Shown here piece after piece: positions 1 to 44,446 of a stretch of 44,446 nucleotides of DNA (its first letter is position 1; every line of letters starts with the position of its first letter). Source of the DNA: Escherichia phage vB_EcoM_SHAK7704. The stretch lies in the sequence record OR594181. One strand, given 5' to 3'. The notes beneath the pieces are model-generated. The model saw nothing but the letters and a program-made list of their open reading frames with translations. It did not search any database and was not told the origin of the DNA. The position numbers were made by a program, and so were the translations under genes.

Positions 1-1896
1 ATGGCTAAGGCAAGAGAATCACAAGCGGAGGCCCTTGCCAGATGGGAGATACTACAGGAGTTACAGCAGACCTTTCCTTACACAGCGGAAGGTTTGCTTC
101 TCTTTGCAGACACAGTTATTCATAACTTAATTGCAGGCAACCCTCATCTGATTCGTATGCAGGCTGATATCTTGAAGTTCCTATTCTACGGACACAAGTA
201 TCGCCTCATCGAAGCGCCTCGTGGTATCGCTAAGACAACACTATCAGCAATCTATACAGTATTCCGTATCATTCATGAACCGCATAAGCGTATCATGGTT
301 GTATCCCAAAACGCCAAGCGAGCAGAGGAAATCGCAGGTTGGGTAGTTAAAATCTTCCGTGGCCTAGACTTTCTTGAGTTTATGCTACCGGACATCTACG
401 CAGGGGACCGTGCCTCAGTTAAGGCATTTGAGATTCATTACACCCTACGTGGCAGTGACAAGTCGCCTTCTGTGTCTTGTTACTCAATCGAAGCAGGTAT
501 GCAGGGTGCGCGTGCAGATATCATCCTAGCAGATGACGTTGAGTCAATGCAGAATGCTCGTACAGCGGCAGGACGTGCCTTGCTTGAGGAACTGACCAAG
601 GAGTTTGAATCTATTAACCAGTTTGGTGATATTATCTACCTTGGTACTCCTCAGAACGTAAACTCTATCTACAATAACCTACCTGCTCGTGGTTACTCTG
701 TTCGTATCTGGACTGCACGTTATCCCTCAGTGGAGCAGGAGCAATGCTATGGTGACTTCCTTGCACCTATGATTGTGCAGGATATGAAGGACAACCCAGC
801 ACTTCGCTCAGGGTATGGCTTGGATGGCAATAGTGGTGCCCCTTGTGCACCTGAAATGTATGATGATGATGTACTGATTGAGAAGGAAATCTCGCAGGGT
901 GCGGCTAAGTTCCAGCTTCAGTTCATGCTTAACACTCGCATGATGGATGCTGACCGCTATCCGCTACGCCTGAACAACCTCATCTTCACTTCATTCGGTA
1001 CAGAGGAAGTCCCTGTGATGCCTACGTGGAGCAATGATTCCATCAATATTATTGGCGATGCACCGAAGTATGGCAATAAGCCTACAGACTTCATGTATCG
1101 ACCTGTGGCTCGCCCGTATGAATGGGGCGCTGTCACTCGTAAGATTATGTATATTGACCCTGCTGGTGGCGGTAAGAATGGGGATGAAACGGGTGTGGCT
1201 ATCGTCTTCCTGCACGGCACATTCATTTACGTGTACCAGTGCTTCGGTGTGCCAGGCGGATATCGCGAATCATCCCTGAATCGCATTGTGCAGGCCGCAA
1301 AGCAGGCGGGTGTTAAAGAGGTATTCATTGAAAAGAACTTTGGTCATGGCGCATTTGAGGCCGTTATAAAGCCATACTTTGAACGAGAGTGGCCTGTGAC
1401 TCTGGAGGAAGATTACGCCACCGGACAGAAAGAGTTGCGTATCATTGAAACACTAGAGCCACTAATGGCGGCCCACAGGCTCATCTTCAACGCAGAGATG
1501 GTCAAGTCTGATTTTGAGTCGGTACAGCGCTATCCGCTTGAACTACGCATGTCATACAGCCTTTTCAATCAAATGTCGAACATCACGATTGAGAAGAACA
1601 GCCTACGACACGATGACCGCTTAGACGCTCTGTATGGTGCTATACGGCAATTAACTTCTCAGATAGACTATGACGAGGTTACACGGATTAATCGCCTCAG
1701 AGCGCAGGAGATGCGCGATTACATCCATGCTATGAACACACCTCACCTCCGTAGGGCAATGCTCTATGGAGATTATGGCACTGAGCGAAGAGTAACCAAC
1801 ACTTCCGTGGCTATGCAGCAAAGAGTATACGGTCAGAATTACAGGAGTAAATCGGCAAGCAGAAATACACTTTCTGCAAGGATTTCAAGGATTTAG
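1..1896 (+). CDS. Terminase large subunit (T7 gp19-like)
   Basis: 631 aa; motifs matching T7 gp19 as recalled (RGIAKT, DKSPSV, ADIILADDVE, IIYLGTPQ, LQFMLN, RYPLRL, HDDRLDAL). Confidence 0.9.
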   Translation: MAKARESQAEALARWEILQELQQTFPYTAEGLLLFADTVIHNLIAGNPHLIRMQADILKFLFYGHKYRLIEAPRGIAKTTLSAIYTVFRIIHEPHKRIMVVSQNAKRAEEIAGWVVKIFRGLDFLEFMLPDIYAGDRASVKAFEIHYTLRGSDKSPSVSCYSIEAGMQGARADIILADDVESMQNARTAAGRALLEELTKEFESINQFGDIIYLGTPQNVNSIYNNLPARGYSVRIWTARYPSVEQEQCYGDFLAPMIVQDMKDNPALRSGYGLDGNSGAPCAPEMYDDDVLIEKEISQGAAKFQLQFMLNTRMMDADRYPLRLNNLIFTSFGTEEVPVMPTWSNDSINIIGDAPKYGNKPTDFMYRPVARPYEWGAVTRKIMYIDPAGGGKNGDETGVAIVFLHGTFIYVYQCFGVPGGYRESSLNRIVQAAKQAGVKEVFIEKNFGHGAFEAVIKPYFEREWPVTLEEDYATGQKELRIIETLEPLMAAHRLIFNAEMVKSDFESVQRYPLELRMSYSLFNQMSNITIEKNSLRHDDRLDALYGAIRQLTSQIDYDEVTRINRLRAQEMRDYIHAMNTPHLRRAMLYGDYGTERRVTNTSVAMQQRVYGQNYRSKSASRNTLSARISRI

Positions 1897-1897
1897 T

Positions 1898-1915
1898 ATT
1901 TACTGGACACTATAG
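1898..1915 (+). promoter_or_regulatory. Phage RNAP promoter ATTTACTGGACACTATAG
   Basis: 18-mer matching the consensus repeated across the window; immediately after the terminase stop. Confidence 0.7.
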
Positions 1916-1991
1916 GAGGAAGACCAAGAGAATAAAGGAATATTATAGGATAATATAGGATTACCTATGTTATATAGGTACACCTTATTAT

Positions 1992-2020
1992 GAGGGTACT
2001 CCTGTACCCTCTTCTTATCT
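1992..2020 (+). terminator. Promoter-proximal hairpin GAGGGTAC-tcct-GTACCCTC followed by T-rich run
   Basis: Perfect 8-bp stem, then ttcttatct; about 80 nt downstream of the promoter +1 and upstream of the 2054 ORF. Confidence 0.4.
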
Positions 2021-2053
2021 ACTTCATTATTTACTAGAAACAAGGAGTATAGA

Positions 2054-2335
2054 ATGGCTAATAATTATAGTGATCAACCACTAACAGGTCGATATGATCG
2101 AAAGCAGGAGACACCTGTAAGTGAAGCGTTAATGCTCCCTGTTGTTACAGAGGAGTCTATTAAGAAGAAAGCCAATGTTATCAATGATGCAACCAAATCT
2201 GGTAAACAGAAAGCATCAATGGTGTGTCGTCCTGTAGGTGGCACTCTTGAGATTGCCATTGCTACTGGCAGCAGAGAGGATGCAGATTGGTTGTCTGTTA
2301 AAATGGATGGCGTTGGTCTTATTACACCGGCTTAA
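2054..2335 (+). CDS. Hypothetical protein, paralog A of a three-gene family
   Basis: 93 aa; AAGGAG RBS; shares an INxxxxSGKQ...IAxGS..D.W domain with the next two ORFs. Confidence 0.6.
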   Translation: MANNYSDQPLTGRYDRKQETPVSEALMLPVVTEESIKKKANVINDATKSGKQKASMVCRPVGGTLEIAIATGSREDADWLSVKMDGVGLITPA

Positions 2336-2351
2336 TAAAGGAGAAGATAAT

Positions 2352-2636
2352 ATGTCTAAGTATGGCGATGCAGGTACTACTGGTCAGGCTTTTCGTGTAA
2401 AAGCAGTACAAACTATTGCAACTGCAATCCCTATGCCTATCGTGGCAGAAGCTGACCTTAAAAAGAAAGATCATCCAATTAATATTGAACACCTATCTGG
2501 TAAGCAGAAAGGTGCTATGGTGGTTGTAGATAAAGGAGATAATAGCCTTTATATTGCTATTGCACGTGGTTCTGCACCAACTGACCAGTGGGATGTAACT
2601 ACTATGGAAGCTGTACCTGTAACACCAGGAGCTTAA
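2352..2636 (+). CDS. Hypothetical protein, paralog B
   Basis: 94 aa from ATG 2352 with AAGGAG RBS; same conserved domain as paralogs A and C. Confidence 0.6.
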   Translation: MSKYGDAGTTGQAFRVKAVQTIATAIPMPIVAEADLKKKDHPINIEHLSGKQKGAMVVVDKGDNSLYIAIARGSAPTDQWDVTTMEAVPVTPGA

Positions 2637-2637
2637 T

Positions 2638-3327
2638 ATGCTGGGAGTAACAGGACAACGCAATAAGAATGTAGCCACCAAAGTGGTGGCTGATTTAGCT
2701 ACTGCTGCTACTGTCGAGGAATTACGAAACCAACATAGCTCTATTAACCGTGCTGACCTTTCTGGTAAACAAGAAGGTTCCGCCGTTATTATTAAGAAAG
2801 AAGATGGGAATTATTCTATCTTTGTAGCAACAGGAAGCAAGCCGACTGATGTGTGGAAAGAGTTGTCTCCAACAATACCAGAGCAAGAGATGCCTGCTGA
2901 ATATATTGATATGATTGATGTTCAAATTCATCAAGATTCTGCAAGCAACTTACATATAGACTCTTCTCGCACTAGTTTAATACAAACACCAATGTGGGAT
3001 ACTGAAGGTGAGTTGTTATTCCGTAATACACTAAGTGCAACATGTTCTTGTACTATTCTTGTTGATGGTGCGTCTGGTGTTCGTCAGGATTTTACTTTTA
3101 AGATTAATGGACTTTTAGAGCAGGAAGAGCAGTATTATGATATTGACACACTTATGTGCTCTATTCACTCTGCAACAACAACTAATGGCCTTACCTTGTG
3201 TATGCCAGATGCTAAAAGTGCAAAGACTAATAAAGTGGTAGTTAAGATCGACACTATGCAGTCATTAGCTATGAGCTTTGATCTTAACTTCCTTGTAGAA
3301 TGGACGTCACCAACGAGGTTACTATAA
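2638..3327 (+). CDS. Hypothetical protein, paralog C (family domain plus ~140-aa C-terminal extension)
   Basis: 229 aa; N-terminal domain homologous to A and B; stop overlaps the endolysin start (TAATG). Confidence 0.6.
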   Translation: MLGVTGQRNKNVATKVVADLATAATVEELRNQHSSINRADLSGKQEGSAVIIKKEDGNYSIFVATGSKPTDVWKELSPTIPEQEMPAEYIDMIDVQIHQDSASNLHIDSSRTSLIQTPMWDTEGELLFRNTLSATCSCTILVDGASGVRQDFTFKINGLLEQEEQYYDIDTLMCSIHSATTTNGLTLCMPDAKSAKTNKVVVKIDTMQSLAMSFDLNFLVEWTSPTRLL

Positions 3328-3671
3328 TGCTAAATCAATACTTCAAGCGTAAAGAATTTGCTTGCCGTTGTGGGTGCGGTACATCCACTGTTGATGCTGA
3401 GTTACTACAGGTAGTAACAGATGTGCGTGAGCACTTTGGTACTCCTGTTGTTATCACTTCTGGTCATCGCTGCGCCAAGCACAATGCTAATGTAGGTGGA
3501 GCTAAGAACTCTATGCATCTTACTGGTAAGGCTGCTGACATTAAGGTACGAGGCATCTTACCTTCTGATGTACATAAGTACCTTACTGATAAGTACCAAG
3601 GCAAGTATGGTATTGGTAAATATACCTCCTTTACTCATATTGATGTACGTGACGGGTGTGCACGATGGTAG
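3327..3671 (+). CDS. Endolysin, zinc peptidase M15-like fold
   Basis: 114 aa from ATG 3327 (ORF track starts at 3300 but has no RBS); SGHRC...H...D...H motif; sits beside the spanins. Confidence 0.7.
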   Translation: MLNQYFKRKEFACRCGCGTSTVDAELLQVVTDVREHFGTPVVITSGHRCAKHNANVGGAKNSMHLTGKAADIKVRGILPSDVHKYLTDKYQGKYGIGKYTSFTHIDVRDGCARW

Positions 3672-3779
3672 GTTGTGTTGCATGGTGTGAACGCATGGTT
3701 GCTAAGGCTTCAGAGGAAGGCAACTATGAAGATTGGCAGAACTACTCAACTTTATTAGCTCAATGGAAAGGGAGATGCA

Positions 3780-3929
3780 ATGAAAAAGCTGTTCAAATCT
3801 AAGAAGGTTGTAGGTGCACTAGTTGCATTGGCAATTGCTCTTGTTTCTGTAGGTCTTGGTGTAGACCTTGGCTCTGGCACGGAATCCTCTGTGACAGATG
3901 TGGTCTGCCAAGTGATCACCTGTGAATAA
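3780..3929 (+). CDS. Small hydrophobic peptide (49 aa), possible lysis regulator
   Basis: Not in the ORF track (under 60 aa); AAGGGAG RBS 9 nt upstream; MKKLFKSKKVVGALVALAIALVSVGLGV hydrophobic segment. Confidence 0.4.
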   Translation: MKKLFKSKKVVGALVALAIALVSVGLGVDLGSGTESSVTDVVCQVITCE

Positions 3930-4143
3930 GTTTCTAGAAGTGCTGGCAGGTCTTATTGGCCTGCTTGTCTCTGCTAAGAAGAAACAAGAAGAGAAGGAGG
4001 CACAAAGTGAAGCGAATCATGCTAGCGACAACCCTGCTGATTGGTTCGCTGATCATTTCAGGGTGTCAGACGGCGTTACCAGAGAATCCAAAGGTGAAGC
4101 CTCTGAAGCCGACGCTTACGGCAGTCTACGAGGTGGACGATAA
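3922..4143 (+). CDS. i-spanin (Rz-like), candidate
   Basis: 73 aa, GTG start; N-terminal transmembrane segment FLEVLAGLIGLLVSA then charged domain; overlaps the o-spanin ORF. Confidence 0.45.
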   Translation: MNKFLEVLAGLIGLLVSAKKKQEEKEAQSEANHASDNPADWFADHFRVSDGVTRESKGEASEADAYGSLRGGR

Positions 4144-4216
4144 AGTCTGCTTCAGTAAGCCTGACGCTACAAAATTAGGTCTGTACATTCTCTCGCTAGA
4201 ACGCGGGTATAATTAA
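4007..4216 (+). CDS. o-spanin (Rz1-like outer-membrane lipoprotein)
   Basis: GTG 4007 with GGAGG 6 nt upstream (alternative ATG 4019); signal peptide with lipobox IISGC; proline-rich mature part; +1 frame over the i-spanin. Confidence 0.6.
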   Translation: MKRIMLATTLLIGSLIISGCQTALPENPKVKPLKPTLTAVYEVDDKVCFSKPDATKLGLYILSLERGYN

Positions 4217-4245
4217 TACATAGTTTTATGTATCAGTGTCTTACG

Positions 4246-4263
4246 ATTTACTGGACACTATAG
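4246..4263 (+). promoter_or_regulatory. Phage RNAP promoter ATTTACTGGACACTATAG
   Basis: Exact consensus 18-mer upstream of the tailspike genes. Confidence 0.7.
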
Positions 4264-4347
4264 AAGAGATAAGATAGTGCCGTTCTTTTGAGCGGCCTAT
4301 TACTAGCCAATCTTCATAGGGAGGATTGGGAAGTAATAGGAGAGTAT

Positions 4348-4683
4348 ATGGCTAAGTTAACTAAACCCAAGACAACTGGCTTACTACATAGAGATACTGT
4401 ACTAGCTACATTATTGGATAATTTACTATCTAAAAGGCGTGTTACATTTGAAGGTGTAGTTCCAAGTGAAGATACTAAAATTGAGATAGAAGTACCTGCA
4501 ACAGGAGATTTAGATTCTTCGTGGGCATCACTTGTATCATTAAGTACACCTACACTTTGTACAGCTTGGATTACTAAAGTGTCAGATACTAGATTAGAAG
4601 TACATGTGTTCCATACAGCACAAGTTGAAATAGACATAGATGTAGATGTTTACATTCTAGGTAAACACATTGTCAGTGCGTAA
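4348..4683 (+). CDS. Short tailspike-like protein (111 aa) in the second-tailspike position
   Basis: ATG 4348 with GGGAGG/AGGAG RBS; sits directly upstream of the endosialidase, where K1-5-type phages carry a second tailspike. Confidence 0.5.
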   Translation: MAKLTKPKTTGLLHRDTVLATLLDNLLSKRRVTFEGVVPSEDTKIEIEVPATGDLDSSWASLVSLSTPTLCTAWITKVSDTRLEVHVFHTAQVEIDIDVDVYILGKHIVSA

Positions 4684-4750
4684 GCACTGCTTTTCGCGCA
4701 ACTTTTCTTAAAGGTTATCATGATGGTAGCCTTTCAGAAAAGGAGGTTAC

Positions 4751-7186
4751 ATGATTCAAAGACTAGGTTCTTCATTAGTTAAATTCAAGAGTAAAATAGC
4801 AGGTGCAATCTGGCGTAACTTGGATGACAAGCTCACCGAGGTTGTATCGCTTAAAGATTTTGGAGCCAAAGGTGATGGTAAGACAAACGACCAAGATGCA
4901 GTAAATGCAGCGATGGCTTCAGGTAAGAGAATTGACGGTGCTGGTGCTACTTACAAAGTATCATCTTTACCTGATATGGAGCGATTCTATAACACCCGCT
5001 TCGTATGGGAACGTTTAGCAGGTCAACCTCTTTACTATGTGAGTAAAGGTTTTATCAATGGTGAACTATATAAAATCACGGATAACCCTTATTACAATGC
5101 TTGGCCTCAAGACAAAGCGTTTGTATATGAGAACGTGATATATGCACCTTACATGGGTAGTGACCGTCATGGTGTTAGTCGTCTGCATGTATCATGGGTT
5201 AAGTCTGGTGACGATGGTCAAACATGGTCTACTCCAGAGTGGTTAACTGATCTGCATCCAGATTACCCTACAGTGAACTATCATTGTATGAGTATGGGTG
5301 TATGTCGCAACCGTCTGTTTGCCATGATTGAAACACGTACTTTAGCCAAGAACGAACTAACCAATTGTGCATTGTGGGATCGTCCTATGTCTCGTAGTCT
5401 GCATCTTACTGGTGGTATCACTAAGGCTGCAAATCAGCGTTATGCAACAATCCATGTACCTGATCACGGATTATTCGTGGGCGATTTTGTTAGCTTCTCT
5501 AATTCTGCGGTAACAGGTGTAACTGGTGATATGAAAGTTGCAACAGTTATAGATAAGGACAACTTCACGGTTCTTACAGCCAATCAGCAGACCTCTGATT
5601 TGAACAATGCTGGAAAGAATTGGCACATGGGCACTTCCTTCCATAAGTCTCCATGGCGTAAGACAGATCTTGGCCTGATACCTCGTGTTACTGAAGTTCA
5701 TAGCTTTGCTACTATTGATAACAATGGCTTTGTTATGGGTTATCACCAAGGCGACGTAGCTCCACGCGAAGTTGGTCTTTTCTACTTCCCTGATGCTTTT
5801 AACAATCCATCTAATTATGTTCGTCGTCAGATACCATCTGAGTACGAACCGGATGCGGCAGAGCCATGCATCAAGTACTATGACGGTGTGTTATACCTTA
5901 TCACTCGTGGTACTCGTGGTGACAGGCTTGGAAGCTCTTTGCATCGCAGTAGAGATATAGGTCAAACTTGGGAGTCACTAAGATTTCCACATAATGTGCA
6001 TCATACTACTTTACCGTTTGCTAAGGTAGGAGATGATCTTATTATGTTTGGTTCAGAACGTGCAGAAAATGAATGGGAAGCAGGTGCACCTGATGATCGT
6101 TACAAGGCATCTTATCCCCGCACCTTCTATGCACGATTGAATGTAAACAAGTGGAGTGCAGATGACATTGAATGGGTTAACATCACAGACCAAATCTATC
6201 AGGGTGACATTGTTAACTCCAGTGTAGGTGTAGGTTCGGTGGTAGTTAAAGATAGTTACATTTACTATATCTTTGGTGGTGAAAACCATTTCAACCCAAT
6301 GACTTATGGTGACAACAAAGATAAAGACCCATTTATTGGACATGGACACCCTACTGATATATACTGCTATAAGATGCAGATTGCAAATGACAGTCGTGTA
6401 TCTCGTAAGTTTACATATGGTGCAACTCCTGGTCAGGCTATACCTACTTTCATGGGTACTGATGGTATTCGCACTATTCCTGCTCCACTTCACTTATCAG
6501 GAGAGGTAGTTGCCGCAGATATGACTGTCGAACACCTTACCTTGAAGGCAAGTACAAGTGCTAATATTCGCTCAGAGATGCTGATGGAAGGTGAATATGG
6601 GTTCATTGGTAAGACTATACCAACGGATAACCCAACCGCCCAACGTGTTATCATCTCTGGTGGAGAGGGTACAGCAGCAGATACCGGTGCGCAAATTACC
6701 TTACATGGAGCAGGTTCTAGCACTTCTAGACGCGCAGTATATAATGCCAATGAGCACTTGTTCCAAAGTGGAGCTATCATGCCATACAATGATAACGTGT
6801 ATCCTGCTGGCGGCCCTCGTAATAGATTCACTACTATCCATCTTACAAGTGACCCTATTATTACGTCTGATGCCACTCATAAGTATGGATCACAAGGTAT
6901 TGATGAGAGTGTACTAAAGGCATGGGGTAAGGTTAGCTTCAAGCAGTACAAGTTGATTGGTGAGATGTCTCGTGGTGTGCACCACACTCACTTTGGTGTA
7001 TTGGCACAAGACATTGTAGCTGCTTTTGCATCCGAAGGGTTAGATGCAATCGACTTCGGCATTGTCTCCTTCGAAGAAGGTCAGTTTGGTGTTAGATATA
7101 GTGAAATCTTAATCTTGGAGGCTGCTTATACTCGCTATCGTTTAGACAAGTTAGAGGAGATGTATGCCACTAATAAAAGCAGTTAA
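4751..7186 (+). CDS. Endosialidase tailspike (endo-N-acetylneuraminidase) with C-terminal intramolecular chaperone domain
   Basis: 811 aa; sequence recalled as near-identical to K1E/K1-5 endosialidase; C-terminal chaperone-domain motifs; strong AAAGGAGG RBS. Confidence 0.9.
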   Translation: MIQRLGSSLVKFKSKIAGAIWRNLDDKLTEVVSLKDFGAKGDGKTNDQDAVNAAMASGKRIDGAGATYKVSSLPDMERFYNTRFVWERLAGQPLYYVSKGFINGELYKITDNPYYNAWPQDKAFVYENVIYAPYMGSDRHGVSRLHVSWVKSGDDGQTWSTPEWLTDLHPDYPTVNYHCMSMGVCRNRLFAMIETRTLAKNELTNCALWDRPMSRSLHLTGGITKAANQRYATIHVPDHGLFVGDFVSFSNSAVTGVTGDMKVATVIDKDNFTVLTANQQTSDLNNAGKNWHMGTSFHKSPWRKTDLGLIPRVTEVHSFATIDNNGFVMGYHQGDVAPREVGLFYFPDAFNNPSNYVRRQIPSEYEPDAAEPCIKYYDGVLYLITRGTRGDRLGSSLHRSRDIGQTWESLRFPHNVHHTTLPFAKVGDDLIMFGSERAENEWEAGAPDDRYKASYPRTFYARLNVNKWSADDIEWVNITDQIYQGDIVNSSVGVGSVVVKDSYIYYIFGGENHFNPMTYGDNKDKDPFIGHGHPTDIYCYKMQIANDSRVSRKFTYGATPGQAIPTFMGTDGIRTIPAPLHLSGEVVAADMTVEHLTLKASTSANIRSEMLMEGEYGFIGKTIPTDNPTAQRVIISGGEGTAADTGAQITLHGAGSSTSRRAVYNANEHLFQSGAIMPYNDNVYPAGGPRNRFTTIHLTSDPIITSDATHKYGSQGIDESVLKAWGKVSFKQYKLIGEMSRGVHHTHFGVLAQDIVAAFASEGLDAIDFGIVSFEEGQFGVRYSEILILEAAYTRYRLDKLEEMYATNKSS

Positions 7187-7397
7187 GCAAGCGGCTGTAC
7201 GCCAGAACACAGAAGAACTTATTCAATCAGGACGTGACCATAAGCAGGCTTATGCCATTGCTAAGGATGTACAACGTCGTGCCGGATTTCCCCCATATGG
7301 GGGCCGCGCTGCGGTTGGCTTGGGAATTGGGCTAGGCTGGGCCGTCTTCGACGGGTGGCCTAGAGCTTGCCGAGGTCTGCTCTTAGTGGCTGCACAA

Positions 7398-7531
7398 GGA
7401 GAACGCCTAGGAAGCGCTAGGGCACGCCTTAGTATTGGACAAGGTGATTGCCTTAGTGCAACCGCTTAGGGCTTACACAGGCCGTTTTAGGGCCATTCCT
7501 GAGCGTTTGACAAGGTGGGCGTGGGTGGGCT
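7398..7531 (+). repeat. Direct repeat copy 1 (134 bp), putative right terminal repeat
   Basis: Identical base-for-base to 7532-7665 in direct tandem. Confidence 0.7.
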
Positions 7532-7665
7532 GGAGAACGCCTAGGAAGCGCTAGGGCACGCCTTAGTATTGGACAAGGTGATTGCCTTAGTGCAACCGCT
7601 TAGGGCTTACACAGGCCGTTTTAGGGCCATTCCTGAGCGTTTGACAAGGTGGGCGTGGGTGGGCT
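7532..7665 (+). repeat. Direct repeat copy 2 (134 bp), putative left terminal repeat
   Basis: Identical to 7398-7531; followed at 7666 by ATCTGTT. Confidence 0.7.
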
Positions 7666-7716
7666 ATCTGTTCGTTTCGTTCACTCCGCTTGCGCTCCGT
7701 TCACTCGCTCACGTGT

Positions 7717-7845
7717 ACCTTAGGTTATTCCTTGATGGATGGCTTAGGTTAGCCTTAGTGGGCTGCCTTAGTTAAAGCCTTAGTGCTTAGCTTAGTATCA
7801 ACTTAGTAGTGTACCTTAGTAAGTCTTAGTGTCTTCTCTTAGTGA
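7717..7845 (+). repeat. Array of about 10 short CTTAGT-type repeats next to the terminal repeat
   Basis: ccttagg, gcttagg, ccttagt, gcttagt, acttagt, tcttagt recur every 8-15 bp. Confidence 0.6.
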
Positions 7846-8027
7846 TTGCATAGCTAAAGCTATAAGATGCAATTAGGTCGCGGTCGGTAGACCGCTAAGA
7901 GTAGGTAATAGTAATAAGATGCAGTAGGAGGAACACCAGAAACCTAGCCAACCTAGCCTATCCTAGCTCTGTATCTATTGCTTTCCTTAGTCTCACATGT
8001 TAGACAACCTATGTTTATCTTAGTAGT

Positions 8028-8043
8028 TGTGACATGTATCACA
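8028..8043 (+). promoter_or_regulatory. CRP-like site TGTGA-N6-TCACA
   Basis: tgtgacatgtatcaca matches both CRP half-sites; centred about 72 bp upstream of the predicted early start site. Confidence 0.3.
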
Positions 8044-8072
8044 TAAATAATCTATCTTAGTGAAACTTAGTG

Positions 8073-8101
8073 TTGACATAGGCAATCAACTGGTATACAT
8101 T
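8073..8101 (+). promoter_or_regulatory. Host sigma70-type early promoter
   Basis: TTGACA at 8073-8078, 17-bp spacer, TACATT at 8096-8101; about 400 bp inside the left genome end. Confidence 0.5.
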
Positions 8102-8251
8102 AGCAATCACTGAGACGGACCTAGCAAGCTGTCTCAGGTTATAAGCAGGAGAATTGATGCGTAAGCCATAGCTAGTGGATGTAGTCGCATGAAGGCTTGA
8201 GTAAGGGGCCGCTTAATACCTTCTTCCTCTGGAGACAACGCTTATAACACT

Positions 8252-8264
8252 GCTCTTTAACAAT
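8252..8264 (+). promoter_or_regulatory. Conserved early intergenic 13-mer GCTCTTTAACAAT (copy 1), candidate RNase III site
   Basis: One of five near-identical copies, each 40-70 nt upstream of an early gene start and flanked by imperfect dyads. Confidence 0.4.
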
Positions 8265-8322
8265 CTGCTTAGTGTAACCTATGTATGCCGTGGTTAATTA
8301 CTTATTGAATGAAGGATTAACT

Positions 8323-8550
8323 ATGAAAGTACAAGTAAAAGCGTACAACATGCCAGTTGATGAGATTCAGCACTTCCTCGATAAAGGTTATGACTTATGT
8401 AAGATGCGCACACCAGATAACTATGACTACTCACCTAAATATCTGCATTATATTGATCTTAAGATGGGTAAGAAGTTAGTTATTACAGGTACTGCATATA
8501 ACCGCATTATCAAAGTTCTTAAAGAGGGTGCTAATCATGACATTAAATAA
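8323..8550 (+). CDS. Early hypothetical protein
   Basis: ATG 8323 with GAAGGA RBS (track ORF starts at 8281 without RBS). Confidence 0.5.
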   Translation: MKVQVKAYNMPVDEIQHFLDKGYDLCKMRTPDNYDYSPKYLHYIDLKMGKKLVITGTAYNRIIKVLKEGANHDIK

Positions 8551-8716
8551 CCGTGAACTGTCCGTTCTCTTCACTCTGTTGTGCTACATGATTCGTAACA
8601 ACGAATTACTTACAGATGATGAGTTAGCCTTGTATCACCGCTTTCTTAACGAAGGTTGGACCGATACGGTTAATCAATACCGTAACATGATAGATGAGTT
8701 GAGGGAGGGTAGATAA
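8537..8716 (+). CDS. Early hypothetical protein
   Basis: ATG 8537 after GAGGG RBS; stop overlaps the next start. Confidence 0.45.
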   Translation: MTLNNRELSVLFTLLCYMIRNNELLTDDELALYHRFLNEGWTDTVNQYRNMIDELREGR

Positions 8717-8940
8717 TGTATCAACATGAGGTATTCTTTGAATCATCTAGCGAAGCTATTCGCTTCCACGATGATATGCTACAAGCTGGCGTAGGTGTTG
8801 ATGTACATCACTTCCTACTAGATTACGACACTGAATATCACCGAGTTACCTTAGTATCTGAGTATGACAACCAAGTCATTACTGAGTATCTAGGTAGTGA
8901 AGATTATGATTACGATGAAGTAATCACGACAAATCTCTAA
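8716..8940 (+). CDS. Early hypothetical acidic protein
   Basis: 74 aa; TAATG stop-start overlap; Asp/Glu/Tyr-rich. Confidence 0.5.
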   Translation: MYQHEVFFESSSEAIRFHDDMLQAGVGVDVHHFLLDYDTEYHRVTLVSEYDNQVITEYLGSEDYDYDEVITTNL

Positions 8941-9010
8941 ATTAACTATTGACAACCACGGCATACAAGGTTACATTAAGCATCAAGACGGCGACGTCTT
9001 TAAACATCAC

Positions 9011-9023
9011 GCTCTTTAACAAT
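9011..9023 (+). promoter_or_regulatory. Conserved 13-mer GCTCTTTAACAAT (copy 2)
   Basis: Preceded by hairpin AAGACG-gcga-CGTCTT. Confidence 0.4.
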
Positions 9024-9168
9024 AGAGATTAGGCCGGGAGTATCGGTGTGAGGGACAAGGAGGCTTTCCCACAATTAAACTGGTGGCAAAAGGATTGCCC
9101 AGCTTTATAGCCCAGTTATGGATAGCAATAGCGTAAGGATGGCAGCACACCCGCGAGTCTAATCTCTA

Positions 9169-9181
9169 GCTCTTTAACAAT
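9169..9181 (+). promoter_or_regulatory. Conserved 13-mer GCTCTTTAACAAT (copy 3)
   Basis: Upstream of the 9225 ORF. Confidence 0.4.
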
Positions 9182-9224
9182 CGGGCTAGTGCCTTGGTAG
9201 GCTAACTACTTACTAAGGTGAACT

Positions 9225-9437
9225 ATGAACTACTGCGACATCGCTCACGAATTACGCATGGAACGTGAGAAACAAGAGAAGCGGATTATCAAGAAGATGG
9301 CTGTACTGCTTGCACACTATAAGGCAGACAAACAGCCAACACATGATGAGTTCGTGGACTTCTGTAACATGTATCTTAATGTGAGTAAGGCCACTGGTTA
9401 CAGATGGCTTAAAGCACTGAATGATGGAGAATTGTAG
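9225..9437 (+). CDS. Early small protein with possible HTH-like segment
   Basis: 70 aa; AAGGTG RBS; C-terminal SKATGYRWLKAL resembles excisionase/AlpA-type DNA-binding helices. Confidence 0.5.
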   Translation: MNYCDIAHELRMEREKQEKRIIKKMAVLLAHYKADKQPTHDEFVDFCNMYLNVSKATGYRWLKALNDGEL

Positions 9438-9480
9438 CAATAAGCCAGCTTAATAGCTGGCCTATCAAGGCACTAACCTA

Positions 9481-9493
9481 GCCCTTTAACAAT
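9481..9493 (+). promoter_or_regulatory. Conserved 13-mer GCCCTTTAACAAT (copy 4) inside a bulged dyad
   Basis: Flanked by cctatcaaggcac / gtgtcttgatagg imperfect inverted repeat; preceded by hairpin GCCAGCT-taat-AGCTGGC. Confidence 0.45.
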
Positions 9494-9539
9494 CTGGTTT
9501 TGTGTCTTGATAGGCTTACTAACAGAAAGGTAAATTATC

Positions 9540-9707
9540 ATGGAAACTTTAATCGTTACCACTACAATCAACGGCGTAAGTATCAGCATAACTAAGTATT
9601 CTTCCGAAGAGTATGAAGTGAATCACGGAATAGCTGCTATGGTGTATGACAACTTGGCAGATGCCGTGGAGCATTGGATACAGTCATGTAAGGCTGCAAT
9701 TAAGTAG
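9540..9707 (+). CDS. Early hypothetical protein (55 aa)
   Basis: Not in the ORF track; AAAGG RBS; METLIVTTTINGVSISITKY... Confidence 0.4.
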   Translation: METLIVTTTINGVSISITKYSSEEYEVNHGIAAMVYDNLADAVEHWIQSCKAAIK

Positions 9708-9752
9708 GAAAGAGAAGGCTGGCACTAGCCAGCCTATCAAGGCACAAGCCAC

Positions 9753-9765
9753 GCTCTTTAACAAT
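9753..9765 (+). promoter_or_regulatory. Conserved 13-mer GCTCTTTAACAAT (copy 5)
   Basis: Preceded by hairpin GGCTGGC-acta-GCCAGCC; upstream of ocr. Confidence 0.4.
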
Positions 9766-9861
9766 ATGGGTAGTCGCTTCTTAGTCTGGATAGGTTAAAC
9801 CTAGGAGATTCTCTTGAGTCTCCTATAATGTAACCTAACTAACTAAATGAGGATTAATAAC

Positions 9862-10218
9862 ATGGCTATGTCTAATATGACTTACTCTCAGGTTTACAAC
9901 ACCGCTCATGCTGCATTAGTTGAACGTATCTGGGATGATGCTATTGATTGTATCGATAACGCACATGATGCAATCCATGAGGTGGCGGGTAGTGCTGTAC
10001 CAATCTATTATGCTGACATCTTCTCGGTGATGGCCAGTGAAGGCATCGACCACTTCTTCGAGGATTCTGGCTTAATGCCAGACACTAAGGATGTGACGGT
10101 CGTACTACAAGCCCGTATTTATGAACAACTCACCATTGATTTATGGGAACGTGTTCAAGATATGATTGATGCGTACATCGATTCCGCTGAGGATTCAGAA
10201 GAAGAGGAGGAAGAATAA
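9862..10218 (+). CDS. ocr: Ocr-like DNA-mimic anti-restriction protein (T7 gene 0.3 homolog)
   Basis: MAMSNMTY...[15 protein letters not shown]...[13 protein letters not shown]...[15 protein letters not shown] with acidic C-terminus, closely matching T7 Ocr as recalled; start at ATG 9862. Confidence 0.85.
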
Positions 10219-10324
10219 AGATGGAAAGGCAATATAACTTTATCTTCTCAGACGGTGTAACCCTGAAATGTTCCTTACGATTTGCGCAGATTCGTGAGGA
10301 AGTACTAGGAACTACATACAAGCT

Positions 10325-10342
10325 ATTTAGCTGACACTATAA
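10325..10342 (+). promoter_or_regulatory. Variant phage promoter ATTTAGCTGACACTATAA (SP6-like upstream half)
   Basis: Matches the SP6 consensus ATTTAGGTGACACTATAG except G to C at one position and A in place of the +1 G. Confidence 0.4.
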
Positions 10343-10410
10343 GAGAAGACTTAACAAGGCGTTGCTACGGTAGCGCCTGATTAAACTTTCACTTACTAGG
10401 AGTTAAGATT

Positions 10411-10638
10411 ATGGATTTAGATAGCATCATTATGGCATTTGCTCTTATTGGCTTAAGCTGGTGCTCCTATCACCTTTACCGTGAGTTCTTATTTGATAAA
10501 GCTAAACGCAAACTAAGAAAGGAAGGCGGTAATTACCTTTGTATAAGAGGTGGCTTAGTCGAATACATTGCACCTAACGGCATGGAGTGCGCCATTAACA
10601 AAGATGCATTTATAGAGACGTGGCATTACATCAAGTAG
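10411..10638 (+). CDS. Early small membrane protein
   Basis: 75 aa; N-terminal transmembrane segment IIMAFALIGLSWCSY; GGAG RBS. Confidence 0.55.
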   Translation: MDLDSIIMAFALIGLSWCSYHLYREFLFDKAKRKLRKEGGNYLCIRGGLVEYIAPNGMECAINKDAFIETWHYIK

Positions 10639-10702
10639 CTAGCCTATAGCCTACCTGTGTGGGCTATGTGATATTTACTTACCACTATATAAGGTGACTA
10701 TT

Positions 10703-11587
10703 ATGACTACTGAAAACACCCTCCTGTCTGTCCGCGAAGCTGCAACCGCTGAGATTAAGCAGCATTTGGATAATATCGGCACTTCTTACATCAAAGTAGG
10801 TGCTTGTCTGAATGAGTTACGCGGAGACTTCGAAGGTCAAAAAGAGTTCTTAGCCTATGTTGAAGCAGAGTTCGGCATCAAGAAAGCACAATGCTACAAG
10901 CTGATGAGTGTAGCCCGTGTCTTTGAAGGTGACGAACGATTCAAAGGCGTGGCTATGCGTGTAATGCTGGCGCTTGTTCCTTTCGCTGATGAGAGTATCA
11001 TCATGGAGAAGGCCGCAGAACTTGCCGCAGAGGGCAAGCTGGACACTAACGCCGTAAACGCCCTAATTGAGTCTAAGAAAGAGCCAAAGGCCGAGACGGT
11101 ACAATCTAAGGCTGAGCCAGTAAAACCGCAGGAGAACGCGGCTGAGGCCGCAGAATCACAGGAAACGCAAGCGCCGCAGGTAGTGCCGCCAATGAGTGAG
11201 CCGGACACCGACGAATCCGCACCGTGGGAGGGCGAAAGCAAGCCGGAAGCACCTAAGGCTGCGCCTCTGGACAACACTGCTAACACAGAGAACGCCGCCA
11301 TGGCTGGCCTGTTGGCACAAATTAAGGCACTGACTGAGCAATTACAGGCGGCTAACGACCGCATCGCAGCTCTAACCAGTGCACGTGAAAGCAAGAAGGC
11401 AGCCGCGCCTATGCTCCCACAATTCAAATCCAAATGTTTCTATGCTCGCTTGGGTTTGAGTGCTGAGGAGGCAGAGAAGAAAACAGCAGTGAACAAGGCA
11501 CGCCGCGAACTGGTTAAACTGGGATACGGTGAAGGCCATGAGGCATGGCCCTTAATCTCTGAGGCAGTAGAAGAATTAACTAAGTAA
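10703..11587 (+). CDS. Early hypothetical protein with Pro/Glu/Ala/Lys-rich linker
   Basis: ATG 10703 after AAGG; globular N-terminal ~120 aa, low-complexity middle, conserved-looking C-terminal ~60 aa; directly upstream of the RNAP gene. Confidence 0.6.
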   Translation: MTTENTLLSVREAATAEIKQHLDNIGTSYIKVGACLNELRGDFEGQKEFLAYVEAEFGIKKAQCYKLMSVARVFEGDERFKGVAMRVMLALVPFADESIIMEKAAELAAEGKLDTNAVNALIESKKEPKAETVQSKAEPVKPQENAAEAAESQETQAPQVVPPMSEPDTDESAPWEGESKPEAPKAAPLDNTANTENAAMAGLLAQIKALTEQLQAANDRIAALTSARESKKAAAPMLPQFKSKCFYARLGLSAEEAEKKTAVNKARRELVKLGYGEGHEAWPLISEAVEELTK

Positions 11588-11650
11588 CCTTATCGGTGGC
11601 ATCTTCTTAGGTGTCACCTATTAAGGTTTCTTTCACTAGGAGTAAACAAG

Positions 11651-14278
11651 ATGCAAGACCTACACGCTATTCAACTTCAACTTGAAGAAGAAATGTTTAA
11701 CGGCGGTATCCGTCGCTTTGAAGCGGACCAACAACGCCAGATTGCATCCGGTAATGAATCAGACACGGCATGGAATCGCCGTTTATTGTCCGAGTTAATC
11801 GCGCCAATGGCTGAAGGTATTCAGGCATACAAGGAAGAGTATGAAGGTAAAAGAGGCCGTGCACCGCGTGCATTAGCTTTCATTAACTGCGTAGAAAACG
11901 AAGTGGCAGCATATATCACGATGAAAATCGTTATGGATATGCTGAATACAGACGTTACCTTACAAGCAATCGCTATGAATGTAGCGGACCGCATCGAAGA
12001 CCAAGTACGTTTTAGCAAGCTGGAAGGTCACGCAGCTAAGTACTTTGAGAAAGTGAAGAAGTCGCTTAAGGCTAGCAAGACTAAATCTTATCGTCATGCG
12101 CACAACGTAGCGGTAGTAGCTGAGAAATCTGTTGCTGACCGTGACGCGGATTTCTCCCGTTGGGAGGCATGGCCTAAAGATACCTTGCTACAAATCGGTA
12201 TAACCTTGCTAGAAATACTGGAAAATAGTGTATTCTTCAATGGTCAGCCTGTCTTTCTTCGCACCTTGCGCACTAATGGTGGCAAGCATGGCGTTTACTA
12301 CTTACAGACCAGTGAACACGTAGGGGAATGGATTACAGCATTTAAAGAACATGTAGCGCAACTTAGCCCGGCTTATGCACCTTGCGTTATACCTCCGCGT
12401 CCGTGGGTTTCTCCTTTTAATGGCGGTTTTCACACTGAGAAGGTAGCAAGTCGTGTGCGTCTTGTTAAAGGCAGCCGTGAACACGTCCGCAAGCTGACCA
12501 AAAAGCAAATGCCAGCGGTTTACAAGGCTGTTAACGCTTTGCAGGCGACTAAATGGCAGGTTAACAAGGAAGTTTTACAGGTTGTTGAGGACGTAATACG
12601 GCTTGATTTAGGCTATGGCGTACCTTCCTTCAAACCACTCATCGACCGCGAGAACAAGCCAGCTAATCCGGTGCCGTTAGAGTTCCAGCACCTGCGAGGC
12701 CGTGAACTGAAAGAAATGTTAACACCGGAACAATGGCAAGCCTTCATCAACTGGAAAGGTGAATGCACCAAGCTGTATACCGCTGAGACTAAGCGCGGCA
12801 GCAAATCGGCGGCGACCGTCCGCATGGTAGGGCAGGCCCGTAAATACAGCCGATTTGACGCAATATACTTCGTGTATGCTCTGGACAGCCGCAGCCGCGT
12901 CTACGCGCAATCTAGCACGCTCTCTCCACAATCAAACGACTTAGGCAAGGCATTGCTCCGTTTTACCGAAGGGCAGCGTCTTGATAGCGCTGAGGCGCTT
13001 AAGTGGTTTTTGGTGAACGGGGCTAATAACTGGGGTTGGGATAAGAAAACTTTTGACGTGCGCACCGCTAACGTGCTGGATAGTGAATTTCAAGACATGT
13101 GCCGCGACATTGCAGCGGATCCGCTGACCTTCACTCAATGGGTAAATGCCGACTCCCCTTACGGCTTCCTTGCATGGTGCTTTGAATATGCGCGTTATCT
13201 GGATGCACTGGATGAAGGCACGCAAGACCAATTCATGACGCACCTCCCAGTCCATCAAGATGGTAGTTGTTCTGGTATCCAGCACTACAGTGCTATGCTA
13301 CGCGATGCAGTAGGTGCGAAAGCGGTAAACCTTAAGCCCTCTGACTCACCTCAAGATATTTATGGTGCCGTTGCGCAGGTAGTAATTCAGAAGAATTATG
13401 CATACATGAATGCAGAGGATGCGGAAACCTTCACTTCTGGCAGCGTGACTTTAACAGGTGCAGAACTTCGTAGCATGGCTAGTGCGTGGGATATGATAGG
13501 AATCACTCGCGGCCTGACCAAAAAGCCTGTAATGACACTACCTTATGGCAGCACACGTCTAACCTGCCGTGAATCAGTGATTGATTATATCGTTGATTTG
13601 GAAGAAAAAGAGGCCCAACGGGCTATTGCGGAAGGGCGTACCGCCAATCCTGTACATCCTTTTGATAATGACCGCAAAGACAGCCTGACACCTAGCGCAG
13701 CTTATAACTATATGACAGCTTTAATCTGGCCTTCTATTTCGGAAGTGGTTAAAGCTCCTATAGTGGCAATGAAAATGATTCGTCAGCTTGCACGTTTCGC
13801 AGCTAAAAGAAACGAAGGCTTAGAATATCCCTTACCAACTGGCTTCATCTTGCAACAAAAGATAATGGCTACCGATATGCTCCGCGTATCCACTTGCTTG
13901 ATGGGTGAAATCAAGATGAGTCTCCAGATTGAAACAGATGTAGTTGATGAAACGGCAATGATGGGTGCGGCTGCCCCTAACTTCGTCCATGGTCACGATG
14001 CTAGCCACCTGATTCTGACTGTATGTGACCTAGTGGATAAAGGTATTACATCCATTGCAGTCATCCATGATTCTTTCGGTACTCATGCAGGACGTACCGC
14101 AGACCTGCGGGATAGCTTAAGGGAAGAAATGGTTAAGATGTATCAAAACCATAATGCCCTGCAAAACCTGCTAGATGTGCACGAAGAGCGTTGGTTAGTA
14201 GACACCGGAATCCAAGTACCAGAGCAAGGAGAGTTTGACCTTAACGAAATCTTAGTTTCAGACTATTGTTTCGCATAA
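11651..14278 (+). CDS. Single-subunit DNA-dependent RNA polymerase (T7 gene 1-like)
   Basis: 875 aa; C-terminus ...DYCFA like T7 RNAP ...FAFA; preceded by early genes. Confidence 0.95.
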
Positions 14279-14286
14279 TATTAATA

Positions 14287-14318
14287 GGCCATTCCTTAGG
14301 GAGTGGCCTTTTTCTTTA
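14287..14318 (+). terminator. Intrinsic terminator after the RNAP gene
   Basis: GGCCATTCC-ttag-GGAGTGGCC stem followed by TTTTTCTTT. Confidence 0.65.
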
Positions 14319-14351
14319 CCTACTACCTGTAACATTTCATTAACATAAAGT

Positions 14352-14367
14352 GTCTCACATGTGAGAC
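14352..14367 (+). repeat. 16-bp perfect palindrome GTCTCACATGTGAGAC (copy a)
   Basis: Directly upstream of the promoter at 14370. Confidence 0.8.
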
Positions 14368-14369
14368 TT

Positions 14370-14387
14370 ATTTACCGGACACTATAG
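14370..14387 (+). promoter_or_regulatory. Phage RNAP promoter ATTTACCGGACACTATAG
   Basis: Consensus with one substitution (C at position 7). Confidence 0.65.
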
Positions 14388-14543
14388 GATAGCCGTCGGA
14401 GACGGGAAAGAAAGGGAAGATAAAGGATATAAAGGAAGTAATAGGTATTAAAGGTTATATAGGTTATCTAGGAATACCTAGGAATACCTATTACCTTCTT
14501 CCTTCCTCTTATTACCACTTAGAGGAAGGGCAGACCTAGGTTG
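14388..14543 (+). other. Origin-like repeat region between two phage promoters
   Basis: AT-rich; AAAGGA iterons; tandem ctaggaataccta/ggaataccta; inverted repeat GGAAGTAATAGGTATT...AATACCTATTACCTTCC. Confidence 0.45.
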
Positions 14544-14559
14544 TCTCACATGTGAGACT
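14544..14559 (+). repeat. 16-bp palindrome GTCTCACATGTGAGAC (copy b)
   Basis: Directly upstream of the promoter at 14564. Confidence 0.8.
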
Positions 14560-14563
14560 TCGT

Positions 14564-14581
14564 ATTTACCGGACAGTATAG
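14564..14581 (+). promoter_or_regulatory. Phage RNAP promoter variant ATTTACCGGACAGTATAG
   Basis: Two substitutions from consensus; precedes the 14612 ORF. Confidence 0.5.
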
Positions 14582-14611
14582 ATAAGATTAACTCACTTTG
14601 GAGATTTAACC

Positions 14612-14740
14612 ATGCGTAACTTTGAGAAGATGGCCCGTAAAGCTAACCGTTTTGACATAGAAGAAGGGCAGAAGAAAGGCAAGAAGCTGAATAAACCTGT
14701 CCGTGATCGTGCATCTAAACGCGCTGCGTGGGAGTTCTAA
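14612..14740 (+). CDS. Small basic protein (42 aa), T7 gp1.1-like by position
   Basis: MRNFEKMARKANRF..., Lys/Arg-rich; first gene after RNAP; GGAG RBS; the gp1.1 likeness is from memory. Confidence 0.5.
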   Translation: MRNFEKMARKANRFDIEEGQKKGKKLNKPVRDRASKRAAWEF

Positions 14741-14743
14741 GTT

Positions 14744-14962
14744 ATGGCTAAATACAGAATCAAGACCTGTTTAAATAGTCACGGGCAAGAGTGCTACATA
14801 GTGCAACGTAAAGTATTAGGCTTAATATGGGTCACGTGTATGATGCCTATTGGCTATACTGATACAGAGGCTATCTTCTGCACCGAAAGGGATGCAAAGA
14901 AGTTTATCTCTGAGCGTAGAAAAGCTGACTCTTACCAACCCAGAACTATTAAGGTGAACTAA
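14744..14962 (+). CDS. Hypothetical protein
   Basis: 72 aa; stop overlaps the primase/helicase start. Confidence 0.5.
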   Translation: MAKYRIKTCLNSHGQECYIVQRKVLGLIWVTCMMPIGYTDTEAIFCTERDAKKFISERRKADSYQPRTIKVN

Positions 14963-16950
14963 TGGCTATTATTAATAACATCCCGTGCCCTGCCTGCCAG
15001 AAGAATGGACACGATAAATCCGGCAATCATCTCATGATATTTGATGATGGTGCTGGCTATTGTAACCGTGGTCATTTCCACGATAACGGCAAGCCTTACT
15101 ATCATAAGCCAGAAGGTGGCATCGAGATCACCGAGTTGCCTATTACTGGCAATATCAAATATACACCTTCTCAATTCAAAGAGATGGAGAAGGAAGGGAA
15201 GATAAGCGACCCTAAGTTACGCGCCATCGCACTTGGTGGTATGCGTATGAAAGACCGATGGGAGGTCATGAATGAGCAAGAAAGGGCAGACCAAGAAGCA
15301 GAGTGGAAACTTGATGTTGAATGGTTCCTCACGCTTAAGCGTAAGAATCTTGTTTCCCGACACATTCGCGGCGACATTTGCGCATTGTATGATGTACGTG
15401 TCGGACACGATGAAGATGGTAGAGTCTCACGGCATTACTATCCACGCTTCGAGAAAGGTGAGCTAGTAGGCGCTAAGTGTCGCACATTACCTAAAGACTT
15501 TAAGTTTGGTCATTTAGGTAAACTCTTTGGTATGCAAGATCTTTTCGGTATGAATACTTTGTCTCACGTGTTAGACAAGGGAAGACGAAAGGATTGCTTG
15601 CTTATTGTAGGTGGTGAACTTGATGCACTAGCAGCACAGCAAATGCTCCTTGATTCTGCCAAGGGTACTAAGTGGGAAGGCCAGCCTTACCATGTATGGT
15701 CTGTCAATAAAGGTGAGTCTTGCCTTGAAGAGATAGTACAGAACCGTGAACACATCGCCCAATTTAAGAAGATTATATGGGGTTTTGATGGCGACGAGGT
15801 GGGGCAGAAGCAGAATCAGCAAGCGGCTCGCCTGTTTCCTGGCAAATCCTATATCCTTGAATACCCTTCTGGTTGCAAAGATGCTAACAAGGCATTGATG
15901 GCTGGCAAGGCTAAAGAGTTTGTTGATGCTTGGTTTAATGCCAAGTCATCTGATGAAGTCTTTGGTAGCCAGATTAAATCTATCGCATCTCAAAGGGATA
16001 AGCTCAAGGCTGCACGTCCAGAGCAAGGACTATCATGGCCTTGGCCTAAGCTGAACAAGGTAACGCTAGGTATTCGTAAGAACCAGCTTATCATTGTAGG
16101 TGCAGGTTCTGGTGTAGGTAAGACTGAGTTCCTCCGCGAAGTGGTTAAACATCTCATTGAAGAACACGGTGAATCTGTAGGCATCATTTCTACAGAAGAC
16201 CCAATGGTCAAGGTGTCCCGTGCTTTTATCGGCAAGTGGATTGATAAGCGTATTGAGTTACCGCCAACCAACGACCCGAAAGAAGACGGATACCGTGAGG
16301 TGTTCGACTACACCGAGGAAGAAGCTAACGCTGCCATTGATTATGTAGCTGATACAGGAAAGCTATTTGTGGCTGACCTAGAAGGCGATTATTCTATGGA
16401 GAAGGTAGAGCAAACTTGCCTAGAGTTTGAGGCTATGGGCATTTCTAATATCATCATTGATAACTTAACGGGGATTAAATTAGATGAGCGTGCTTTTGGT
16501 GGGAAGGTTGGTGCACTTGATGAATGCGTCAAACGAATTGGTACTATCAAAGACCGACATGCGGTTACGATTTTCCTTGTCTCTCACCTTACACGTCCTC
16601 CGGCAAACCGTACCCAACACGAAGAAGGTGGCGAAGTTATCCTTTCTGACTTCCGAGGCTCAGGCGCTATCGGATTCTGGGCATCTTACGCCTTGGGGAT
16701 TGAGCGTAATACAAGAGCTGAAACGCTTGATGAAAGGACTACCACGTACATCTCGTGTGTCAAAGACCGCGATCAAGGTATCTACACTGGAACCAAGGTC
16801 ATGCTTAAAGGTGACATTCAGACCGGACGTTTGATGGAACCACAAGCCCGTACTAAGTCATTTGATACAGGTGAAGCAAGGCAGCAAGAGGTGCCTGATT
16901 TACCGGACACTATAGAAGAGACAAACTTTGAAGATGAACAGGAGTTTTAA
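14962..16950 (+). CDS. DNA primase/helicase (T7 gp4-like)
   Basis: 662 aa; N-terminal Cys4 zinc motif CPAC...C..GH; Walker A GAGSGVGKT; acidic C-terminus ending in Phe (EDEQEF). Confidence 0.9.
   Translation: MAIINNIPCPACQKNGHDKSGNHLMIFDDGAGYCNRGHFHDNGKPYYHKPEGGIEITELPITGNIKYTPSQFKEMEKEGKISDPKLRAIALGGMRMKDRWEVMNEQERADQEAEWKLDVEWFLTLKRKNLVSRHIRGDICALYDVRVGHDEDGRVSRHYYPRFEKGELVGAKCRTLPKDFKFGHLGKLFGMQDLFGMNTLSHVLDKGRRKDCLLIVGGELDALAAQQMLLDSAKGTKWEGQPYHVWSVNKGESCLEEIVQNREHIAQFKKIIWGFDGDEVGQKQNQQAARLFPGKSYILEYPSGCKDANKALMAGKAKEFVDAWFNAKSSDEVFGSQIKSIASQRDKLKAARPEQGLSWPWPKLNKVTLGIRKNQLIIVGAGSGVGKTEFLREVVKHLIEEHGESVGIISTEDPMVKVSRAFIGKWIDKRIELPPTNDPKEDGYREVFDYTEEEANAAIDYVADTGKLFVADLEGDYSMEKVEQTCLEFEAMGISNIIIDNLTGIKLDERAFGGKVGALDECVKRIGTIKDRHAVTIFLVSHLTRPPANRTQHEEGGEVILSDFRGSGAIGFWASYALGIERNTRAETLDERTTTYISCVKDRDQGIYTGTKVMLKGDIQTGRLMEPQARTKSFDTGEARQQEVPDLPDTIEETNFEDEQEF
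16898..16915 (+). promoter_or_regulatory. Phage RNAP promoter ATTTACCGGACACTATAG inside the primase/helicase 3' end
   Basis: 18-mer lies in coding sequence and encodes ...PDTIEE... Confidence 0.6.
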
Positions 16951-17111
16951 TGGAAATTATTAAACCAGTATTGAATATCGGTATTGAGATCCTATTCATG
17001 CTTGTGATCGCAGATTATGCTGCACGATATGGATTCAAGAAAGCGGTGAAACTTATCGTTGCATCTGGTTTTCTTATGTCAATGTTCTTTATTGTAACAC
17101 GCCTTATCTAG
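16950..17111 (+). CDS. Small membrane protein (53 aa)
   Basis: Not in the ORF track; TAATG overlap with the helicase stop; two hydrophobic segments. Confidence 0.4.
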   Translation: MEIIKPVLNIGIEILFMLVIADYAARYGFKKAVKLIVASGFLMSMFFIVTRLI

Positions 17112-17124
17112 TGTATTTATCAGG

Positions 17125-17148
17125 GCTTGTCTCACATGTGAGACAGGC
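17125..17148 (+). terminator. Palindrome-family hairpin with T-rich tail (copy c)
   Basis: GCTTGTCTCACATGTGAGACAGGC followed by tcttatt. Confidence 0.45.
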
Positions 17149-17183
17149 TCTTATTAAGTACATTAAATAACTGGAGATTGATT

Positions 17184-17867
17184 ATGTATAAATTAGTATT
17201 GAATGCAGGTGATTATGTTCGTAACATCAATGCAACCTCACGTAGATATCGTTGCCGTGGTACTGTGACTAATGTAAGTGAAAACAGCTACTATGTAGAG
17301 TACAGTAATGGTATTAGACAGGCTTATCAAAAGGAATCAGCACATAACTACCTTGAGAAGATTGGAGAGGTAAGCAATCAATGTAAGTGCGTACACGATG
17401 AGATTTGCGATAAGTGTGCCCGCCAGATGCATAAAATGCTATTATACCCTCTTCGCTATGGTGCTGGCATTCAAACCTTAGCAGAGGCATATGGCAAAGG
17501 TAAGACTACACTTAATAAAGATCGCCGCAATGTAATCACTGGTAAGACTCAAAGTGAAATGATTAAGCAATGTGGCACTGCACTAGGTGTTACGCAGTTT
17601 AACACTCGTGCTCTTGGTAAATCCACAGGACAAGCTATGGTGAAGATTGGTGAAGCCATGATGCACCCAAATGTACCTGTGCGAATCATGGATGTTGACC
17701 ATGCAATCACAGAACACGGTACACCACGACGTGTAGCTAATAAGCATTTTGCCGACACTATAGAAGTTATTATCCGTAAGCAAGGGTTGAAAGGTCTTCA
17801 CCTCTTGAATGGTGAAGAATTACTGTATCTCCCTATTGTTACTGAAGAAACCTACGTGAATATTTAA
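17184..17867 (+). CDS. Hypothetical protein with Cys cluster
   Basis: 227 aa; GGAG RBS before ATG 17184; CKCVHDEICDKC cluster; contains promoter-like 18-mer at 17746-17763. Confidence 0.6.
   Translation: MYKLVLNAGDYVRNINATSRRYRCRGTVTNVSENSYYVEYSNGIRQAYQKESAHNYLEKIGEVSNQCKCVHDEICDKCARQMHKMLLYPLRYGAGIQTLAEAYGKGKTTLNKDRRNVITGKTQSEMIKQCGTALGVTQFNTRALGKSTGQAMVKIGEAMMHPNVPVRIMDVDHAITEHGTPRRVANKHFADTIEVIIRKQGLKGLHLLNGEELLYLPIVTEETYVNI
17746..17763 (+). promoter_or_regulatory. Variant phage promoter ATTTTGCCGACACTATAG, intragenic
   Basis: Conserved GACACTATAG core with a divergent upstream half; encodes ...ADTIEV... Confidence 0.35.
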
Positions 17868-17877
17868 GGAGTTAATC

Positions 17878-18093
17878 ATGACTAAAGTTCTAATTTATAA
17901 ACAACGAGGTCTTAAGGCTTATGCTATTGTAGCACCAAATGGTGTTAAAAAAGTAAGTTGTAAGCCTCTTGCAATAAAAGGTGCAGGTATGTCTGCTAAC
18001 TTCCAATTGCAACTTTTTGGCAATTTCACAGAAGCGCAATTCCGCAATAAACATGAAGTTATTGGTTCTTTTATGGTGAAACATGCAGAATAA
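17878..18093 (+). CDS. Hypothetical protein
   Basis: 71 aa; AAGGAG RBS. Confidence 0.55.
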   Translation: MTKVLIYKQRGLKAYAIVAPNGVKKVSCKPLAIKGAGMSANFQLQLFGNFTEAQFRNKHEVIGSFMVKHAE

Positions 18094-18292
18094 ACACAGC
18101 CTTAAGATGTTTGATGGTCACGAAGACCTGCAAGCACACATCACTAACCAAGCCTTCCTGTTTGCACAGTTAACTATGGCTGAAGCAAAGAAGAATAGTC
18201 TGACACGTGAGCAGGTTATCAAGGAGGCAACTTGGGAGCCACACCAAGGCAAATACATGGGCCAGAGATTAACTGTAACACGCAGTCGATAA
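18083..18292 (+). CDS. Hypothetical protein
   Basis: 69 aa; overlaps the previous stop; followed by hairpin d. Confidence 0.5.
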   Translation: MQNKHSLKMFDGHEDLQAHITNQAFLFAQLTMAEAKKNSLTREQVIKEATWEPHQGKYMGQRLTVTRSR

Positions 18293-18298
18293 GTAAAG

Positions 18299-18322
18299 GG
18301 TTGTCTCACACGTGAGACAGCC
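18299..18322 (+). terminator. Palindrome-family hairpin (CACGTG core variant) with T-rich tail (copy d)
   Basis: GGTTGTCTCACACGTGAGACAGCC followed by tttcatc. Confidence 0.45.
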
Positions 18323-18350
18323 TTTCATCATATTGATTGGGAGGTATTAA

Positions 18351-18503
18351 ATGACTAAGTTTACTATGCAAGACCTCATTAAATTACGTGATGAAATAGA
18401 ATCACCGGAAGTTAATACAGAGTTTCACTACATTGATCCACGAGATAAACGAGAGATTCCTGATTATCAGATTGAGACGGAGTTAATGTATGAAGATTAT
18501 TGA
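18351..18503 (+). CDS. Small acidic protein (50 aa)
   Basis: Not in the ORF track; GGGAGG RBS; overlaps the DNA polymerase start. Confidence 0.4.
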   Translation: MTKFTMQDLIKLRDEIESPEVNTEFHYIDPRDKREIPDYQIETELMYEDY

Positions 18504-21036
18504 TTGGAAGAAGGAAGCAGAAGGCCGTATCCTAGTGATGGATGCAGAGGCTAAAGGCCTGCTGAATGCTATCCGCTATGGTCATCGTGAAGATGTGCAT
18601 ATCATTTGCTGCATGGACTTGCTTACTACCGAGGAGTTTCTCTTCTTTGACCCGTATGAGATGCGTGACCCTGAAGCAAGAGAACACCTGAAGGAATGGG
18701 AAGGTCATCAAGATGGTGACTTGGTTGATGGTGTTAACTTCCTGAAGCACTGTGAAGCTATTGTGTCGCAGAACTTCCTAGGGTACGACGGCCTTCTATT
18801 TGAGAAAGCATTCCCTGATATCTGGAAAGGATTTAACTATACCGAGAGACGCGGCAAGGGCAGACTCCGCGCTGACCTGTGTCCGGTACGCGTCATGGAT
18901 ACGCTGGTCATGAGTCGCCTGTTAAACCCCGATAGACGCCTCCCTCCGCAAGCATACGCCAAAGGCATGGGTAACGTCGCCCCTCACTCAATTGAGGCGC
19001 ACGGCATCCGTATAGGCCGTTATAAGCCGGAGAACGAGGATTGGTCTAAGCTAACTGACCACATGGTTCACCGTGTACGGGAGGACGTGGCGATAGGCCG
19101 TGACTTGTTCCTCTGGCTCTTTAACGGGGAATGGATGGAGCACAAACGCCGTGGCGTGAATAAACGCACTGGCCTAGGTATTGAGACAGCCTTCCACATG
19201 GAGTCCATTGTGGCGCTGGAGATGAGCCGTCAGGCCGAGCGTGGATTCCGTCTGGATATAGATAAAGCATTAGCACGATGCGAGGAATTGGACGCTAAGA
19301 TTGATGAGACAGTCGCAGCGTTCCGTCCGCACATGCCTATGCGTATCAAGTCTAAACCTTTTAAACCGGAAGAAAAGAATGAAGTATGCCAACGCGCAAA
19401 TGAGTATGGAGCTAGCAACAATATACCTACTGTCCTTGACCCCTCTCACTTTCTTCACGCAGAGAGACGAGGAGATCGCAAGACAGTATGGAGTGTCACT
19501 ACTAAGTCTGGTGATTGGTCGGCTAGCGTCAAGAAAGACTTTCCTCACCTTAGAGGAAACCGTAATGACACGCCAAGCATCAAGTGGATTGGCGCTTACT
19601 CGCCTGTTACTTTCGAAGAGATTCCCTTGGGTAACAGGGATACAGTTAAGCAAGTGCTTTATGATTATGGATGGAAAGGTGTTGAATTTAACGATACCGA
19701 GCAAGCGCATCTCGATGAGCATGGCGTATTACCCAAGCCTTGGAGTGGGAAGATAAATGAAAAGTCCCTTACTTTATGGCAAGAGAGAGCCGCACGTGAA
19801 GGTAAAACAGTCCCTGATTGGTGCTTGGGTATCGCTGCATGGTACATACTCGTATCCCGTCGTGGTCAGATCCTCAACCGTGGTGACGTTGAAGCCTTCG
19901 ACCAGAAGGGGGTGTGGCCTTCGCAAGCTGGTATACGAAAGTGTCGCGGCCTTGTACCTGTAGCATTTAACAAGGAGTTAGGAATCAATGCGCAGCAATA
20001 CTACGAAAGGTACGGATGCTGGCCTACGTCAGACAAGGATGACGGAGAATGGCGTGTGCCAGCTATTGCTATTAGTATTGGAACTTCTACGTTCCGTATG
20101 CGTCATCGTAACGTGGTTAATATTCCTGCCCGTGGTTTGTATCCTTTACGTGATTTATTCATAGCCGGTAAAGGTAAGCTAATCCTTGGTTGTGATGGTG
20201 CTGGTCTTGAACTACGTGTACTGTCTCACTTCATGAATGACCCTGAATATCAAGATATTGTACTGCATGGTGACATTCACACCCATAATCAAATGAAGGC
20301 TGGTCTTCCTAAGCGTGACATGGCGAAGACATTTATATATGCCTTCCTATATGGGTCTGGTATAGCTAACCTTGCAGCAGTATGTGGTGTTACTGAGGAA
20401 GAAATGGAGGAAGTTGTGGCAAGATTTGAGGTTGAACTACCATCTCTTGCACGCCTTCGTGAGAATGTTATCGCACAAGGTAACAAGTTTGGCTACCTAC
20501 AAGCACCTGATGGTCATTGGGGTCGCATCCGTATGTCTGGTGGTGAACTTAAAGAGCACACTATGCTTAACGTACTACTCCAGATGACGGGTTCTCTGTG
20601 TATGAAATACGCATTGGTCAGAGCGTTTGCAGTGATGCGCAAGGAAGGTGTGGCCTTAGATAGTATGGGAAACCCTTGCGGTATAGCTAACGTGCACGAT
20701 GAAATCCAGATGGAAGTCCCTGAAGATGAGGTCTTGTATCTCAACTACGACTTGCCTTTCACCTTAGAAGGGTTCGAAACAGAGAAGGCTGCTGTGAAAG
20801 CAGTGTTCGATGCAGAGGAGAAACGTGTTCATGTGGATTCTGAAGGACGTATGTGGTCTGCTGCAAATCTCGTTAGCGTTGATGCTGATGCTGGTGTACT
20901 TCATTGCCAGCGTCGTTATCACCGTGCAGGGCATATCATTGCCGATGCAATGACTTGGGCTGGTCATTATTTGAAGATGCGTTGTCCGATGGCAGGTGAG
21001 TATAAGATTGGTGCAAGCTGGAAGGAAACACACTGA
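18490..21036 (+). CDS. DNA polymerase, family A
   Basis: 848 aa; motif A DGAGLELRVLSH, motif B K...FIYAFLYGSG, motif C VHDE. Confidence 0.95.
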   Translation: MKIIDWKKEAEGRILVMDAEAKGLLNAIRYGHREDVHIICCMDLLTTEEFLFFDPYEMRDPEAREHLKEWEGHQDGDLVDGVNFLKHCEAIVSQNFLGYDGLLFEKAFPDIWKGFNYTERRGKGRLRADLCPVRVMDTLVMSRLLNPDRRLPPQAYAKGMGNVAPHSIEAHGIRIGRYKPENEDWSKLTDHMVHRVREDVAIGRDLFLWLFNGEWMEHKRRGVNKRTGLGIETAFHMESIVALEMSRQAERGFRLDIDKALARCEELDAKIDETVAAFRPHMPMRIKSKPFKPEEKNEVCQRANEYGASNNIPTVLDPSHFLHAERRGDRKTVWSVTTKSGDWSASVKKDFPHLRGNRNDTPSIKWIGAYSPVTFEEIPLGNRDTVKQVLYDYGWKGVEFNDTEQAHLDEHGVLPKPWSGKINEKSLTLWQERAAREGKTVPDWCLGIAAWYILVSRRGQILNRGDVEAFDQKGVWPSQAGIRKCRGLVPVAFNKELGINAQQYYERYGCWPTSDKDDGEWRVPAIAISIGTSTFRMRHRNVVNIPARGLYPLRDLFIAGKGKLILGCDGAGLELRVLSHFMNDPEYQDIVLHGDIHTHNQMKAGLPKRDMAKTFIYAFLYGSGIANLAAVCGVTEEEMEEVVARFEVELPSLARLRENVIAQGNKFGYLQAPDGHWGRIRMSGGELKEHTMLNVLLQMTGSLCMKYALVRAFAVMRKEGVALDSMGNPCGIANVHDEIQMEVPEDEVLYLNYDLPFTLEGFETEKAAVKAVFDAEEKRVHVDSEGRMWSAANLVSVDADAGVLHCQRRYHRAGHIIADAMTWAGHYLKMRCPMAGEYKIGASWKETH

Positions 21037-21318
21037 TGGACAGGTTTGATGTTGTTTGCCTATTCTCTATCTTCTTTCTTATATTCCTTATGCTTGCTTG
21101 CTATGGAAGTATGCGATTAGATATACCTGATGAAGAGGAGGGTTACGATTGATGCAAACTGCTTTTATCATTCTTGGGATCATATTATTTATGGTAGTAT
21201 TCTGGGCTTTCTCTGGCATTGACCCAGATTGTGATGGTAACTACGACTGAGTTATACTCAAGGTCACTTACGAGTGGCCTTTATGAATAACTTATTCCTA
21301 CTTATTTTGTCTAACATG

Positions 21319-21336
21319 ATTTACTGGACACTATAG
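21319..21336 (+). promoter_or_regulatory. Phage RNAP promoter ATTTACTGGACACTATAG
   Basis: Exact consensus. Confidence 0.7.
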
Positions 21337-21406
21337 AAGGAAAGCCTAGGTAATCTAGGTTTATAAGGTAGTATAGGTAATTAAGTAAATATAGGAGATA
21401 TAAAAT

Positions 21407-21784
21407 ATGTCTATGGTAACTACTCTGGTATTCGTGGCTCAATACTTTCGTGGTCTTGCTAATAAGTTCAAGTCCAAGGCTATCAAAGCTATTGAGGCTC
21501 GCATCGAAGCAGTACAGGCAGAGCAAGTTAAAGTTGAAGAACATCGTAGTTCTCAAATGATTGACTGCCATAACCGCTACTATGCATCTCGTGATGAACT
21601 AAATGCACGTCAAGTCAAAGAGGTAGAAGATATGCTGGCACGTCACCAGCAAGAGCGTGACAGCCTGAAAGCTGAATTTGAAGAGAACAAGGCATCAATT
21701 GCTCTTGTAAATCAAGCTGCATCTGACAGCCTGAAGAAAGAGATTGTTATGCTGGAAATAGAACTGGACAACTTGACTAAATAA
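21407..21784 (+). CDS. Hypothetical coiled-coil protein
   Basis: 125 aa; AGGAG RBS; heptad-like charged sequence. Confidence 0.6.
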   Translation: MSMVTTLVFVAQYFRGLANKFKSKAIKAIEARIEAVQAEQVKVEEHRSSQMIDCHNRYYASRDELNARQVKEVEDMLARHQQERDSLKAEFEENKASIALVNQAASDSLKKEIVMLEIELDNLTK

Positions 21785-21789
21785 GGGTT

Positions 21790-22089
21790 ATGATGGAAGA
21801 AGTGATTCAAGCTAAACATGTAGGTATCATCTTTCGTGATCTAGAGCAGCGTAAAGTTGCAGGTCACACTCGTCTGGCTAAAGAAGACGATACAGCAATC
21901 ACTACTGTGGAACAAGCAGATGCCTATCGTGGTCCAGAGTTTACTCAAGGTGAAACTTGTCATCAATTGAGCCTTTCACTTTGTGACACTATGGCTAGTG
22001 TAAATGTACAAGAGGTTGAAGATGGTGAATGTGTTAGTTATGTCTACCCTCTCGATACTATTGCACGTATTAAGGTAGTTCATAAGTAA
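21790..22089 (+). CDS. Hypothetical protein
   Basis: 99 aa. Confidence 0.55.
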   Translation: MMEEVIQAKHVGIIFRDLEQRKVAGHTRLAKEDDTAITTVEQADAYRGPEFTQGETCHQLSLSLCDTMASVNVQEVEDGECVSYVYPLDTIARIKVVHK

Positions 22090-22104
22090 TTACTGGACAC
22101 TATA
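22087..22104 (+). promoter_or_regulatory. Phage RNAP promoter AATTACTGGACACTATAG
   Basis: Consensus with one upstream substitution. Confidence 0.65.
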
Positions 22105-22166
22105 GAACAATAGGTCGGCTTAGTTCGGCCTATGATTGTGTAGTGTAACAATAGGAGACTAAATAA

Positions 22167-22973
22167 ATGGCACGTGGTGATTTTGATTTTGGTGCTCAGG
22201 TTACTAAAGCTGAAGGTAAAGTATTTAAGAACCCTGAAGTTGGTGATCATGAAGCAGTAATCTCTGGCATCATTCATGTTGGTTCCTTCCAAGATATCTT
22301 TAAGAAAGGTAATACCACTGAAGTTAAGAAGCCAGCAAACTTTGTTCTTGTTAAGATTATCCTGATGGGTGACGACGATAAGAATGAAGATGATTCTCGC
22401 ATGGAACAATGGATGGCTGTGCCTCTGAAGTCTGGTGATAAGGCAACGCTGACTAAGTTCCTGAATGCAGTTGACCCTAAAGAGTTGCTGGGTGGCTTCG
22501 ATGATTTTATCGGTGAATGTCTGACTGCAACTATGGTTGGCTCTGGTGACAAGAATGATGATGGTACTTTCAAGTATGTTAACTGGAAAGGCTTTGGCGG
22601 TATGCCTGATAAGTTGAAGAAGCTTGTACTGGCTCAGGTAGAAGAGGAAGGTCTGTCTATGACAGGTCATATCACCTTCGACAAGCTGACCAAAGAAATC
22701 CTTGATGACATCCCAGCTAACTTGGTACGTCAATACTTCCTGAATGAGACACCTCGTGGTAAGAACCTGTCTGTTGCTGGCTCTCACGTAGAAGCTATTA
22801 TCAAAGCTGCTCGTGAAGAAGACCCTGAATGGAAGAAGGCTAAGAAGAAAGATGAGGAAGATGCTACCCCAGCTAATCGTAAATCTCTGGATACTGGTGA
22901 GTCTGTTCCACAGGAAGTACCTGAAGCAGAAGATACTCCTGCACCGGAGATGGATGAGGACGCGGAATATTAA
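22167..22973 (+). CDS. Putative single-stranded DNA-binding protein (T7 gp2.5-like architecture)
   Basis: 268 aa; AGGAG RBS; acidic C-terminal tail ending in an aromatic residue (...EMDEDAEY); in the replication cluster. Assigned by architecture, not by alignment. Confidence 0.5.
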   Translation: MARGDFDFGAQVTKAEGKVFKNPEVGDHEAVISGIIHVGSFQDIFKKGNTTEVKKPANFVLVKIILMGDDDKNEDDSRMEQWMAVPLKSGDKATLTKFLNAVDPKELLGGFDDFIGECLTATMVGSGDKNDDGTFKYVNWKGFGGMPDKLKKLVLAQVEEEGLSMTGHITFDKLTKEILDDIPANLVRQYFLNETPRGKNLSVAGSHVEAIIKAAREEDPEWKKAKKKDEEDATPANRKSLDTGESVPQEVPEAEDTPAPEMDEDAEY

Positions 22974-22982
22974 GGAGAAAGG

Positions 22983-23201
22983 ATGAAAGTACAAATCGTA
23001 ACCCTGCACTGCAAGAAAGGAATTACAACTCTTGGCGGCAACACTTTTCACTCCTTCTCTGAAGGGGACACATATGCCGACCTGCACTACATCTGGCGCG
23101 ACGGACAGCACGTGGTGAACTACAGCGATCCAGCTACGGGGAAACGCCACGGCGTATCGCTTCCGGCGCATGACATTGCTCAGGTGAACACAGTTTTATA
23201 A
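22983..23201 (+). CDS. Hypothetical protein, locally GC-rich
   Basis: 72 aa; strong AAGGAGAAAGG RBS; GC-rich codons unlike neighbours. Confidence 0.55.
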   Translation: MKVQIVTLHCKKGITTLGGNTFHSFSEGDTYADLHYIWRDGQHVVNYSDPATGKRHGVSLPAHDIAQVNTVL

Positions 23202-23202
23202 A

Positions 23203-23218
23203 GTCTCACGTGTGAGAC
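23203..23218 (+). repeat. 16-bp palindrome GTCTCACGTGTGAGAC (copy e)
   Basis: Perfect palindrome; directly upstream of the promoter at 23234. Confidence 0.8.
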
Positions 23219-23233
23219 AAATCGGTGTCCGGT

Positions 23234-23251
23234 ATTTACTGGACACTATAG
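23234..23251 (+). promoter_or_regulatory. Phage RNAP promoter ATTTACTGGACACTATAG
   Basis: Exact consensus. Confidence 0.7.
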
Positions 23252-23306
23252 AAGAGAAGAATTTTAATCGGCGATAATGCCATAACCAACAAAAGGAGAA
23301 TTTAAT

Positions 23307-23678
23307 ATGTTCAAGATTGAAACTATCGTAAACCGTGTTGTTAAAGGTGCTGCTCTGGTATCCGTTGAGTCTTTCATTATCGTCGATGAAGCTGATCAAC
23401 TGGTAGCTGGTACTAAGGCTTACGATACCCGTGAAGAAGCTCAGGCTAAGATTGACAGCATGGGTAACTTCGCTGCTGGTCTGGAGTTCGCTCGTGCTTG
23501 CTTCCCTGAGCAGGCTGACAAAGCCCAGATCGGGAAGGCTAACATCGTAGCTGAATATCTGGATTGGATTGCTGCTGGTAAACCAGTGAAAGAAGTTAAA
23601 GCTGCTGAAGAAGCTGAAGCTCCTGCAGTAGAAGTGTCTGCACCGGAAGCTCCGGTTAGCGAAGAGGAAGAGTTTTGA
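23307..23678 (+). CDS. Small acidic protein, apparently highly expressed
   Basis: 123 aa; own promoter and terminator; AAAAGGAG RBS; C-terminus ...VSEEEEF. Confidence 0.65.
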   Translation: MFKIETIVNRVVKGAALVSVESFIIVDEADQLVAGTKAYDTREEAQAKIDSMGNFAAGLEFARACFPEQADKAQIGKANIVAEYLDWIAAGKPVKEVKAAEEAEAPAVEVSAPEAPVSEEEEF

Positions 23679-23746
23679 TAATAGCAGGTGTAGCCTCTGT
23701 TAGTCCTAGTTGACTATCACGCTCACCTCATCTAATGCCCTGTCTG

Positions 23747-23773
23747 CCTTAGTGTAGGCAGGGTCTTTTGCGT
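23747..23773 (+). terminator. Intrinsic terminator, same family as the one after the capsid gene
   Basis: GCCCTGTCTGCC-ttagtg-TAGGCAGGG then TCTTTTG. Confidence 0.6.
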
Positions 23774-23795
23774 AATAGTTATTGGAGAATGAATT

Positions 23796-24068
23796 ATGCC
23801 GACTATTGAATCTCGAATTGAACTGGACATTAGCTACAATGCAATCACCAGACAGTATATTGGGGTTGCCTATGATTACAAAACTGGTGAGAAGCTAGTG
23901 GAGGTGAGACAATGGGATGACTATTGGTTAAGACAGAACCTCCATGATGCGGTGTCCTCCTTCTTGAAGGAGTGGCCTACATGCGACCAAACTTCGACTT
24001 CGGAGCTACAGTATCGGAAGACAATAATCTCATCCTGTGGCCGACTGAAGGTAATCGAATCGCTTTAA
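23796..24068 (+). CDS. Hypothetical protein (3' end overlaps exonuclease)
   Basis: 90 aa; GGAG RBS; last ~29 codons overlap the exonuclease in another frame. Confidence 0.45.
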   Translation: MPTIESRIELDISYNAITRQYIGVAYDYKTGEKLVEVRQWDDYWLRQNLHDAVSSFLKEWPTCDQTSTSELQYRKTIISSCGRLKVIESL

Positions 24069-25009
24069 TAGATGCTGATATGTTACCCTACATCGTAGGT
24101 TATACAATCAGTGACATGACTTATTTACGAGCCACAACTCGTGTTAAGTCAGGACAAGTCCCATCAATCAAAGATACACCTGAGTGTAAGCAAGCATGTG
24201 ACCGTGTGAACTCCTTGCTTAACTCTTGGGTGTATGCAGCAGAGTGTGATGCAGCTAAGCTATTCATGACGAAATCAGAAGCTAACTTCCGTGTCCGCCT
24301 AGCATTCACAAAGCCTTATAAGGGTCAACGTAAGACCGAGAAGCCTCCGTTCTTCTATGAATTGCGAGAGCATCTCTTAGAGGTTCACGGTGCAATCTTG
24401 GCAGATGGAGAAGAAGCTGATGACCTCATGAGCATCGCACAATGGGATAGCCACCGCCGCTTCCTGCAAGATACAGGTAACGAGTTCCCTATCGGTAGTC
24501 CAGAGCATAAAGCATTCTCTGATACTTGCATCGTTTCCTTAGATAAGGATTTGATGATTGTTCCCGGTTGGCATCTTCAGCCGGGTCAAGAGAAGAAGTG
24601 GGTAGAGCCTATGGGCTGGCTTGAGCTATGCCGTAAGGCTAATGGGCAAGTCAAAGATCTAAAAGGTGCTGGCCTCATGTTCCACTATGCACAGATGATT
24701 ATCGGTGATGATATTGATAACTATGCTGGCATACCAGGTCGTGGTGCTAAATATGCCTATGATCTTCTCAAAGATTGTAAGACAGAGAAAGAGTTGTACA
24801 TGGCAGTGCTGGGTGCTTACAAGGCTAAGTTCGGGCATGGACAAGTTAAAATTAAGAATTACCGAGGTGGTTATCGTATCGGCAAAGCCTTTGACCTTAT
24901 GCTTGAATGCGGTCGCTTAGCTCACATGGCTAGGTTCAAAGGTGATATATGGCGAGCCGATAAGAACCCAATCTTGTGGGGAGATGATGCGGAATGGTTA
25001 GCAAATTAA
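23981..25009 (+). CDS. 5'-3' exonuclease (T7 gp6-like, FEN family)
   Basis: ATG 23981 with AAGGAG 9 nt upstream (track starts at GTG 23972); IALIDADMLPY... N-terminal motif. Confidence 0.8.
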   Translation: MRPNFDFGATVSEDNNLILWPTEGNRIALIDADMLPYIVGYTISDMTYLRATTRVKSGQVPSIKDTPECKQACDRVNSLLNSWVYAAECDAAKLFMTKSEANFRVRLAFTKPYKGQRKTEKPPFFYELREHLLEVHGAILADGEEADDLMSIAQWDSHRRFLQDTGNEFPIGSPEHKAFSDTCIVSLDKDLMIVPGWHLQPGQEKKWVEPMGWLELCRKANGQVKDLKGAGLMFHYAQMIIGDDIDNYAGIPGRGAKYAYDLLKDCKTEKELYMAVLGAYKAKFGHGQVKIKNYRGGYRIGKAFDLMLECGRLAHMARFKGDIWRADKNPILWGDDAEWLAN

Positions 25010-25407
25010 AAGCATCGGAGGTGGCAGCTTATAAGAAGGAATTGCTAGATAAGCAAGGATGGAAATGCCCTCTGTGTGGTGGCAGTCTCAAAGCTGTCAC
25101 ACCTGTAAACCGTGTACTTGACCATGACCATGAGACAGGATTCTGCCGTGCTGTTGTATGCCGAGGTTGCAATGGTGCGGAAGGGAAGATTAAGGGTGTT
25201 ATCTCTGGTTATGGCAAGGCGGGTAATAACCGTTACTTCCAGCTTCAATGGTTAGAGAGATTGTACGAATACTGGAAGTTACATAGTACGCCTCAGACAG
25301 ATAAGTTATATCACAAACATCAAACGGAGGCAGAGAAGCGCGAGGCTAAGAACCGTAAGGCACGCCTTGCTTATGCAAGAAAGAAGAAGGAGGTTAAAGT
25401 TGGGTAA
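24994..25407 (+). CDS. Endonuclease VII-like junction-resolving nuclease
   Basis: 137 aa; CPLCGG...DHDHETG...CRGCNG pattern. Confidence 0.7.
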   Translation: MVSKLKASEVAAYKKELLDKQGWKCPLCGGSLKAVTPVNRVLDHDHETGFCRAVVCRGCNGAEGKIKGVISGYGKAGNNRYFQLQWLERLYEYWKLHSTPQTDKLYHKHQTEAEKREAKNRKARLAYARKKKEVKVG

Positions 25408-26407
25408 GCTTCGCAGCTTGTACAAAGACTCCGAGGTACTTGATGCAATCGAGCAAGCTACCGACGAGAAAGGTAATGTTAACTACAACGAGATGGCACG
25501 GGTATTATCGTGTCACCCTGTGGGTAAGAAGATTACCCGCCAGTTGGCTCGATACTGGCATGGTCAATTCAAGAAGACCAAGAAGAATGGTGATTACTAC
25601 CAGACTCTTCTGCAAGAGGATAAGCGTATCAAAGAAGAGCGTAAGCTCAGGACTCCTGACCGCTACGAGGATTTGGCTATTGTACCACTGCCTGACTCGC
25701 CTCATCGAAGTGTACTGGTAATCCCTGACACTCATGCACCTTACGAGCACCCAGATACCTTAGAGTTCCTTGCAGCAGTGGCAGCACGTTACCGTCCTGA
25801 TACGGTGGTTCATCTTGGAGATGAGGCAGACAAACATGCCTTATCGTTCCACGATTCGGACCCAAATCTGGACAGTGCTGGCATGGAATTAGAGAAGGCT
25901 CGTGTCTTCATGCACAAGTTGCACAAGATGTTTCCTGTGATGCGCCTGTGTCATTCTAATCACGGCTCTATGCACTTCCGTAAGGCAAGCGCCAAGGGTA
26001 TTCCAGTGCAATATCTTCGTACATACCGTGAAGTCTTCTTCCCAAATGGAGGTGGCGACCAGTGGGATTGGCAACATACACACGTACTTGAGTTGCCGAA
26101 TGGTGAACAGGTAGCATTCAAGCATCAACCTGCTGGCTCTGTCTTAGCAGATGCAGCGCATGAGCGTATGAACCTTGTGTGTGGTCACTTGCATGGTAAG
26201 ATGTCTGTGGAGTACGCACGTAATACACATGAACAGTATTGGGCTGTGCAGGGCGGCTGTTTGATTGATGAGTCATCTCGTGCATTTGCCTATGGTCGTG
26301 AGTCCAAATACAAGCCAGCATTAGGTTGTGTGGTTATTCTGGAGGGTGTGCCGCACATTGTCCCGATGCAGACCAATAGTGACAATCGCTGGATTGGTAA
26401 GATTTAG
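25373..26407 (+). CDS. Calcineurin-like metallophosphoesterase
   Basis: Motifs PDTH, GDEADKH, SNHG, GHLHG; start uncertain (ATG 25373, or TTG 25400 with AGGAGG 6 nt upstream; track 25367). Confidence 0.65.
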   Translation: MQERRRRLKLGKLRSLYKDSEVLDAIEQATDEKGNVNYNEMARVLSCHPVGKKITRQLARYWHGQFKKTKKNGDYYQTLLQEDKRIKEERKLRTPDRYEDLAIVPLPDSPHRSVLVIPDTHAPYEHPDTLEFLAAVAARYRPDTVVHLGDEADKHALSFHDSDPNLDSAGMELEKARVFMHKLHKMFPVMRLCHSNHGSMHFRKASAKGIPVQYLRTYREVFFPNGGGDQWDWQHTHVLELPNGEQVAFKHQPAGSVLADAAHERMNLVCGHLHGKMSVEYARNTHEQYWAVQGGCLIDESSRAFAYGRESKYKPALGCVVILEGVPHIVPMQTNSDNRWIGKI

Positions 26408-26419
26408 TTGACACTATAG
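26402..26419 (+). promoter_or_regulatory. Variant phage promoter ATTTAGTTGACACTATAG (SP6-like)
   Basis: One mismatch from the SP6 consensus; overlaps the phosphoesterase TAG stop. Confidence 0.55.
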
Positions 26420-26475
26420 AACAAAGGGTAGGTATTAGCTTACCCTTGATTGTATAGTGAATGGAGGAATTAATT

Positions 26476-26946
26476 ATGTCAAAGATTTATATTGGCGAAT
26501 ACGTCGTACGCCGTGCAGCTTACCGAGATGCCTTCTGGAATAAACTGTGTGAAAGCCTAGGCAAGAAACCAGATGGGGTATTCAAAGTATCCCGTGCAGA
26601 ACCTAATTATAACTCTATTATGTTAGAAGGTGTTGAGAAGCGCGAATGGTATGCACCTTACTTCAAGGTTGTTGACTCATTGCAAGATGAAGATCCTAGC
26701 ACGTTGGACAACAATATGGTTACTAAGCCTAAGCACTATGAGTTCTTCGATGGGGTAGAGGCAATCACTATCATTGCTCGTAGTATGACCGAGAAGCAAT
26801 TTGCTGGATATTGCATGGGTAATGCTTTGAAGTATCGTCTGCGTGCAGGGAAGAAATTCAACACGGAAGAAGATCTGAAGAAAGCAGACTACTACAAAGA
26901 GCTATTCCAGAAGCATCGTCACGAATGTATTGATGAGGATATTTAA
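26476..26946 (+). CDS. T7 gp1.7-like protein (nucleotide kinase family)
   Basis: C-terminal KPKHYEFFDGVEAITIIARSMTEKQFAGYCMGNALKYRLRAGKK...YYKELF matches the T7 gp1.7 C-terminus as recalled; ATG 26476 after GGAGGA. Confidence 0.6.
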   Translation: MSKIYIGEYVVRRAAYRDAFWNKLCESLGKKPDGVFKVSRAEPNYNSIMLEGVEKREWYAPYFKVVDSLQDEDPSTLDNNMVTKPKHYEFFDGVEAITIIARSMTEKQFAGYCMGNALKYRLRAGKKFNTEEDLKKADYYKELFQKHRHECIDEDI

Positions 26947-26947
26947 T

Positions 26948-27064
26948 ATGACTTGTCCTAATTGTGGAAGTGAAGAAACAGAACATGTAGTTATGTCAGA
27001 TACTTATCATTTCTACTTCTGTCATAGCTGCGACACCACCATTGAAGAGGAAGAAGCTGTATGA
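26948..27064 (+). CDS. Small zinc-ribbon protein (38 aa)
   Basis: Not in the ORF track; CPNC...CHSC; ATGA overlap with the ligase start. Confidence 0.4.
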   Translation: MTCPNCGSEETEHVVMSDTYHFYFCHSCDTTIEEEEAV

Positions 27065-28008
27065 ATATATTCCAATTCCTAGGTCTTCCAGAAGACCACC
27101 GCAATCACCCATTCATGCTGGTGAAACATCGCGGTGAAGTACCTGAGAAGAAATTAACTTTTCCATGTTATGCACAGGTAAAACGAGATGGTATATTTAG
27201 TGCTGTGGTTGTTCGCAACGATGGTGACGTTGGTATCTTTGGACGCACTGGAAAGAAACTGGCTAACACGGAAACCTTGGAAGAATCTTATTCAGCTTTC
27301 CCTACTGGCATTTATCTCGGTGAGTTGCAATCTATGGCTATTGATGTCTACCTTGAAGCACTTTCTGGAGTAGTTAACCCTAACCGCACTGAGCCACTAG
27401 ATTTCATAGGCCAGCAGATTAAAGACAACCTGTATATTGACTTCTTCGATATGTTAACTATTAAGGCATTCCATGATGGATTCACTGATGTTTCTTATCT
27501 CAAACGTTACGATGCTTTACATCGTCGCATCGGCGCTCATCTTAGCGGGTACAACGCTATCCTTCCTATTACTCCTTGCCATAATGAGCGAGAAGTTGAA
27601 GCGTTTGCGCAAGAGCAAATAGACGCAGGCCGAGAGGGTGCTGTGTTTAAACTGGACTGTGATTATGAAGCAGGCCACAAAGGTTATCGTCAGACTAAAG
27701 AAGTCCGTAAGGTAACTTATGACCTTACTTGTATTGGCTTTGAAGAAGGCAAAGGTAAGTACAAAGGTAAGGTAGCTAACCTCATTTTCAAATGGAAAGG
27801 GGGCAAGACAATCAAAGCTATGTTAGGTAAAGGGTGGACTCATGCAGATGCAGAACAGATGTTCCACGATATTAAACATGGTGGACGATTGAATGTCATT
27901 GGTAAAATCTTTGAAGTAAAAGGTCTTCAGGATTCAAGCAAGGGCAACATTCGTCTGCCCAAAGCGGGAGAATTAAGACATGACAAAGATGAACCAGATT
28001 TCTTTTGA
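27061..28008 (+). CDS. ATP-dependent DNA ligase
   Basis: 315 aa; KRDG adenylation motif (KxDG). Confidence 0.75.
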   Translation: MNIFQFLGLPEDHRNHPFMLVKHRGEVPEKKLTFPCYAQVKRDGIFSAVVVRNDGDVGIFGRTGKKLANTETLEESYSAFPTGIYLGELQSMAIDVYLEALSGVVNPNRTEPLDFIGQQIKDNLYIDFFDMLTIKAFHDGFTDVSYLKRYDALHRRIGAHLSGYNAILPITPCHNEREVEAFAQEQIDAGREGAVFKLDCDYEAGHKGYRQTKEVRKVTYDLTCIGFEEGKGKYKGKVANLIFKWKGGKTIKAMLGKGWTHADAEQMFHDIKHGGRLNVIGKIFEVKGLQDSSKGNIRLPKAGELRHDKDEPDFF

Positions 28009-28195
28009 TAGCATGAAGGCAACTCGTGCAGTTGAGGTAGCAGAAGCTATCTTTGAAACTTTATCCTGTGGCATGGAATTGCCGTATACTTTACTGGCTG
28101 ATGCAGAAGAGCTTGGTCTTTCTGTAGAAGCTATCCAAGAGAAGGTTGAAGAACTCTATGGTACAGACGAAGAAGAAACCGACGATTTCATTTGA
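27980..28195 (+). CDS. Hypothetical acidic protein
   Basis: 71 aa; overlaps the ligase 3' end. Confidence 0.45.
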   Translation: MTKMNQISFDSMKATRAVEVAEAIFETLSCGMELPYTLLADAEELGLSVEAIQEKVEELYGTDEEETDDFI

Positions 28196-28200
28196 GGGTA

Positions 28201-28328
28201 TGGAGATGCTTGAGATGATTCTCAAGCCTTCTTCTCCGAAGGTGACTAAGACTCACGAAGAATTAATCGTAGATGAAGTTAAGCGTTACATAATGGATTG
28301 TGTCAGAGCACAACTGGTGGTCCAATGA
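28201..28328 (+). CDS. Hypothetical small protein
   Basis: 42 aa from ATG 28201 after GAGGG (track ORF 28146-28328); ATGA coupling to the next gene. Confidence 0.35.
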
Positions 28329-28786
28329 TACGTCCAGCTTCATTCCTAGATATTCCTGAGATTATAAACCTTGGGAATAAGTATGTGGAAGAGGAAGTCA
28401 AGGTTGTAGCCCATCACTCAGCCTCATGGAGTGCAGAACAAAGTGCACATAACCTTTGTGCATCTCTTAGTAGAGAAGATTTATTCCTATGGGTTGCTGT
28501 AGATGAAGGGCGGATTGTAGGGTTCCTGTGGGCTGGCTATCACGAGTTGGCCCCTTGGACACCTGTAATGGTTGCCTCTGACATTCTCTTTTATATTATA
28601 CCAGAGAAGCGAGGAACCCTACTTGGTATGCGTCTCATCAAAGCCCTAAAGCAATGGGCTAGTGATAATGAATGCTCTGAGGTTCGCCTGTCTATCGCCT
28701 CTGGTATTAATGAAGAACGTGTCGGACGTATGTATAAGCGACTTGGCTTTGAACCGTTTGGCACTGTGTACAACCTGAAGTTCTAA
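28325..28786 (+). CDS. GNAT-family N-acetyltransferase
   Basis: 153 aa; acetyl-CoA motif PEKRGTLLGMRLIKAL. Confidence 0.65.
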   Translation: MIRPASFLDIPEIINLGNKYVEEEVKVVAHHSASWSAEQSAHNLCASLSREDLFLWVAVDEGRIVGFLWAGYHELAPWTPVMVASDILFYIIPEKRGTLLGMRLIKALKQWASDNECSEVRLSIASGINEERVGRMYKRLGFEPFGTVYNLKF

Positions 28787-28795
28787 GGAGATAAC

Positions 28796-29005
28796 ATGGG
28801 TGTTGTAAAGAAAGCATTTAAGGCTATCGGTCTTGCTCAAGATGCACCACGTATTGAAGCCAAAGTCCCAGCACAGCAGCTTGAGCGTAAGCCTGAGACT
28901 GAAGCTGAAGATATTCAAATTGGTGCAGGTGGTGATGATGCGACTGCATCTGCAAAAGGTAAGCGCGGCCTTGTCCGTCCGGTAGCTTCTAGCTTGAAGG
29001 TGTAA
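28796..29005 (+). CDS. Small virion-associated protein (gp6.7-like by position)
   Basis: 69 aa; AAGGAG RBS; charged with basic C-terminus; directly upstream of portal. Confidence 0.5.
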   Translation: MGVVKKAFKAIGLAQDAPRIEAKVPAQQLERKPETEAEDIQIGAGGDDATASAKGKRGLVRPVASSLKV

Positions 29006-29006
29006 T

Positions 29007-30557
29007 ATGAAACAGAGCACAGATTTGGAGTATGGAGGTAAGCGGTCTAAGATACCTAAGCTATGGGAGAAGTTCTCCACTAAACGTAGCTCTTTCCTTG
29101 ATAGGGCGAAGCATTACTCCAAATTAACCTTGCCCTATCTGATGAATGACAAAGGTGATAACGAGACTTCGCAGAATGGATGGCAAGGTGTAGGTGCTCA
29201 GGCAACTAATCATCTAGCCAACAAGCTAGCGCAAGTACTATTCCCTGCACAGCGTTCCTTCTTCCGTGTAGACTTAACTGCACAAGGTGAGAAGGTTCTT
29301 AATCAGCGTGGCCTGAAGAAGACAGAGCTAGCTACCATCTTCGCTCAAGTGGAAACACGGGCAATGAAAGAGTTAGAGCAACGTCAATTCCGGCCTGCTG
29401 TAGTGGAAGCATTCAAGCATCTTATTGTTGCTGGTAGCTGTATGCTATACAAGCCGAGCAAAGGTGCAATCAGTGCTATCCCAATGCATCACTATGTAGT
29501 TAACCGTGATACCAATGGCGACCTGTTAGACATTATCTTACTGCAAGAGAAAGCCTTACGCACCTTTGACCCAGCTACACGTGCTGTAGTAGAGGTTGGC
29601 CTGAAAGGTAAGAAGTGCAAGGAGGATGACAGCGTTAAGCTGTACACACATGCTAAGTATCTTGGTGATGGCTTTTGGGAACTCAAGCAATCTGCTGATG
29701 ATATCCCTGTGGGTAAGGTGAGTAAAATCAAATCAGAAAAGCTACCTTTCATCCCATTAACTTGGAAGCGAAGCTATGGTGAGGATTGGGGTCGCCCTCT
29801 TGCAGAGGATTACTCCGGTGATTTATTCGTTATCCAATTCTTATCTGAAGCGGTTGCCCGTGGTGCTGCGCTGATGGCAGATATCAAGTACCTGATTCGT
29901 CCGGGTGCTCAGACTGATGTTGACCACTTTGTTAACTCTGGCACTGGTGAGGTTGTCACTGGTGTAGAAGAAGACATCCATATTGTACAGTTAGGTAAGT
30001 ACGCAGACCTCACACCTATTAGCGCGGTTCTAGAGGTGTACACTCGCCGTATCGGTGTCGTATTCATGATGGAGACAATGACACGCCGTGACGCCGAACG
30101 TGTTACTGCTGTAGAAATCCAGCGAGATGCGTTAGAGATTGAGCAGAACATGGGTGGTGTATATTCCCTCTTTGCTACTACTATGCAATCGCCAGTAGCG
30201 ATGTGGGGTCTGCTGGAGGCAGGGGAGTCCTTCACTAGTGACTTAGTGGACCCTGTGATTATCACAGGTATTGAAGCTTTAGGACGCATGGCTGAGTTGG
30301 ATAAACTGGCTAACTTTGCTCAGTATATGTCACTGCCATTACAATGGCCTGAGCCTGTCCTAGCTGCTGTGAAATGGCCTGACTATATGGATTGGGTGCG
30401 TGGTCAAATCTCTGCTGAACTGCCGTTCCTTAAATCGGCTGAAGAGATGGCACAAGAACAGGAAGCACAGATGCAAGCACAGCAAGCACAGATGCTTGAA
30501 GAAGGTGTGGCTAAGGCCGTGCCGGGTGTAATTCAACAAGAACTTAAGGAGGCGTAA
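29007..30557 (+). CDS. Portal (head-tail connector) protein
   Basis: 516 aa; WQGVGAQATNHLANKLAQVLFP and RVTAVEIQRDALEIEQNMGGVYS resemble T7 gp8 segments as recalled. Confidence 0.9.
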   Translation: MKQSTDLEYGGKRSKIPKLWEKFSTKRSSFLDRAKHYSKLTLPYLMNDKGDNETSQNGWQGVGAQATNHLANKLAQVLFPAQRSFFRVDLTAQGEKVLNQRGLKKTELATIFAQVETRAMKELEQRQFRPAVVEAFKHLIVAGSCMLYKPSKGAISAIPMHHYVVNRDTNGDLLDIILLQEKALRTFDPATRAVVEVGLKGKKCKEDDSVKLYTHAKYLGDGFWELKQSADDIPVGKVSKIKSEKLPFIPLTWKRSYGEDWGRPLAEDYSGDLFVIQFLSEAVARGAALMADIKYLIRPGAQTDVDHFVNSGTGEVVTGVEEDIHIVQLGKYADLTPISAVLEVYTRRIGVVFMMETMTRRDAERVTAVEIQRDALEIEQNMGGVYSLFATTMQSPVAMWGLLEAGESFTSDLVDPVIITGIEALGRMAELDKLANFAQYMSLPLQWPEPVLAAVKWPDYMDWVRGQISAELPFLKSAEEMAQEQEAQMQAQQAQMLEEGVAKAVPGVIQQELKEA

Positions 30558-31477
30558 TGTCTTTCTCATTTACTGAACCGTCAACCACTCACCCTACTAC
30601 TGAAGAGGGTCCGGTAGAAACCAAGGAGGTAACAACTGATGCTGCTACTACTGATGCTCCTGTTGACGCTGGCACTGCTGTACAAGATGACAATGCTGGT
30701 GCACAACCTACTGAAGACACCGGAGGAGAAGCTTCTGGACAGCCTTCAGAAAAAGGAGACAATGGCGGAGAGAATGGTGAACCTAAGCCAGATGATACCG
30801 CGACCGACACTGAGGAAGTGCAATACTTCTTCGGAGCACATGAAGTAACAATAGACATCCCACAGGATGTAACTGACAGCCTTAAAGAGAAAGGCATTGA
30901 TGCCAAGCAGGTTGCCAAGGAACTCTATTCCAAAGGTGGCAAGTTTGAACTGTCAGATGCAACCAAGCAGAAATTGTATGATGCTTTTGGCAAGTTTGCG
31001 GTAGATGCTTACCTGTCAGGTCTTAAGGCTCAAAATGAAGCCTTCTTCCTGAAAGAAGCCAACGCAGCTAAAGAGTTGGAAGCAGCTAACACCCAACGCT
31101 TCTCTGATGTTTCTAAGGAAATTGGTGGCGAAGAAGGTTGGTCCCGTCTTGAGGAGTGGGCGCTTGAAACGCTATCAGATGACGAACTCACGGCATTCAA
31201 TGCGGTGATGGAGTCTGGCAACCAATACCTTCAGCAATATGCTGTGCGTGAACTAGAAAGCCGCCGGAAAGCTGCACAGGGTGATGACAAGCCAAACTTG
31301 ATTGAACCCTCTGCACCTGCTGCTGCGTCTGAAGACAACGGCCCACTATCTCGTGAGCAGTACCTGCGTGAGCTGATGACCCTTAGCTCTCGTTTCGGTA
31401 CAGACAAGAAAGCGGCTGCTGAGTATCAGGCTAAACTGGATGCTCGCCGTCGTGCTGGGATGGCTCGCGGTCTGTAA
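30557..31477 (+). CDS. Scaffolding protein
   Basis: 306 aa; acidic; between portal and capsid; TAATG coupling. Confidence 0.75.
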   Translation: MSFSFTEPSTTHPTTEEGPVETKEVTTDAATTDAPVDAGTAVQDDNAGAQPTEDTGGEASGQPSEKGDNGGENGEPKPDDTATDTEEVQYFFGAHEVTIDIPQDVTDSLKEKGIDAKQVAKELYSKGGKFELSDATKQKLYDAFGKFAVDAYLSGLKAQNEAFFLKEANAAKELEAANTQRFSDVSKEIGGEEGWSRLEEWALETLSDDELTAFNAVMESGNQYLQQYAVRELESRRKAAQGDDKPNLIEPSAPAAASEDNGPLSREQYLRELMTLSSRFGTDKKAAAEYQAKLDARRRAGMARGL

Positions 31478-31482
31478 TCAGT

Positions 31483-31500
31483 ATTTACTGGACACTATAG
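31483..31500 (+). promoter_or_regulatory. Phage RNAP promoter ATTTACTGGACACTATAG (capsid gene)
   Basis: Exact consensus; transcript begins with hairpin GGGAGA-aatg-TCTCCC. Confidence 0.75.
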
Positions 31501-31553
31501 AAGGGAGAAATGTCTCCCTAAATTATCAATTTGATTTATAAGGAGGTTTATTA

Positions 31554-32762
31554 ATGAGCACCCCGAATAACCTGACCAACGTTGCAGTCTCCGCTTCCGG
31601 CGAGGTAGACAGCCTTCTCATTGAGAAATTCAATGGCAAGGTAAATGAGCAGTACCTGAAAGGTGAGAACATCATGTCCTACTTTGATGTTCAGACTGTT
31701 ACTGGTACTAACACTGTAAGCAACAAATATTTGGGTGAAACCGAGTTGCAGGTTCTGGCACCGGGGCAGTCTCCGGCTGCAACTTCTACTCAGGCCGATA
31801 AAAACCAACTGGTAATCGATGCCACTGTTATTGCTCGTAACACAGTTGCTCACCTGCATGATGTACAGGGTGACATTGATAGCCTGAAGCCGAAGCTGGC
31901 TACTAACCAAGCTAAGCAGCTTAAGAAGATGGAAGATGAAATGCTGATTCAGCAGATGCTGCTGGGCGGTATTGCTAACACTCAGGCTAAGCGTACTAAT
32001 CCGCGTGTTAAAGGCCATGGCTTCTCTGTCAACGTAGAAGTTGCAGAAAGTGAAGCACTGGTCAACCCGCAGTATGTAATGGCGGCTGTAGAGTTTGCTC
32101 TTGAGCAGCAGCTTGAGCAGGAAGTAGACATCTCTGATGTGGCTATCCTGATGCCGTGGCGCTACTTCAACGTACTGCGTGATGCAGACCGTATCGTTGA
32201 CAAGAGCTACACCATTAGCCAGTCTGGTGCAACCATTCAGGGTTTTGTTCTGTCTTCTTACAACTGCCCTGTTATCCCGTCTAACCGCTTCCCTAAATTC
32301 TCTGCGGGTCAGAAACATCACCTGCTGTCAAATGAAGACAACGGTTATCGTTATGACCCGACTGCAGAAATGAATGGCGCTATCGCTGTACTGTTCACAG
32401 CTGACGCTCTTCTTGTTGGCCGTTCAATTGATGTAACAGGTGATATCTTCTATGAGAAGAAAGAGAAGACCTATTACATTGACACCTTTATGTCTGAAGG
32501 TGCAATCCCTGACCGTTGGGAGGCAGTGTCTGTAGTTACCACCAAGCGAGAGACAAATGGCACGCCTACCTCTACTGCAACTCAGGCTGCACAGCATACT
32601 CAGGTTCTGAACCGTGCACAGCGTAAGGCGGTGTATGTCAAGAGCGCTAACCCGGCAGGTGCTTTCGCTGCTGCTAGCTTGTCTGCTGAAGACTTGGTTG
32701 CTGCTGTACGTGCAGTGATGGCTAATGACATTAAGCCGACTGCAATGAAACCTGCTGAGTAA
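31554..32762 (+). CDS. Major capsid protein
   Basis: 402 aa; strong AAGGAGG RBS; own promoter and downstream terminator; highly-expressed-type codon usage. Confidence 0.85.
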   Translation: MSTPNNLTNVAVSASGEVDSLLIEKFNGKVNEQYLKGENIMSYFDVQTVTGTNTVSNKYLGETELQVLAPGQSPAATSTQADKNQLVIDATVIARNTVAHLHDVQGDIDSLKPKLATNQAKQLKKMEDEMLIQQMLLGGIANTQAKRTNPRVKGHGFSVNVEVAESEALVNPQYVMAAVEFALEQQLEQEVDISDVAILMPWRYFNVLRDADRIVDKSYTISQSGATIQGFVLSSYNCPVIPSNRFPKFSAGQKHHLLSNEDNGYRYDPTAEMNGAIAVLFTADALLVGRSIDVTGDIFYEKKEKTYYIDTFMSEGAIPDRWEAVSVVTTKRETNGTPTSTATQAAQHTQVLNRAQRKAVYVKSANPAGAFAAASLSAEDLVAAVRAVMANDIKPTAMKPAE

Positions 32763-32769
32763 TACCTAT

Positions 32770-32805
32770 GCCCTATCTACCTTGCGTAGGTAGGGTTCTT
32801 TTGTT
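32770..32805 (+). terminator. Intrinsic terminator after the capsid gene
   Basis: CCCTATCTACC-ttgcg-TAGGTAGGG stem then TTCTTTTGTT; homologous to the terminator at 23747. Confidence 0.7.
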
Positions 32806-32815
32806 AGGAGGATTC

Positions 32816-33553
32816 ATGCCTGTAATTAGACAAACCAGTAAAGTAGGACATATGATGGAAGATGTGGCCTTCCAGATTATTGATAGTAAGCTGGAAGCGG
32901 TAAACTTGTGTATGCGAGCTATTGGTCGTGAGGGTGTGGATTCTCTCGACTCAGGTGACTTGGACGCAGAAGATGCAAGCAAGATGATCGACATCGTATC
33001 CCAGCGATTCCAGTACAACAAAGGAGGTGGCTGGTGGTTCAATCGTGAACCAAACTGGCAGATTGCACCTGATACCAATGGTGAAGTCAATCTACCTAAC
33101 AACTGCCTAGCAGTATTGCAGTGTTATGCTTTGGGTGAGAAGAAAGTACCCATGACTATGCGAGCAGGTAAGCTCTACTCTACTTGGAGTCACACCTTTG
33201 ATATGCGTAAGCATGTTAATGCTAATGGTATGATTCGTCTTACCTTACTCACCTTACTGCCCTACGAGCATTTACCTACAAGTGTAATGCAGGCTATTGC
33301 CTATCAAGCTGCTGTAGAGTTTATTGTGTCTAAGGATGCAGATCAGACTAAGCTAGCCACTGCGCAGCAGATAGCCACTCAGCTTCTTATGGATGTACAA
33401 TCTGAGCAAATGTCACAGAAGCGATTAAACATGCTGGTACATAACCCCACTCAGCGTCAGTTTGGTATCATGGCTGGTGGCTCTCAGAATGTACCTGCTT
33501 ACTCTCATTCACCTTATGAGAGTTGGGCGCTCCGTCCGTGGGAGGATCGTTAA
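32816..33553 (+). CDS. Tail tubular protein A (T7 gp11-like)
   Basis: ATG 32816 after AGGAGG; pattern shared with T7 gp11 as recalled. Confidence 0.8.
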   Translation: MPVIRQTSKVGHMMEDVAFQIIDSKLEAVNLCMRAIGREGVDSLDSGDLDAEDASKMIDIVSQRFQYNKGGGWWFNREPNWQIAPDTNGEVNLPNNCLAVLQCYALGEKKVPMTMRAGKLYSTWSHTFDMRKHVNANGMIRLTLLTLLPYEHLPTSVMQAIAYQAAVEFIVSKDADQTKLATAQQIATQLLMDVQSEQMSQKRLNMLVHNPTQRQFGIMAGGSQNVPAYSHSPYESWALRPWEDR

Positions 33554-35955
33554 TGGAAGTACAAGGTTCATTAGGTAGACAAATCCAAGGGATTAGCCAG
33601 CAGCCGCCAGCGGTACGCTTGGATGGTCAGTGCACAGCTATGGTTAATATGATACCTGATGTAGTGAATGGTACTCAATCACGCATGGGTACAACTCATA
33701 TTGCAAAGATACTTGATGCGGGGACTGATGACATGGCTACTCATCATTATCGCAGAGGTGATGGTGATGAAGAGTATTTCTTCACGTTGAAGAAAGGACA
33801 AGTTCCTGAGATATTTGATAAGTATGGGCGCAAATGTAATGTGACTTCACAAGATGCACCTATGACCTACCTCTCTGAGGTTGTTAATCCAAGGGAAGAT
33901 GTACAATTCATGACGATAGCTGATGTTACTTTCATGCTTAATCGTAGGAAAGTAGTTAAAGCTAATAACAGGAAGTCACCTAAAGTTGGAAACAAAGCCA
34001 TTGTGTTTTGTGCGTATGGTCAATATGGTACATCTTATTCCATTGTAATTAATGGGACCAACGCTGCTAGTTTTAAAACACCGGATGGTGGAAGTGCAGA
34101 CCATGTTGAACAAATTCGAACTGAACGTATCACTTCTGAATTGTACTCTAAGTTGCAGCAATGGAGCGGTGTGAGTGACTATGAAATACAAAGAGACGGT
34201 ACTAGTATATTTATCGAGAGACGGGATGGTGCTAGCTTTACAATAACAACCACCGATGGTGCAAAAGGTAAGGACTTAGTGGCTATCAAGAATAAAGTTA
34301 GCTCTACTGACCTACTCCCTTCTCGTGCGCCTGCTGGTTATAAAGTACAAGTGTGGCCTACTGGCAGCAAACCTGAGTCTCGTTACTGGCTGCAAGCTGA
34401 GCCTAAAGAGGGGAACCTTGTGTCTTGGAAAGAAACAATAGCTGCTGATGTATTACTTGGGTTTGATAAAGGCACAATGCCTTACATCATTGAACGTACA
34501 GGTATCATTGACGGCGTAGCTCAATTCAAGATAAGACAAGGTGATTGGGAAGATCGTAAAGTAGGGGACGACTTGACTAACCCTATGCCCTCTTTTATTG
34601 ATGAGGAAGTACCCCAGACAATAGGTGGGATGTTCATGGTGCAGAACCGCCTATGCTTTACAGCAGGTGAAGCGGTTATTGCTTCTCGTACATCATACTT
34701 CTTCGATTTCTTTCGTTATACGGTTATCTCTGCATTGGCAACTGACCCATTTGATATTTTCTCAGATGCTAGTGAAGTCTACCAGCTAAAACATGCAGTG
34801 ACCTTAGATGGCGCTACCGTGTTGTTCTCTGATAAGTCACAATTCATACTGCCAGGCGATAAGCCTTTAGAGAAGTCAAATGCACTGCTTAAGCCTGTTA
34901 CAACATTTGAAGTGAACAATAAAGTGAAGCCAGTAGTAACTGGTGAATCGGTAATGTTTGCCACTAACGATGGTGCTTACTCTGGTGTCCGAGAGTTCTA
35001 TACAGACTCTTATAGTGACACTAAGAAGGCACAAGCAATCACAAGTCATGTGAATAAGCTTATCGAAGGTAACATTATCAACATGGCAGCAAGTACCAAT
35101 GTCAACCGATTGCTTGTCACTGCTGATAAGTATCGTAACATAATTTATTGCTATGATTGGTTATGGCAAGGTACAGACCGTGTACAATCAGCATGGCATG
35201 TATGGGAGTGGCCTATGGGTACAAAGGTGCGAGGTATGTTTTATTCTGGTGAATTACTTTATCTACTCCTTGAGCGAGGCGATGGCGTCTATCTGGAGAA
35301 GATGGACATGGGTGATGCACTAACCTATGGTTTGAATGACCGCATCAGAATGGATAGGCAAGCAGAGTTAATCTTCAAGCATTTTAAAGCAGAAGATGAA
35401 TGGATATCTGAACCACTTCCTTGGACTCCTACTAACCCAGAACTTTTGGATTGCATCTTAATAGAAGGGTGGGATTCATATATTGGAGGTTCTTTCCTGT
35501 TCAAATATAACCCTAGTGATAACACCTTGTCTACAACCTTTGACATGCATGATGATAACCACGTAAAAGCGAAGGTTATTGTTGGTCAGATTTACCCTCA
35601 AGAGTTTGAACCAACACCTGTAGTTATCAGAGATAGGCAAGACCGTGTATCCTATATTGATGTACCTGTTGTGGGGTTGGTTCACCTTAATCTTGATATG
35701 TATCCTGATTTCTCCGTGGAAGTTAAGAATGTGAAGAGTGGTAAAGTACGCAGGGTGCTAGCGTCAAACCGTATAGGTGGCGCTCTCAACAACACAGTAG
35801 GTTATGTTGAACCAAGGGAGGGTGTCTTCAGATTCCCACTGAGGGCTAAGAGCACGGATGCTGTTTATCGTATTATTGTAGAATCACCTCATACATTCCA
35901 GCTTCGCGATATTGAGTGGGAAGGGAGCTACAATCCAACCAAAAGGAGGGTCTAA
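33553..35955 (+). CDS. Tail tubular protein B (T7 gp12-like)
   Basis: 800 aa from ATG 33553 (GGAGG RBS); position and size. Confidence 0.8.
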   Translation: MEVQGSLGRQIQGISQQPPAVRLDGQCTAMVNMIPDVVNGTQSRMGTTHIAKILDAGTDDMATHHYRRGDGDEEYFFTLKKGQVPEIFDKYGRKCNVTSQDAPMTYLSEVVNPREDVQFMTIADVTFMLNRRKVVKANNRKSPKVGNKAIVFCAYGQYGTSYSIVINGTNAASFKTPDGGSADHVEQIRTERITSELYSKLQQWSGVSDYEIQRDGTSIFIERRDGASFTITTTDGAKGKDLVAIKNKVSSTDLLPSRAPAGYKVQVWPTGSKPESRYWLQAEPKEGNLVSWKETIAADVLLGFDKGTMPYIIERTGIIDGVAQFKIRQGDWEDRKVGDDLTNPMPSFIDEEVPQTIGGMFMVQNRLCFTAGEAVIASRTSYFFDFFRYTVISALATDPFDIFSDASEVYQLKHAVTLDGATVLFSDKSQFILPGDKPLEKSNALLKPVTTFEVNNKVKPVVTGESVMFATNDGAYSGVREFYTDSYSDTKKAQAITSHVNKLIEGNIINMAASTNVNRLLVTADKYRNIIYCYDWLWQGTDRVQSAWHVWEWPMGTKVRGMFYSGELLYLLLERGDGVYLEKMDMGDALTYGLNDRIRMDRQAELIFKHFKAEDEWISEPLPWTPTNPELLDCILIEGWDSYIGGSFLFKYNPSDNTLSTTFDMHDDNHVKAKVIVGQIYPQEFEPTPVVIRDRQDRVSYIDVPVVGLVHLNLDMYPDFSVEVKNVKSGKVRRVLASNRIGGALNNTVGYVEPREGVFRFPLRAKSTDAVYRIIVESPHTFQLRDIEWEGSYNPTKRRV

Positions 35956-36677
35956 TGGCTATAGGTTCAGCCGTTATGGCTGGTATGTCTTCTATTGGTA
36001 GCATGTTTGCAGGCAGTGGTGCAGCAGCCGCTGCTGGAGGTGCTGCCGCAGGTGGCGGAGGTTTGCTAGGTTCACTAGGTGGATTCCTAAGTGGCTCTAC
36101 TGCTGGTTTCTCTAATGCCGGCCTTCTTGGTGCTGGCCTTCAAGGGTTAGGCTTGATTGGTGATCTATTTGGTGGAAGTGATGAAGCCAAGGCGATGAAG
36201 AAAGCACAAGAAGAGCAATGGCGGCAGCAGCTTATTGCTACACAAGAGGCGTACAAGACAGTGGCAGACGCAGAACGTTCTGCTGCTAAACAATATCATG
36301 CAGATGCAATCAGTAATCAGGCTTCACTGCTACAGCAGCGAGCACAGGTTGCATTACTTGCTGGGGCTACTGGTACTGGTGGTAATTCTGTGTCCTCTAT
36401 GCTTAACGACTTAGCAGCAGATGGCGGCAGGAACCAGAGTACTATCATTGATAACTATGAGAATCAGAAGATTAATTTCACCAACCAGCTTAAGTCTATC
36501 CAACGTGGTGGTCAGATGCAGATGCGTGAGTTTAAGAAGCCTTCTGCTATGAATACCTTGGTTAAAGGTATTCCAAGTCTGGCATCTGCCTATGTAACTG
36601 GTAGTAAGTCTGGCAAGGCATTGGGTAAAGCCTTAACTGATTCTCGCACATATTCATCTGGAACAAGAGGTATTTAA
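35955..36677 (+). CDS. Internal virion protein (Gly/Ala-rich)
   Basis: ATG 35955 after AAAGGAGG; Gly/Ala-rich N-terminus. Confidence 0.65.
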   Translation: MAIGSAVMAGMSSIGSMFAGSGAAAAAGGAAAGGGGLLGSLGGFLSGSTAGFSNAGLLGAGLQGLGLIGDLFGGSDEAKAMKKAQEEQWRQQLIATQEAYKTVADAERSAAKQYHADAISNQASLLQQRAQVALLAGATGTGGNSVSSMLNDLAADGGRNQSTIIDNYENQKINFTNQLKSIQRGGQMQMREFKKPSAMNTLVKGIPSLASAYVTGSKSGKALGKALTDSRTYSSGTRGI

Positions 36678-39625
36678 TGGCAATTGAGCGACAAGCAGTA
36701 CAAGGTCTGCCACAAGTGCAGGCCACTTCTCCTAATGTCATGACCTTTGCACCTCAACAAGTGGGAGGTGTGGAGGCTGGCGTGGCTTCTACCTCCGGTA
36801 GTAGATTTATCGAAGACCTTATTCGTGCAGCAAGCAGCGTGGCTGATGTTACCACTGGTATCCTTAATCAGAAGATTGAGGAAGATAAGGTTGTTCAGAT
36901 GGAACGGGCATATAACGGATTAATGCCTTCTGAGGATGCAACTCGTGGTGGCGCTCGTGCTAACATGCTTGTCAAAGCTCAACTGCTAGCTAATGATGAA
37001 GCAGCACGAATGAAAGACATGGCTACTCGTTTCCAAGGGACGGATGACGAGTGGACACAACTTATGGTTGACTCTCGTAATGAGATGCAGAATAAGCTGT
37101 TCCAGCAATACCCTGAGTTGCAAGGTGACAAAGATACTATGCGTATGGTCACTAATGTCTTCCAAGAACAGCAGCCTCAGATTTGGGCTACACGGACCCA
37201 GCATAAACTTGACCGTGAACAAGCAGACCGTGAGGATACCTTTGACGGGCGAGTGGCTTCTACTTGGGATTCTAATATTGACCCTGAAGCTTCTGGCTAT
37301 GCTTTACAGGAACGAATCCGCGAAGGTCTTACTCAAGGATTACTACCTGAACAGATGCACAAGAAGTTAGTCCAGCGAGCAATTTCACTTGCACAAGGCG
37401 GTGATGTTAGCATGGCTGAAGCCCTGAAGTATGTGAAGGACGATAATGGTGTTTCTGTTTATGCTAAGAATCCACAGCTTATCACAGCCATCACTAGTGG
37501 TAATGCAGTTTGGGCTAGGAATAATGTAGCTGATGTAACTCGTATGTCTTTCGAAGTTAAAGAATCATACCTTGCAGGTGATTTAACTGATGAAGAATTG
37601 TTGGAACGAGCACAGCACATTAATAATCTGACAGGTAACTATGTCTTCTCTAATCCAGAACTAGAGGCACTGATGCGCCAAAGGGCTAAGCAGAATGCAG
37701 AGCTAGGTGCAATGCAGGATATGCGACGTGAGCTTTACTCCGACCGCCTGACTGGCTTCCAAGGTAAGACTGATAAAGAGAAGAAGGCTTACATTGATGT
37801 TATCAAACAGGATAGCCAACTTTATGCAGACCAGCAAATCAAACAACGTGGCTTGGATCCTTACAGTCAAGAGGCTGAAGCTATTCGTGGTGCAGTGGAA
37901 GTGCAGCGTCTGCAATTCATGAACTCCAAAGGCTTAGTGGATGACACCTTTGAGTCTCGTATCAAAGCCATGGAATCTATGCTATCGCCTGAGCACTTTG
38001 CCAAGGGCGAACCACAGGAGTTGATGACTATTCGCCAGTTGTGGGAACAGTTGCCAGAAGAGAGCCGAGGTGTCTTTGGTGACACGGTTAATGGCTACAT
38101 GGATAACTACAACACTGCACTACAAATGGGAGAGACACCTTTGCAGGCTGCAAGGTTTGCGCGTGAAGCACAGCAGAAATTCTCTCGTACTGAGAAGGAA
38201 ACCAAGAAGTTCAACTCAGCTATTGGAGATGCGCTGGATGAGGTATCTGGTGCTGGCTGGTTTGATGGTAAAACCGAAGTGTCAGACTTAGGTAAAGCTA
38301 TTGCGGAAGAAGAGTTACGAGCTAAGGCCAATATGTTGTGGTCTAGCGGTATGCGTAACATGGATTCTATCAAGAAGGCTTTAATTACTTGGGGCAATAA
38401 ACGCTACACTCAATCAGAGGATGCAAAGACTTCCGGTGGCTATTTCATTAAAGGTGATTACACTTCTGCATCTGATATGCTTATGTCAGTTGGGAAAGGC
38501 GTAAACCCTACCGATGTACCTCTGGCGCTTGGTAGGTATGTAGAAACACAGATGCCAGAATTGAAGAAGGAGCTTCAAGAGTGGGAAACTAAAGATGATA
38601 TATACATTGATTACAATGAACAGAAAGGAACTTTTGTGATTCGTGCTGGTGCAGCAGGTCGCCCTCTTTCTGGAGTAATCCCTGTAACCTCTTTAGATAC
38701 TACTTCACTACTAGATTCTGCCTATCAGAAGAAAGTAGAGGAACGAGATAAAGGCGAGTATGTTCACCCGTATCGTACAGATATTGGTGCACAAGAGCCT
38801 ATGCCAGCTAAACCAACTGCCAAAGATATTGGTAAATTTGGACTAGCTAACTTCCTCATGTCTTCTGCTTTTGCTTCTGGTGAGAATCTACCTTCTAACT
38901 TCGAGATTAACTATCGAGGTAATATGCAACAATTCTATGACAAGCTAGCTATGGATGAGAATAAAGATAAAGTTGGCTTTAATAAGGCAACTGGAACCTT
39001 TACTCCATATAAAGACGCTCACGGTGAGTCTATCGGTTACGGTCATTTCTTAACGGAAGAAGAGAAGCGAAACGGGTATATTAAGATTGGCGATGAACTA
39101 GTTCCCTATCGAGGGTCTATGTCTCAGCTTACAGAGAGTAAGGCTCGCGCTCTTATGGAGCAAGATGCTAAGAAGCATGTGCCTCCTACTCGTGACTGGA
39201 AGATTCCGTTTGACCAGATGCATCCTGCACAGCAACGTGGCTTGATGGATTTAACCTACAATTTAGGTAAAGGTGGAATCCAGAACTCACCGCGTGCTCT
39301 TGCTGCATTCAAAGCTGGTAAGCTTACGGAAGGCTTTATCGAAATGCTGGGCACTGCATCAAGTGAAGGTAAGCGTATTCCTGGCCTACTGAAGCGACGC
39401 GCTGAGGCATACAATATGGCATCTGCTGGTGGTGTGCCTAAGATTACCGAAGTGGAGACTCGTGAAGATAGCTCCATGTGGGTTAGGTTTGGTGGACCTA
39501 TGCCAGCAGGTTCTGTCTCGGCATGGACTCATAAACGTATTGGCGCGGATGGTTGGTATCAGGTTTATGAGGCTGCACCTACCAAGTTAGCTAAAGGTTC
39601 TAAGGTAGGTAAAGTTAAGTTGTAG
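36677..39625 (+). CDS. Internal virion protein with C-terminal lysozyme-like domain
   Basis: 982 aa; C-terminal region has GESIGYGH in a T4-lysozyme-like context. Confidence 0.7.
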   Translation: MAIERQAVQGLPQVQATSPNVMTFAPQQVGGVEAGVASTSGSRFIEDLIRAASSVADVTTGILNQKIEEDKVVQMERAYNGLMPSEDATRGGARANMLVKAQLLANDEAARMKDMATRFQGTDDEWTQLMVDSRNEMQNKLFQQYPELQGDKDTMRMVTNVFQEQQPQIWATRTQHKLDREQADREDTFDGRVASTWDSNIDPEASGYALQERIREGLTQGLLPEQMHKKLVQRAISLAQGGDVSMAEALKYVKDDNGVSVYAKNPQLITAITSGNAVWARNNVADVTRMSFEVKESYLAGDLTDEELLERAQHINNLTGNYVFSNPELEALMRQRAKQNAELGAMQDMRRELYSDRLTGFQGKTDKEKKAYIDVIKQDSQLYADQQIKQRGLDPYSQEAEAIRGAVEVQRLQFMNSKGLVDDTFESRIKAMESMLSPEHFAKGEPQELMTIRQLWEQLPEESRGVFGDTVNGYMDNYNTALQMGETPLQAARFAREAQQKFSRTEKETKKFNSAIGDALDEVSGAGWFDGKTEVSDLGKAIAEEELRAKANMLWSSGMRNMDSIKKALITWGNKRYTQSEDAKTSGGYFIKGDYTSASDMLMSVGKGVNPTDVPLALGRYVETQMPELKKELQEWETKDDIYIDYNEQKGTFVIRAGAAGRPLSGVIPVTSLDTTSLLDSAYQKKVEERDKGEYVHPYRTDIGAQEPMPAKPTAKDIGKFGLANFLMSSAFASGENLPSNFEINYRGNMQQFYDKLAMDENKDKVGFNKATGTFTPYKDAHGESIGYGHFLTEEEKRNGYIKIGDELVPYRGSMSQLTESKARALMEQDAKKHVPPTRDWKIPFDQMHPAQQRGLMDLTYNLGKGGIQNSPRALAAFKAGKLTEGFIEMLGTASSEGKRIPGLLKRRAEAYNMASAGGVPKITEVETREDSSMWVRFGGPMPAGSVSAWTHKRIGADGWYQVYEAAPTKLAKGSKVGKVKL

Positions 39626-39638
39626 TACCTAACTCAAG

Positions 39639-39662
39639 GCTTGTCTCACATGTGAGACAGGT
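39639..39662 (+). terminator. Palindrome-family hairpin with T-rich tail (copy f)
   Basis: GGCTTGTCTCACATGTGAGACAGG followed by tctttat. Confidence 0.45.
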
Positions 39663-39689
39663 CTTTATGATAGGCACTATGGAGGAATT

Positions 39690-42600
39690 ATGGAACAAGA
39701 CATTAAGACTAATTGGGCTGGATATGTCCAGTCTACTCCTGAGCCGTTTTCTATTGAGGCGGCTCCGGTATCGGCTCCTACGATACGCCAGCGTAATGAG
39801 TTACAAGAGCAAGTTCTTGAAGCTAAAGCTGACGCTGATATTTTAGGTGCTGTAGGTGCTGCCTTCCAGAATGAGTGGTTGGCATTCGGAGGCAAGCGGT
39901 GGTATGACCGTGCCACTGCTGATTTCACACCTCAACCAGACTTTGAGATACAACCTGAGCAACGTGAAGCACTACGTTTCAAATATGGTACGGATATGAT
40001 GCAGACAATCACTGAGGGTGTTCGTTCTGAGGATGAATTGAACTTCCGTATTCAGAATGCTGATGAAGACCTTGAGCGCAATAAGCGCATTGCTCAGGCT
40101 GGCTGGGTTGGCTCTGTGGCGACGATTGGCGCTGCTGTGCTTGACCCTGTGGGATGGGTTGCCTCTATTCCAACCGGTGGTGCCGCTAAAGTTGGACTCG
40201 TAGGACGTGCTGTGCGTGGCGCTATCGCCGCTGGCGTGAGTAATGCCGCTATTGAATCCGTATTGGTCCAAGGTGACATGACTCGTGATTTAGATGACAT
40301 TATGGTAGCACTAGGTTCCGGTATGGCGATGGGTGGCGTTATTGGCGCTGTAGCGCGTGGTAGGGCCACTAAGCTCAGTGAGCAAGGGGATGACAGGGCT
40401 GCGAGCATTGTGCGCAGTGCAGACGCAGGGGACCGCTATGTGCGTGCTGTTGCTGATGATAGTATCGGTGCGATGCGTGTTAAGGGTGAAGAGGTACTCA
40501 CGGAGGGTGCATTTGATGTCTCTAGCAAAGGTGAAGATTTGCTGAAAACCCTACAGCGGGAAGGTAATGCAATTGATATGACCCCTCGCCGCTGGGCCGG
40601 AACTCTGTCTGCCCTTGGTACTGTCGTACATTCCTCTCAGGATGCAAGTGTACGCGGCCTTGGTGCTCGCCTGTTTGAGTCCCCCCAAGGCTTAGGTATG
40701 CAGAAGGCATCTGCTAGTCTCATGCAGAATACTAACTTGAACCGTCTGAAATCTGCTGATATGAATCGTTTCAACGATGGGTTCGATTTATGGCTCAAAG
40801 AGAATAATATCAACCCGGTTGCAGGTCATACTAACTCTCACTATGTGCAGCAATATAATGAGAAGGTATGGGAAGCTGTACGCATCGGTATGGACGAGTC
40901 TACGCCTAAGTCTATCCGTATGGCAGCAGAGGGGCAGCAAGCTATGTATCGTGAAGCATTAGCATTACGTCAACGCTCTGGTGAAGCTGGGTTTGAAAAG
41001 GTTAAAGCAGATGATAAGTACATGCCTGATATTTTTGACAGTATGAAGGCTCGTCGTCAATTCAGTATGCACGATAAAGAGGACATCATTGAGTTATTCT
41101 CTCGTGCATACCAGAATGGTTCTCGTAAGGTTCCAAAGGAAGTGGCTGATGATATTGCACGAGCACAAGTAAACCGCGTTGCTGATGCCACCTTGACCGG
41201 ACAGCTTAGCTTTGAAAAGGCTATGTCTGGTCAAACCAAAGCAGAATATGAAGCACTCATGCGCAAAGCAGGCTTTAGTGATGAAGAGATTGAAAAGATG
41301 GTAGAAGCTCTGGATAATAAAGAAACCAGAGATAATATCTCTAACCGAGCTAAGATGAGTTTAGGCTTAGATGTTACTCAAGAGTACAATGGTATTCGTA
41401 TGCGTGACTTTATGAACACTAACGTGGAAGAGTTAACAGATAACTACATGAAGGAAGCGGCAGGTGGTGCTGCCTTGGCTCGTCAAGGTTTCTCTACCTA
41501 TCAGGCTGCACTTAATGCAATTGATCTTGTAGAGCGAAATGCACGAAATGCAGCTAAAGATACAAAAGCACACGCACAATTTGAAGCGGAGTCGGCTAAG
41601 ATCCGTCAATCAGAGCCTGATTACAAGAAGGCACAAGAGAAGATTGAAGAGTTAAAGAAGCGACTTAAATTGAAAGAGAAAGATGAAGCAGCAGGTCTGG
41701 CTATTGATGAAGAAATCCGTCAGATGCGAGAGGGGCTTCGCTTGATTATGGGTAAATCTATCGATTCAAACCCACAAGATTTGTCTACTAAAATGCTGCG
41801 TCGTGGGCGTGACATTACAGGCGTACTTCGCTTAGGTCAGATGGGCTTCGCACAGCTAGGTGAACTTGCTAACTTCATGGGTGAGTTTGGTATTGCTGCC
41901 ACCACTATGGCTTTAGGTAAGCAATTCCGCTTCACCTCTAAGGCGTTGCGTAATGGCGATGGCTTCTTTCGAGATAAGAATTTAGCTGAGGTTGAGCGAA
42001 TGGTAGGTTACATTGGTGAAGACAACTGGCTAACAACTAAGGGTGCGCGTCCAGATGAGTTTGGTGATGTAACCACAGTGCGAGGTATGATGGCCCATTT
42101 TGACCAGTCCATGAACTCTATACGACGTGCTCAGACAAACCTATCCCTCTTCCGCATGGCACAGGGTTCTCTGGAGCGAATGACCAATAGGCAAATAGCT
42201 TTGTCTTTCATTGACCACCTTGAAGGCAAGAAGATTATCCCTCAGAAGAAACTGGAGGAACTTGGTCTTACTCAGGAGTTCATGACTAACCTACAGAAGC
42301 ACTATGATGCTAACTCTAAAGGTTCTGGCTTGCTTGGCTTTGATACAATGCCTTATGCCATGGGTGAAACTTTAGCTAATGCTATTCGTCGTAAGTCAGG
42401 TCTAATTATCCAACGTAACTTCATTGGTGATGAAGGTATCTGGATGAACAAAGCACTAGGTAAGACATTTGCACAGCTTAAGTCATTCTCTCTTGTATCT
42501 GGTGAGAAGCAATTTGGTCGAGGGATTCGACACGATAAAATTGGTCTTGCTAAGAAGACAGCTTACGGGTTTGCTTTGGGTTCAATAGTGTATGCGGCAA

Positions 42601-42998
42601 AAGCCTATGTGAACTCTATTGGGAGAGAAGACCAAGATGAATATTTGGAAGAGAAGTTATCGCCTAAAGGGTTGGCCTTTGGTGCAATGGGTATGATGAG
42701 TACAACTGCTGTATTTAGTCTAGGTGGAGATTTCTTAGGTGGCCTAGGTGTTCTACCTTCTGAGTTAGTACAATCCCGTTATGAGGCTGGCTTTCAGACT
42801 AAGGGTTTGATAGACCAAATACCACTAGTAGGTGTTGGTCAAGATGCATATCGTTTAGCAGATTCTATAACTAAATATGCAGAGGGTGATACAGAAGGTG
42901 TAGATGTGGCACGTAGGGCTTTACGCTTAGTGCCTCTAACTAATGTAATAGGAATCCAGAACGCATTGCGTTATGGCTTAGATGAACTGGAGGATTGA
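39690..42998 (+). CDS. Large internal virion (ejection) protein (gp16-like)
   Basis: 1102 aa; largest structural gene before the tail adaptor. Confidence 0.75.
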   Translation: MEQDIKTNWAGYVQSTPEPFSIEAAPVSAPTIRQRNELQEQVLEAKADADILGAVGAAFQNEWLAFGGKRWYDRATADFTPQPDFEIQPEQREALRFKYGTDMMQTITEGVRSEDELNFRIQNADEDLERNKRIAQAGWVGSVATIGAAVLDPVGWVASIPTGGAAKVGLVGRAVRGAIAAGVSNAAIESVLVQGDMTRDLDDIMVALGSGMAMGGVIGAVARGRATKLSEQGDDRAASIVRSADAGDRYVRAVADDSIGAMRVKGEEVLTEGAFDVSSKGEDLLKTLQREGNAIDMTPRRWAGTLSALGTVVHSSQDASVRGLGARLFESPQGLGMQKASASLMQNTNLNRLKSADMNRFNDGFDLWLKENNINPVAGHTNSHYVQQYNEKVWEAVRIGMDESTPKSIRMAAEGQQAMYREALALRQRSGEAGFEKVKADDKYMPDIFDSMKARRQFSMHDKEDIIELFSRAYQNGSRKVPKEVADDIARAQVNRVADATLTGQLSFEKAMSGQTKAEYEALMRKAGFSDEEIEKMVEALDNKETRDNISNRAKMSLGLDVTQEYNGIRMRDFMNTNVEELTDNYMKEAAGGAALARQGFSTYQAALNAIDLVERNARNAAKDTKAHAQFEAESAKIRQSEPDYKKAQEKIEELKKRLKLKEKDEAAGLAIDEEIRQMREGLRLIMGKSIDSNPQDLSTKMLRRGRDITGVLRLGQMGFAQLGELANFMGEFGIAATTMALGKQFRFTSKALRNGDGFFRDKNLAEVERMVGYIGEDNWLTTKGARPDEFGDVTTVRGMMAHFDQSMNSIRRAQTNLSLFRMAQGSLERMTNRQIALSFIDHLEGKKIIPQKKLEELGLTQEFMTNLQKHYDANSKGSGLLGFDTMPYAMGETLANAIRRKSGLIIQRNFIGDEGIWMNKALGKTFAQLKSFSLVSGEKQFGRGIRHDKIGLAKKTAYGFALGSIVYAAKAYVNSIGREDQDEYLEEKLSPKGLAFGAMGMMSTTAVFSLGGDFLGGLGVLPSELVQSRYEAGFQTKGLIDQIPLVGVGQDAYRLADSITKYAEGDTEGVDVARRALRLVPLTNVIGIQNALRYGLDELED

Positions 42999-43960
42999 TG
43001 AGTTATACTTTCACAGAACATATAGCCAACGGTACGCAAGTAACCTATCCCTTTAGATTTGCTGGCAGGGATAAAGGCTATCTTCGTGCCTCAGATGTGA
43101 TAGTGGAATCTCTTCAAGGTAACACTTGGATTGAGGTTACATCTGGCTGGCAATTAACTGGTACGCATCAAATCACTTTTGATGTAGCACCTGTTGCAGG
43201 TTTGAAGTTCCGTATTCGAAGGGAAGTACAAAAGGAGTATCCATACGCTGAGTTTGACCGTGGTGTTACCTTGGATATGAAGTCTTTAAATGGTTCTTTC
43301 ATTCATATACTGGAGATTACACAGGAGTTACTTGATGGGTTTTATCCAGAAGGATACTTCATTAAGCAGAATGTAAGCTGGGGCGGCAATAAGATTACTG
43401 ACCTAGCTGATGGTGAGAATCCAAAAGATGCAGTAAATAAATCACAGCTAGATGCTATCGACAAGAAGCATACTGATTGGAACTCTGCACAAGATATAGA
43501 GATTGCTGGTATTAAGAGAGGAATGGTGTCTGGTGTATCTCATCGCACTATTCCTTGGTATATGGTCGCCTCCGGTGGAGAGCAAATCATTCGACCACCT
43601 TACTCATTTGATGATGCTATGGTGTTTATAAACGGTGTATTCCAGCATGAACTAGCAGGTGCAGTATCAGTGGGGTATAATGTTATAACCCTGTCCGAGC
43701 CATTACAGGCTGGGGATGAAGTTTATGTGCTTATAGGTAGTCGCTTAACCCCACCTACAAGTGCGGATACTATCCTCTTTACACAAGCAGTGAGTGAAGG
43801 TACACAATCTATCGACATTGTAACGGCTTTCCAACGTCTTGATGTATACTTGGATGGCCTGTATCAACCTAATAATGCTTATGAAATCGTAGGGTCTACT
43901 ATCACTTTCAGTGAGCCATTACCTGAGTGTGTCGTAAGTATGAAGCTACAACTAGTGTAA
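42998..43960 (+). CDS. Tailspike adaptor protein (T7 gp17 N-terminal-domain-like)
   Basis: 320 aa; ATG 42998 overlapping the upstream TGA; position before holin as in SP6-like phages. Confidence 0.7.
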   Translation: MSYTFTEHIANGTQVTYPFRFAGRDKGYLRASDVIVESLQGNTWIEVTSGWQLTGTHQITFDVAPVAGLKFRIRREVQKEYPYAEFDRGVTLDMKSLNGSFIHILEITQELLDGFYPEGYFIKQNVSWGGNKITDLADGENPKDAVNKSQLDAIDKKHTDWNSAQDIEIAGIKRGMVSGVSHRTIPWYMVASGGEQIIRPPYSFDDAMVFINGVFQHELAGAVSVGYNVITLSEPLQAGDEVYVLIGSRLTPPTSADTILFTQAVSEGTQSIDIVTAFQRLDVYLDGLYQPNNAYEIVGSTITFSEPLPECVVSMKLQLV

Positions 43961-43969
43961 GGAGGTGAG

Positions 43970-44164
43970 ATGATTAACTCCGAACTGGTAGATAGTGGTG
44001 TGAAGCTTGCGCCACCTGCATTAGTCTCAGGTGGGTACTTCCTCGGTATCAGTTGGGATAATTGGGTGTTAATAGCAACATTCATTTATACCGTGTTGCA
44101 AATTGGAGACTGGTTTTATACCAAGATTAAACTATGGAGGAAGAATCGTGAGCGTCCACAATAA
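43970..44164 (+). CDS. Holin (T7 gp17.5-like, class II)
   Basis: 64 aa; WDNWVLIATFIYTVLQIG resembles T7 gp17.5 LNEWFYVAAIAYTVVQIG as recalled; AAGGAGG RBS. Confidence 0.75.
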   Translation: MINSELVDSGVKLAPPALVSGGYFLGISWDNWVLIATFIYTVLQIGDWFYTKIKLWRKNRERPQ

Positions 44165-44446
44165 ACATGCAGCTACAGAAGATGAGGTTGGCATCCTGCA
44201 TGGTGCTATTACCAAAATCTTTAATAAGAAAGCACAGGCAATACTGGACACTATAGAAGAAGACCCAGATGCAGCACTGCATTTAGTCTCTGGTAAAGAT
44301 ATTGGAGCTATGTGTAAGTGGGTTCTTGATAATGGTATTACCGCTACACCTGCTGCACAGCAGGAGGAGTCCAAGCTATCTAAGCGCCTCAAGGCTATCC
44401 GAGAGGCATCAAGTGGCAAGATTATTCAATTCACTAAGGAGGATTG
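44148..44446 (+). CDS. Terminase small subunit (3' end wraps to position 1)
   Basis: GTG 44148 with GGAGG 7 nt upstream; ORF runs to the window end; last two bases tg plus first base a make a TGA stop overlapping the terminase ATG. Confidence 0.65.
   Translation, partial: MSVHNKHAATEDEVGILHGAITKIFNKKAQAILDTIEEDPDAALHLVSGKDIGAMCKWVLDNGITATPAAQQEESKLSKRLKAIREASSGKIIQFTKED
44259..44276 (+). promoter_or_regulatory. Phage RNAP promoter variant CAATACTGGACACTATAG, intragenic
   Basis: Conserved -12 to +1 region; encodes ...LDTIEE... of the small terminase. Confidence 0.5.

Follow-up and report, generated by a model that had tools for sequence, protein, structure and literature searches.

It is known that in phage T7 the C-terminal tails of the helicase-primase gp4 and of gp2.5 bind basic patches on the DNA polymerase gp5 and compete with each other, and PDB 6P7E contains a bound DTDF peptide (PMC12339929; bioRxiv 10.64898/2026.05.20.726333). 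The gp2.5 tail is also required for stimulation of the gp6 exonuclease (PMC4124056). The DNA analysed in this work (the window) is a stretch of 44,446 nt from Escherichia phage vB_EcoM_SHAK7704 (OR594181), a K1E/K1-5-like Vectrevirus (coliphage) of the same family as T7, Autographiviridae, and its helicase-primase and family-A polymerase are homologous to those of T7. Both phages have a disordered acidic tail with an aromatic end on their helicase and on a protein with an OB fold. In bacteria, over a dozen genome-maintenance proteins use the C-terminal tip of SSB (..DDDIPF) as their hub, and clamp-binding motifs include the PIP box on PCNA clients such as DNA ligase I, as well as the beta-clamp-binding peptides; we know of no sliding clamp in T7-type replisomes. 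The EEY/F-COOH motifs of alpha-tubulin, EB1 and CLIP-170, which are read by CAP-Gly domains, are a near-identical C-terminal code (acidic residues, then Y/F) on several otherwise unrelated proteins; these are eukaryotic and cytoskeletal, however, and the likeness is purely convergent.

The plus-strand genes of the window were screened for a terminal F, Y or W with at least two D/E in the preceding four residues. Five out of 54 genes match this pattern, every one of them within the replication module: gp9, gp16, gp18, the DNA ligase gp24 and gp12. Residue shuffles of the same proteins gave a mean of 0.46 matches, and 0/2000 shuffles reached five; one of 153 minus-strand ORFs of the window matches. 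The tips read DEQEF in gp9, EDAEY in gp16, EEEEF in gp18 and EPDFF in the ligase, and the tail segments are acid-rich (pI 4.05). An earlier note had described such tails as shared by three proteins. The translations reproduce the tails of gp9 (ending ..IEETNFEDEQEF), gp16 and gp18 exactly in coordinates and sequence, so all three are real, but the count was too low: the ligase had been overlooked, and at least four proteins carry a tail. The proteins and their features are:

14962..16950, plus strand: primase/helicase gp9, 662 aa, T7 gp4 homologue (Pfam DnaB_C, Toprim_2; PHROG 239, E 1e-188)
16822..16947, plus strand: gp9 C-terminal tail, about residues 621-662, tip NFEDEQEF, past the last residue aligned to T7 gp4
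18351..18503, plus strand: gp12, 50 aa, with the C-terminus ..ELMYEDY; it overlaps the start of the polymerase gene and may be a fifth bearer
22088..22108, plus strand: phage-RNAP promoter 5' of gp16, AATTACTGGACACTATAGAAC, differing from the 21-nt consensus at 2 positions
22167..22973, plus strand: gp16, 268 aa, OB-fold SSB-like protein, ending ..APEMDEDAEY
22842..22970, plus strand: gp16 disordered acidic tail, about residues 226-268, tip P-x-M-D-E-D-A-E-Y (pLDDT <55 from residue 230)
23307..23678, plus strand: gp18, 123 aa, an acidic globular body of about 93 aa plus a flexible tail (PHROG 4429), ending ..APVSEEEEF
23586..23675, plus strand: gp18 linker and tail, residues 94-123, tip SEEEEF; the linker varies in sequence and length
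27061..28008, plus strand: ATP-dependent DNA ligase gp24, 315 aa, the fourth tailed protein (Pfam DNA_ligase_A_M, DNA_ligase_OB_2)
27979..28005, plus strand: ligase C-terminal tip, residues 307-315, ..HDKDEPDFF, beyond residue 306, where the Pfam OB domain ends

The tips were compared across about 40 related loci, which belong to Molineuxvirinae, to Colwellvirinae or to unclassified relatives, with each distinct protein counted once. The final aromatic residue has been retained by 32 of 33 helicases, 38 of 39 gp16 proteins, 34 of 36 gp18 proteins and 29 of 35 ligases. Among control families it ends 0/35 DNA polymerases, 0/36 exonucleases, 0/29 endonucleases VII, 0/32 RNA polymerases, 0/26 gp17 and 0/24 gp10 proteins and 1/31 phosphoesterases. 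The tips are also kept in a metagenomic lineage about 30% identical. The motif, its conservation and its restriction to replication proteins are observed directly. Acidic C-termini that lack the aromatic do occur in the window, at 9847-10218 (..EDSEEEEEE) and 26930-27064 (..EEEEAV), as would be expected if the pattern were a chance or compositional artefact of acidic phage proteins. Against this explanation stand the shuffles and the retention of the aromatic over deep divergence in four families, with zero or one such member in each of the seven control families; we consider it effectively refuted.

The linkers that precede the tails are hypervariable while the tip is conserved, and this supports the view that the tails behave as short linear docking motifs. 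In gp18, for example, the linker has a pairwise identity of 0.20 vs 0.35 for the body and the terminal F is still retained. Three of the tails are Y-ended together in loci L036 and L037, the gp16 and gp18 proteins of Uliginvirus both have 1-2 extra residues past the F, and DNTQEF is the C-terminal hexapeptide of both a helicase and a gp16 protein from related contigs. The SP6 helicase likewise continues beyond the aromatic (..QEFNG); because some tails run 1-2 residues past it, a free carboxylate on the aromatic is not universal. None of these tails is found in phiKMV, in which primase and helicase are split.

By BLASTP, gp9 is 25% identical to T7 gp4A over 459 aa (E 2e-29, residues 162-607), and on this sequence evidence it is a true homologue of T7 gp4. 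The two tails share their position and a two-aromatic layout (NFEDEQEF vs DWSNDTDF; aromatic-x6-acidic-F), and the consensus of the gp9 family is ..x-[QSE]-E-[FY]; the tip is D-F in T7 vs E-[FY] here. The structure prediction for gp16 gives an OB-fold core and a disordered tail, so that gp16 is SSB-like by its modelled fold. A gp16 profile had no match among PDB sequences, and its hhalign comparison with T7 gp2.5 gave a probability of 0.07%, so that neither sequence nor profile similarity is detectable. The designation SSB-like in the earlier note holds for the predicted fold and not for any detectable sequence homology to gp2.5. Its fold, tail, own promoter and high codon optimality suggest that gp16 may bind ssDNA, and its terminal Y/F persists in homologues as distant as 29% identity. 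In gp24 an adenylation domain (PF01068, 32.5 bits, cut-off 26.2) is followed by an OB domain (PF14743, 38.1 bits, cut-off 28) and by a short tip of about nine residues which is weakly acidic; its consensus, RHDK-x-x-x-D-[FY], holds in the 29 aromatic-ended homologues, the aromatic being missing in the other six. The T7 and phiKMV ligases do not have such a tip. The small protein gp12 occurs in only eight phage records (K1-5, SP6 and a few others), and K1E has an unrelated gene at its position.

Each tail could act on the protein that bears it, by folding back on the DNA-binding surface as an auto-inhibitor of electrostatic type or as a mimic of DNA, with no common receptor and with a resemblance that is convergent. 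This would suit gp9, gp16 and the ligase, which all bind DNA and might use a switch of this kind, and there is a precedent in the AlphaFold2 model of T7 gp2.5 used for simulations, where the tail lies on the protein's own positively charged groove (PMC12339929). Several features of the tails argue in the other direction: the body of gp18 is itself acidic with no obvious basic surface for folding back, the ligase tip is too short and too weakly acidic for a DNA mimic, the terminal aromatic rather than the net charge is strictly kept, which points to a specific pocket, and the tips of different families co-vary within lineages. We judge self-inhibition to be quite unlikely.

With T7 as the model, the candidate receptor of the tails would be the polymerase:

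18490..21036, plus strand: family-A DNA polymerase gp13 (Pfam DNA_pol_A), putative tail receptor

The earlier note had pointed to the basic patch of the T7 polymerase, and this part of its proposal is not supported, since the patch is not conserved. When gp13-type polymerases are aligned to T7 gp5, they have a 14-residue deletion at the front basic patch (K587/K589/R590/R591); of these positions, K589 alone is frequently basic, and F/Y and G stand opposite R590/R591. A conserved RIR[KR]xGGK insertion adjoins the site of the deleted patch, but the loop is not discriminating, as tail-less phiKMV is also basic there. At the position of the thioredoxin-binding domain in the thumb, these polymerases have a longer, dissimilar insertion of 114-133 aa with a net charge of +2 to +6; R-x-G is the sole element that aligns to the basic loops of the T7 domain, in a region where the alignment is unreliable. 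The system thus differs from T7 in the number of bearers (four vs two, with the ligase and gp18 added), in gp16 not being detectably homologous to gp2.5, in a polymerase without the front patch and in the insertion at the thioredoxin site.

The remaining bearer, gp18, is found in 212 phage records. It has no match in Pfam or NCBIfam, and PHROG 4429 is a family of unknown function. In the gp18 model residues 1-93 are folded and residues 94-123 have pLDDT <50; a structural-neighbour search with this model returned nothing convincing and no enzymatic fold was detected. A DUF1508/YegP-like domain was compared, as a candidate, with the N-terminal half of gp18. Both parts of the protein are acidic (pI 4.7 for the body, 4.05 for the tail). 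The E-x-F end is present in the 34 phage homologues counted above and in 16-18 of 24 metagenomic representatives. The gene is flanked by expression signals of its own:

23234..23254, plus strand: perfect consensus phage promoter dedicated to gp18, ATTTACTGGACACTATAGAAG, 0 mismatches
23737..23771, plus strand: T-phi-like terminator hairpin directly 3' of gp18, 11-bp stem then CTTTTG, -18.3 kcal/mol

This promoter is identical to the capsid promoter at 31483, and the hairpin, the best terminator-like site within 14-33 kb, is a near-twin of the hairpin 3' of the capsid gene (32770-32796). An equivalent hairpin and U-run follow gp18 in nine out of nine diverse phages examined and also in metagenomic loci, and the promoter-gene-terminator cassette is conserved in all lineages examined. 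The codon optimality of gp18 (Fop 0.77) is the maximum of the genome. Because of the conserved cassette and the top codon optimality, gp18 is probably very abundant. The earlier note had left open whether gp18 is an extra replisome component or a competitor; capsid-grade expression signals fit a competitor better than an extra replisome subunit at catalytic level.

The very high predicted expression is equally compatible with a role directed at the host. One such role would be that of a decoy whose SSB-type tail titrates the enzymes that dock on the bacterial SSB C-terminus (exonuclease I, RecQ, RecJ, PriA and the chi subunit of DNA polymerase III), protecting phage replication and recombination intermediates while the helicase and SSB tails stay T7-like. 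Capsid-grade expression is what is expected of a titrating decoy, and the acidic body and tail and the lack of a detected enzymatic fold also speak for it. The phage tails have in common with the bacterial tip that acidic residues lead up to a terminal Phe, that an OB-fold protein carries the motif on a disordered linker and, as proposed here, that the motif serves protein-protein recruitment. A distant metagenomic gp16-like protein (L047) ends in NDDVPF, near the bacterial SSB tip, indicating that such tails can drift toward the host motif. This is the only such end, however; the window tips do not match the D-D-D-I-P-F consensus, and gp18 lacks the Ile-Pro read by the host partners. Its E-E-x-F tip resembles the phage helicase and SSB tips rather than D-I-P-F, and gp18 becomes Y-ended only in a lineage whose helicase tail is Y-ended too. 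In bacteria one tail serves many receptors, whereas here many proteins bear the tail. A host-aimed decoy is unlikely in our estimation.

In a different host-directed role, gp18 would do the work of T7 gp5.5 or of some other abundant protein directed against the host (an antagonist of a nucleoid protein or nuclease, for instance), and its tail would be incidental to the replisome. The T7 protein is reported to be highly expressed, as the expression signals of gp18 also suggest for gp18; it is annotated as an H-NS antagonist, ends in ..REVF and belongs to the same size class, and its gene likewise lies between those for the polymerase and the 5'-3' exonuclease. By hhalign, though, gp18 gave probabilities of at most 2.4% against gp5.5, gp5.9 and the other small T7 proteins, with no sequence or profile similarity to any of them, and gp5.5 does not carry a long acidic leash. 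The gp18 family and its tail are furthermore conserved in phages of Vibrio, Pseudomonas, Ralstonia, Marinomonas and Aeromonas, hosts with differing nucleoid proteins. We regard this counterpart as very unlikely.

The reading that we prefer, with a probability of about 0.5, is that of a T7-type tail-docking network widened to four clients, in which the tails are a shared docking peptide and gp18 is an abundant competitor or regulator. The peptide would be a short acidic run ending in Phe or Tyr on a flexible leash, borne by gp9, gp16, gp18 and gp24, and by analogy with T7 it would plug into basic, aromatic-accepting sites on partner replication proteins. From the same analogy we infer that the tails may have a common receptor, that the polymerase gp13 is its likeliest candidate and that gp18 may act there. 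Binding of the four bearers would be mutually exclusive and exchangeable: the helicase gp9 would recruit and retain the polymerase, the SSB-like gp16 would hand over the template, and the ligase gp24 would be brought to finished Okazaki fragments. With its acidic body and capsid-like expression, gp18 would be a stoichiometric competitor, buffer or adaptor at the same sites and not an enzyme. If this proposal holds, the network would resemble clamp-binding motifs in having a terminal peptide common to polymerase-associated factors and a ligase, with competitive and sequential access to a hub in Okazaki-fragment maturation; the motif chemistry is unrelated, and the hub here would be the polymerase or another replisome protein.

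A bolder version, which we hold to be rather doubtful, is that '[D/E]-x-[F/Y]-COOH' is a general client code for a single hub, probably the polymerase, in the clamp-less T7-type replisomes of SP6/K1E and Colwellvirinae phages, with gp18 as a dedicated regulator of access made at capsid level. If true, the code would be the functional equivalent of a PIP box, ordering helicase coupling, SSB hand-off and ligase recruitment, and gp18, by tuning or gating access to the hub through tail competition, would regulate replisome exchange competitively, a virus-encoded function for which no counterpart has been described.

The 44.4-kb window amounts to essentially the complete genome of a Vectrevirus of the K1E/K1-5 type (Autographiviridae, Molineuxvirinae). 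It shares 99.8% identity with phage PhiNW-E1 and 97.6% with K1E over 4.1 kb, and gene names here follow the K1E numbering. Every gene lies on the + strand; the long ORFs that can be read on the minus strand of this interval (e.g., 22080-23171 opposite gp16) were disregarded as unsupported. When C-terminal ends were scored for a terminal F, Y or W preceded by at least two acidic residues in the four before it, we observed 5 matches among 54 plus-strand genes, against a mean of 0.46 in residue shuffles, and 1 among 153 minus-strand ORFs. All five matching genes (gp9, gp12, gp16, gp18, and gp24) are inside the replication module. It is very improbable that the pattern arose by chance, since none of 2000 shuffles reached the observed five. 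The earlier note had named three tailed proteins, gp9, gp16, and gp18; the ends it gave are identical to the translations, and the tail of the ligase gp24 had been overlooked.

Tail-bearing genes and the DNA polymerase in the window
14962-16950, + strand: gp9, primase/helicase, tip ..NFEDEQEF
18351-18503, + strand: gp12, 50-aa acidic ORF (K1-5/SP6 gp12) overlapping the polymerase start, tip ..ELMYEDY
18490-21036, + strand: gp13, family-A DNA polymerase, between gp9 and gp16
22167-22973, + strand: gp16, tip ..EMDEDAEY
23307-23678, + strand: gp18, tip ..VSEEEEF
27061-28008, + strand: gp24, ATP-dependent DNA ligase, tip ..RHDKDEPDFF

Two further candidates were left out of the core set: gp12 (..YEDY) because it was found in only 8 phage records, and gp25 because the ends of its homologues vary between aromatic and purely acidic. 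K1E carries an unrelated 72-aa gene at the gp12 position, so the slot is mosaic. The gp25 protein (71 aa, 27980-28195) has the acidic end ..EEETDDFI, its homologues end in ..EDEQDY, ..EADYQY, ..EDEAYY or purely acidic strings, and gp25 may belong to this class of tails in degenerate form. Two other ends were observed: an early-region 123-aa protein (9847-10218) has a pure acidic C-terminal run lacking an aromatic residue and may be a DNA-mimic-type early protein, and a 42-aa basic ORF (K1E gp8, 14612-14740), located shortly before the primase region, has the C-terminus ..RAAWEF, an E-F end lacking the acidic run.

To compare the tails, replication modules were drawn from ten phages and from 30 viral contigs, gathered by tblastn against phages (gp18) and by gp16 alignment, and orthologues were assigned by BLASTP. 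Most orthologues of the four bearers keep the terminal aromatic residue.

Orthologues ending in an aromatic residue (counts over distinct proteins)
Primase/helicase: 32 of 33
gp16: 38 of 39
gp18: 34 of 36
Ligase: 29 of 35
DNA polymerase: 0 of 35
Exonuclease: 0 of 36
Endonuclease VII: 0 of 29
RNA polymerase: 0 of 32
gp17: 0 of 26
gp10: 0 of 24
Phosphoesterase: 1 of 31

The motif P-x-[ML]-D-x-x-x-E-[YF] is retained in gp16 homologues down to 35-40% identity, and EEEF ends all 120 of the closest gp18 homologues among the matches listed (at least 78% identity). An exhaustive HMM search with gp18 yielded 29 cluster representatives with identity down to 23-30%, across which the body can be aligned and an E-x-F end is kept by most proteins, whereas the linker of 25-30 residues is hypervariable, in sequence as well as in length. 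By tblastn the gp18 family is present in 212 phage records, and those listed in this spread are all podovirus genomes of about 42-47 kb. The gp18-bearing records opened that carry a taxonomy line belong to Molineuxvirinae, Colwellvirinae or unclassified Autographiviridae, except that Vibrio phage Vc1 is filed under Drexlerviridae in its own record; their hosts range from Escherichia to Vibrio, Pseudomonas, Ralstonia, Marinomonas, and Aeromonas.

The theme persists in a still more distant metagenomic phage (L047), with ..FDEFT on the helicase, ..NDDVPF on the gp16-like protein, ..GEEFE on the gp18-like protein, and ..NPDF on the ligase. Departures from the usual form are instructive. The SP6 helicase has the tip ..QEFNG. 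In Uliginvirus, residues past the Phe are found in gp16 (..EQEFGE) and gp18 (..ETFE, ..ESFEG), not in the helicase or ligase. Tyr ends the helicase, gp16, and gp18 alike in loci L036 and L037. Such lineage-specific co-variation, which amounts to few independent events, supports the existence of shared receptors; set against it, the alternative that each tail is intramolecular, auto-inhibitory, and independent of the others appears unlikely. In the Pseudomonas phages Nerthus and Achelous (L006 and L043), gp16 and gp18 both carry 1-2 post-Phe residues and the helicase and ligase retain the terminal aromatic, which hints that gp16 and gp18 may share one receptor and that the helicase and ligase use a different one. 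In the distant phage L047, the gp16-like protein (9177-9929) ends in ..DPNDDVPF, similar to the bacterial SSB tip DDDIPF, and its neighbours retain E-F-type ends.

Among the bearers, gp9 is a bona fide homologue of T7 gp4 (E 2e-29). The alignment stops at residue 607, leaving gp9 with a tail of about 40-55 residues. Tips of the gp9 family often have a second aromatic residue about seven residues upstream (NFEDEQEF, PFDVDDTQEF; compare T7 ..DWSNDTDF). The ligase gp24 is a standard two-domain enzyme whose Pfam OB domain extends to residue 306, and its tip is therefore a nine-residue appendage. For gp16 and gp18, searches of Pfam, NCBIfam, PHROGs, and PDB sequence profiles gave no useful identity. 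gp16 falls in no Pfam family and resembles neither T7 gp2.5 (hhalign) nor any PDB chain in sequence or profile; a sub-threshold NCBIfam match to a phage replication-initiation family (18 bits vs. a cut-off of 75) was discarded. In the AlphaFold model of gp16 (pLDDT 78), a beta-barrel leads into a helical subdomain, and the chain from about residue 230 onward is a disordered tail. The earlier description of gp16 as SSB-like is thus supported by fold, tail, its own promoter, and high codon optimality, and does not extend to membership of the gp2.5 family.

In the model of gp18, about 93 residues fold into an acidic body (pI 4.7) with a beta-hairpin and helices, followed by a disordered leash of 30 residues; pLDDT is about 89 over the first 50 residues and lower beyond. 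No family annotation was found in Pfam or NCBIfam, PHROGs gave nothing useful, and the structural neighbours are limited to weak DUF1508/YegP-like resemblances. When gp18 was compared with eleven small T7 proteins by hhalign, no relationship was detected; it is considered improbable that gp18 is an anti-host protein of the gp5.5 type whose tail is incidental. Its gene is flanked by strong expression signals.

Expression signals around gp16 and gp18
22088-22108, + strand: gp16's own promoter
23234-23254, + strand: perfect 21-nt phage promoter ATTTACTGGACACTATAGAAG, 52 nt upstream of gp18
23737-23764 plus CTTTTG, + strand: hairpin past the gp18 stop codon, -18.3 kcal/mol, the best terminator-like structure in 14-33 kb

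The gp18 promoter matches that of the major capsid gene (at 31483) in every base, and the hairpins of the two genes are near twins (GCCCTGTCTGCC..GGCAGGGT CTTTTG after gp18; GCCCTATCTACC..GGTAGGGT TCTTTTG at 32770-32796 after the capsid gene). A third hairpin (14286-14309) lies past the RNA polymerase gene. The fraction of optimal codons is 0.77 in gp18, the genome maximum, compared to 0.71 in the capsid gene, 0.63 in gp16, and about 0.50 in the polymerase and helicase. Each of the nine diverse phages examined, and three metagenomic contigs as well, has a promoter-like sequence 5' of gp18 and, immediately 3' of it, a hairpin that is GC-rich and has a U-run; a promoter at this upstream position is annotated in the AS51 record. 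To judge from these signals, gp18 is made for very high expression and is apparently very abundant. Since gp16 has its own promoter and belongs to the unit that ends at the gp18 terminator-like hairpin, the two proteins would be co-expressed at high level; exonuclease and endonuclease genes follow downstream. It is also conceivable that gp18 serves as a decoy and draws off host proteins which recognise tails of the SSB type, a reading we hold doubtful, if a shade less so than auto-inhibition.

A 16-bp palindrome, GTCTCAC[A/G]TGTGAGAC, occurs in 8 perfect or near-perfect copies vs. 0.07 expected (7990, 14352, 14543, 15561, 17129, 18303, 23203, and 39643). Several copies are 15-20 nt upstream of phage promoters, including that of gp18, and like palindromes are found 5' of the gp18 homologues that Vibrio phages AS51 and BD1 carry; the element might serve in RNA processing or as an operator. 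Two neighbouring annotations also drew attention. gp15 (21407-21784, 125 aa) ranks third in the genome in codon optimality (Fop 0.67) and has a perfect consensus promoter at 21319; the relatives' annotation, "polysaccharide chain length determinant protein," looks doubtful for a replication-module protein of this size with no Pfam match above cut-off. gp19 (90 aa, PHROG "DNA repair protein," 23796-24068) overlaps the GTG-initiated exonuclease gene (23972-25009) by about 100 nt, and exonucleases of relatives are 30-70 residues longer; the exonuclease gene start, or a split or frameshift, may be worth checking.

T7 provides the textbook example of a minimal replisome, for which competition between two tails is the accepted account of polymerase recruitment and exchange. 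In the same pattern analysis T7 has exactly two bearers, gp2.5 (..DEDGDF) and gp4 (..SNDTDF); in phiKMV the pattern is absent from the helicase, ligase, and neighbouring genes. The T7 gp4 and gp2.5 tails compete with each other (PMC12339929; bioRxiv 10.64898/2026.05.20.726333), and stimulation of the gp6 exonuclease also requires the gp2.5 tail (PMC4124056). We aligned T7 gp5 with nine polymerases of this phage group (28-32% identity). The receptor proposed earlier, the basic patch of the T7 polymerase, does not transfer because the front basic patch falls within a 14-residue deletion in these enzymes. A conserved insertion, RIR[KR]xGGK, is present just downstream of the deleted patch; it was rejected as a replacement receptor because it is non-discriminating, tail-less phiKMV being basic there too. 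At the thumb position of the T7 thioredoxin-binding domain, the insertion in these polymerases is longer (114-133 residues), does not resemble that of T7, and has a net charge of +2 to +6. Another basic site on gp13, or a site on gp9, gp16 or the exonuclease, may serve instead. No literature was found on SP6-like replisomes, their thioredoxin dependence, gp16 or gp18, and trxA is not mentioned in a Salmonella host-factor screen that includes SP6.

We propose, with a probability of about 0.5 for the full statement, that a T7-type tail-docking network has been widened to four clients; that the tails are functional docking motifs is more probable than the full statement. By analogy, the helicase and SSB tails would act as in T7, and the ligase tip would admit the Okazaki-sealing enzyme to the same hub, PIP-box-like in function. 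gp18 would act stoichiometrically at the tail-binding sites as competitor, buffer or adaptor, a role proposed because the protein is acidic, no test pointed to an enzyme, and its expression resembles that of a structural protein.

Acidic, aromatic-ended tails on the helicase and SSB of the T7 family are known biology. What appear undescribed are such a tail on a ligase, such a tail on a conserved and apparently very abundant protein of unknown fold (gp18), the loss of the T7 receptor patch, and the conserved gp18 promoter-gene-terminator cassette. gp16 (PHROG 862) becomes a probable SSB for phages now annotated without one, and the gp18 family (PHROG 4429) gains a concrete hypothesis in 212 sequenced phages, including K1-specific ones proposed for therapy. 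A T7-sister lineage of common coliphages and marine phages carries the same tail type on its ligase and an abundant protein of unknown function, with a polymerase that lacks the T7 patch. This would alter the T7-based picture: together these observations point to tail docking as an organising code of wider reach, which includes Okazaki-fragment sealing besides synthesis, and suggest that its receptor site can shift in evolution.

Follow-up and report, generated by a model that had tools for sequence, protein, structure and literature searches.

Three promoters for the T7/SP6-type RNA polymerase encoded by the phage itself appear to be written into coding DNA in the genome analyzed here, a reading that we consider probable (roughly 80%). 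The window, that is, the whole stretch of 44,446 nt from Escherichia phage vB_EcoM_SHAK7704 (OR594181), is a circularly permuted Vectrevirus (K1-5/K1E-like) genome, and the three sites lie within the genes for the primase/helicase, a gp10-like protein and the small terminase (TerS). A first-pass annotation had located them (16898-16915, corresponding to -17 to +1 of the helicase-site promoter; 17746, which is -17 of the gp10 site; and 44259, the last base of the TerS core) and had proposed that each promoter core lies in frame and is translated as Asp-Thr-Ile-Glu, which was confirmed by the three translations and their frames. Its further proposal, that the promoter imposes the peptide, held for the helicase but not, as stated, for the small terminase, and the gp10 evidence was mixed. 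It appears that the three sites have different histories. From their sequences we infer transcription starts at 16915, 17763 and 44256, and likewise the strength of these starts.

First, we analyzed the promoter set of the window. The core 13-mer GACACTATAGAAG occurred in seven exact copies, all on the + strand, whereas only ~0.001 would be expected in 2 x 44 kb; when as many as two mismatches were allowed, 13 matches were found versus 1.38 expected, and none of 100 shuffles reached 13. The promoter class comprised 12 sites, all on the + strand and in the same orientation as the genes. Nine intergenic sites had in common, in one orientation, a 21-23 bp element, ATTTA(C/G)(T/C/G)(G/T)GACACTATAG(A/G)A, and the promoter consensus of the window was ATTTACTGGACACTATAGAAG (21 positions, -17 to +4). 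Under leave-one-out, the intergenic sites had PWM scores of 24-38 bits, whereas the best unrelated sequences reached ~6. The consensus was matched at 20 of 21 positions by the helicase site (16906; 37.8 bits, the fifth best score in the genome), at 18 by the TerS site (44247; 24.3 bits, the same as the lowest-scoring intergenic promoter under leave-one-out) and at 17 by the gp10 site (17754; 13.4 bits, marginal). The putative reader of these promoters is a single-subunit RNA polymerase (11651-14278, + strand; 98.6% identical to that of K1-5), whose putative specificity-loop segment (...MLRV(S/R)TCLMG(E/D)IKMS...) changes along with promoter type from lineage to lineage. The window sites thus resemble SP6/K1-5/K1E-class promoters (Molineuxvirinae) in the 21-23 bp element, the orientation and the presence of a cognate polymerase gene. 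However, they differ from that class in that three copies are wholly inside ORFs, and from its consensus in that the TerS copy lacks ATT at -17 to -15 and the gp10 copy deviates at -13 to -10.

The idea that the three in-frame matches and their common frame are coincidental is refuted by these match statistics and is at odds with the conservation of the sites in related genomes, and we regard it as having a negligible probability. The common frame by itself says little on this point: the promoter frame G ACA CTA TAG holds a stop and leaves two usable frames, so that the chance of three copies out of three falling in one named frame is 1/8, and the shared frame was rejected as evidence.

Second, codon usage at the three sites pointed to the DNA rather than the protein. 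All three copies of GACACTATAGAAG inside long ORFs are read as GAC ACT ATA GAA, and the consensus bases that would create stops are replaced, such that the whole element lies in a stop-free ORF frame. Another possibility is that D-T-I-E-E came first, as a functional short motif (for instance one that is acidic, caps a helix or binds a partner) with promoter likeness as a by-product, which appears improbable. The codons are identical at the three sites, including ATA, a rare Ile codon (14.6% of Ile codons), and the probability of the five codons CTG GAC ACT ATA GAA given LDTIE was 0.0024 when calculated from the codon usage of the phage. Only one other D-T-I was present among the 20 long ORFs scanned, and it was encoded by GAT ACT ATC. 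Third codon positions varied in Vectrevirus at 7 of 21 promoter codons versus 64 of 105 flanking codons (one-sided Fisher P = 0.019), which provides modest support. On the other hand, a protein motif could in principle produce the same picture: L-G-D-(T/A)-I recurs with promoter-like codons in gp35 (an internal virion protein) of SP6, K1-ULIP33 and PM116, whatever their own consensus, and therefore a protein motif can mimic a promoter. As a peptide motif conserved independently of codons and promoter type, DTIEE was found neither in the helicase nor in gp10, and in part in the small terminase. The sequences thus argue for a constraint at the nucleotide rather than the protein level. The motif itself needed correction from DTIEE to DTIE plus a G-initial codon: the next codon (GAG, GGG, GTT, GGC, GGT, GAT, GAC, GAA, GGA or GCA) always begins with G and encodes E, G, A, V or D, indicating that the fifth residue is not imposed and that the fixed base is only the G at +4.

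The clearest case is the helicase-tail promoter ATTTACCGGACACTATAGAAGAG (16898-16920, + strand; -17 to +6), with predicted +1 at G16915. It lies in the primase/helicase gene (14962-16950, + strand; 662 aa, 98% identical to K1-5 gp9), where the core copy (16906-16918) is translated within DLPDTIEET, with D649-E652 as the DTIE. The promoter encodes residues D646-E653 (8 codons), within the last 18 codons of the gene and 36 nt before the stop. As had been noted in the first-pass annotation, this is an acidic C-terminal tail (...EVPDLPDTIEETNFEDEQEF, then the stop), and the site falls 10-17 residues before the C-terminal end. Homology to structures of T7 gp4 stops at residue 607, and the promoter would fill the linker of the tail, beyond the fold shared with T7 gp4. 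The first cistron 3' of the promoter is a 53-aa hydrophobic ORF (16950-17111, + strand) without a Pfam match; its ATG overlaps the helicase TAA, and its AGGAG Shine-Dalgarno sequence (16940-16944) lies inside the helicase Q-E codons. Transcription from G16915 would produce an mRNA leader that carries the helicase-encoded AGGAG ahead of the ATG overlapping the helicase TAA, and would serve the downstream replication genes, i.e. the 53-aa ORF, gp10 and onwards to the DNA polymerase gene.

Comparison of orthologs strongly favored the promoter as the source of this peptide. In seven lineages of differing promoter specificity, these codons hold a promoter that conforms to the lineage's own consensus: over positions -14 to -5, the helicase copies showed 0-2 mismatches to the consensus of their own lineage and 3-8 to that of any other. 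As the first-pass annotation would predict, phages with another consensus have no DTIE in the helicase and translate their own promoter at the same codons, giving TTIE from ACCACTATAGAA in PM116, ATIE from GCTACTATAGAA in phD2B, RTIE from CGGACTATAGAA in PP1, PSIE from CCCAGCATAGAA in Era103 and CCTIE from TGTTGCACTATAGAA in L028; across lineages, the peptides are DLPDTIE, ELGDTIE, DMCCTIE, ELETTIE, EIGATIE, DLGRTIE and ELPPSIE. In Era103, whose consensus TAACCA contains an in-frame TAA, the helicase copy has TTACCA instead. BP12B, a relative with GACAC-type promoters that lost the helicase-tail site, carries an unrelated peptide (EEGEVTGAD) there. In the outgroup Pseudomonas phages Achelous and Alpheus, one occurrence of a repeated motif, TTAAGTTGC[A/T]GTATAGATAG, which is taken to be their promoter, lies just 3' of the helicase stop. 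The invariance of I651 and E652 in eight helicases could be counted in favor of a peptide that came first, but these residues are encoded by ATAGAA, a stretch that does not vary among the promoter consensuses; moreover, the residue preceding T-I-E varies with the local promoter (D, T, A, R, P or C), and BP12B does without the motif. We therefore return to the promoter reading, under which the sequences indicate that the peptide at the helicase site is clearly imposed by the promoter, and the linker would be set by the DNA requirement and altered at each change of polymerase promoter specificity. The three intragenic sites recur at matching positions in K1-5, where the only difference is a C→T at -7 (GAT for GAC) in the helicase copy; further changes at the helicase site are A at -10 in L008 and L009 and C at -4 in Era103. 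Thus, either such changes are tolerated at the site or some phages have a weakened version of it. No earlier description of such promoter/peptide co-variation was found in the literature searched, which did not extend to the primary SP6-group genome papers.

Promoter-gene overlap of this type is ordinary for T7/SP6-type phages, although it is unusually clean here. The known precedent is T7 φ4c, an annotated phage-polymerase promoter that, like the helicase site, lies wholly inside the primase/helicase gene (gene 4), where it encodes the in-frame residues QSDSLKRE, and in which stop-making positions are replaced as in the SP6 group (CAA...AAG where the consensus TAA...TAG gives in-frame stops). 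Unlike the helicase site, φ4c is located ~600 nt before the stop codon, in the part of the gene that encodes the folded helicase domain, at a position that is not orthologous, and in a different frame (+1 at the third codon position). T7-group promoters also abut or overlap the upstream stop codon, which often forms part of the promoter, as TAA at -18 to -16 (the DTIE frame) or TAG at -14 to -12. The helicase site corresponds to this arrangement with GAT or GAA replacing the stop and the ORF reading through, the difference being that the common arrangement shares 1-2 codons whereas the helicase site has 8 promoter-encoded codons. In the window, the intergenic-type promoter ATTTAGTTGACACTATAGAACAA (26402-26424, + strand) has as its -14 to -12 TAG the stop of the upstream gene (25367-26407), and appears to be a partial overlap of the same kind as the intragenic sites. 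Upstream stop codons fell 32, 15 and 15 times in frames 0, 1 and 2, a suggestive tally, although orthologous sites cannot be counted as independent. The acidic tails of T7 gp4 and the SP6-group helicases both follow ...TG(W/R)L(M)EP and both end in (D/E)F; the SP6-group tail is 13 residues longer, and the promoter sits in this extra linker. The acidic C-terminal tail of T7 gp4, ending in Phe, has been reported to bind T7 DNA polymerase.

The gp10 site is less clear. The promoter-like sequence ATTTTGCCGACACTATAGAAGTT (17746-17768, + strand; predicted +1 at 17763) has a perfect core and positions -13 to -10 off-consensus, and its core copy (17754-17766) is translated within HFADTIEVI of the gp10-like protein (17184-17867, + strand; ORF 17178/17184-17867; 227 aa, 81% identical to K1-5 gp10), for which no Pfam family was found. 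Eleven Vectrevirus genomes have the same core (-9 to +4), whereas the codon that follows encodes V, G or D. The site was present only in GACAC-type lineages and was absent from PM116, phD2B, PP1 and L020. In L020, whose gp10 allele is of the K1-5 type but lacks the DNA motif, AIVN stands where others have DTIE, which favors imposition by the promoter and counts against a peptide that came first. In contrast, L028 has the SP6-type TTACGTGACACTATAG in gp10 whereas its other promoters have GTGTTGCACTATAG, and therefore the gp10 site does not follow polymerase specificity in that phage; this lack of co-variation and the score of 13.4 bits weigh against imposition here. With regard to origin, BP12B has kept gp10 only from this site on, and divergence in the SP6 clade is much greater 5' of the site than 3' of it; the site thus appears to be a recombination (mosaic) junction.

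These features raise the possibility that intragenic copies, especially those in gp10 and the small terminase, are unused relics or recombination scars, left over from module exchange and kept by descent. The mosaic junction, the mismatch with other L028 promoters and the low PWM score all favor this idea. However, the 16-mer TTACGTGACACTATAG is identical across seven gp10 genes whose proteins are only 51-61% identical, the gp10 core is invariant in the 11 Vectrevirus genomes amid varying neighbor codons, and third positions are less variable in promoter codons than in flanks. The TerS site, for its part, needed a specific Ala→Thr and five specific codon choices. We consider such relics unlikely, though less so than a peptide that came first. 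Under the promoter reading, the gp10 site, with its atypical upstream half, most likely acts as a weak promoter within the gene.

Finally, the small terminase showed a different pattern. The promoter CAATACTGGACACTATAGAAGAA (44239-44261, + strand; predicted +1 at 44256) has an unbroken consensus from -14 to +4 and lies ~190 nt 5' of the large terminase start, such that it would presumably add to transcription of the large terminase gene. The surrounding gene (44148-44446, + strand; 99 aa) is 100% identical to K1-5 TerS and matches Pfam DNA_Packaging_2 (E = 3e-16); its ORF exceeds the window end, and the TAA stop spans 44446/1 because of circular permutation. The core copy (44247-44259) is translated within AILDTIEED. 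Of 13 other Vectrevirus loci, 10 share the complete -15 to +4 sequence and the remaining three (L040, L042 and L046) each differ from it at one position; none of the other genera compared has the promoter site. It is Vectrevirus-confined, and the positional conservation with co-varying sequence seen for the helicase site did not extend to it. Outside Vectrevirus, small terminases have LD(A/V)IE(E/D), LAAVEE, LEVIEE or LKEIEA with non-promoter codons. The retention of L-D-(A/V)-I-E-(E/D) with such codons under other consensuses is the very observation that the first-pass annotation had named as contradicting its claim, and the conservation of D-x-I-E-E across genera is a point in favor of a peptide that came first. 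Judging from these alignments, the peptide is older than the promoter here, and the promoter-driven parts appear to be the Thr and the codon choices only. To become a promoter, a pre-existing helix-like L-D-A-I-E-E would have needed one amino-acid replacement plus a few synonymous substitutions, and in Vectrevirus one Ala→Thr together with the choice of particular codons (P≈0.002 given the codon usage) would have turned the TerS motif into one.

The setting proposed for such dual use is a genome with all genes in one direction and tightly packed, in which one promoter frame is stop-free and would encode a mildly acidic peptide (x-L-x-D-T-I-E-G..). General understanding of these phages is unchanged, as promoters inside genes have already been annotated in T7. 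The small terminase would represent the reverse route, i.e. a promoter born from a pre-adapted peptide, whereas the helicase provides a clean natural case of regulatory DNA overriding protein, with eight residues shifting (Cys-Cys, Arg, Pro-Ser) along with polymerase promoter preference. The helicase-tail linker would thus be free of protein constraint, and refactoring or recoding of these phages must keep the DNA there. The L028/L048 lineage, which has no close sequenced isolate, combines the promoter ATTTGTGTTGCACTATAGAAG with IK→VF in the putative specificity-loop segment of its RNA polymerase, making it a candidate new orthogonal polymerase/promoter pair. SP6-like promoter specificity is probably predictable from a protein alignment. 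We see even odds that the C-terminal linker of SP6-group helicases is a passive translation of the promoter, with each switch in polymerase specificity recorded in, and tolerated by, the protein. If this is true, promoter specificity could be read from the helicase proteins of uncultivated phages.

All long ORFs of the window were found on the + strand, and its helicase region showed 99.4% identity to Escherichia phage Phi100-A and 90-98% identity to many Vectrevirus genomes (K1-5/K1E-like; SP6 group, Molineuxvirinae). The sequence is a circular permutation of the linear genome, with the large terminase ATG at base 1, the small terminase ORF running past the right end and its stop codon divided between the two ends (44446/1). 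Seven exact copies of GACACTATAGAAG were present, all on the + strand, and 13 matches with up to two mismatches were observed against 1.38 expected. The extended sites gave the consensus ATTTACTGGACACTATAGAAG, which is the same as the SP6 promoter except for CTG instead of GGT at -12 to -10 (start G = +1). Nine sites were intergenic and three lay within long ORFs. As the first-pass annotation had reported, the latter were in frame (GAC ACT ATA GAA, Asp-Thr-Ile-Glu), inside the primase/helicase (16906, + strand, DLPDTIEET), the gp10-like ORF (17754, + strand, HFADTIEVI) and the small terminase (44247, + strand, AILDTIEED). The common frame itself proves nothing (P = 1/8), because the core has a TAG in one frame and can be read only as DTIE or HYRR. 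Two degenerate promoter-like sites were also scored against the promoter matrix: ATTTACCGGACAGTATAGATAAG between the RNA polymerase and helicase genes (14564-14586, 19.7 bits) and ATTTACTTACCACTATATAAGGT directly upstream of a gp6-like ORF (10673-10695, 13.3 bits). In addition, a palindromic hairpin, GTCTCACATGTGAGAC, a possible signal for RNA processing or termination, occurred between genes in six copies (7991, 14353, 14544, 17130, 18304 and 39644); palindromic variants in an equivalent role were GTCCAACGTGTTGGAC in SP6-like phages and GTCTCACACTGTGAGAC in Pseudomonas phages Achelous and Alpheus.

It had also been proposed that the embedded promoters impose the peptide. We analyzed the genomes of seven relatives, taking the promoter of each from its commonest repeated 11-mers. 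The consensus was the same as that of the window in K1-5, ATTTAGGTGACACTATAGAAG in SP6 and K1-ULIP33, TTA(A/G)AGACCACTATAGAAG in PM116, TTAGGGGCTACTATAGAAG in phD2B, TTAGGGCGGACTATAGAAG in PP1 and TAACCACCCAGTATAGAAG in Era103. In all seven, the genome's own promoter recurred at the corresponding helicase-tail codons, and the peptide shifted with it: DLPDTIE in the window and K1-5, ELGDTIE and DLGDTIE in SP6 and K1-ULIP33, ELETTIE in PM116, EIGATIE in phD2B, DLGRTIE in PP1 and ELPPSIE in Era103. The Era103 copy reads TTACCA where the consensus TAACCA would create an in-frame TAA. Searching IMG/VR with the helicase alignment brought in an uncultivated SP6-like lineage, L028, whose intergenic promoters are ATTTGTGTTGCACTATAGAAG (confirmed by two further promoters on the same contig) and whose helicase tail is GAT GAT ATG TGT TGC ACT ATA GAA GAT (DDMCCTIED). 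Over -14 to -5, every helicase copy had 0-2 mismatches to its own consensus and 3-8 to that of any other lineage. Orthologues with a different consensus carry the translation of their own promoter at the same codons, and this comparison supports the proposal for the helicase tail, where the promoter appears to dictate the peptide. No copy was found in the helicase tail of Salmonella phage BP12B, which has GACAC-type promoters yet an unrelated peptide, VPEEGEVTGADETQEF. In the outgroup (Pseudomonas phages Achelous and Alpheus, helicase 45% identity), one copy of a repeated motif, TTAAGTTGC[A/T]GTATAGATAG, presumed to be the promoter there, is intergenic, directly after the helicase stop codon and a hairpin.

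A segment of the RNA polymerase, which we take from T7 polymerase to be the specificity loop, varied among lineages in parallel with promoter type; in L028 it differs from SP6 by IK→VF (GDIKMS→GDVFMS). The phage with the distinct promoter ATTTGTGTTGCACTATAGAAG (IMGVR_UViG_3300045988_000861; L028, 9662-18340, and L048, 8196 and 10575) showed no more than 88% identity to the isolates of the phage collection, and its polymerase and promoter may form a new orthogonal pair.

Homology of the helicase to solved T7 gp4 structures stops at residue 607 of 662, and the remainder (...TGRLMEP-QARTKSFDTGEARQQEVPDLPDTIEETNFEDEQEF) parallels the T7 gp4 tail, which is disordered in crystals and binds DNA polymerase through acidic residues and the terminal Phe. 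Only P645, I651, E652 and F662 were invariant in the last 20 columns, and I-E is encoded by ATAGAA, the portion common to all promoters. AGGAG (16940-16944), supplied by the Q-E codons, follows the predicted start G16915, and a 53-aa hydrophobic ORF (16950-17111) has an ATG that overlaps the helicase TAA. The last 18 helicase codons therefore hold a complete predicted promoter-leader-ribosome-site unit. The conserved C-terminal Q-E-F codons (CAGGAGTTT) provide the ribosome-binding site of the 53-aa ORF; in K1-5 the helicase ends with ESEF, without AGGAG, and this ORF is missing too.

In the compared genomes (the window and L001-L007, many sites), promoters often incorporated the stop codon of the preceding gene: TAG at -14 to -12 (window 26405-26407, gene 25367-26407, site 26402-26424), TAA in the frame of DTIE at -18 to -16 (e.g. 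window 22087-22089) or TAA at -15 to -13 (Era103, PP1 and phD2B). The helicase site is this arrangement with a sense codon in place of the stop. The T7 record annotates φ4c within gene 4 (translated QSDSLKRE); the consensus TAA and TAG, which would act as stops in that frame, are replaced there by CAA and AAG.

At the gp10 site, the core (-9 to +4) was invariant in 11 Vectrevirus genomes, followed by GTT, GGC, GGT, GAT or GAC, and the K1-5-type allele of L020 had FAAIVNHIIKKQGL versus FADTIEVIIRKQGL in the window at the same place. No promoter-like sequence was found at this position in PM116, phD2B and PP1. A similar element lay four codons farther along in the SP6 clade, where the 16-mer TTACGTGACACTATAG was identical in seven gp10 genes with protein identity of only 51-61%, and BP12B (L023, 8630-9300) retained gp10 only from the internal promoter onward, with a perfect consensus (ATTTAGGTGACACTATAGGTG). 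These observations favor a function at the DNA level, and the site would possibly be a recombination junction as well. On the other hand, the window site was off-consensus at -13 to -10 (13.4 bits), and the L028 site was still SP6-type while its polymerase and other promoters had changed. A promoter-imposed peptide is plausible here but not established. Loss of the helicase-tail promoter together with a perfect gp10 promoter in BP12B suggests promoter turnover or compensation, with recombination at promoter sequences. In the Vectrevirus contig L015, a 1-nt deletion (AAGC-TTTTGTCGACAC) right before the core would shift the gp10 frame; the gene is a pseudogene there unless this is a sequencing error.

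For the small terminase, the proposed direction was reversed, the comparison giving the result that the first-pass annotation had named as a refutation. Orthologues in other genera keep A-I-L-D-(A/V)-I-E-(E/D)-D-P-D, or LAAVEE, LEVIEE, LKEIEA or LGMIEE, with codons unlike any promoter (e.g. ATC CTC GAT GCT ATC GAG), whereas ATA CTG GAC ACT ATA GAA G was confined to Vectrevirus. The best reading is that the peptide predates the promoter rather than being produced by it, a pre-adapted peptide probably having become a promoter via one Ala→Thr and synonymous changes. The site was unchanged in 10 of 13 other Vectrevirus loci (variants GAT in L040, GGC in L046 and GAG in L042), and the codon after DTIE always began with G (GAA, GGG, GGA or GCA). 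From -14 to +4 it follows the consensus uninterrupted, and it scored 24.3 bits, level with the weakest intergenic promoter (leave-one-out). Given LDTIE, the five codons had P = 0.0024 under the phage's own codon usage (ATA, 14.6% of Ile codons); the only other D-T-I in the 20 long ORFs scanned was GAT ACT ATC. Elsewhere, in the gene for the internal virion protein gp35 of SP6 (29393-29413), promoter-like codons (CTAGGTGACACTATAGGTG) specify L-G-D-(T/A)-I, a motif shared by the orthologous codons of PM116 and K1-ULIP33 and absent from window gp35. PM116 gp35 has GACACTATAG although the promoters of that phage read ACCACTATAG, an example of a protein motif mimicking a promoter.

When the three sites were pooled across Vectrevirus, variation was seen at 7 of 21 third-codon positions in promoter codons versus 64 of 105 flanking ones (P = 0.019, one-sided Fisher test). 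This nucleotide constraint was not absolute (GAT at -7 of the K1-5 helicase site; A at -10 in L008 and L009). No description of peptide/promoter co-variation was found in the literature searched, and an earlier one in the primary SP6/K1-5 genome papers is possible. Overlap of promoters with coding sequence is normal in this phage group, and phage promoters embedded in ORFs are a known kind of feature, marked here by an unusually clear comparative pattern.

Follow-up and report, generated by a model that had tools for sequence, protein, structure and literature searches.

The product of gene 18 (gp18) is likely to be an abundant partner of the phage DNA-replication machinery, as judged from sequence comparisons and structure prediction. 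Its gene would constitute a monocistronic, very highly expressed phage-RNA-polymerase unit within the DNA-replication/recombination block, in which transcription would start at a consensus promoter of capsid-promoter quality and mostly end about 520 nt further on at a capsid-type terminator, with the protein presumably made in near-capsid amounts. The stretch of DNA analysed, here called the window, comprises the 44,446 nucleotides of Escherichia phage vB_EcoM_SHAK7704 (OR594181) and is a complete, circularly permuted K1E/K1-5-like genome (genus Vectrevirus, Autographiviridae). The 801 bases around gene 18 are 99.8% identical to Escherichia phage K1E and match about 100 phage records, mostly of Escherichia, Vectrevirus and Salmonella SP6-like podoviruses. 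The genes that enter the argument are the following:

14962-16950, + strand: primase-helicase, 662 aa, C-terminus ..EDEQEF
22167-22973, + strand: gene 16, 268 aa, C-terminus ..DEDAEY, neighbour of gene 18 and co-inherited with it
23307-23678, + strand: gene 18 ORF, 123 aa, pI 4.4, C-terminus SEEEEF
31554-32762: major capsid gene

Gene 18, so numbered after K1E/K1-5, corresponds to SP6 gene 20. Its product belongs to PHROG 4429, annotated as of unknown function (profile E = 2.3e-58 over residues 1-123, the full length), and its homologues are called "hypothetical" or lack annotation in all 70 phage records listed. A characterisation of the family was not found in the literature on K1E, K1-5 or SP6 gp18 or gp20, on SP6-like proteomics and transcriptomics, or on DUF1508. 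Comparisons were extended to eight phages from eight host genera, namely the window, SP6, Erwinia Era103, Vibrio AS51, Pseudomonas Nerthus, Ralstonia Reminis, Marinomonas CB5A and Aeromonas P220.

The signals that delimit the gene 18 unit, together with the capsid-gene terminator used for comparison, are:

23203-23218, + strand: perfect 16-nt palindrome GTCTCACGTGTGAGAC, between the gene 17 stop and the gene 18 promoter
23234-23256, + strand: SP6/K1E-type phage-RNA-polymerase promoter ATTTACTGGACACTATAGAAGAG, from -17 to +6, with the putative +1 at the G in 23251
23251-23306, + strand: 5' UTR, 56 nt
23293-23298, + strand: Shine-Dalgarno sequence AAGGAG, 8 nt before the ATG at 23307
23676-23684, + strand: triple in-frame stop TGA TAA TAG, read from the sequence
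23737-23770, + strand: predicted intrinsic terminator, an 11-bp stem (6 G-C pairs) with a 6-nt loop followed by CTTTTG
32770-32802, + strand: paralogous terminator, 3' of the major capsid gene

An earlier, sequence-only reading had credited gene 18 with its own consensus promoter and a strong ribosome-binding site, and both attributions were borne out, the promoter proving to be of the phage-RNA-polymerase type. Its core, GACACTATAG, is common to 11 sites in the window, and against the consensus of these sites the gene 18 promoter shows no mismatch at the strongly conserved positions from -17 to +5 and a single one downstream of +5, being level in consensus match with the capsid promoter (31483) and with the site at 21319. 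Matches to the promoter were found in none of the shuffled windows. The first transcribed base, which we take to be that at 23251, was placed by analogy with the known SP6 promoter. The 5' UTR of the SP6 homologue is nearly identical, and a promoter-like element lies upstream of the gp18 homologue in most of the eight phages, being annotated as a promoter in AS51. A sigma-70 reading of the promoter was rejected, as the region holds 25 sigma-70-like matches where 24.2 are expected by chance, none of them between 23201 and 23306.

The palindrome upstream of the promoter has four further copies in the window. A hairpin is found at this position in SP6, with compensatory changes, and also in Vibrio AS51, and in Pseudomonas Nerthus the same palindrome, some 270 nt upstream, separates the gp17-like gene from the gp18-like one. 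As a candidate hairpin for RNA processing or 3'-end formation, it could provide transcripts from the upstream promoters with a defined end.

At the other end of the unit, the predicted terminator hairpin also forms in the fold of the entire transcript. It aligns with the capsid-gene terminator (32770-32796) over ATGCCCT.TCT.CCTT..G.GTAGG.AGGGT, which includes the stem and both flanks. The differences within the stem are compensatory (G-C to A-T and G.T to A-T), and each of the two terminator types has an identical stem-loop in SP6. Alignment, compensatory changes and identity in SP6 together indicate that the two terminators are conserved paralogues, in agreement with the homology to the terminator at 32770 claimed earlier. 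Moreover, a strong stem-loop with a T-run is present within about 45 nt 3' of the gp18 homologue in all eight phages. A search of Rfam with positions 22900-24000 gave no match. No promoter core is present in the window between 23257 and about 26402, where the next phage promoter lies, and genes 19-22 (exonuclease, endonuclease VII and others) would therefore be transcribed only by read-through. The whole arrangement resembles that of T7 gene 10 and T-phi, in that a consensus promoter, optimal codons and a strong ribosome site are combined with a stem-loop/U-run terminator through which downstream genes must be read, but differs from it in that the gene 18 cassette would be monocistronic and codes, within the DNA-metabolism block, for a 123-aa protein that is non-structural.

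The codons of gene 18 were confirmed to be of the highly expressed type. With E. coli weights after Sharp & Li 1987, its codon adaptation index (CAI) of 0.643 is the first among 52 ORFs, above the capsid gene (0.531) and gene 16 (0.514), and the SP6 homologue, with 0.625, is likewise first in its genome. A second index, which takes each phage's own capsid gene as reference and is independent of the E. coli weights, placed the gp18 homologue first among non-capsid genes in 8/8 phages. When synonymous codons were resampled from the average usage of each genome, the codon bias of gp18 corresponded to z values of 3.1-6.1, and the observed value was attained in no more than 8 of 5000 simulations. 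The rank in every phage and the resampling constitute strong indirect evidence that gp18 is expressed at a very high level and that selection has kept it so in eight host genera. By codon bias, the gp16 gene takes second place in four of the eight genomes, and its codon adaptation is rated second-highest in the window. The capsid-like expression that had been proposed for gene 18 thus gains support from the promoter, from the paralogous terminator and from codon adaptation in the window, SP6 and six relatives.

The family to which gp18 belongs counts 211 clusters at 90% identity and, among 1.84 billion representatives, only 28 at 50% identity. Its conservation, which the sequence-only reading had left to be checked, is clear: members were found in 212 phage records (Escherichia, Klebsiella, Vibrio, Salmonella, Proteus, Pseudomonas, Erwinia and others), and codon bias and terminator are kept in all eight phages. 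The gp16 family, present in 215 phage records, has a nearly identical host distribution (for instance, 15 Pseudomonas records versus 12 for gp18), from which it follows that both genes are co-inherited. Across Molineuxvirinae, Colwellvirinae and unclassified relatives the same gene order is kept, running from DNA polymerase through small ORFs, a gp16-like gene (about 260 aa), sometimes a small gp17 and gp18 to exonuclease and endonuclease VII. The gp18 gene is located between DNA polymerase and exonuclease in 8/8 genomes, i.e. inside the DNA replication module.

Structure prediction, another check that had been suggested, yielded a confident alpha/beta domain of about 95 residues followed by a disordered tail:

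23307-23591, + strand: compact alpha/beta domain, residues 1-95, pLDDT about 90 (AlphaFold2)
23592-23675, + strand: disordered acidic tail, residues 96-123, net charge -9, ending in SEEEEF

The AlphaFold2 model was obtained from a diverse alignment (A2, pLDDT 82), which replaced a poor run on close homologues (pLDDT 58). It consists of a beta-hairpin (residues 3-13 and 16-26) and helices at 42-51, 55-65 and 71-89. In the tail, the means over ten-residue blocks drop from 75 to 46-53, with residues 108-120 below 50. Among close relatives there are 83 invariant alignment columns, nearly all within residues 1-95, and the length of the tail is variable. In the diverse set, A45 and A78 are invariant, and hardly any variation is seen at K37, G58, K77, N79, A82, W87 and G91. 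The globular domain is mildly acidic, with a median pI of 5.2 and a net charge of -3.

The domain model had no match at E <= 0.001 among solved structures with Foldseek, and in a viral structure library the only match at that threshold was one member of the family itself. Searches of Pfam (with gp18 alone and with 26 members of the family), NCBIfam and PDB sequences gave only chance-level matches for gp18 and gp16. An OB fold or gp2.5-like homology for gp18 was rejected, given the different predicted fold and the absence of sequence homology. One public record names a close gp18 homologue DUF1508, and the beta-hairpin plus helix of gp18 (residues ~1-52) does align in hhalign with DUF1508/YegP-like proteins (UPF0339), in the register also recognised by eye, but gp18 has two additional helices plus the tail. 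The assignment to DUF1508 (PF07411) is not supported statistically, since hhalign against the DUF1508 alignment gave a probability of 0.18 (E 0.33) and PF07411 matched none of the 26 family members even at E <= 10.

The tail that follows the domain is built from a linker of variable length and sequence but constant acidity, as seen in 26 representatives of the family, and from a tip of the form [DE]-x-F, kept in 22 of the 26 (e.g. SEEEEF, EEETF, EEVDF, EVEEF, DDENF). The Phe is within the last three residues in 21 of these representatives and within the last seven in one more (P0147). It is absent from the remaining four, in which the adjacent gp16-like tail is retained in both informative cases (contigs of about 1 kb), so that the tip is not indispensable to the gp18 family. 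Comparable tips are carried by other proteins of the same phages, as listed here for the eight genomes:

Window (K1E-like): primase-helicase EDEQEF; gp16-like DEDAEY; gp18-like EEEEF
SP6: primase-helicase TQEFNG; gp16-like DEDAEY; gp18-like EEEEF
Erwinia Era103: primase-helicase GASEF; gp16-like DDKEF; gp18-like AGEDF
Vibrio AS51: primase-helicase DDTQEF; gp16-like DEEQEF; gp18-like EDEEF
Pseudomonas Nerthus: primase-helicase EKETY; gp16-like EEQEFGE; gp18-like EETFE
Ralstonia Reminis: primase-helicase ADEEF; gp16-like DADEEF; gp18-like TEGAF
Marinomonas CB5A: primase-helicase ASQEF; gp16-like NESEF; gp18-like SEESF
Aeromonas P220: primase-helicase EEVEF; gp16-like TEEEF; gp18-like ADESF

Helicase, gp16 and gp18 therefore have the same kind of tip (..E-x-F/Y) in every one of the eight, and DNA polymerase and exonuclease have it in none. 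A systematic scan of the window detected six tail-positive ORFs, all of them in the DNA-metabolism block at 14.9-28.2 kb; besides helicase, gp16 and gp18, these are the DNA ligase (..DEPDFF), whose tip is present in several genomes, and two small ORFs. The resemblance of SEEEEF to the acidic, Phe-terminated tails of T7, noted from the letters of gene 18, is supported by the presence of the tail in most of the family and by the likeness of the helicase and gp16 tips in the eight genomes.

In T7, gp4 ends in ..NDTDF and gp2.5 in ..DEDGDF. Gp18 and its companions share with them a disordered, strongly acidic, aromatic-ended C-terminus borne by several replication-module proteins of one phage, and the presumably high abundance of gp18 would be a further likeness to gp2.5. 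The systems differ in that T7 has no third small tail-bearing protein and in that the gp18 domain is predicted not to be an OB fold. Sequence homology to T7 class II proteins was not detected for gp18, gp16 or gp17; gp19 matched T7 gp5 over a short local stretch only (E 0.002). Homology between gp16 and T7 gp2.5 was likewise not detectable, and residues 99-109 of gp2.5 have a short N-x-DGT..K motif in common with gp16 that is not significant. Gp16 is probably the gp2.5-like DNA-binding protein of this phage and may be the functional counterpart of T7 gp2.5.

According to Hamdan et al. 2005, as cited in PMC10359462, T7 DNA polymerase has a unique loop to which the tails of gp4 and gp2.5 bind. 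The SP6-like polymerases have a thumb insertion of about 100 residues, longer than the T7 loop, with conserved Arg/Lys at the equivalent position, where the alignment is poor. The 'front basic patch' of T7 is absent from them, as far as the weak alignment of the thumb region allows it to be placed.

Taking these data together, we propose that gp18 is an abundant protein of the replication/recombination module whose tail docks, in the manner of T7, on a common receptor, probably the DNA polymerase, a proposal to which we would give an even chance. The tail of gp18 would dock on one receptor common to the helicase and gp16 tails, as suggested by the same tip on helicase and gp16 in every genome examined and on ligase in several. 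The phage DNA polymerase would be the most likely receptor, on account of the large basic insertion in its thumb at the place where T7 polymerase has the loop for the gp4 and gp2.5 tails. From its apparent abundance, gp18 may act stoichiometrically at replication or recombination intermediates, either as a second, non-OB coating or escort protein alongside gp16 or, by competing for the tail receptor, as a regulator of access to it. Capsid-level abundance is not needed for a simple contact with the polymerase, and to the extent that codon bias reflects it, this abundance argues for a stoichiometric role over a simple 1:1 replisome contact. Other points do not favour the proposal: the domain is mildly acidic and not predicted to be an OB fold, the terminal Phe is missing from part of the family, the polymerase thumb aligns poorly and is devoid of the front basic patch, and gp16 itself has no detectable gp2.5 homology.

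The tip of E. coli SSB, ..DDDIPF, recruits partner proteins and is attached to an OB domain. Bacterial SSB proteins, as outlined in PMC3936761, consist of a folded domain, a disordered acidic linker and an acidic tip ending in Phe, and gp18 has the same architecture, with a folded N-terminal domain, a variable low-complexity linker and a conserved acidic/aromatic tip; it differs in its alpha/beta instead of OB domain and in its E-x-F tip without Pro. It could accordingly be asked whether an excess of gp18 acts as a host decoy that mimics the SSB tip and fills the pockets of ExoI, RecQ, PriA, RecG and Pol III chi, or the DNA-binding groove of SSB itself, shutting down host replication restart and repair and protecting phage DNA. 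Its very high expected abundance would suit the titration of abundant or multiple targets, and with a domain predicted not to be an OB fold the tail may be the only active part. We nevertheless consider such a decoy unlikely, because helicase, gp16 and ligase of the phage itself bear the same tip, which points to a receptor inside the phage's own system, because the tip lacks the Pro of D-I-P-F even though the hosts have conserved SSB tips, and because conservation in gp18 is highest in the globular domain, which must therefore have a specific task of its own. The SSB-type tail and the capsid-level codon bias would also fit a gp18 that is itself a non-OB ssDNA-coating protein, with gp16 as a strand-annealing/recombination protein, so that the pair splits the two activities of gp2.5. 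In line with this division of labour, the gene is next to those for exonuclease and endonuclease VII in what looks like a recombination cluster, K37, K77, N79 and W87 could contact bases and phosphates, and an acidic core is compatible with ssDNA binding, that of T7 gp2.5 having a pI of 5.8. This alternative appears improbable to us, as the predicted beta-hairpin and three helices bear no significant likeness to solved ssDNA-binding folds, and gp16 is the better gp2.5 analogue by its size, with the non-significant N-x-DGT..K motif in addition.

Two further alternatives were considered for the small, acidic and presumably highly expressed gp18. It could be a DNA-mimic anti-nuclease or anti-restriction protein like Ocr or T7 gp5.9, an inhibitor of RecBCD, and it shares with the latter the location of its gene directly upstream of the exonuclease gene. 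However, its charge resides in the disordered tail and the folded domain is left with only -3, without an acidic array on its surface; it has no homology to gp5.9 or other T7 class II proteins tested; the ocr-like gp5 of SP6 maps to a separate ORF of the window (9847-10218); and RecBCD, which is rare in the cell, would not call for synthesis at capsid level, all of which makes a DNA mimic very improbable. Least credible of all, in our view, is a structural or assembly protein (capsid decoration, internal protein or scaffold helper), in which capsid-like expression would mean capsid-like stoichiometry. The terminator type and the promoter quality that gene 18 has in common with the capsid gene, and its top codon bias, would be explained in this way, but in every genome examined the gene is situated among DNA-metabolism genes, about 5 kb upstream of the structural block, and this type of tail is otherwise found only on replication proteins. 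Gp18 is not known to figure in published virion structures and protein lists of K1E, K1-5 and SP6.

The docking of gp18 on a replisome receptor can also be carried a step further, into a 'tail code' of SP6-type phages in which helicase, gp16, ligase and small accessory proteins all plug an E-x-F tip into one receptor. Gp18 would then carry its tail on a novel fold, free-standing and in very large amounts, and would either buffer or regulate access to the receptor or hijack the host SSB-tail hub, and in the latter case it would amount to an SSB-tail mimic without an OB domain. We regard this extension as conceivable but rather doubtful.

Acidic tails with an aromatic tip are already known from replication-module proteins of T7. 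As far as our searches show, four points are unreported in the literature searched: a gp18 domain without significant match among solved structures, its genome-top codon optimisation in eight host genera, its dedicated cassette of consensus promoter and capsid-type terminator, and the recurrence of its tail tip on helicase, gp16 and ligase. SP6/K1E-type phages are used as a source of RNA polymerase and as therapeutic and capsule-targeting phages, and no biochemical study of their replication machinery was found in the literature. The gene most strongly optimised in these genomes, above the capsid gene and across eight host genera, encodes a "hypothetical" protein. In practical terms, its compact promoter-UTR-terminator cassette could be put to use with SP6-type polymerases for expression at high yield. 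For the biology of these phages, the tails common to their replication proteins suggest that podovirus replisomes in general, and not only that of T7, are organised by recruitment through acidic tails.

Upstream of gene 18, which encodes the 123-aa acidic protein gp18, lies a copy of GTCTCAC[A/G]TGTGAGAC, a perfect 16-nt palindrome that occurs five times in the window:

14352-14367, 14543-14558, 17129-17144, 23203-23218, 39643-39658: palindrome copies

All five copies are intergenic, and phage promoter sites are located 3-16 nt downstream of three of them. The copy ahead of gene 20 in SP6, GTCTAACGCGTTGGAC, differs by compensatory changes, so that the hairpin is preserved. The same hairpin was detected directly upstream of the gp18 promoter in Vibrio AS51 and, in Pseudomonas Nerthus, ~270 nt ahead of the gp18 homologue. 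The palindrome may mark a site of RNase III-type processing or of protein binding.

On the 3' side, gene 18 ends in three in-frame stops (TGA TAA TAG), separated from the terminator by a gap of ~55 nt with a second predicted hairpin inside (stops and gap, 23676-23736), whereas in SP6 (L005, 14725-14735) the terminator starts 5 nt past the stop. Two overlapping genes follow:

23796-24068: gene 19, 90 aa, PHROG 'DNA repair protein'
23972-25009: exonuclease ORF, its start overlapped by ~90 nt of gene 19

Expression of both is predicted to depend on read-through past the gene 18 terminator.

A second small acidic protein, equal in length to the gene 18 product and unrelated to it, was observed elsewhere in the window:

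9847-10218: SP6 gp5 counterpart, 123 aa, ending ..SEEEEEE

It shares 62% identity with SP6 gp5, which is 'ocr-like anti-restriction' by annotation.

Acidic C-termini tipped by an aromatic residue are present in further ORFs, and every such ORF of the window is housed in the DNA-metabolism block:

18351-18503: 50-aa ORF ahead of DNA polymerase, ..LMYEDY
27061-28008: DNA ligase, ..DKDEPDFF (tip also present in SP6, AS51 and CB5A)
27980-28195: 71-aa ORF after DNA ligase, ..EEETDDFI
22167-22973: gene 16, 268 aa, PHROG 862, acidic tail ending DEDAEY

The terminal Phe is absent from divergent gp18-family members on three metagenome contigs, with no sign of a frameshift in any of them:

L013, 244-594: ends ..APEAT
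L014, 680-1045: ends ..DVEVA
L015, 86-427: ends ..TSSTD

The gp16-like proteins encoded upstream of these members retain ..DDSKDF on L013 and ..DEDEEF on L014.

Differences from T7 were found in the DNA polymerase:

18490-21036: DNA polymerase

Compared with the shorter T7 loop, SP6-like DNA polymerases carry a ~100-residue insertion with conserved Arg/Lys which, in a weakly aligned region, lies opposite the thioredoxin-binding loop of T7; K587-R591, the 'front basic patch' of the T7 enzyme, is absent from them, again where the alignment is weak.

In codon adaptation, gene 16 ranks second in the window, and its family co-occurs with that of gp18 (215 phage records versus 212). An invariant motif of the gene 16 product, N-x-DGT-x-K-x-VN, was aligned by hhalign to T7 gp2.5 residues 99-109, a match that was not significant (probability 0.2). 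We regard gp16 as a candidate for the gp2.5-like SSB/annealing protein of SP6-type phages.

Follow-up and report, generated by a model that had tools for sequence, protein, structure and literature searches.

Gene 27 and its surroundings

The analysed stretch of DNA (the window) comprises 44,446 nucleotides of Escherichia phage vB_EcoM_SHAK7704 (record OR594181) and, judged by its sequence, is essentially phage K1E. Between positions 27900 and 29100 it shares 99.9% nucleotide identity with K1E and 96.9% with K1-5, where the same neighbours are found. The gene considered here is gene 27 of K1E and K1-5, named gp28 in the Dobbins SP6 numbering. Its product shares 94.8–99.3% identity with the proteins of two K1E records and about 76% with that of SP6, and these genes agree in length (153 aa) and in neighbourhood, with no difference of substance. 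In the K1-5 record, however, 22 aa are duplicated in tandem in the loop between alpha1 and alpha2, a duplication absent from gene 27 of the window. Table 1 gives an overview of the gene and the features around it.

Table 1 Features at and around gene 27 (positions refer to the window)
Feature	Position	Strand	Remarks
SP6-type phage RNA-polymerase promoter	26402..26419	+	ATTTAGGTGACACTATAG match with 1 mismatch; heads the unit containing gene 27
Gene 26, small upstream ORF	28158..28328	+	56 aa from ATG 28158; phrog_6507, 3.5e-27
Shine-Dalgarno-like GGTGG	28316..28320	+	4 nt before the gene 27 ATG, within gene 26; read from sequence
Gene 27, GNAT-fold acetyltransferase CDS	28325..28786	+	153 aa, 17.4 kDa, pI 5.8
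End of strand beta4 and pyrophosphate-binding loop (motif A)	28598..28627	+	I92-P-E-K-R96-G97-T-L-L-G101
Shine-Dalgarno AAGGAG of the next gene	28785..28790	+	overlaps the gene 27 stop codon; 5 nt before ATG 28796; read from sequence
Basic protein, T7 gp7.3 homologue	28796..29005	+	69 aa, pI 9.5; phrog_1320, 1.9e-11
Portal (head-tail connector)	29007..30557	+	516 aa; first large structural gene; K1-5 annotation 'head-tail adaptor'
Tubular tail protein B	33523-35955		directly before the IVP-B-like gene
Internal virion protein (IVP-B-like)	35916..36677	+	phrog_805 'internal virion protein', 1.1e-52

The reading frame of gene 27 opens with ATG (28325-28327) and closes with TAA (28784-28786). Since 31 of 35 aligned sequences begin at this same methionine, it is regarded as the real start. 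The TTG at 28298, given as start in the program-made ORF list, was rejected, as the homologues begin at the methionine of the MIRP sequence. A minus-strand ORF of 144 aa (28646-29080) overlapping the 3′ end of the gene was likewise rejected as a mechanical ORF. The plus frame shows strong synonymous-site divergence with a dN/dS of about 0.1, which speaks for it as the coding frame. Compared with seven relatives, dN/dS was 0.05–0.12 wherever dS was estimable; gene 27 is under strong purifying selection and is no chance ORF.

The preceding small ORF is most likely the one designated gene 26, of which a 42-aa test fragment covers positions 15–57 of the 57 positions of the phrog_6507 profile. Its TGA (28326-28328) overlaps the start codon of gene 27 in the sequence ATGA (28325-28328), which bears out the translational coupling claimed in a preliminary description of this DNA. 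In K1-5, gene 26 is annotated with equal length and equal overlap onto gene 27. The start and stop codons overlap by 4 nt in K1-5, Vibrio phage phi-A318, Pseudomonas phage uligo and Henninger, and by 1 nt in LUZ19. The GGTG element upstream of the start codon is kept at the K1-5, SP6-like and Klebsiella-phage loci.

That gene 27 lies directly upstream of the structural genes had been claimed correctly as well: a gp7.3 homologue and then the portal gene come next. T7 gp7.3 itself matches phrog_1320 at 9.7e-30, and the C-terminal part of the 69-aa protein (KGKRGL...SSLKV) resembles the T7-type tail. In T7, gp7.3 is a small protein of the tail channel and becomes ejected upon infection (PMC11784390). 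The order small ORF, GNAT gene, gp7.3-like gene and portal gene is kept in 29 of 29 close IMG/VR loci (tblastn; loci with ≥60% GNAT identity), and in all of them the portal gene lies 220–250 bp downstream of the GNAT gene. In Colwellvirinae phages, at 34–37% identity, the layout is equal, the position of gp7.3 being taken by a small ORF.

Promoter sites of the ATTTAGGTGACACTATAG type occur 12 times in the window, compared to 0.05 expected. After the site heading the gene 27 unit, the next SP6-type promoter is found at 31483 and a terminator-like hairpin at 32770-32796. Gene 27 is part of a late transcription unit and lies where T7 has its gene 7, before the gp7.3 homologue and the portal gene. 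The T7 gene-13 ('IVP-A') slot corresponds to the junction at 35916-35955 and holds no gene in the window, and an HMM of the gp13 family did not match any of the window ORFs. When GNAT HMMs were applied to the same set of ORFs, only 28283-28783 was matched, so that gene 27 is the sole GNAT gene in the window.

GNAT fold and cofactor loop

Membership in the GNAT superfamily was judged by scores over the curated Pfam gathering thresholds (PF00583/PF13508/PF13673), which the gene 27 protein exceeds with Acetyltransf_1 (PF00583; 36.8 bits, cut-off 20.7), Acetyltransf_7 (36.3 bits, cut-off 27) and Acetyltransf_10 (25.3 bits, cut-off 23.6). Furthermore, residues 1–151 match positions 9–155 of the phrog_1249 'acetyltransferase' profile with 179 bits (1.3e-52), and by this full-length match the protein belongs to phrog_1249. 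The AlphaFold2 model (pLDDT 90.8, pTM 0.86) has the strand and helix order that defines the GNAT fold, beta1-alpha1-alpha2-beta2-beta3-beta4-alpha3-beta5-alpha4-beta6(-beta7). Strands (E) and helices (H) of its first half are E2-4, H7-28, H37-49, E53-60, E63-76 and E79-91, followed in the second half by H99-114, E119-123, H130-139, E143-145 and E148-152. A Foldseek search with this model gave 814 PDB matches at E≤1e-3, and all 50 of the 50 matches listed are acetyltransferase-type proteins; among these, TM-scores reach up to 0.81 (ArsN, BAR, Naa60). Both the HMM searches and the predicted structure thus confirm the assignment as a GNAT acetyltransferase made in the preliminary description, for which the lack of a GNAT fold had been named as refutation. 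Such a gene is already known and ordinary: it is annotated in public records, and GenBank relatives, including those of K1-5, ULINTec and KMB14, are labelled acetyltransferase, N-acetyltransferase or GNAT.

An acetyl-CoA binding motif had been described as clear. It is recognisable, but its form is non-canonical. Motif A of gene 27 aligns with the R-G-G-G-I-G loop of PDB entry 4j3g and with the RGQGIG loop of 2bei. Compared with the consensus Q/R-x-x-G-x-G/A, the loop R96-G97-T98-L99-L100-G101 retains the arginine and the last glycine, whereas the central glycine is replaced by leucine. Of 141 distant homologues, 98% share R96 and 88% share G97. Other conserved positions in this set are D86 on beta4, R3, D9, E23 and W111, the motif B glycines G141 and G146, and Y137 on alpha4, which is kept in 71% and is replaced by phenylalanine in some close homologues. 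Taken together, the sequence features suggest that gene 27 encodes a small single-domain GNAT N-acyltransferase, which is probably catalytically active.

Sequence comparison did not lead to an informative subfamily: a search of PDB sequences gave weak, generic GNAT matches with a best E of 2e-4. An assignment to a curated bacterial GNAT subfamily of NCBIfam (AAC(6′), ArsN, RimI, MshD) was rejected, since the matches lie 4–20 times under the respective cut-offs. The best scores were 26.5 bits for ArsN1a (cut-off 170), 24.6 for AAC(6′) group E (cut-off 140) and 21.9 for RimI (cut-off 86.4), and further best matches scored 27.7 and 20.6 bits (cut-offs 124 and 163). Bacteria and archaea, each species represented by one genome, were scanned with two peptide patterns of the family, and no relatives were revealed within the reach of these patterns. 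A search of the full-text literature, whose retrieval missed the 2004 SP6/K1-5 genome papers, gave no experiment on gene 27 of K1E, K1-5 or SP6, nor on any other member of phrog_1249.

Relatives among virion genes and the possible role of gene 27

In diverse podoviruses, members of phrog_1249 are placed inside modules for structural or ejection proteins, and the T7 gene-13 slot is one of these places. An HMM built from the SP6 clade only recovered gp41 of Roseobacter phage CRP-5 with 63 bits and a protein of Pseudoalteromonas phage Y3 with 60 bits, both belonging to phrog_1249, and the BFVD models closest to gene 27 include the GNAT of Roseobacter phage CRP-4 (TM 0.86) and VpV262. The CRP-5 gene lies between a gene for a 704-aa structural protein and those for internal virion proteins, and was equated with T7 gene 13 in a study of cobaviruses (PMC6775973). 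In metagenomic podovirus contigs the GNAT gene follows a tubular-tail-B-like gene (phrog_376) and precedes a muralytic 'head protein' (L032, L050, L058), or it is located directly after the portal gene (L037), before the major head protein gene (L034) or after a gene for a 'DNA ejection protein' (L042). These relatives among virus-particle genes point to a role in building infectious particles, not in antibiotic resistance. A role in the virion-assembly module was absent from the preliminary description, yet the sequence family points there. Late-gene location as such is weak evidence, as late genes make up about half of a 44-kb podovirus genome.

We tentatively propose, at somewhat below even chances, that gene 27 encodes a late, non-structural protein acetyltransferase acting in virion maturation. 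According to this model, the phage RNA polymerase would transcribe gene 27 as one unit together with the last genes of DNA metabolism and the first structural genes, and its translation would be linked upstream to the small ORF and downstream to the gene for the gp7.3-like ejected tail protein. Gene 27 would be the representative of the SP6 group for a GNAT of the podovirus morphogenesis module, and its product would belong to the functional class of the non-structural IVP-A (T7 gp13), which is needed for infectious particles. With the help of acetyl-CoA, the enzyme would act during assembly on one or more virion or ejection proteins of the phage, at their lysines or at the N-terminus. Candidate substrates are the basic gp7.3-like protein encoded next to it and the proteins inside the virion. 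Enzymatic activity, a protein and not a small molecule as substrate, the non-structural status and the role in particle infectivity are what we infer for gene 27. As for the non-structural status, mass spectrometry of phiPsa17 virions detected gp6.7, gp7.3, gp8 and gp14-16, but neither the protein of the gene-7 slot nor gp13 (PMC4517105). In this relative, the product of the slot is no component of the virion.

Some of the structural and sequence matches would also fit an N-acetyltransferase for a small molecule, be it a metabolite or a toxin (for instance a polyamine, an aminoglycoside or an amino-acid analogue like phosphinothricin/arsinothricin), which would aid the phage in replicating or packaging its DNA. 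Diamine acetyltransferases (SSAT1/2; 2bei, 2.6e-4) and phosphinothricin acetyltransferases are among the best PDB sequence matches, ArsN (0.81) and BAR (0.80) have the highest TM-scores among the matches listed, the polyamine enzyme DpA is found in the top ranks, ArsN1a and AAC(6′) group E are the best NCBIfam matches, and one relative is annotated as 'diamine N-acetyltransferase'. Polyamines are counter-ions of packaged DNA, so that a link to the packaging stage is conceivable for a small-molecule enzyme. Nevertheless, the NCBIfam scores stay far under the cut-offs given above, identities to the PDB proteins are just 14–23% among the matches listed, and protein N-terminal acetyltransferases rank equally high among them (Naa60 and an enzyme from Brucella whose PDB entry names it ribosomal-protein-alanine N-acetyltransferase). 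There is no obvious reason for a metabolite enzyme to be embedded among structural genes in many podoviruses, and the pattern-limited species scan gave no sign of a cellular source for a metabolic enzyme. We therefore consider a small-molecule substrate quite unlikely. The modification of antibiotics, which the preliminary description had offered as a possibility, is disfavoured by the sequence evidence, as the AAC(6′) models of NCBIfam reach only 12–25 bits at cut-offs of 140–320. O-acetylation of the K1 polysialic acid was rejected, because homologues of gene 27 are kept in phages of Salmonella, Klebsiella, Proteus, Erwinia, Vibrio and Pseudomonas and because GNATs are N-acyltransferases; the known capsule O-acetyltransferases belong to other folds than GNAT. 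The leucine in place of the central glycine of motif A and the exchange of Y137 in some close homologues could in turn reflect a GNAT-fold assembly chaperone without catalysis, a scaffold that binds virion proteins or CoA without acyl transfer. It would be in line with this that T7 gp7 in the same slot looks degenerate, with a weak residual similarity to Rac-family GNATs, and that a contribution to morphogenesis is all that is known of T7 gp13 (PMC4819975). However, the conservation of R96, G97, D86, Y137 (71%) and the motif B glycines in very distant members is the pattern expected for a working cofactor site and not for mere upkeep of the fold, which makes a non-catalytic chaperone very unlikely.

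More weight has to be given to the GNAT of phage LUZ19 (Rac), the sole experimentally studied protein in this slot, which acts on a host target and not on a virion protein: it triggers the proteolytic removal of the C-terminal domain of the host RNA polymerase alpha subunit (PMC7552054). Rac depends on its acetyl-CoA pocket, and lysine acetylation rises globally when Rac is expressed (PMC7552054). As traits of the Rac family, cleavage in the linker of the alpha subunit and toxicity upon expression were considered. By analogy, gene 27 might acetylate host proteins in mid-infection and thereby shut down or redirect host functions after takeover by the phage RNA polymerase. The modification of a host transcription component, one of the options named in the preliminary description, thus has one real precedent in this slot. 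The LUZ19 slot is identical, with a small ORF (gp27), the GNAT gene (gp28, Rac), a gene for a small virion protein (gp29) and the genes for portal, scaffold and capsid, and this layout is also found in Axy23, LIMEzero, phiB1_1 and MR8 as well as in the T7-like phages Henninger, Lepni01 and phTUNSv; in gh-1, which is unannotated, a local tblastn search revealed a Henninger-like GNAT gene just upstream of the portal gene. As a database search with Rac gave one protein, a 9-member Rac-family alignment was built from GenBank phage records. Aligned to it by hhalign, the wide K1E-family alignment gave a probability of 95.9% (E 5.8e-9, 127 columns), the Rac-family HMM scored 25 bits on the K1E protein, and Rac-family members match phrog_1249 weakly (2e-6 to 9e-3). 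Much of this profile-profile signal may nevertheless be generic GNAT similarity. BLASTP found no similarity between the K1E GNAT and Rac (E=19), the SP6-clade HMM gave at most 10.6 bits for Rac-family proteins and −0.1 bits for Rac itself, and the K1E protein does not match phrog_3986 at E≤0.01. Gene 27 was rejected as an orthologue of Rac, since pairwise BLASTP and single-sequence hhalign were negative and a remote, family-level similarity is all that is left. Furthermore, the phenotype of Rac is seen only with the genus Phikmvvirus, even among Krylovirinae, and only in P. aeruginosa (PMC7552054, PMC11794488). With the LKA1 homologue, encoded in the same slot, there is no alpha cleavage (PMC7552054), and in P. 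putida Rac is without effect (PMC11794488). Because alpha cleavage is genus-specific and absent in P. putida, a different function is more likely to be the one conserved in this slot. For gene 27, an action on host proteins during infection is rather unlikely in our view, although a precedent exists.

Returning to virion maturation, a more general version would hold that the GNATs in the late regions of podoviruses (K1E gp27 with phrog_1249, the Rac family, and possibly gp7 and gp13 of T7) are all descendants or functional equivalents of one virion-maturation acyltransferase, which covalently modifies small basic ejected proteins (gp7.3-like, gp6.7-like or internal virion proteins) as needed for particle infectivity. 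We regard this generalisation as improbable; if true, a phage would post-translationally modify its own ejection apparatus, loosely like the acylated entry peptides of eukaryotic viruses. Many of the gp7.3-like proteins encoded beside these GNATs start with Met-Gly-(Lys/Val)-Lys. As those of the Colwellvirinae do not, a specific acylation of the N-terminal glycine is a long shot.

Comparison with GNAT-like proteins of other podoviruses

The broader question is what small GNAT-fold proteins do in the late regions of T7-like, SP6-like, phiKMV-like and marine podoviruses; T7 gp13 has for decades been known only as "required for morphogenesis". With a single such GNAT and easy manipulation, K1E, K1-5 and SP6 offer a clean system, in which it could be asked whether virion proteins, host proteins or both are modified and whether infectivity depends on the chemistry of acetyl-CoA. 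In practical terms the stake is modest: phages specific for K1 are candidates for therapy, and gene 27 sometimes raises "resistance-like acetyltransferase" flags in safety screens.

LUZ19 Rac (gp28; phrog_3986) has 157 aa and thus a similar size, and is encoded in the same slot, but gene 27 did not group with it in the sequence membership test. The GNATs of the 'IVP-A slot' in cobaviruses, Zobellviridae and phiRIO-1-like phages (for example CRP-5 gp41, SIO1 pc40 and the VpV262 protein with an N-acetyltransferase domain) belong to phrog_1249 like the gene 27 protein, resemble it in size and predicted fold, and are matched by the SP6-clade HMM over their full length with 60–63 bits. Nevertheless, their identity to the gene 27 protein is just 23–26%, and their genes follow the one for tubular tail protein B and precede those for internal virion proteins (PMC6775973, PMC4819975), whereas the K1E gene precedes the gp7.3-like and portal genes.

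T7 gp7 ('host range'; phrog_2746) has the same position as gene 27 relative to gp6.7, gp7.3 and the portal. Matches of Rac-family GNATs to phrog_2746 reach 3e-8, and the alignment of gp7 to the Rac-family HMM is in register. On the other hand, the K1E-family HMM did not detect T7 gp7 (1.7 bits), and none of the tested Pfam-type GNAT signatures was found in it. T7 gp7 may represent a degenerate relative.

T7 gp13 (internal virion protein A, IVP-A; PF11090; phrog_308) has 138 aa, and its gene is part of the late, structural region in a genome of the Autographiviridae. It differs from gene 27 in slot as well as in PHROG and Pfam family: the K1E-family HMMs gave −1.8 bits or no match on gp13, and hhalign of the K1E family versus the gp13 family gave probabilities of 0.5–19%, which are not significant. 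Both proteins are nevertheless predicted to have a GNAT fold. The AlphaFold2 model of a gp13 homologue (97% identical; pLDDT 91.9) shows this fold, with RimI and Ard1 as top PDB matches. Hardies et al. reported that T7 IVP-A and the phiRIO-1-like gene in that slot match acetyltransferases, and that IVP-A is required for morphogenesis and does not stay part of the virion (PMC4819975). A possible link between gene 27 and gp13 is one of predicted fold and genomic slot only, though the K1E gene itself lies outside the IVP-A slot. As K1E is without a gp13 homologue, its single GNAT could fill the role that gp13 has in T7.

Fold, conservation and distribution of gp27

Gene 27 had been described beforehand as encoding a GNAT acetyltransferase. 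The protein (gp27) exceeds the gathering thresholds of three Pfam GNAT models (Acetyltransf_1 36.8 bits, cut-off 20.7) and is a full-length member of the PHROG family phrog_1249 'acetyltransferase' (E 1.3e-52). Modelled with AlphaFold2 from 35 homologues, gp27 (pLDDT 90.8, pTM 0.86) has the canonical GNAT order of strands and helices. Foldseek yielded 814 PDB matches at E ≤ 1e-3, the best 50 of which are all acetyltransferase-type; ArsN (TM-score 0.81) and BAR (0.80) lead, and Naa60, DpA and SSAT also rank high. Thus the assignment holds, and the fold whose lack was to count against it was found by structure prediction. The acetyl-CoA motif was called 'clear', which is true in part: in the pyrophosphate loop R96-G97-T98-L99-L100-G101, R96 is conserved in 98% and G97 in 88% of the 141 distant homologues compared, but the central glycine of Q/R-x-x-G-x-G/A is replaced (L99). 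D86 (beta4) and Y137 (alpha4), at the usual catalytic-residue positions, are also conserved in distant homologues. The dN/dS against relatives is 0.05-0.12 (Nei-Gojobori), and gene 27 is therefore a functional gene.

Gene 27 is already known and annotated and is no surprise to the specialist. Window 27900-29100 shares 99.9% identity with Escherichia phage K1E (KY435490) and 96.9% with K1-5; the gene equals K1-5 gene 27 ('acetyltransferase', YP_654128), K1E gp27 and SP6 gene 27 (gp28 in the numbering of Dobbins, PMC4837284), and many GenBank relatives carry an acetyltransferase or GNAT label. By tblastn, relatives occur in 241 phage records, directly upstream of the portal gene in all records inspected (SP6-like phages and the Colwellvirinae Vibrio phi-A318 and Pseudomonas uligo). 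In bacteria and archaea, with one genome scanned per species, a pattern-limited search found no relatives.

The published K1-5 copy (L001:6426-6953) encodes 175 aa, with a 22-aa tandem duplication (HHSASWNAEQSA-ITFVHLLIET-HHSASWNAEQSA) in the alpha1-alpha2 loop that is absent from the window, K1E and SP6; it may be either genuine variation or an artefact of sequencing or assembly. In two IMG/VR contigs of metagenomic podoviruses (L056, L059) the GNAT-homologous segment lies inside a 401-aa ORF, which may be a fusion with another domain. Among 150 database representatives listed, about 8 are much longer (277-385 aa), and 4 of these match in two separate stretches.

Transcription unit and gene order

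The window starts inside the large terminase gene and is therefore a circularly permuted full genome of a K1E-like Vectrevirus, not a sub-region. It holds 12 SP6-type promoter matches (0.05 expected by chance), of which the ten on the plus strand are predicted to define the phage transcription units.

Features of the gene 27 region and positions of GNAT genes in distant IMG/VR contigs
Feature	Position	Strand	Remarks
SP6-type promoters (10)	1898, 4246, 10325, 14370, 16898, 17746, 21319, 23234, 26402, 31483	+	core GACACTATAG
Small upstream ORF (gene 26)	28158-28328 (best reading)	+	56 aa, phrog_6507; TGA overlaps gene 27 ATG
Gene 27 (GNAT)	ATG 28325 to TAA 28784-28786	+	153 aa
69-aa gp7.3-like protein	28796-29005		homologue of T7 gp7.3; both in phrog_1320
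GNAT of L032, L050, L058	after tubular-tail-B-like protein, before muralytic 'head protein'		
GNAT of L037	directly 3' of portal		
GNAT of L034	before major head protein		
GNAT of L042	after 'DNA ejection protein'		

Gene 27 lies in the unit headed by the promoter at 26402. Downstream come the next promoter, at 31483, and a terminator-like hairpin at 32770, 3' of the capsid gene. From this layout we infer that the phage RNA polymerase transcribes gene 27 together with the genes for the ligase, two small ORFs, the 69-aa protein, portal and scaffold. The proposed translational coupling to gene 26 is borne out by an ATGA overlap, and the gene 27 stop codon falls within the AAGGAG Shine-Dalgarno sequence of the gp7.3-like gene. 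A terminator scan also flagged an 8-bp hairpin inside gene 26 (GCTTGAGATGATTCTCAAGC then CTTCTTCTCC, window 28208-28227, +), which is probably not a terminator because a proper T-run is missing.

T7 gp7.3 is a small basic tail-channel protein ejected at infection (PMC11784390). The T7 order is 6.5, 6.7, 7, 7.3, [7.7], 8, which puts gene 27 in the slot of gene 7. The gp7.3-like protein was compared with the products of the small genes that follow the GNAT gene in L001, L077, L080, L081, L083, L084 and L085 (comparison loci; L001 is K1-5, L085 is T7). Many of those adjoining pre-portal GNATs start with Met-Gly and a Lys-rich stretch (MGKKIKK..., MGVVKKAFKAIG...), and many share a C-terminal ...G(L/I)N(I/V) tail; in the Colwellvirinae proteins (phi-A318, uligo) the N-terminus is MASS or MSSK instead.

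Putative role and comparison with Rac

Distant family members in IMG/VR contigs occupy several different positions, each adjoining virion genes (Table). A profile from SP6-like relatives gave 63 bits with Roseobacter phage CRP-5 gp41 and 60 bits with the Pseudoalteromonas phage Y3 GNAT, both of them much more distant proteins and members of phrog_1249. In CRP-5, gp41 is flanked by a 704-aa structural protein and the internal virion proteins, and this GNAT is equated with T7 gp13 in the cobavirus paper (PMC6775973). The closest predicted viral structures to gp27 include the Roseobacter phage CRP-4 GNAT (TM 0.86) and VpV262. Family membership, recurrent siting next to virion genes and the precedent of T7 gp13 make a role in particle maturation the most economical reading, which we put forward tentatively: gp27 would be a late, non-structural podovirus GNAT of the SP6 group, acting without being a virion component and most likely acetylating a phage virion or ejection protein. 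In phiPsa17 virions, mass spectrometry detected gp6.7, gp7.3, gp8 and gp14-16, and not the gene-7-slot protein or gp13 (PMC4517105).

Acetylation of a host protein is a doubtful alternative, compatible with a role in maturation. It is modelled on LUZ19 gp28 (Rac), the one GNAT of this slot that has been studied by experiment; the gene order there is the same (small ORF, GNAT, small virion protein, portal, scaffold and capsid). Rac reportedly brings about cleavage of the alpha linker in P. aeruginosa RNA polymerase, requires its acetyl-CoA pocket and raises cellular lysine acetylation; the homologue from LKA1 leaves alpha intact (PMC7552054), and P. putida is unaffected by Rac (PMC11794488). 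Owing to this narrow phenotype, alpha cleavage makes a weak candidate for a function conserved across the slot. Rac-like GNATs also occupy this slot in Krylovirinae (Axy23, phiB1_1, MR8), Waewaevirus LIMEzero and the T7-like Ghunavirus and Warsawvirus (Henninger, Lepni01, phTUNSv), and in unannotated gh-1 local tblastn located a Henninger-like GNAT just upstream of the portal gene. By sequence comparison K1E gp27 falls outside the Rac family: BLASTP against Rac found nothing, a PHROG search did not match the Rac family phrog_3986, and the SP6-clade profile gave 10.6 bits or less with Rac-family proteins (LUZ19 Rac -0.1), far below CRP-5 and Y3. The similarity is at profile level only (Rac-family HMM on K1E gp27, 25 bits; hhalign of the two families, probability 96%, E 6e-9), and part of it may be generic to GNATs.

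A small molecule, for instance a polyamine, appears improbable as the substrate, and a non-catalytic chaperone role is about as improbable. By score, gp27 belongs to no curated bacterial subfamily, the AAC(6'), ArsN, RimI and MshD models all scoring far under their cut-offs; antibiotics, listed as possible substrates in the preliminary description, are accordingly disfavoured, and their modification is unlikely. The remaining interest is what late-region GNATs do as a class, a question that K1E-type phages, which carry just one copy, would make convenient to test.

Comparison with T7 gp7 and gp13

T7 gp7 ('host range', phrog_2746; L085:1631-2032) shares the slot of the Rac-type and SP6-type GNATs and was compared with L077, L079-L084 and window 28325-28786. 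All 7 Rac-family proteins scanned matched phrog_2746 (up to 3e-8), LUZ19 Rac itself not; gp7 aligned in register with the Rac-family HMM (11.8 bits) and may be related, in degenerate form, to the pre-portal GNATs.

Neither HMM searches nor hhalign linked the gp27 family to T7 gp13 (IVP-A), and an HMM search of the window ORFs found no gp13 homologue. Nothing occupies the IVP-A slot of the window: tubular tail protein B (33523-35955) has an IVP-B-like protein (phrog_805) as its immediate downstream neighbour; the only window ORF matching any of three GNAT HMMs is gene 27. In the gp13 family (P0195, alignment A2; L090:3308-3724), 'RLSGKA' fits the Q/R-x-x-G-x-G/A CoA motif. According to Hardies et al. 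(PMC4819975), T7 gp13 and the corresponding phiRIO-1-like gene match acetyltransferases, and IVP-A is needed for morphogenesis but does not stay in the virion. Indeed, AlphaFold2 predicted a GNAT fold for a gp13 homologue of 97% identity (pLDDT 91.9), and this gp13-family model has RimI and Ard1, both protein N-terminal acetyltransferases, as its best PDB matches.
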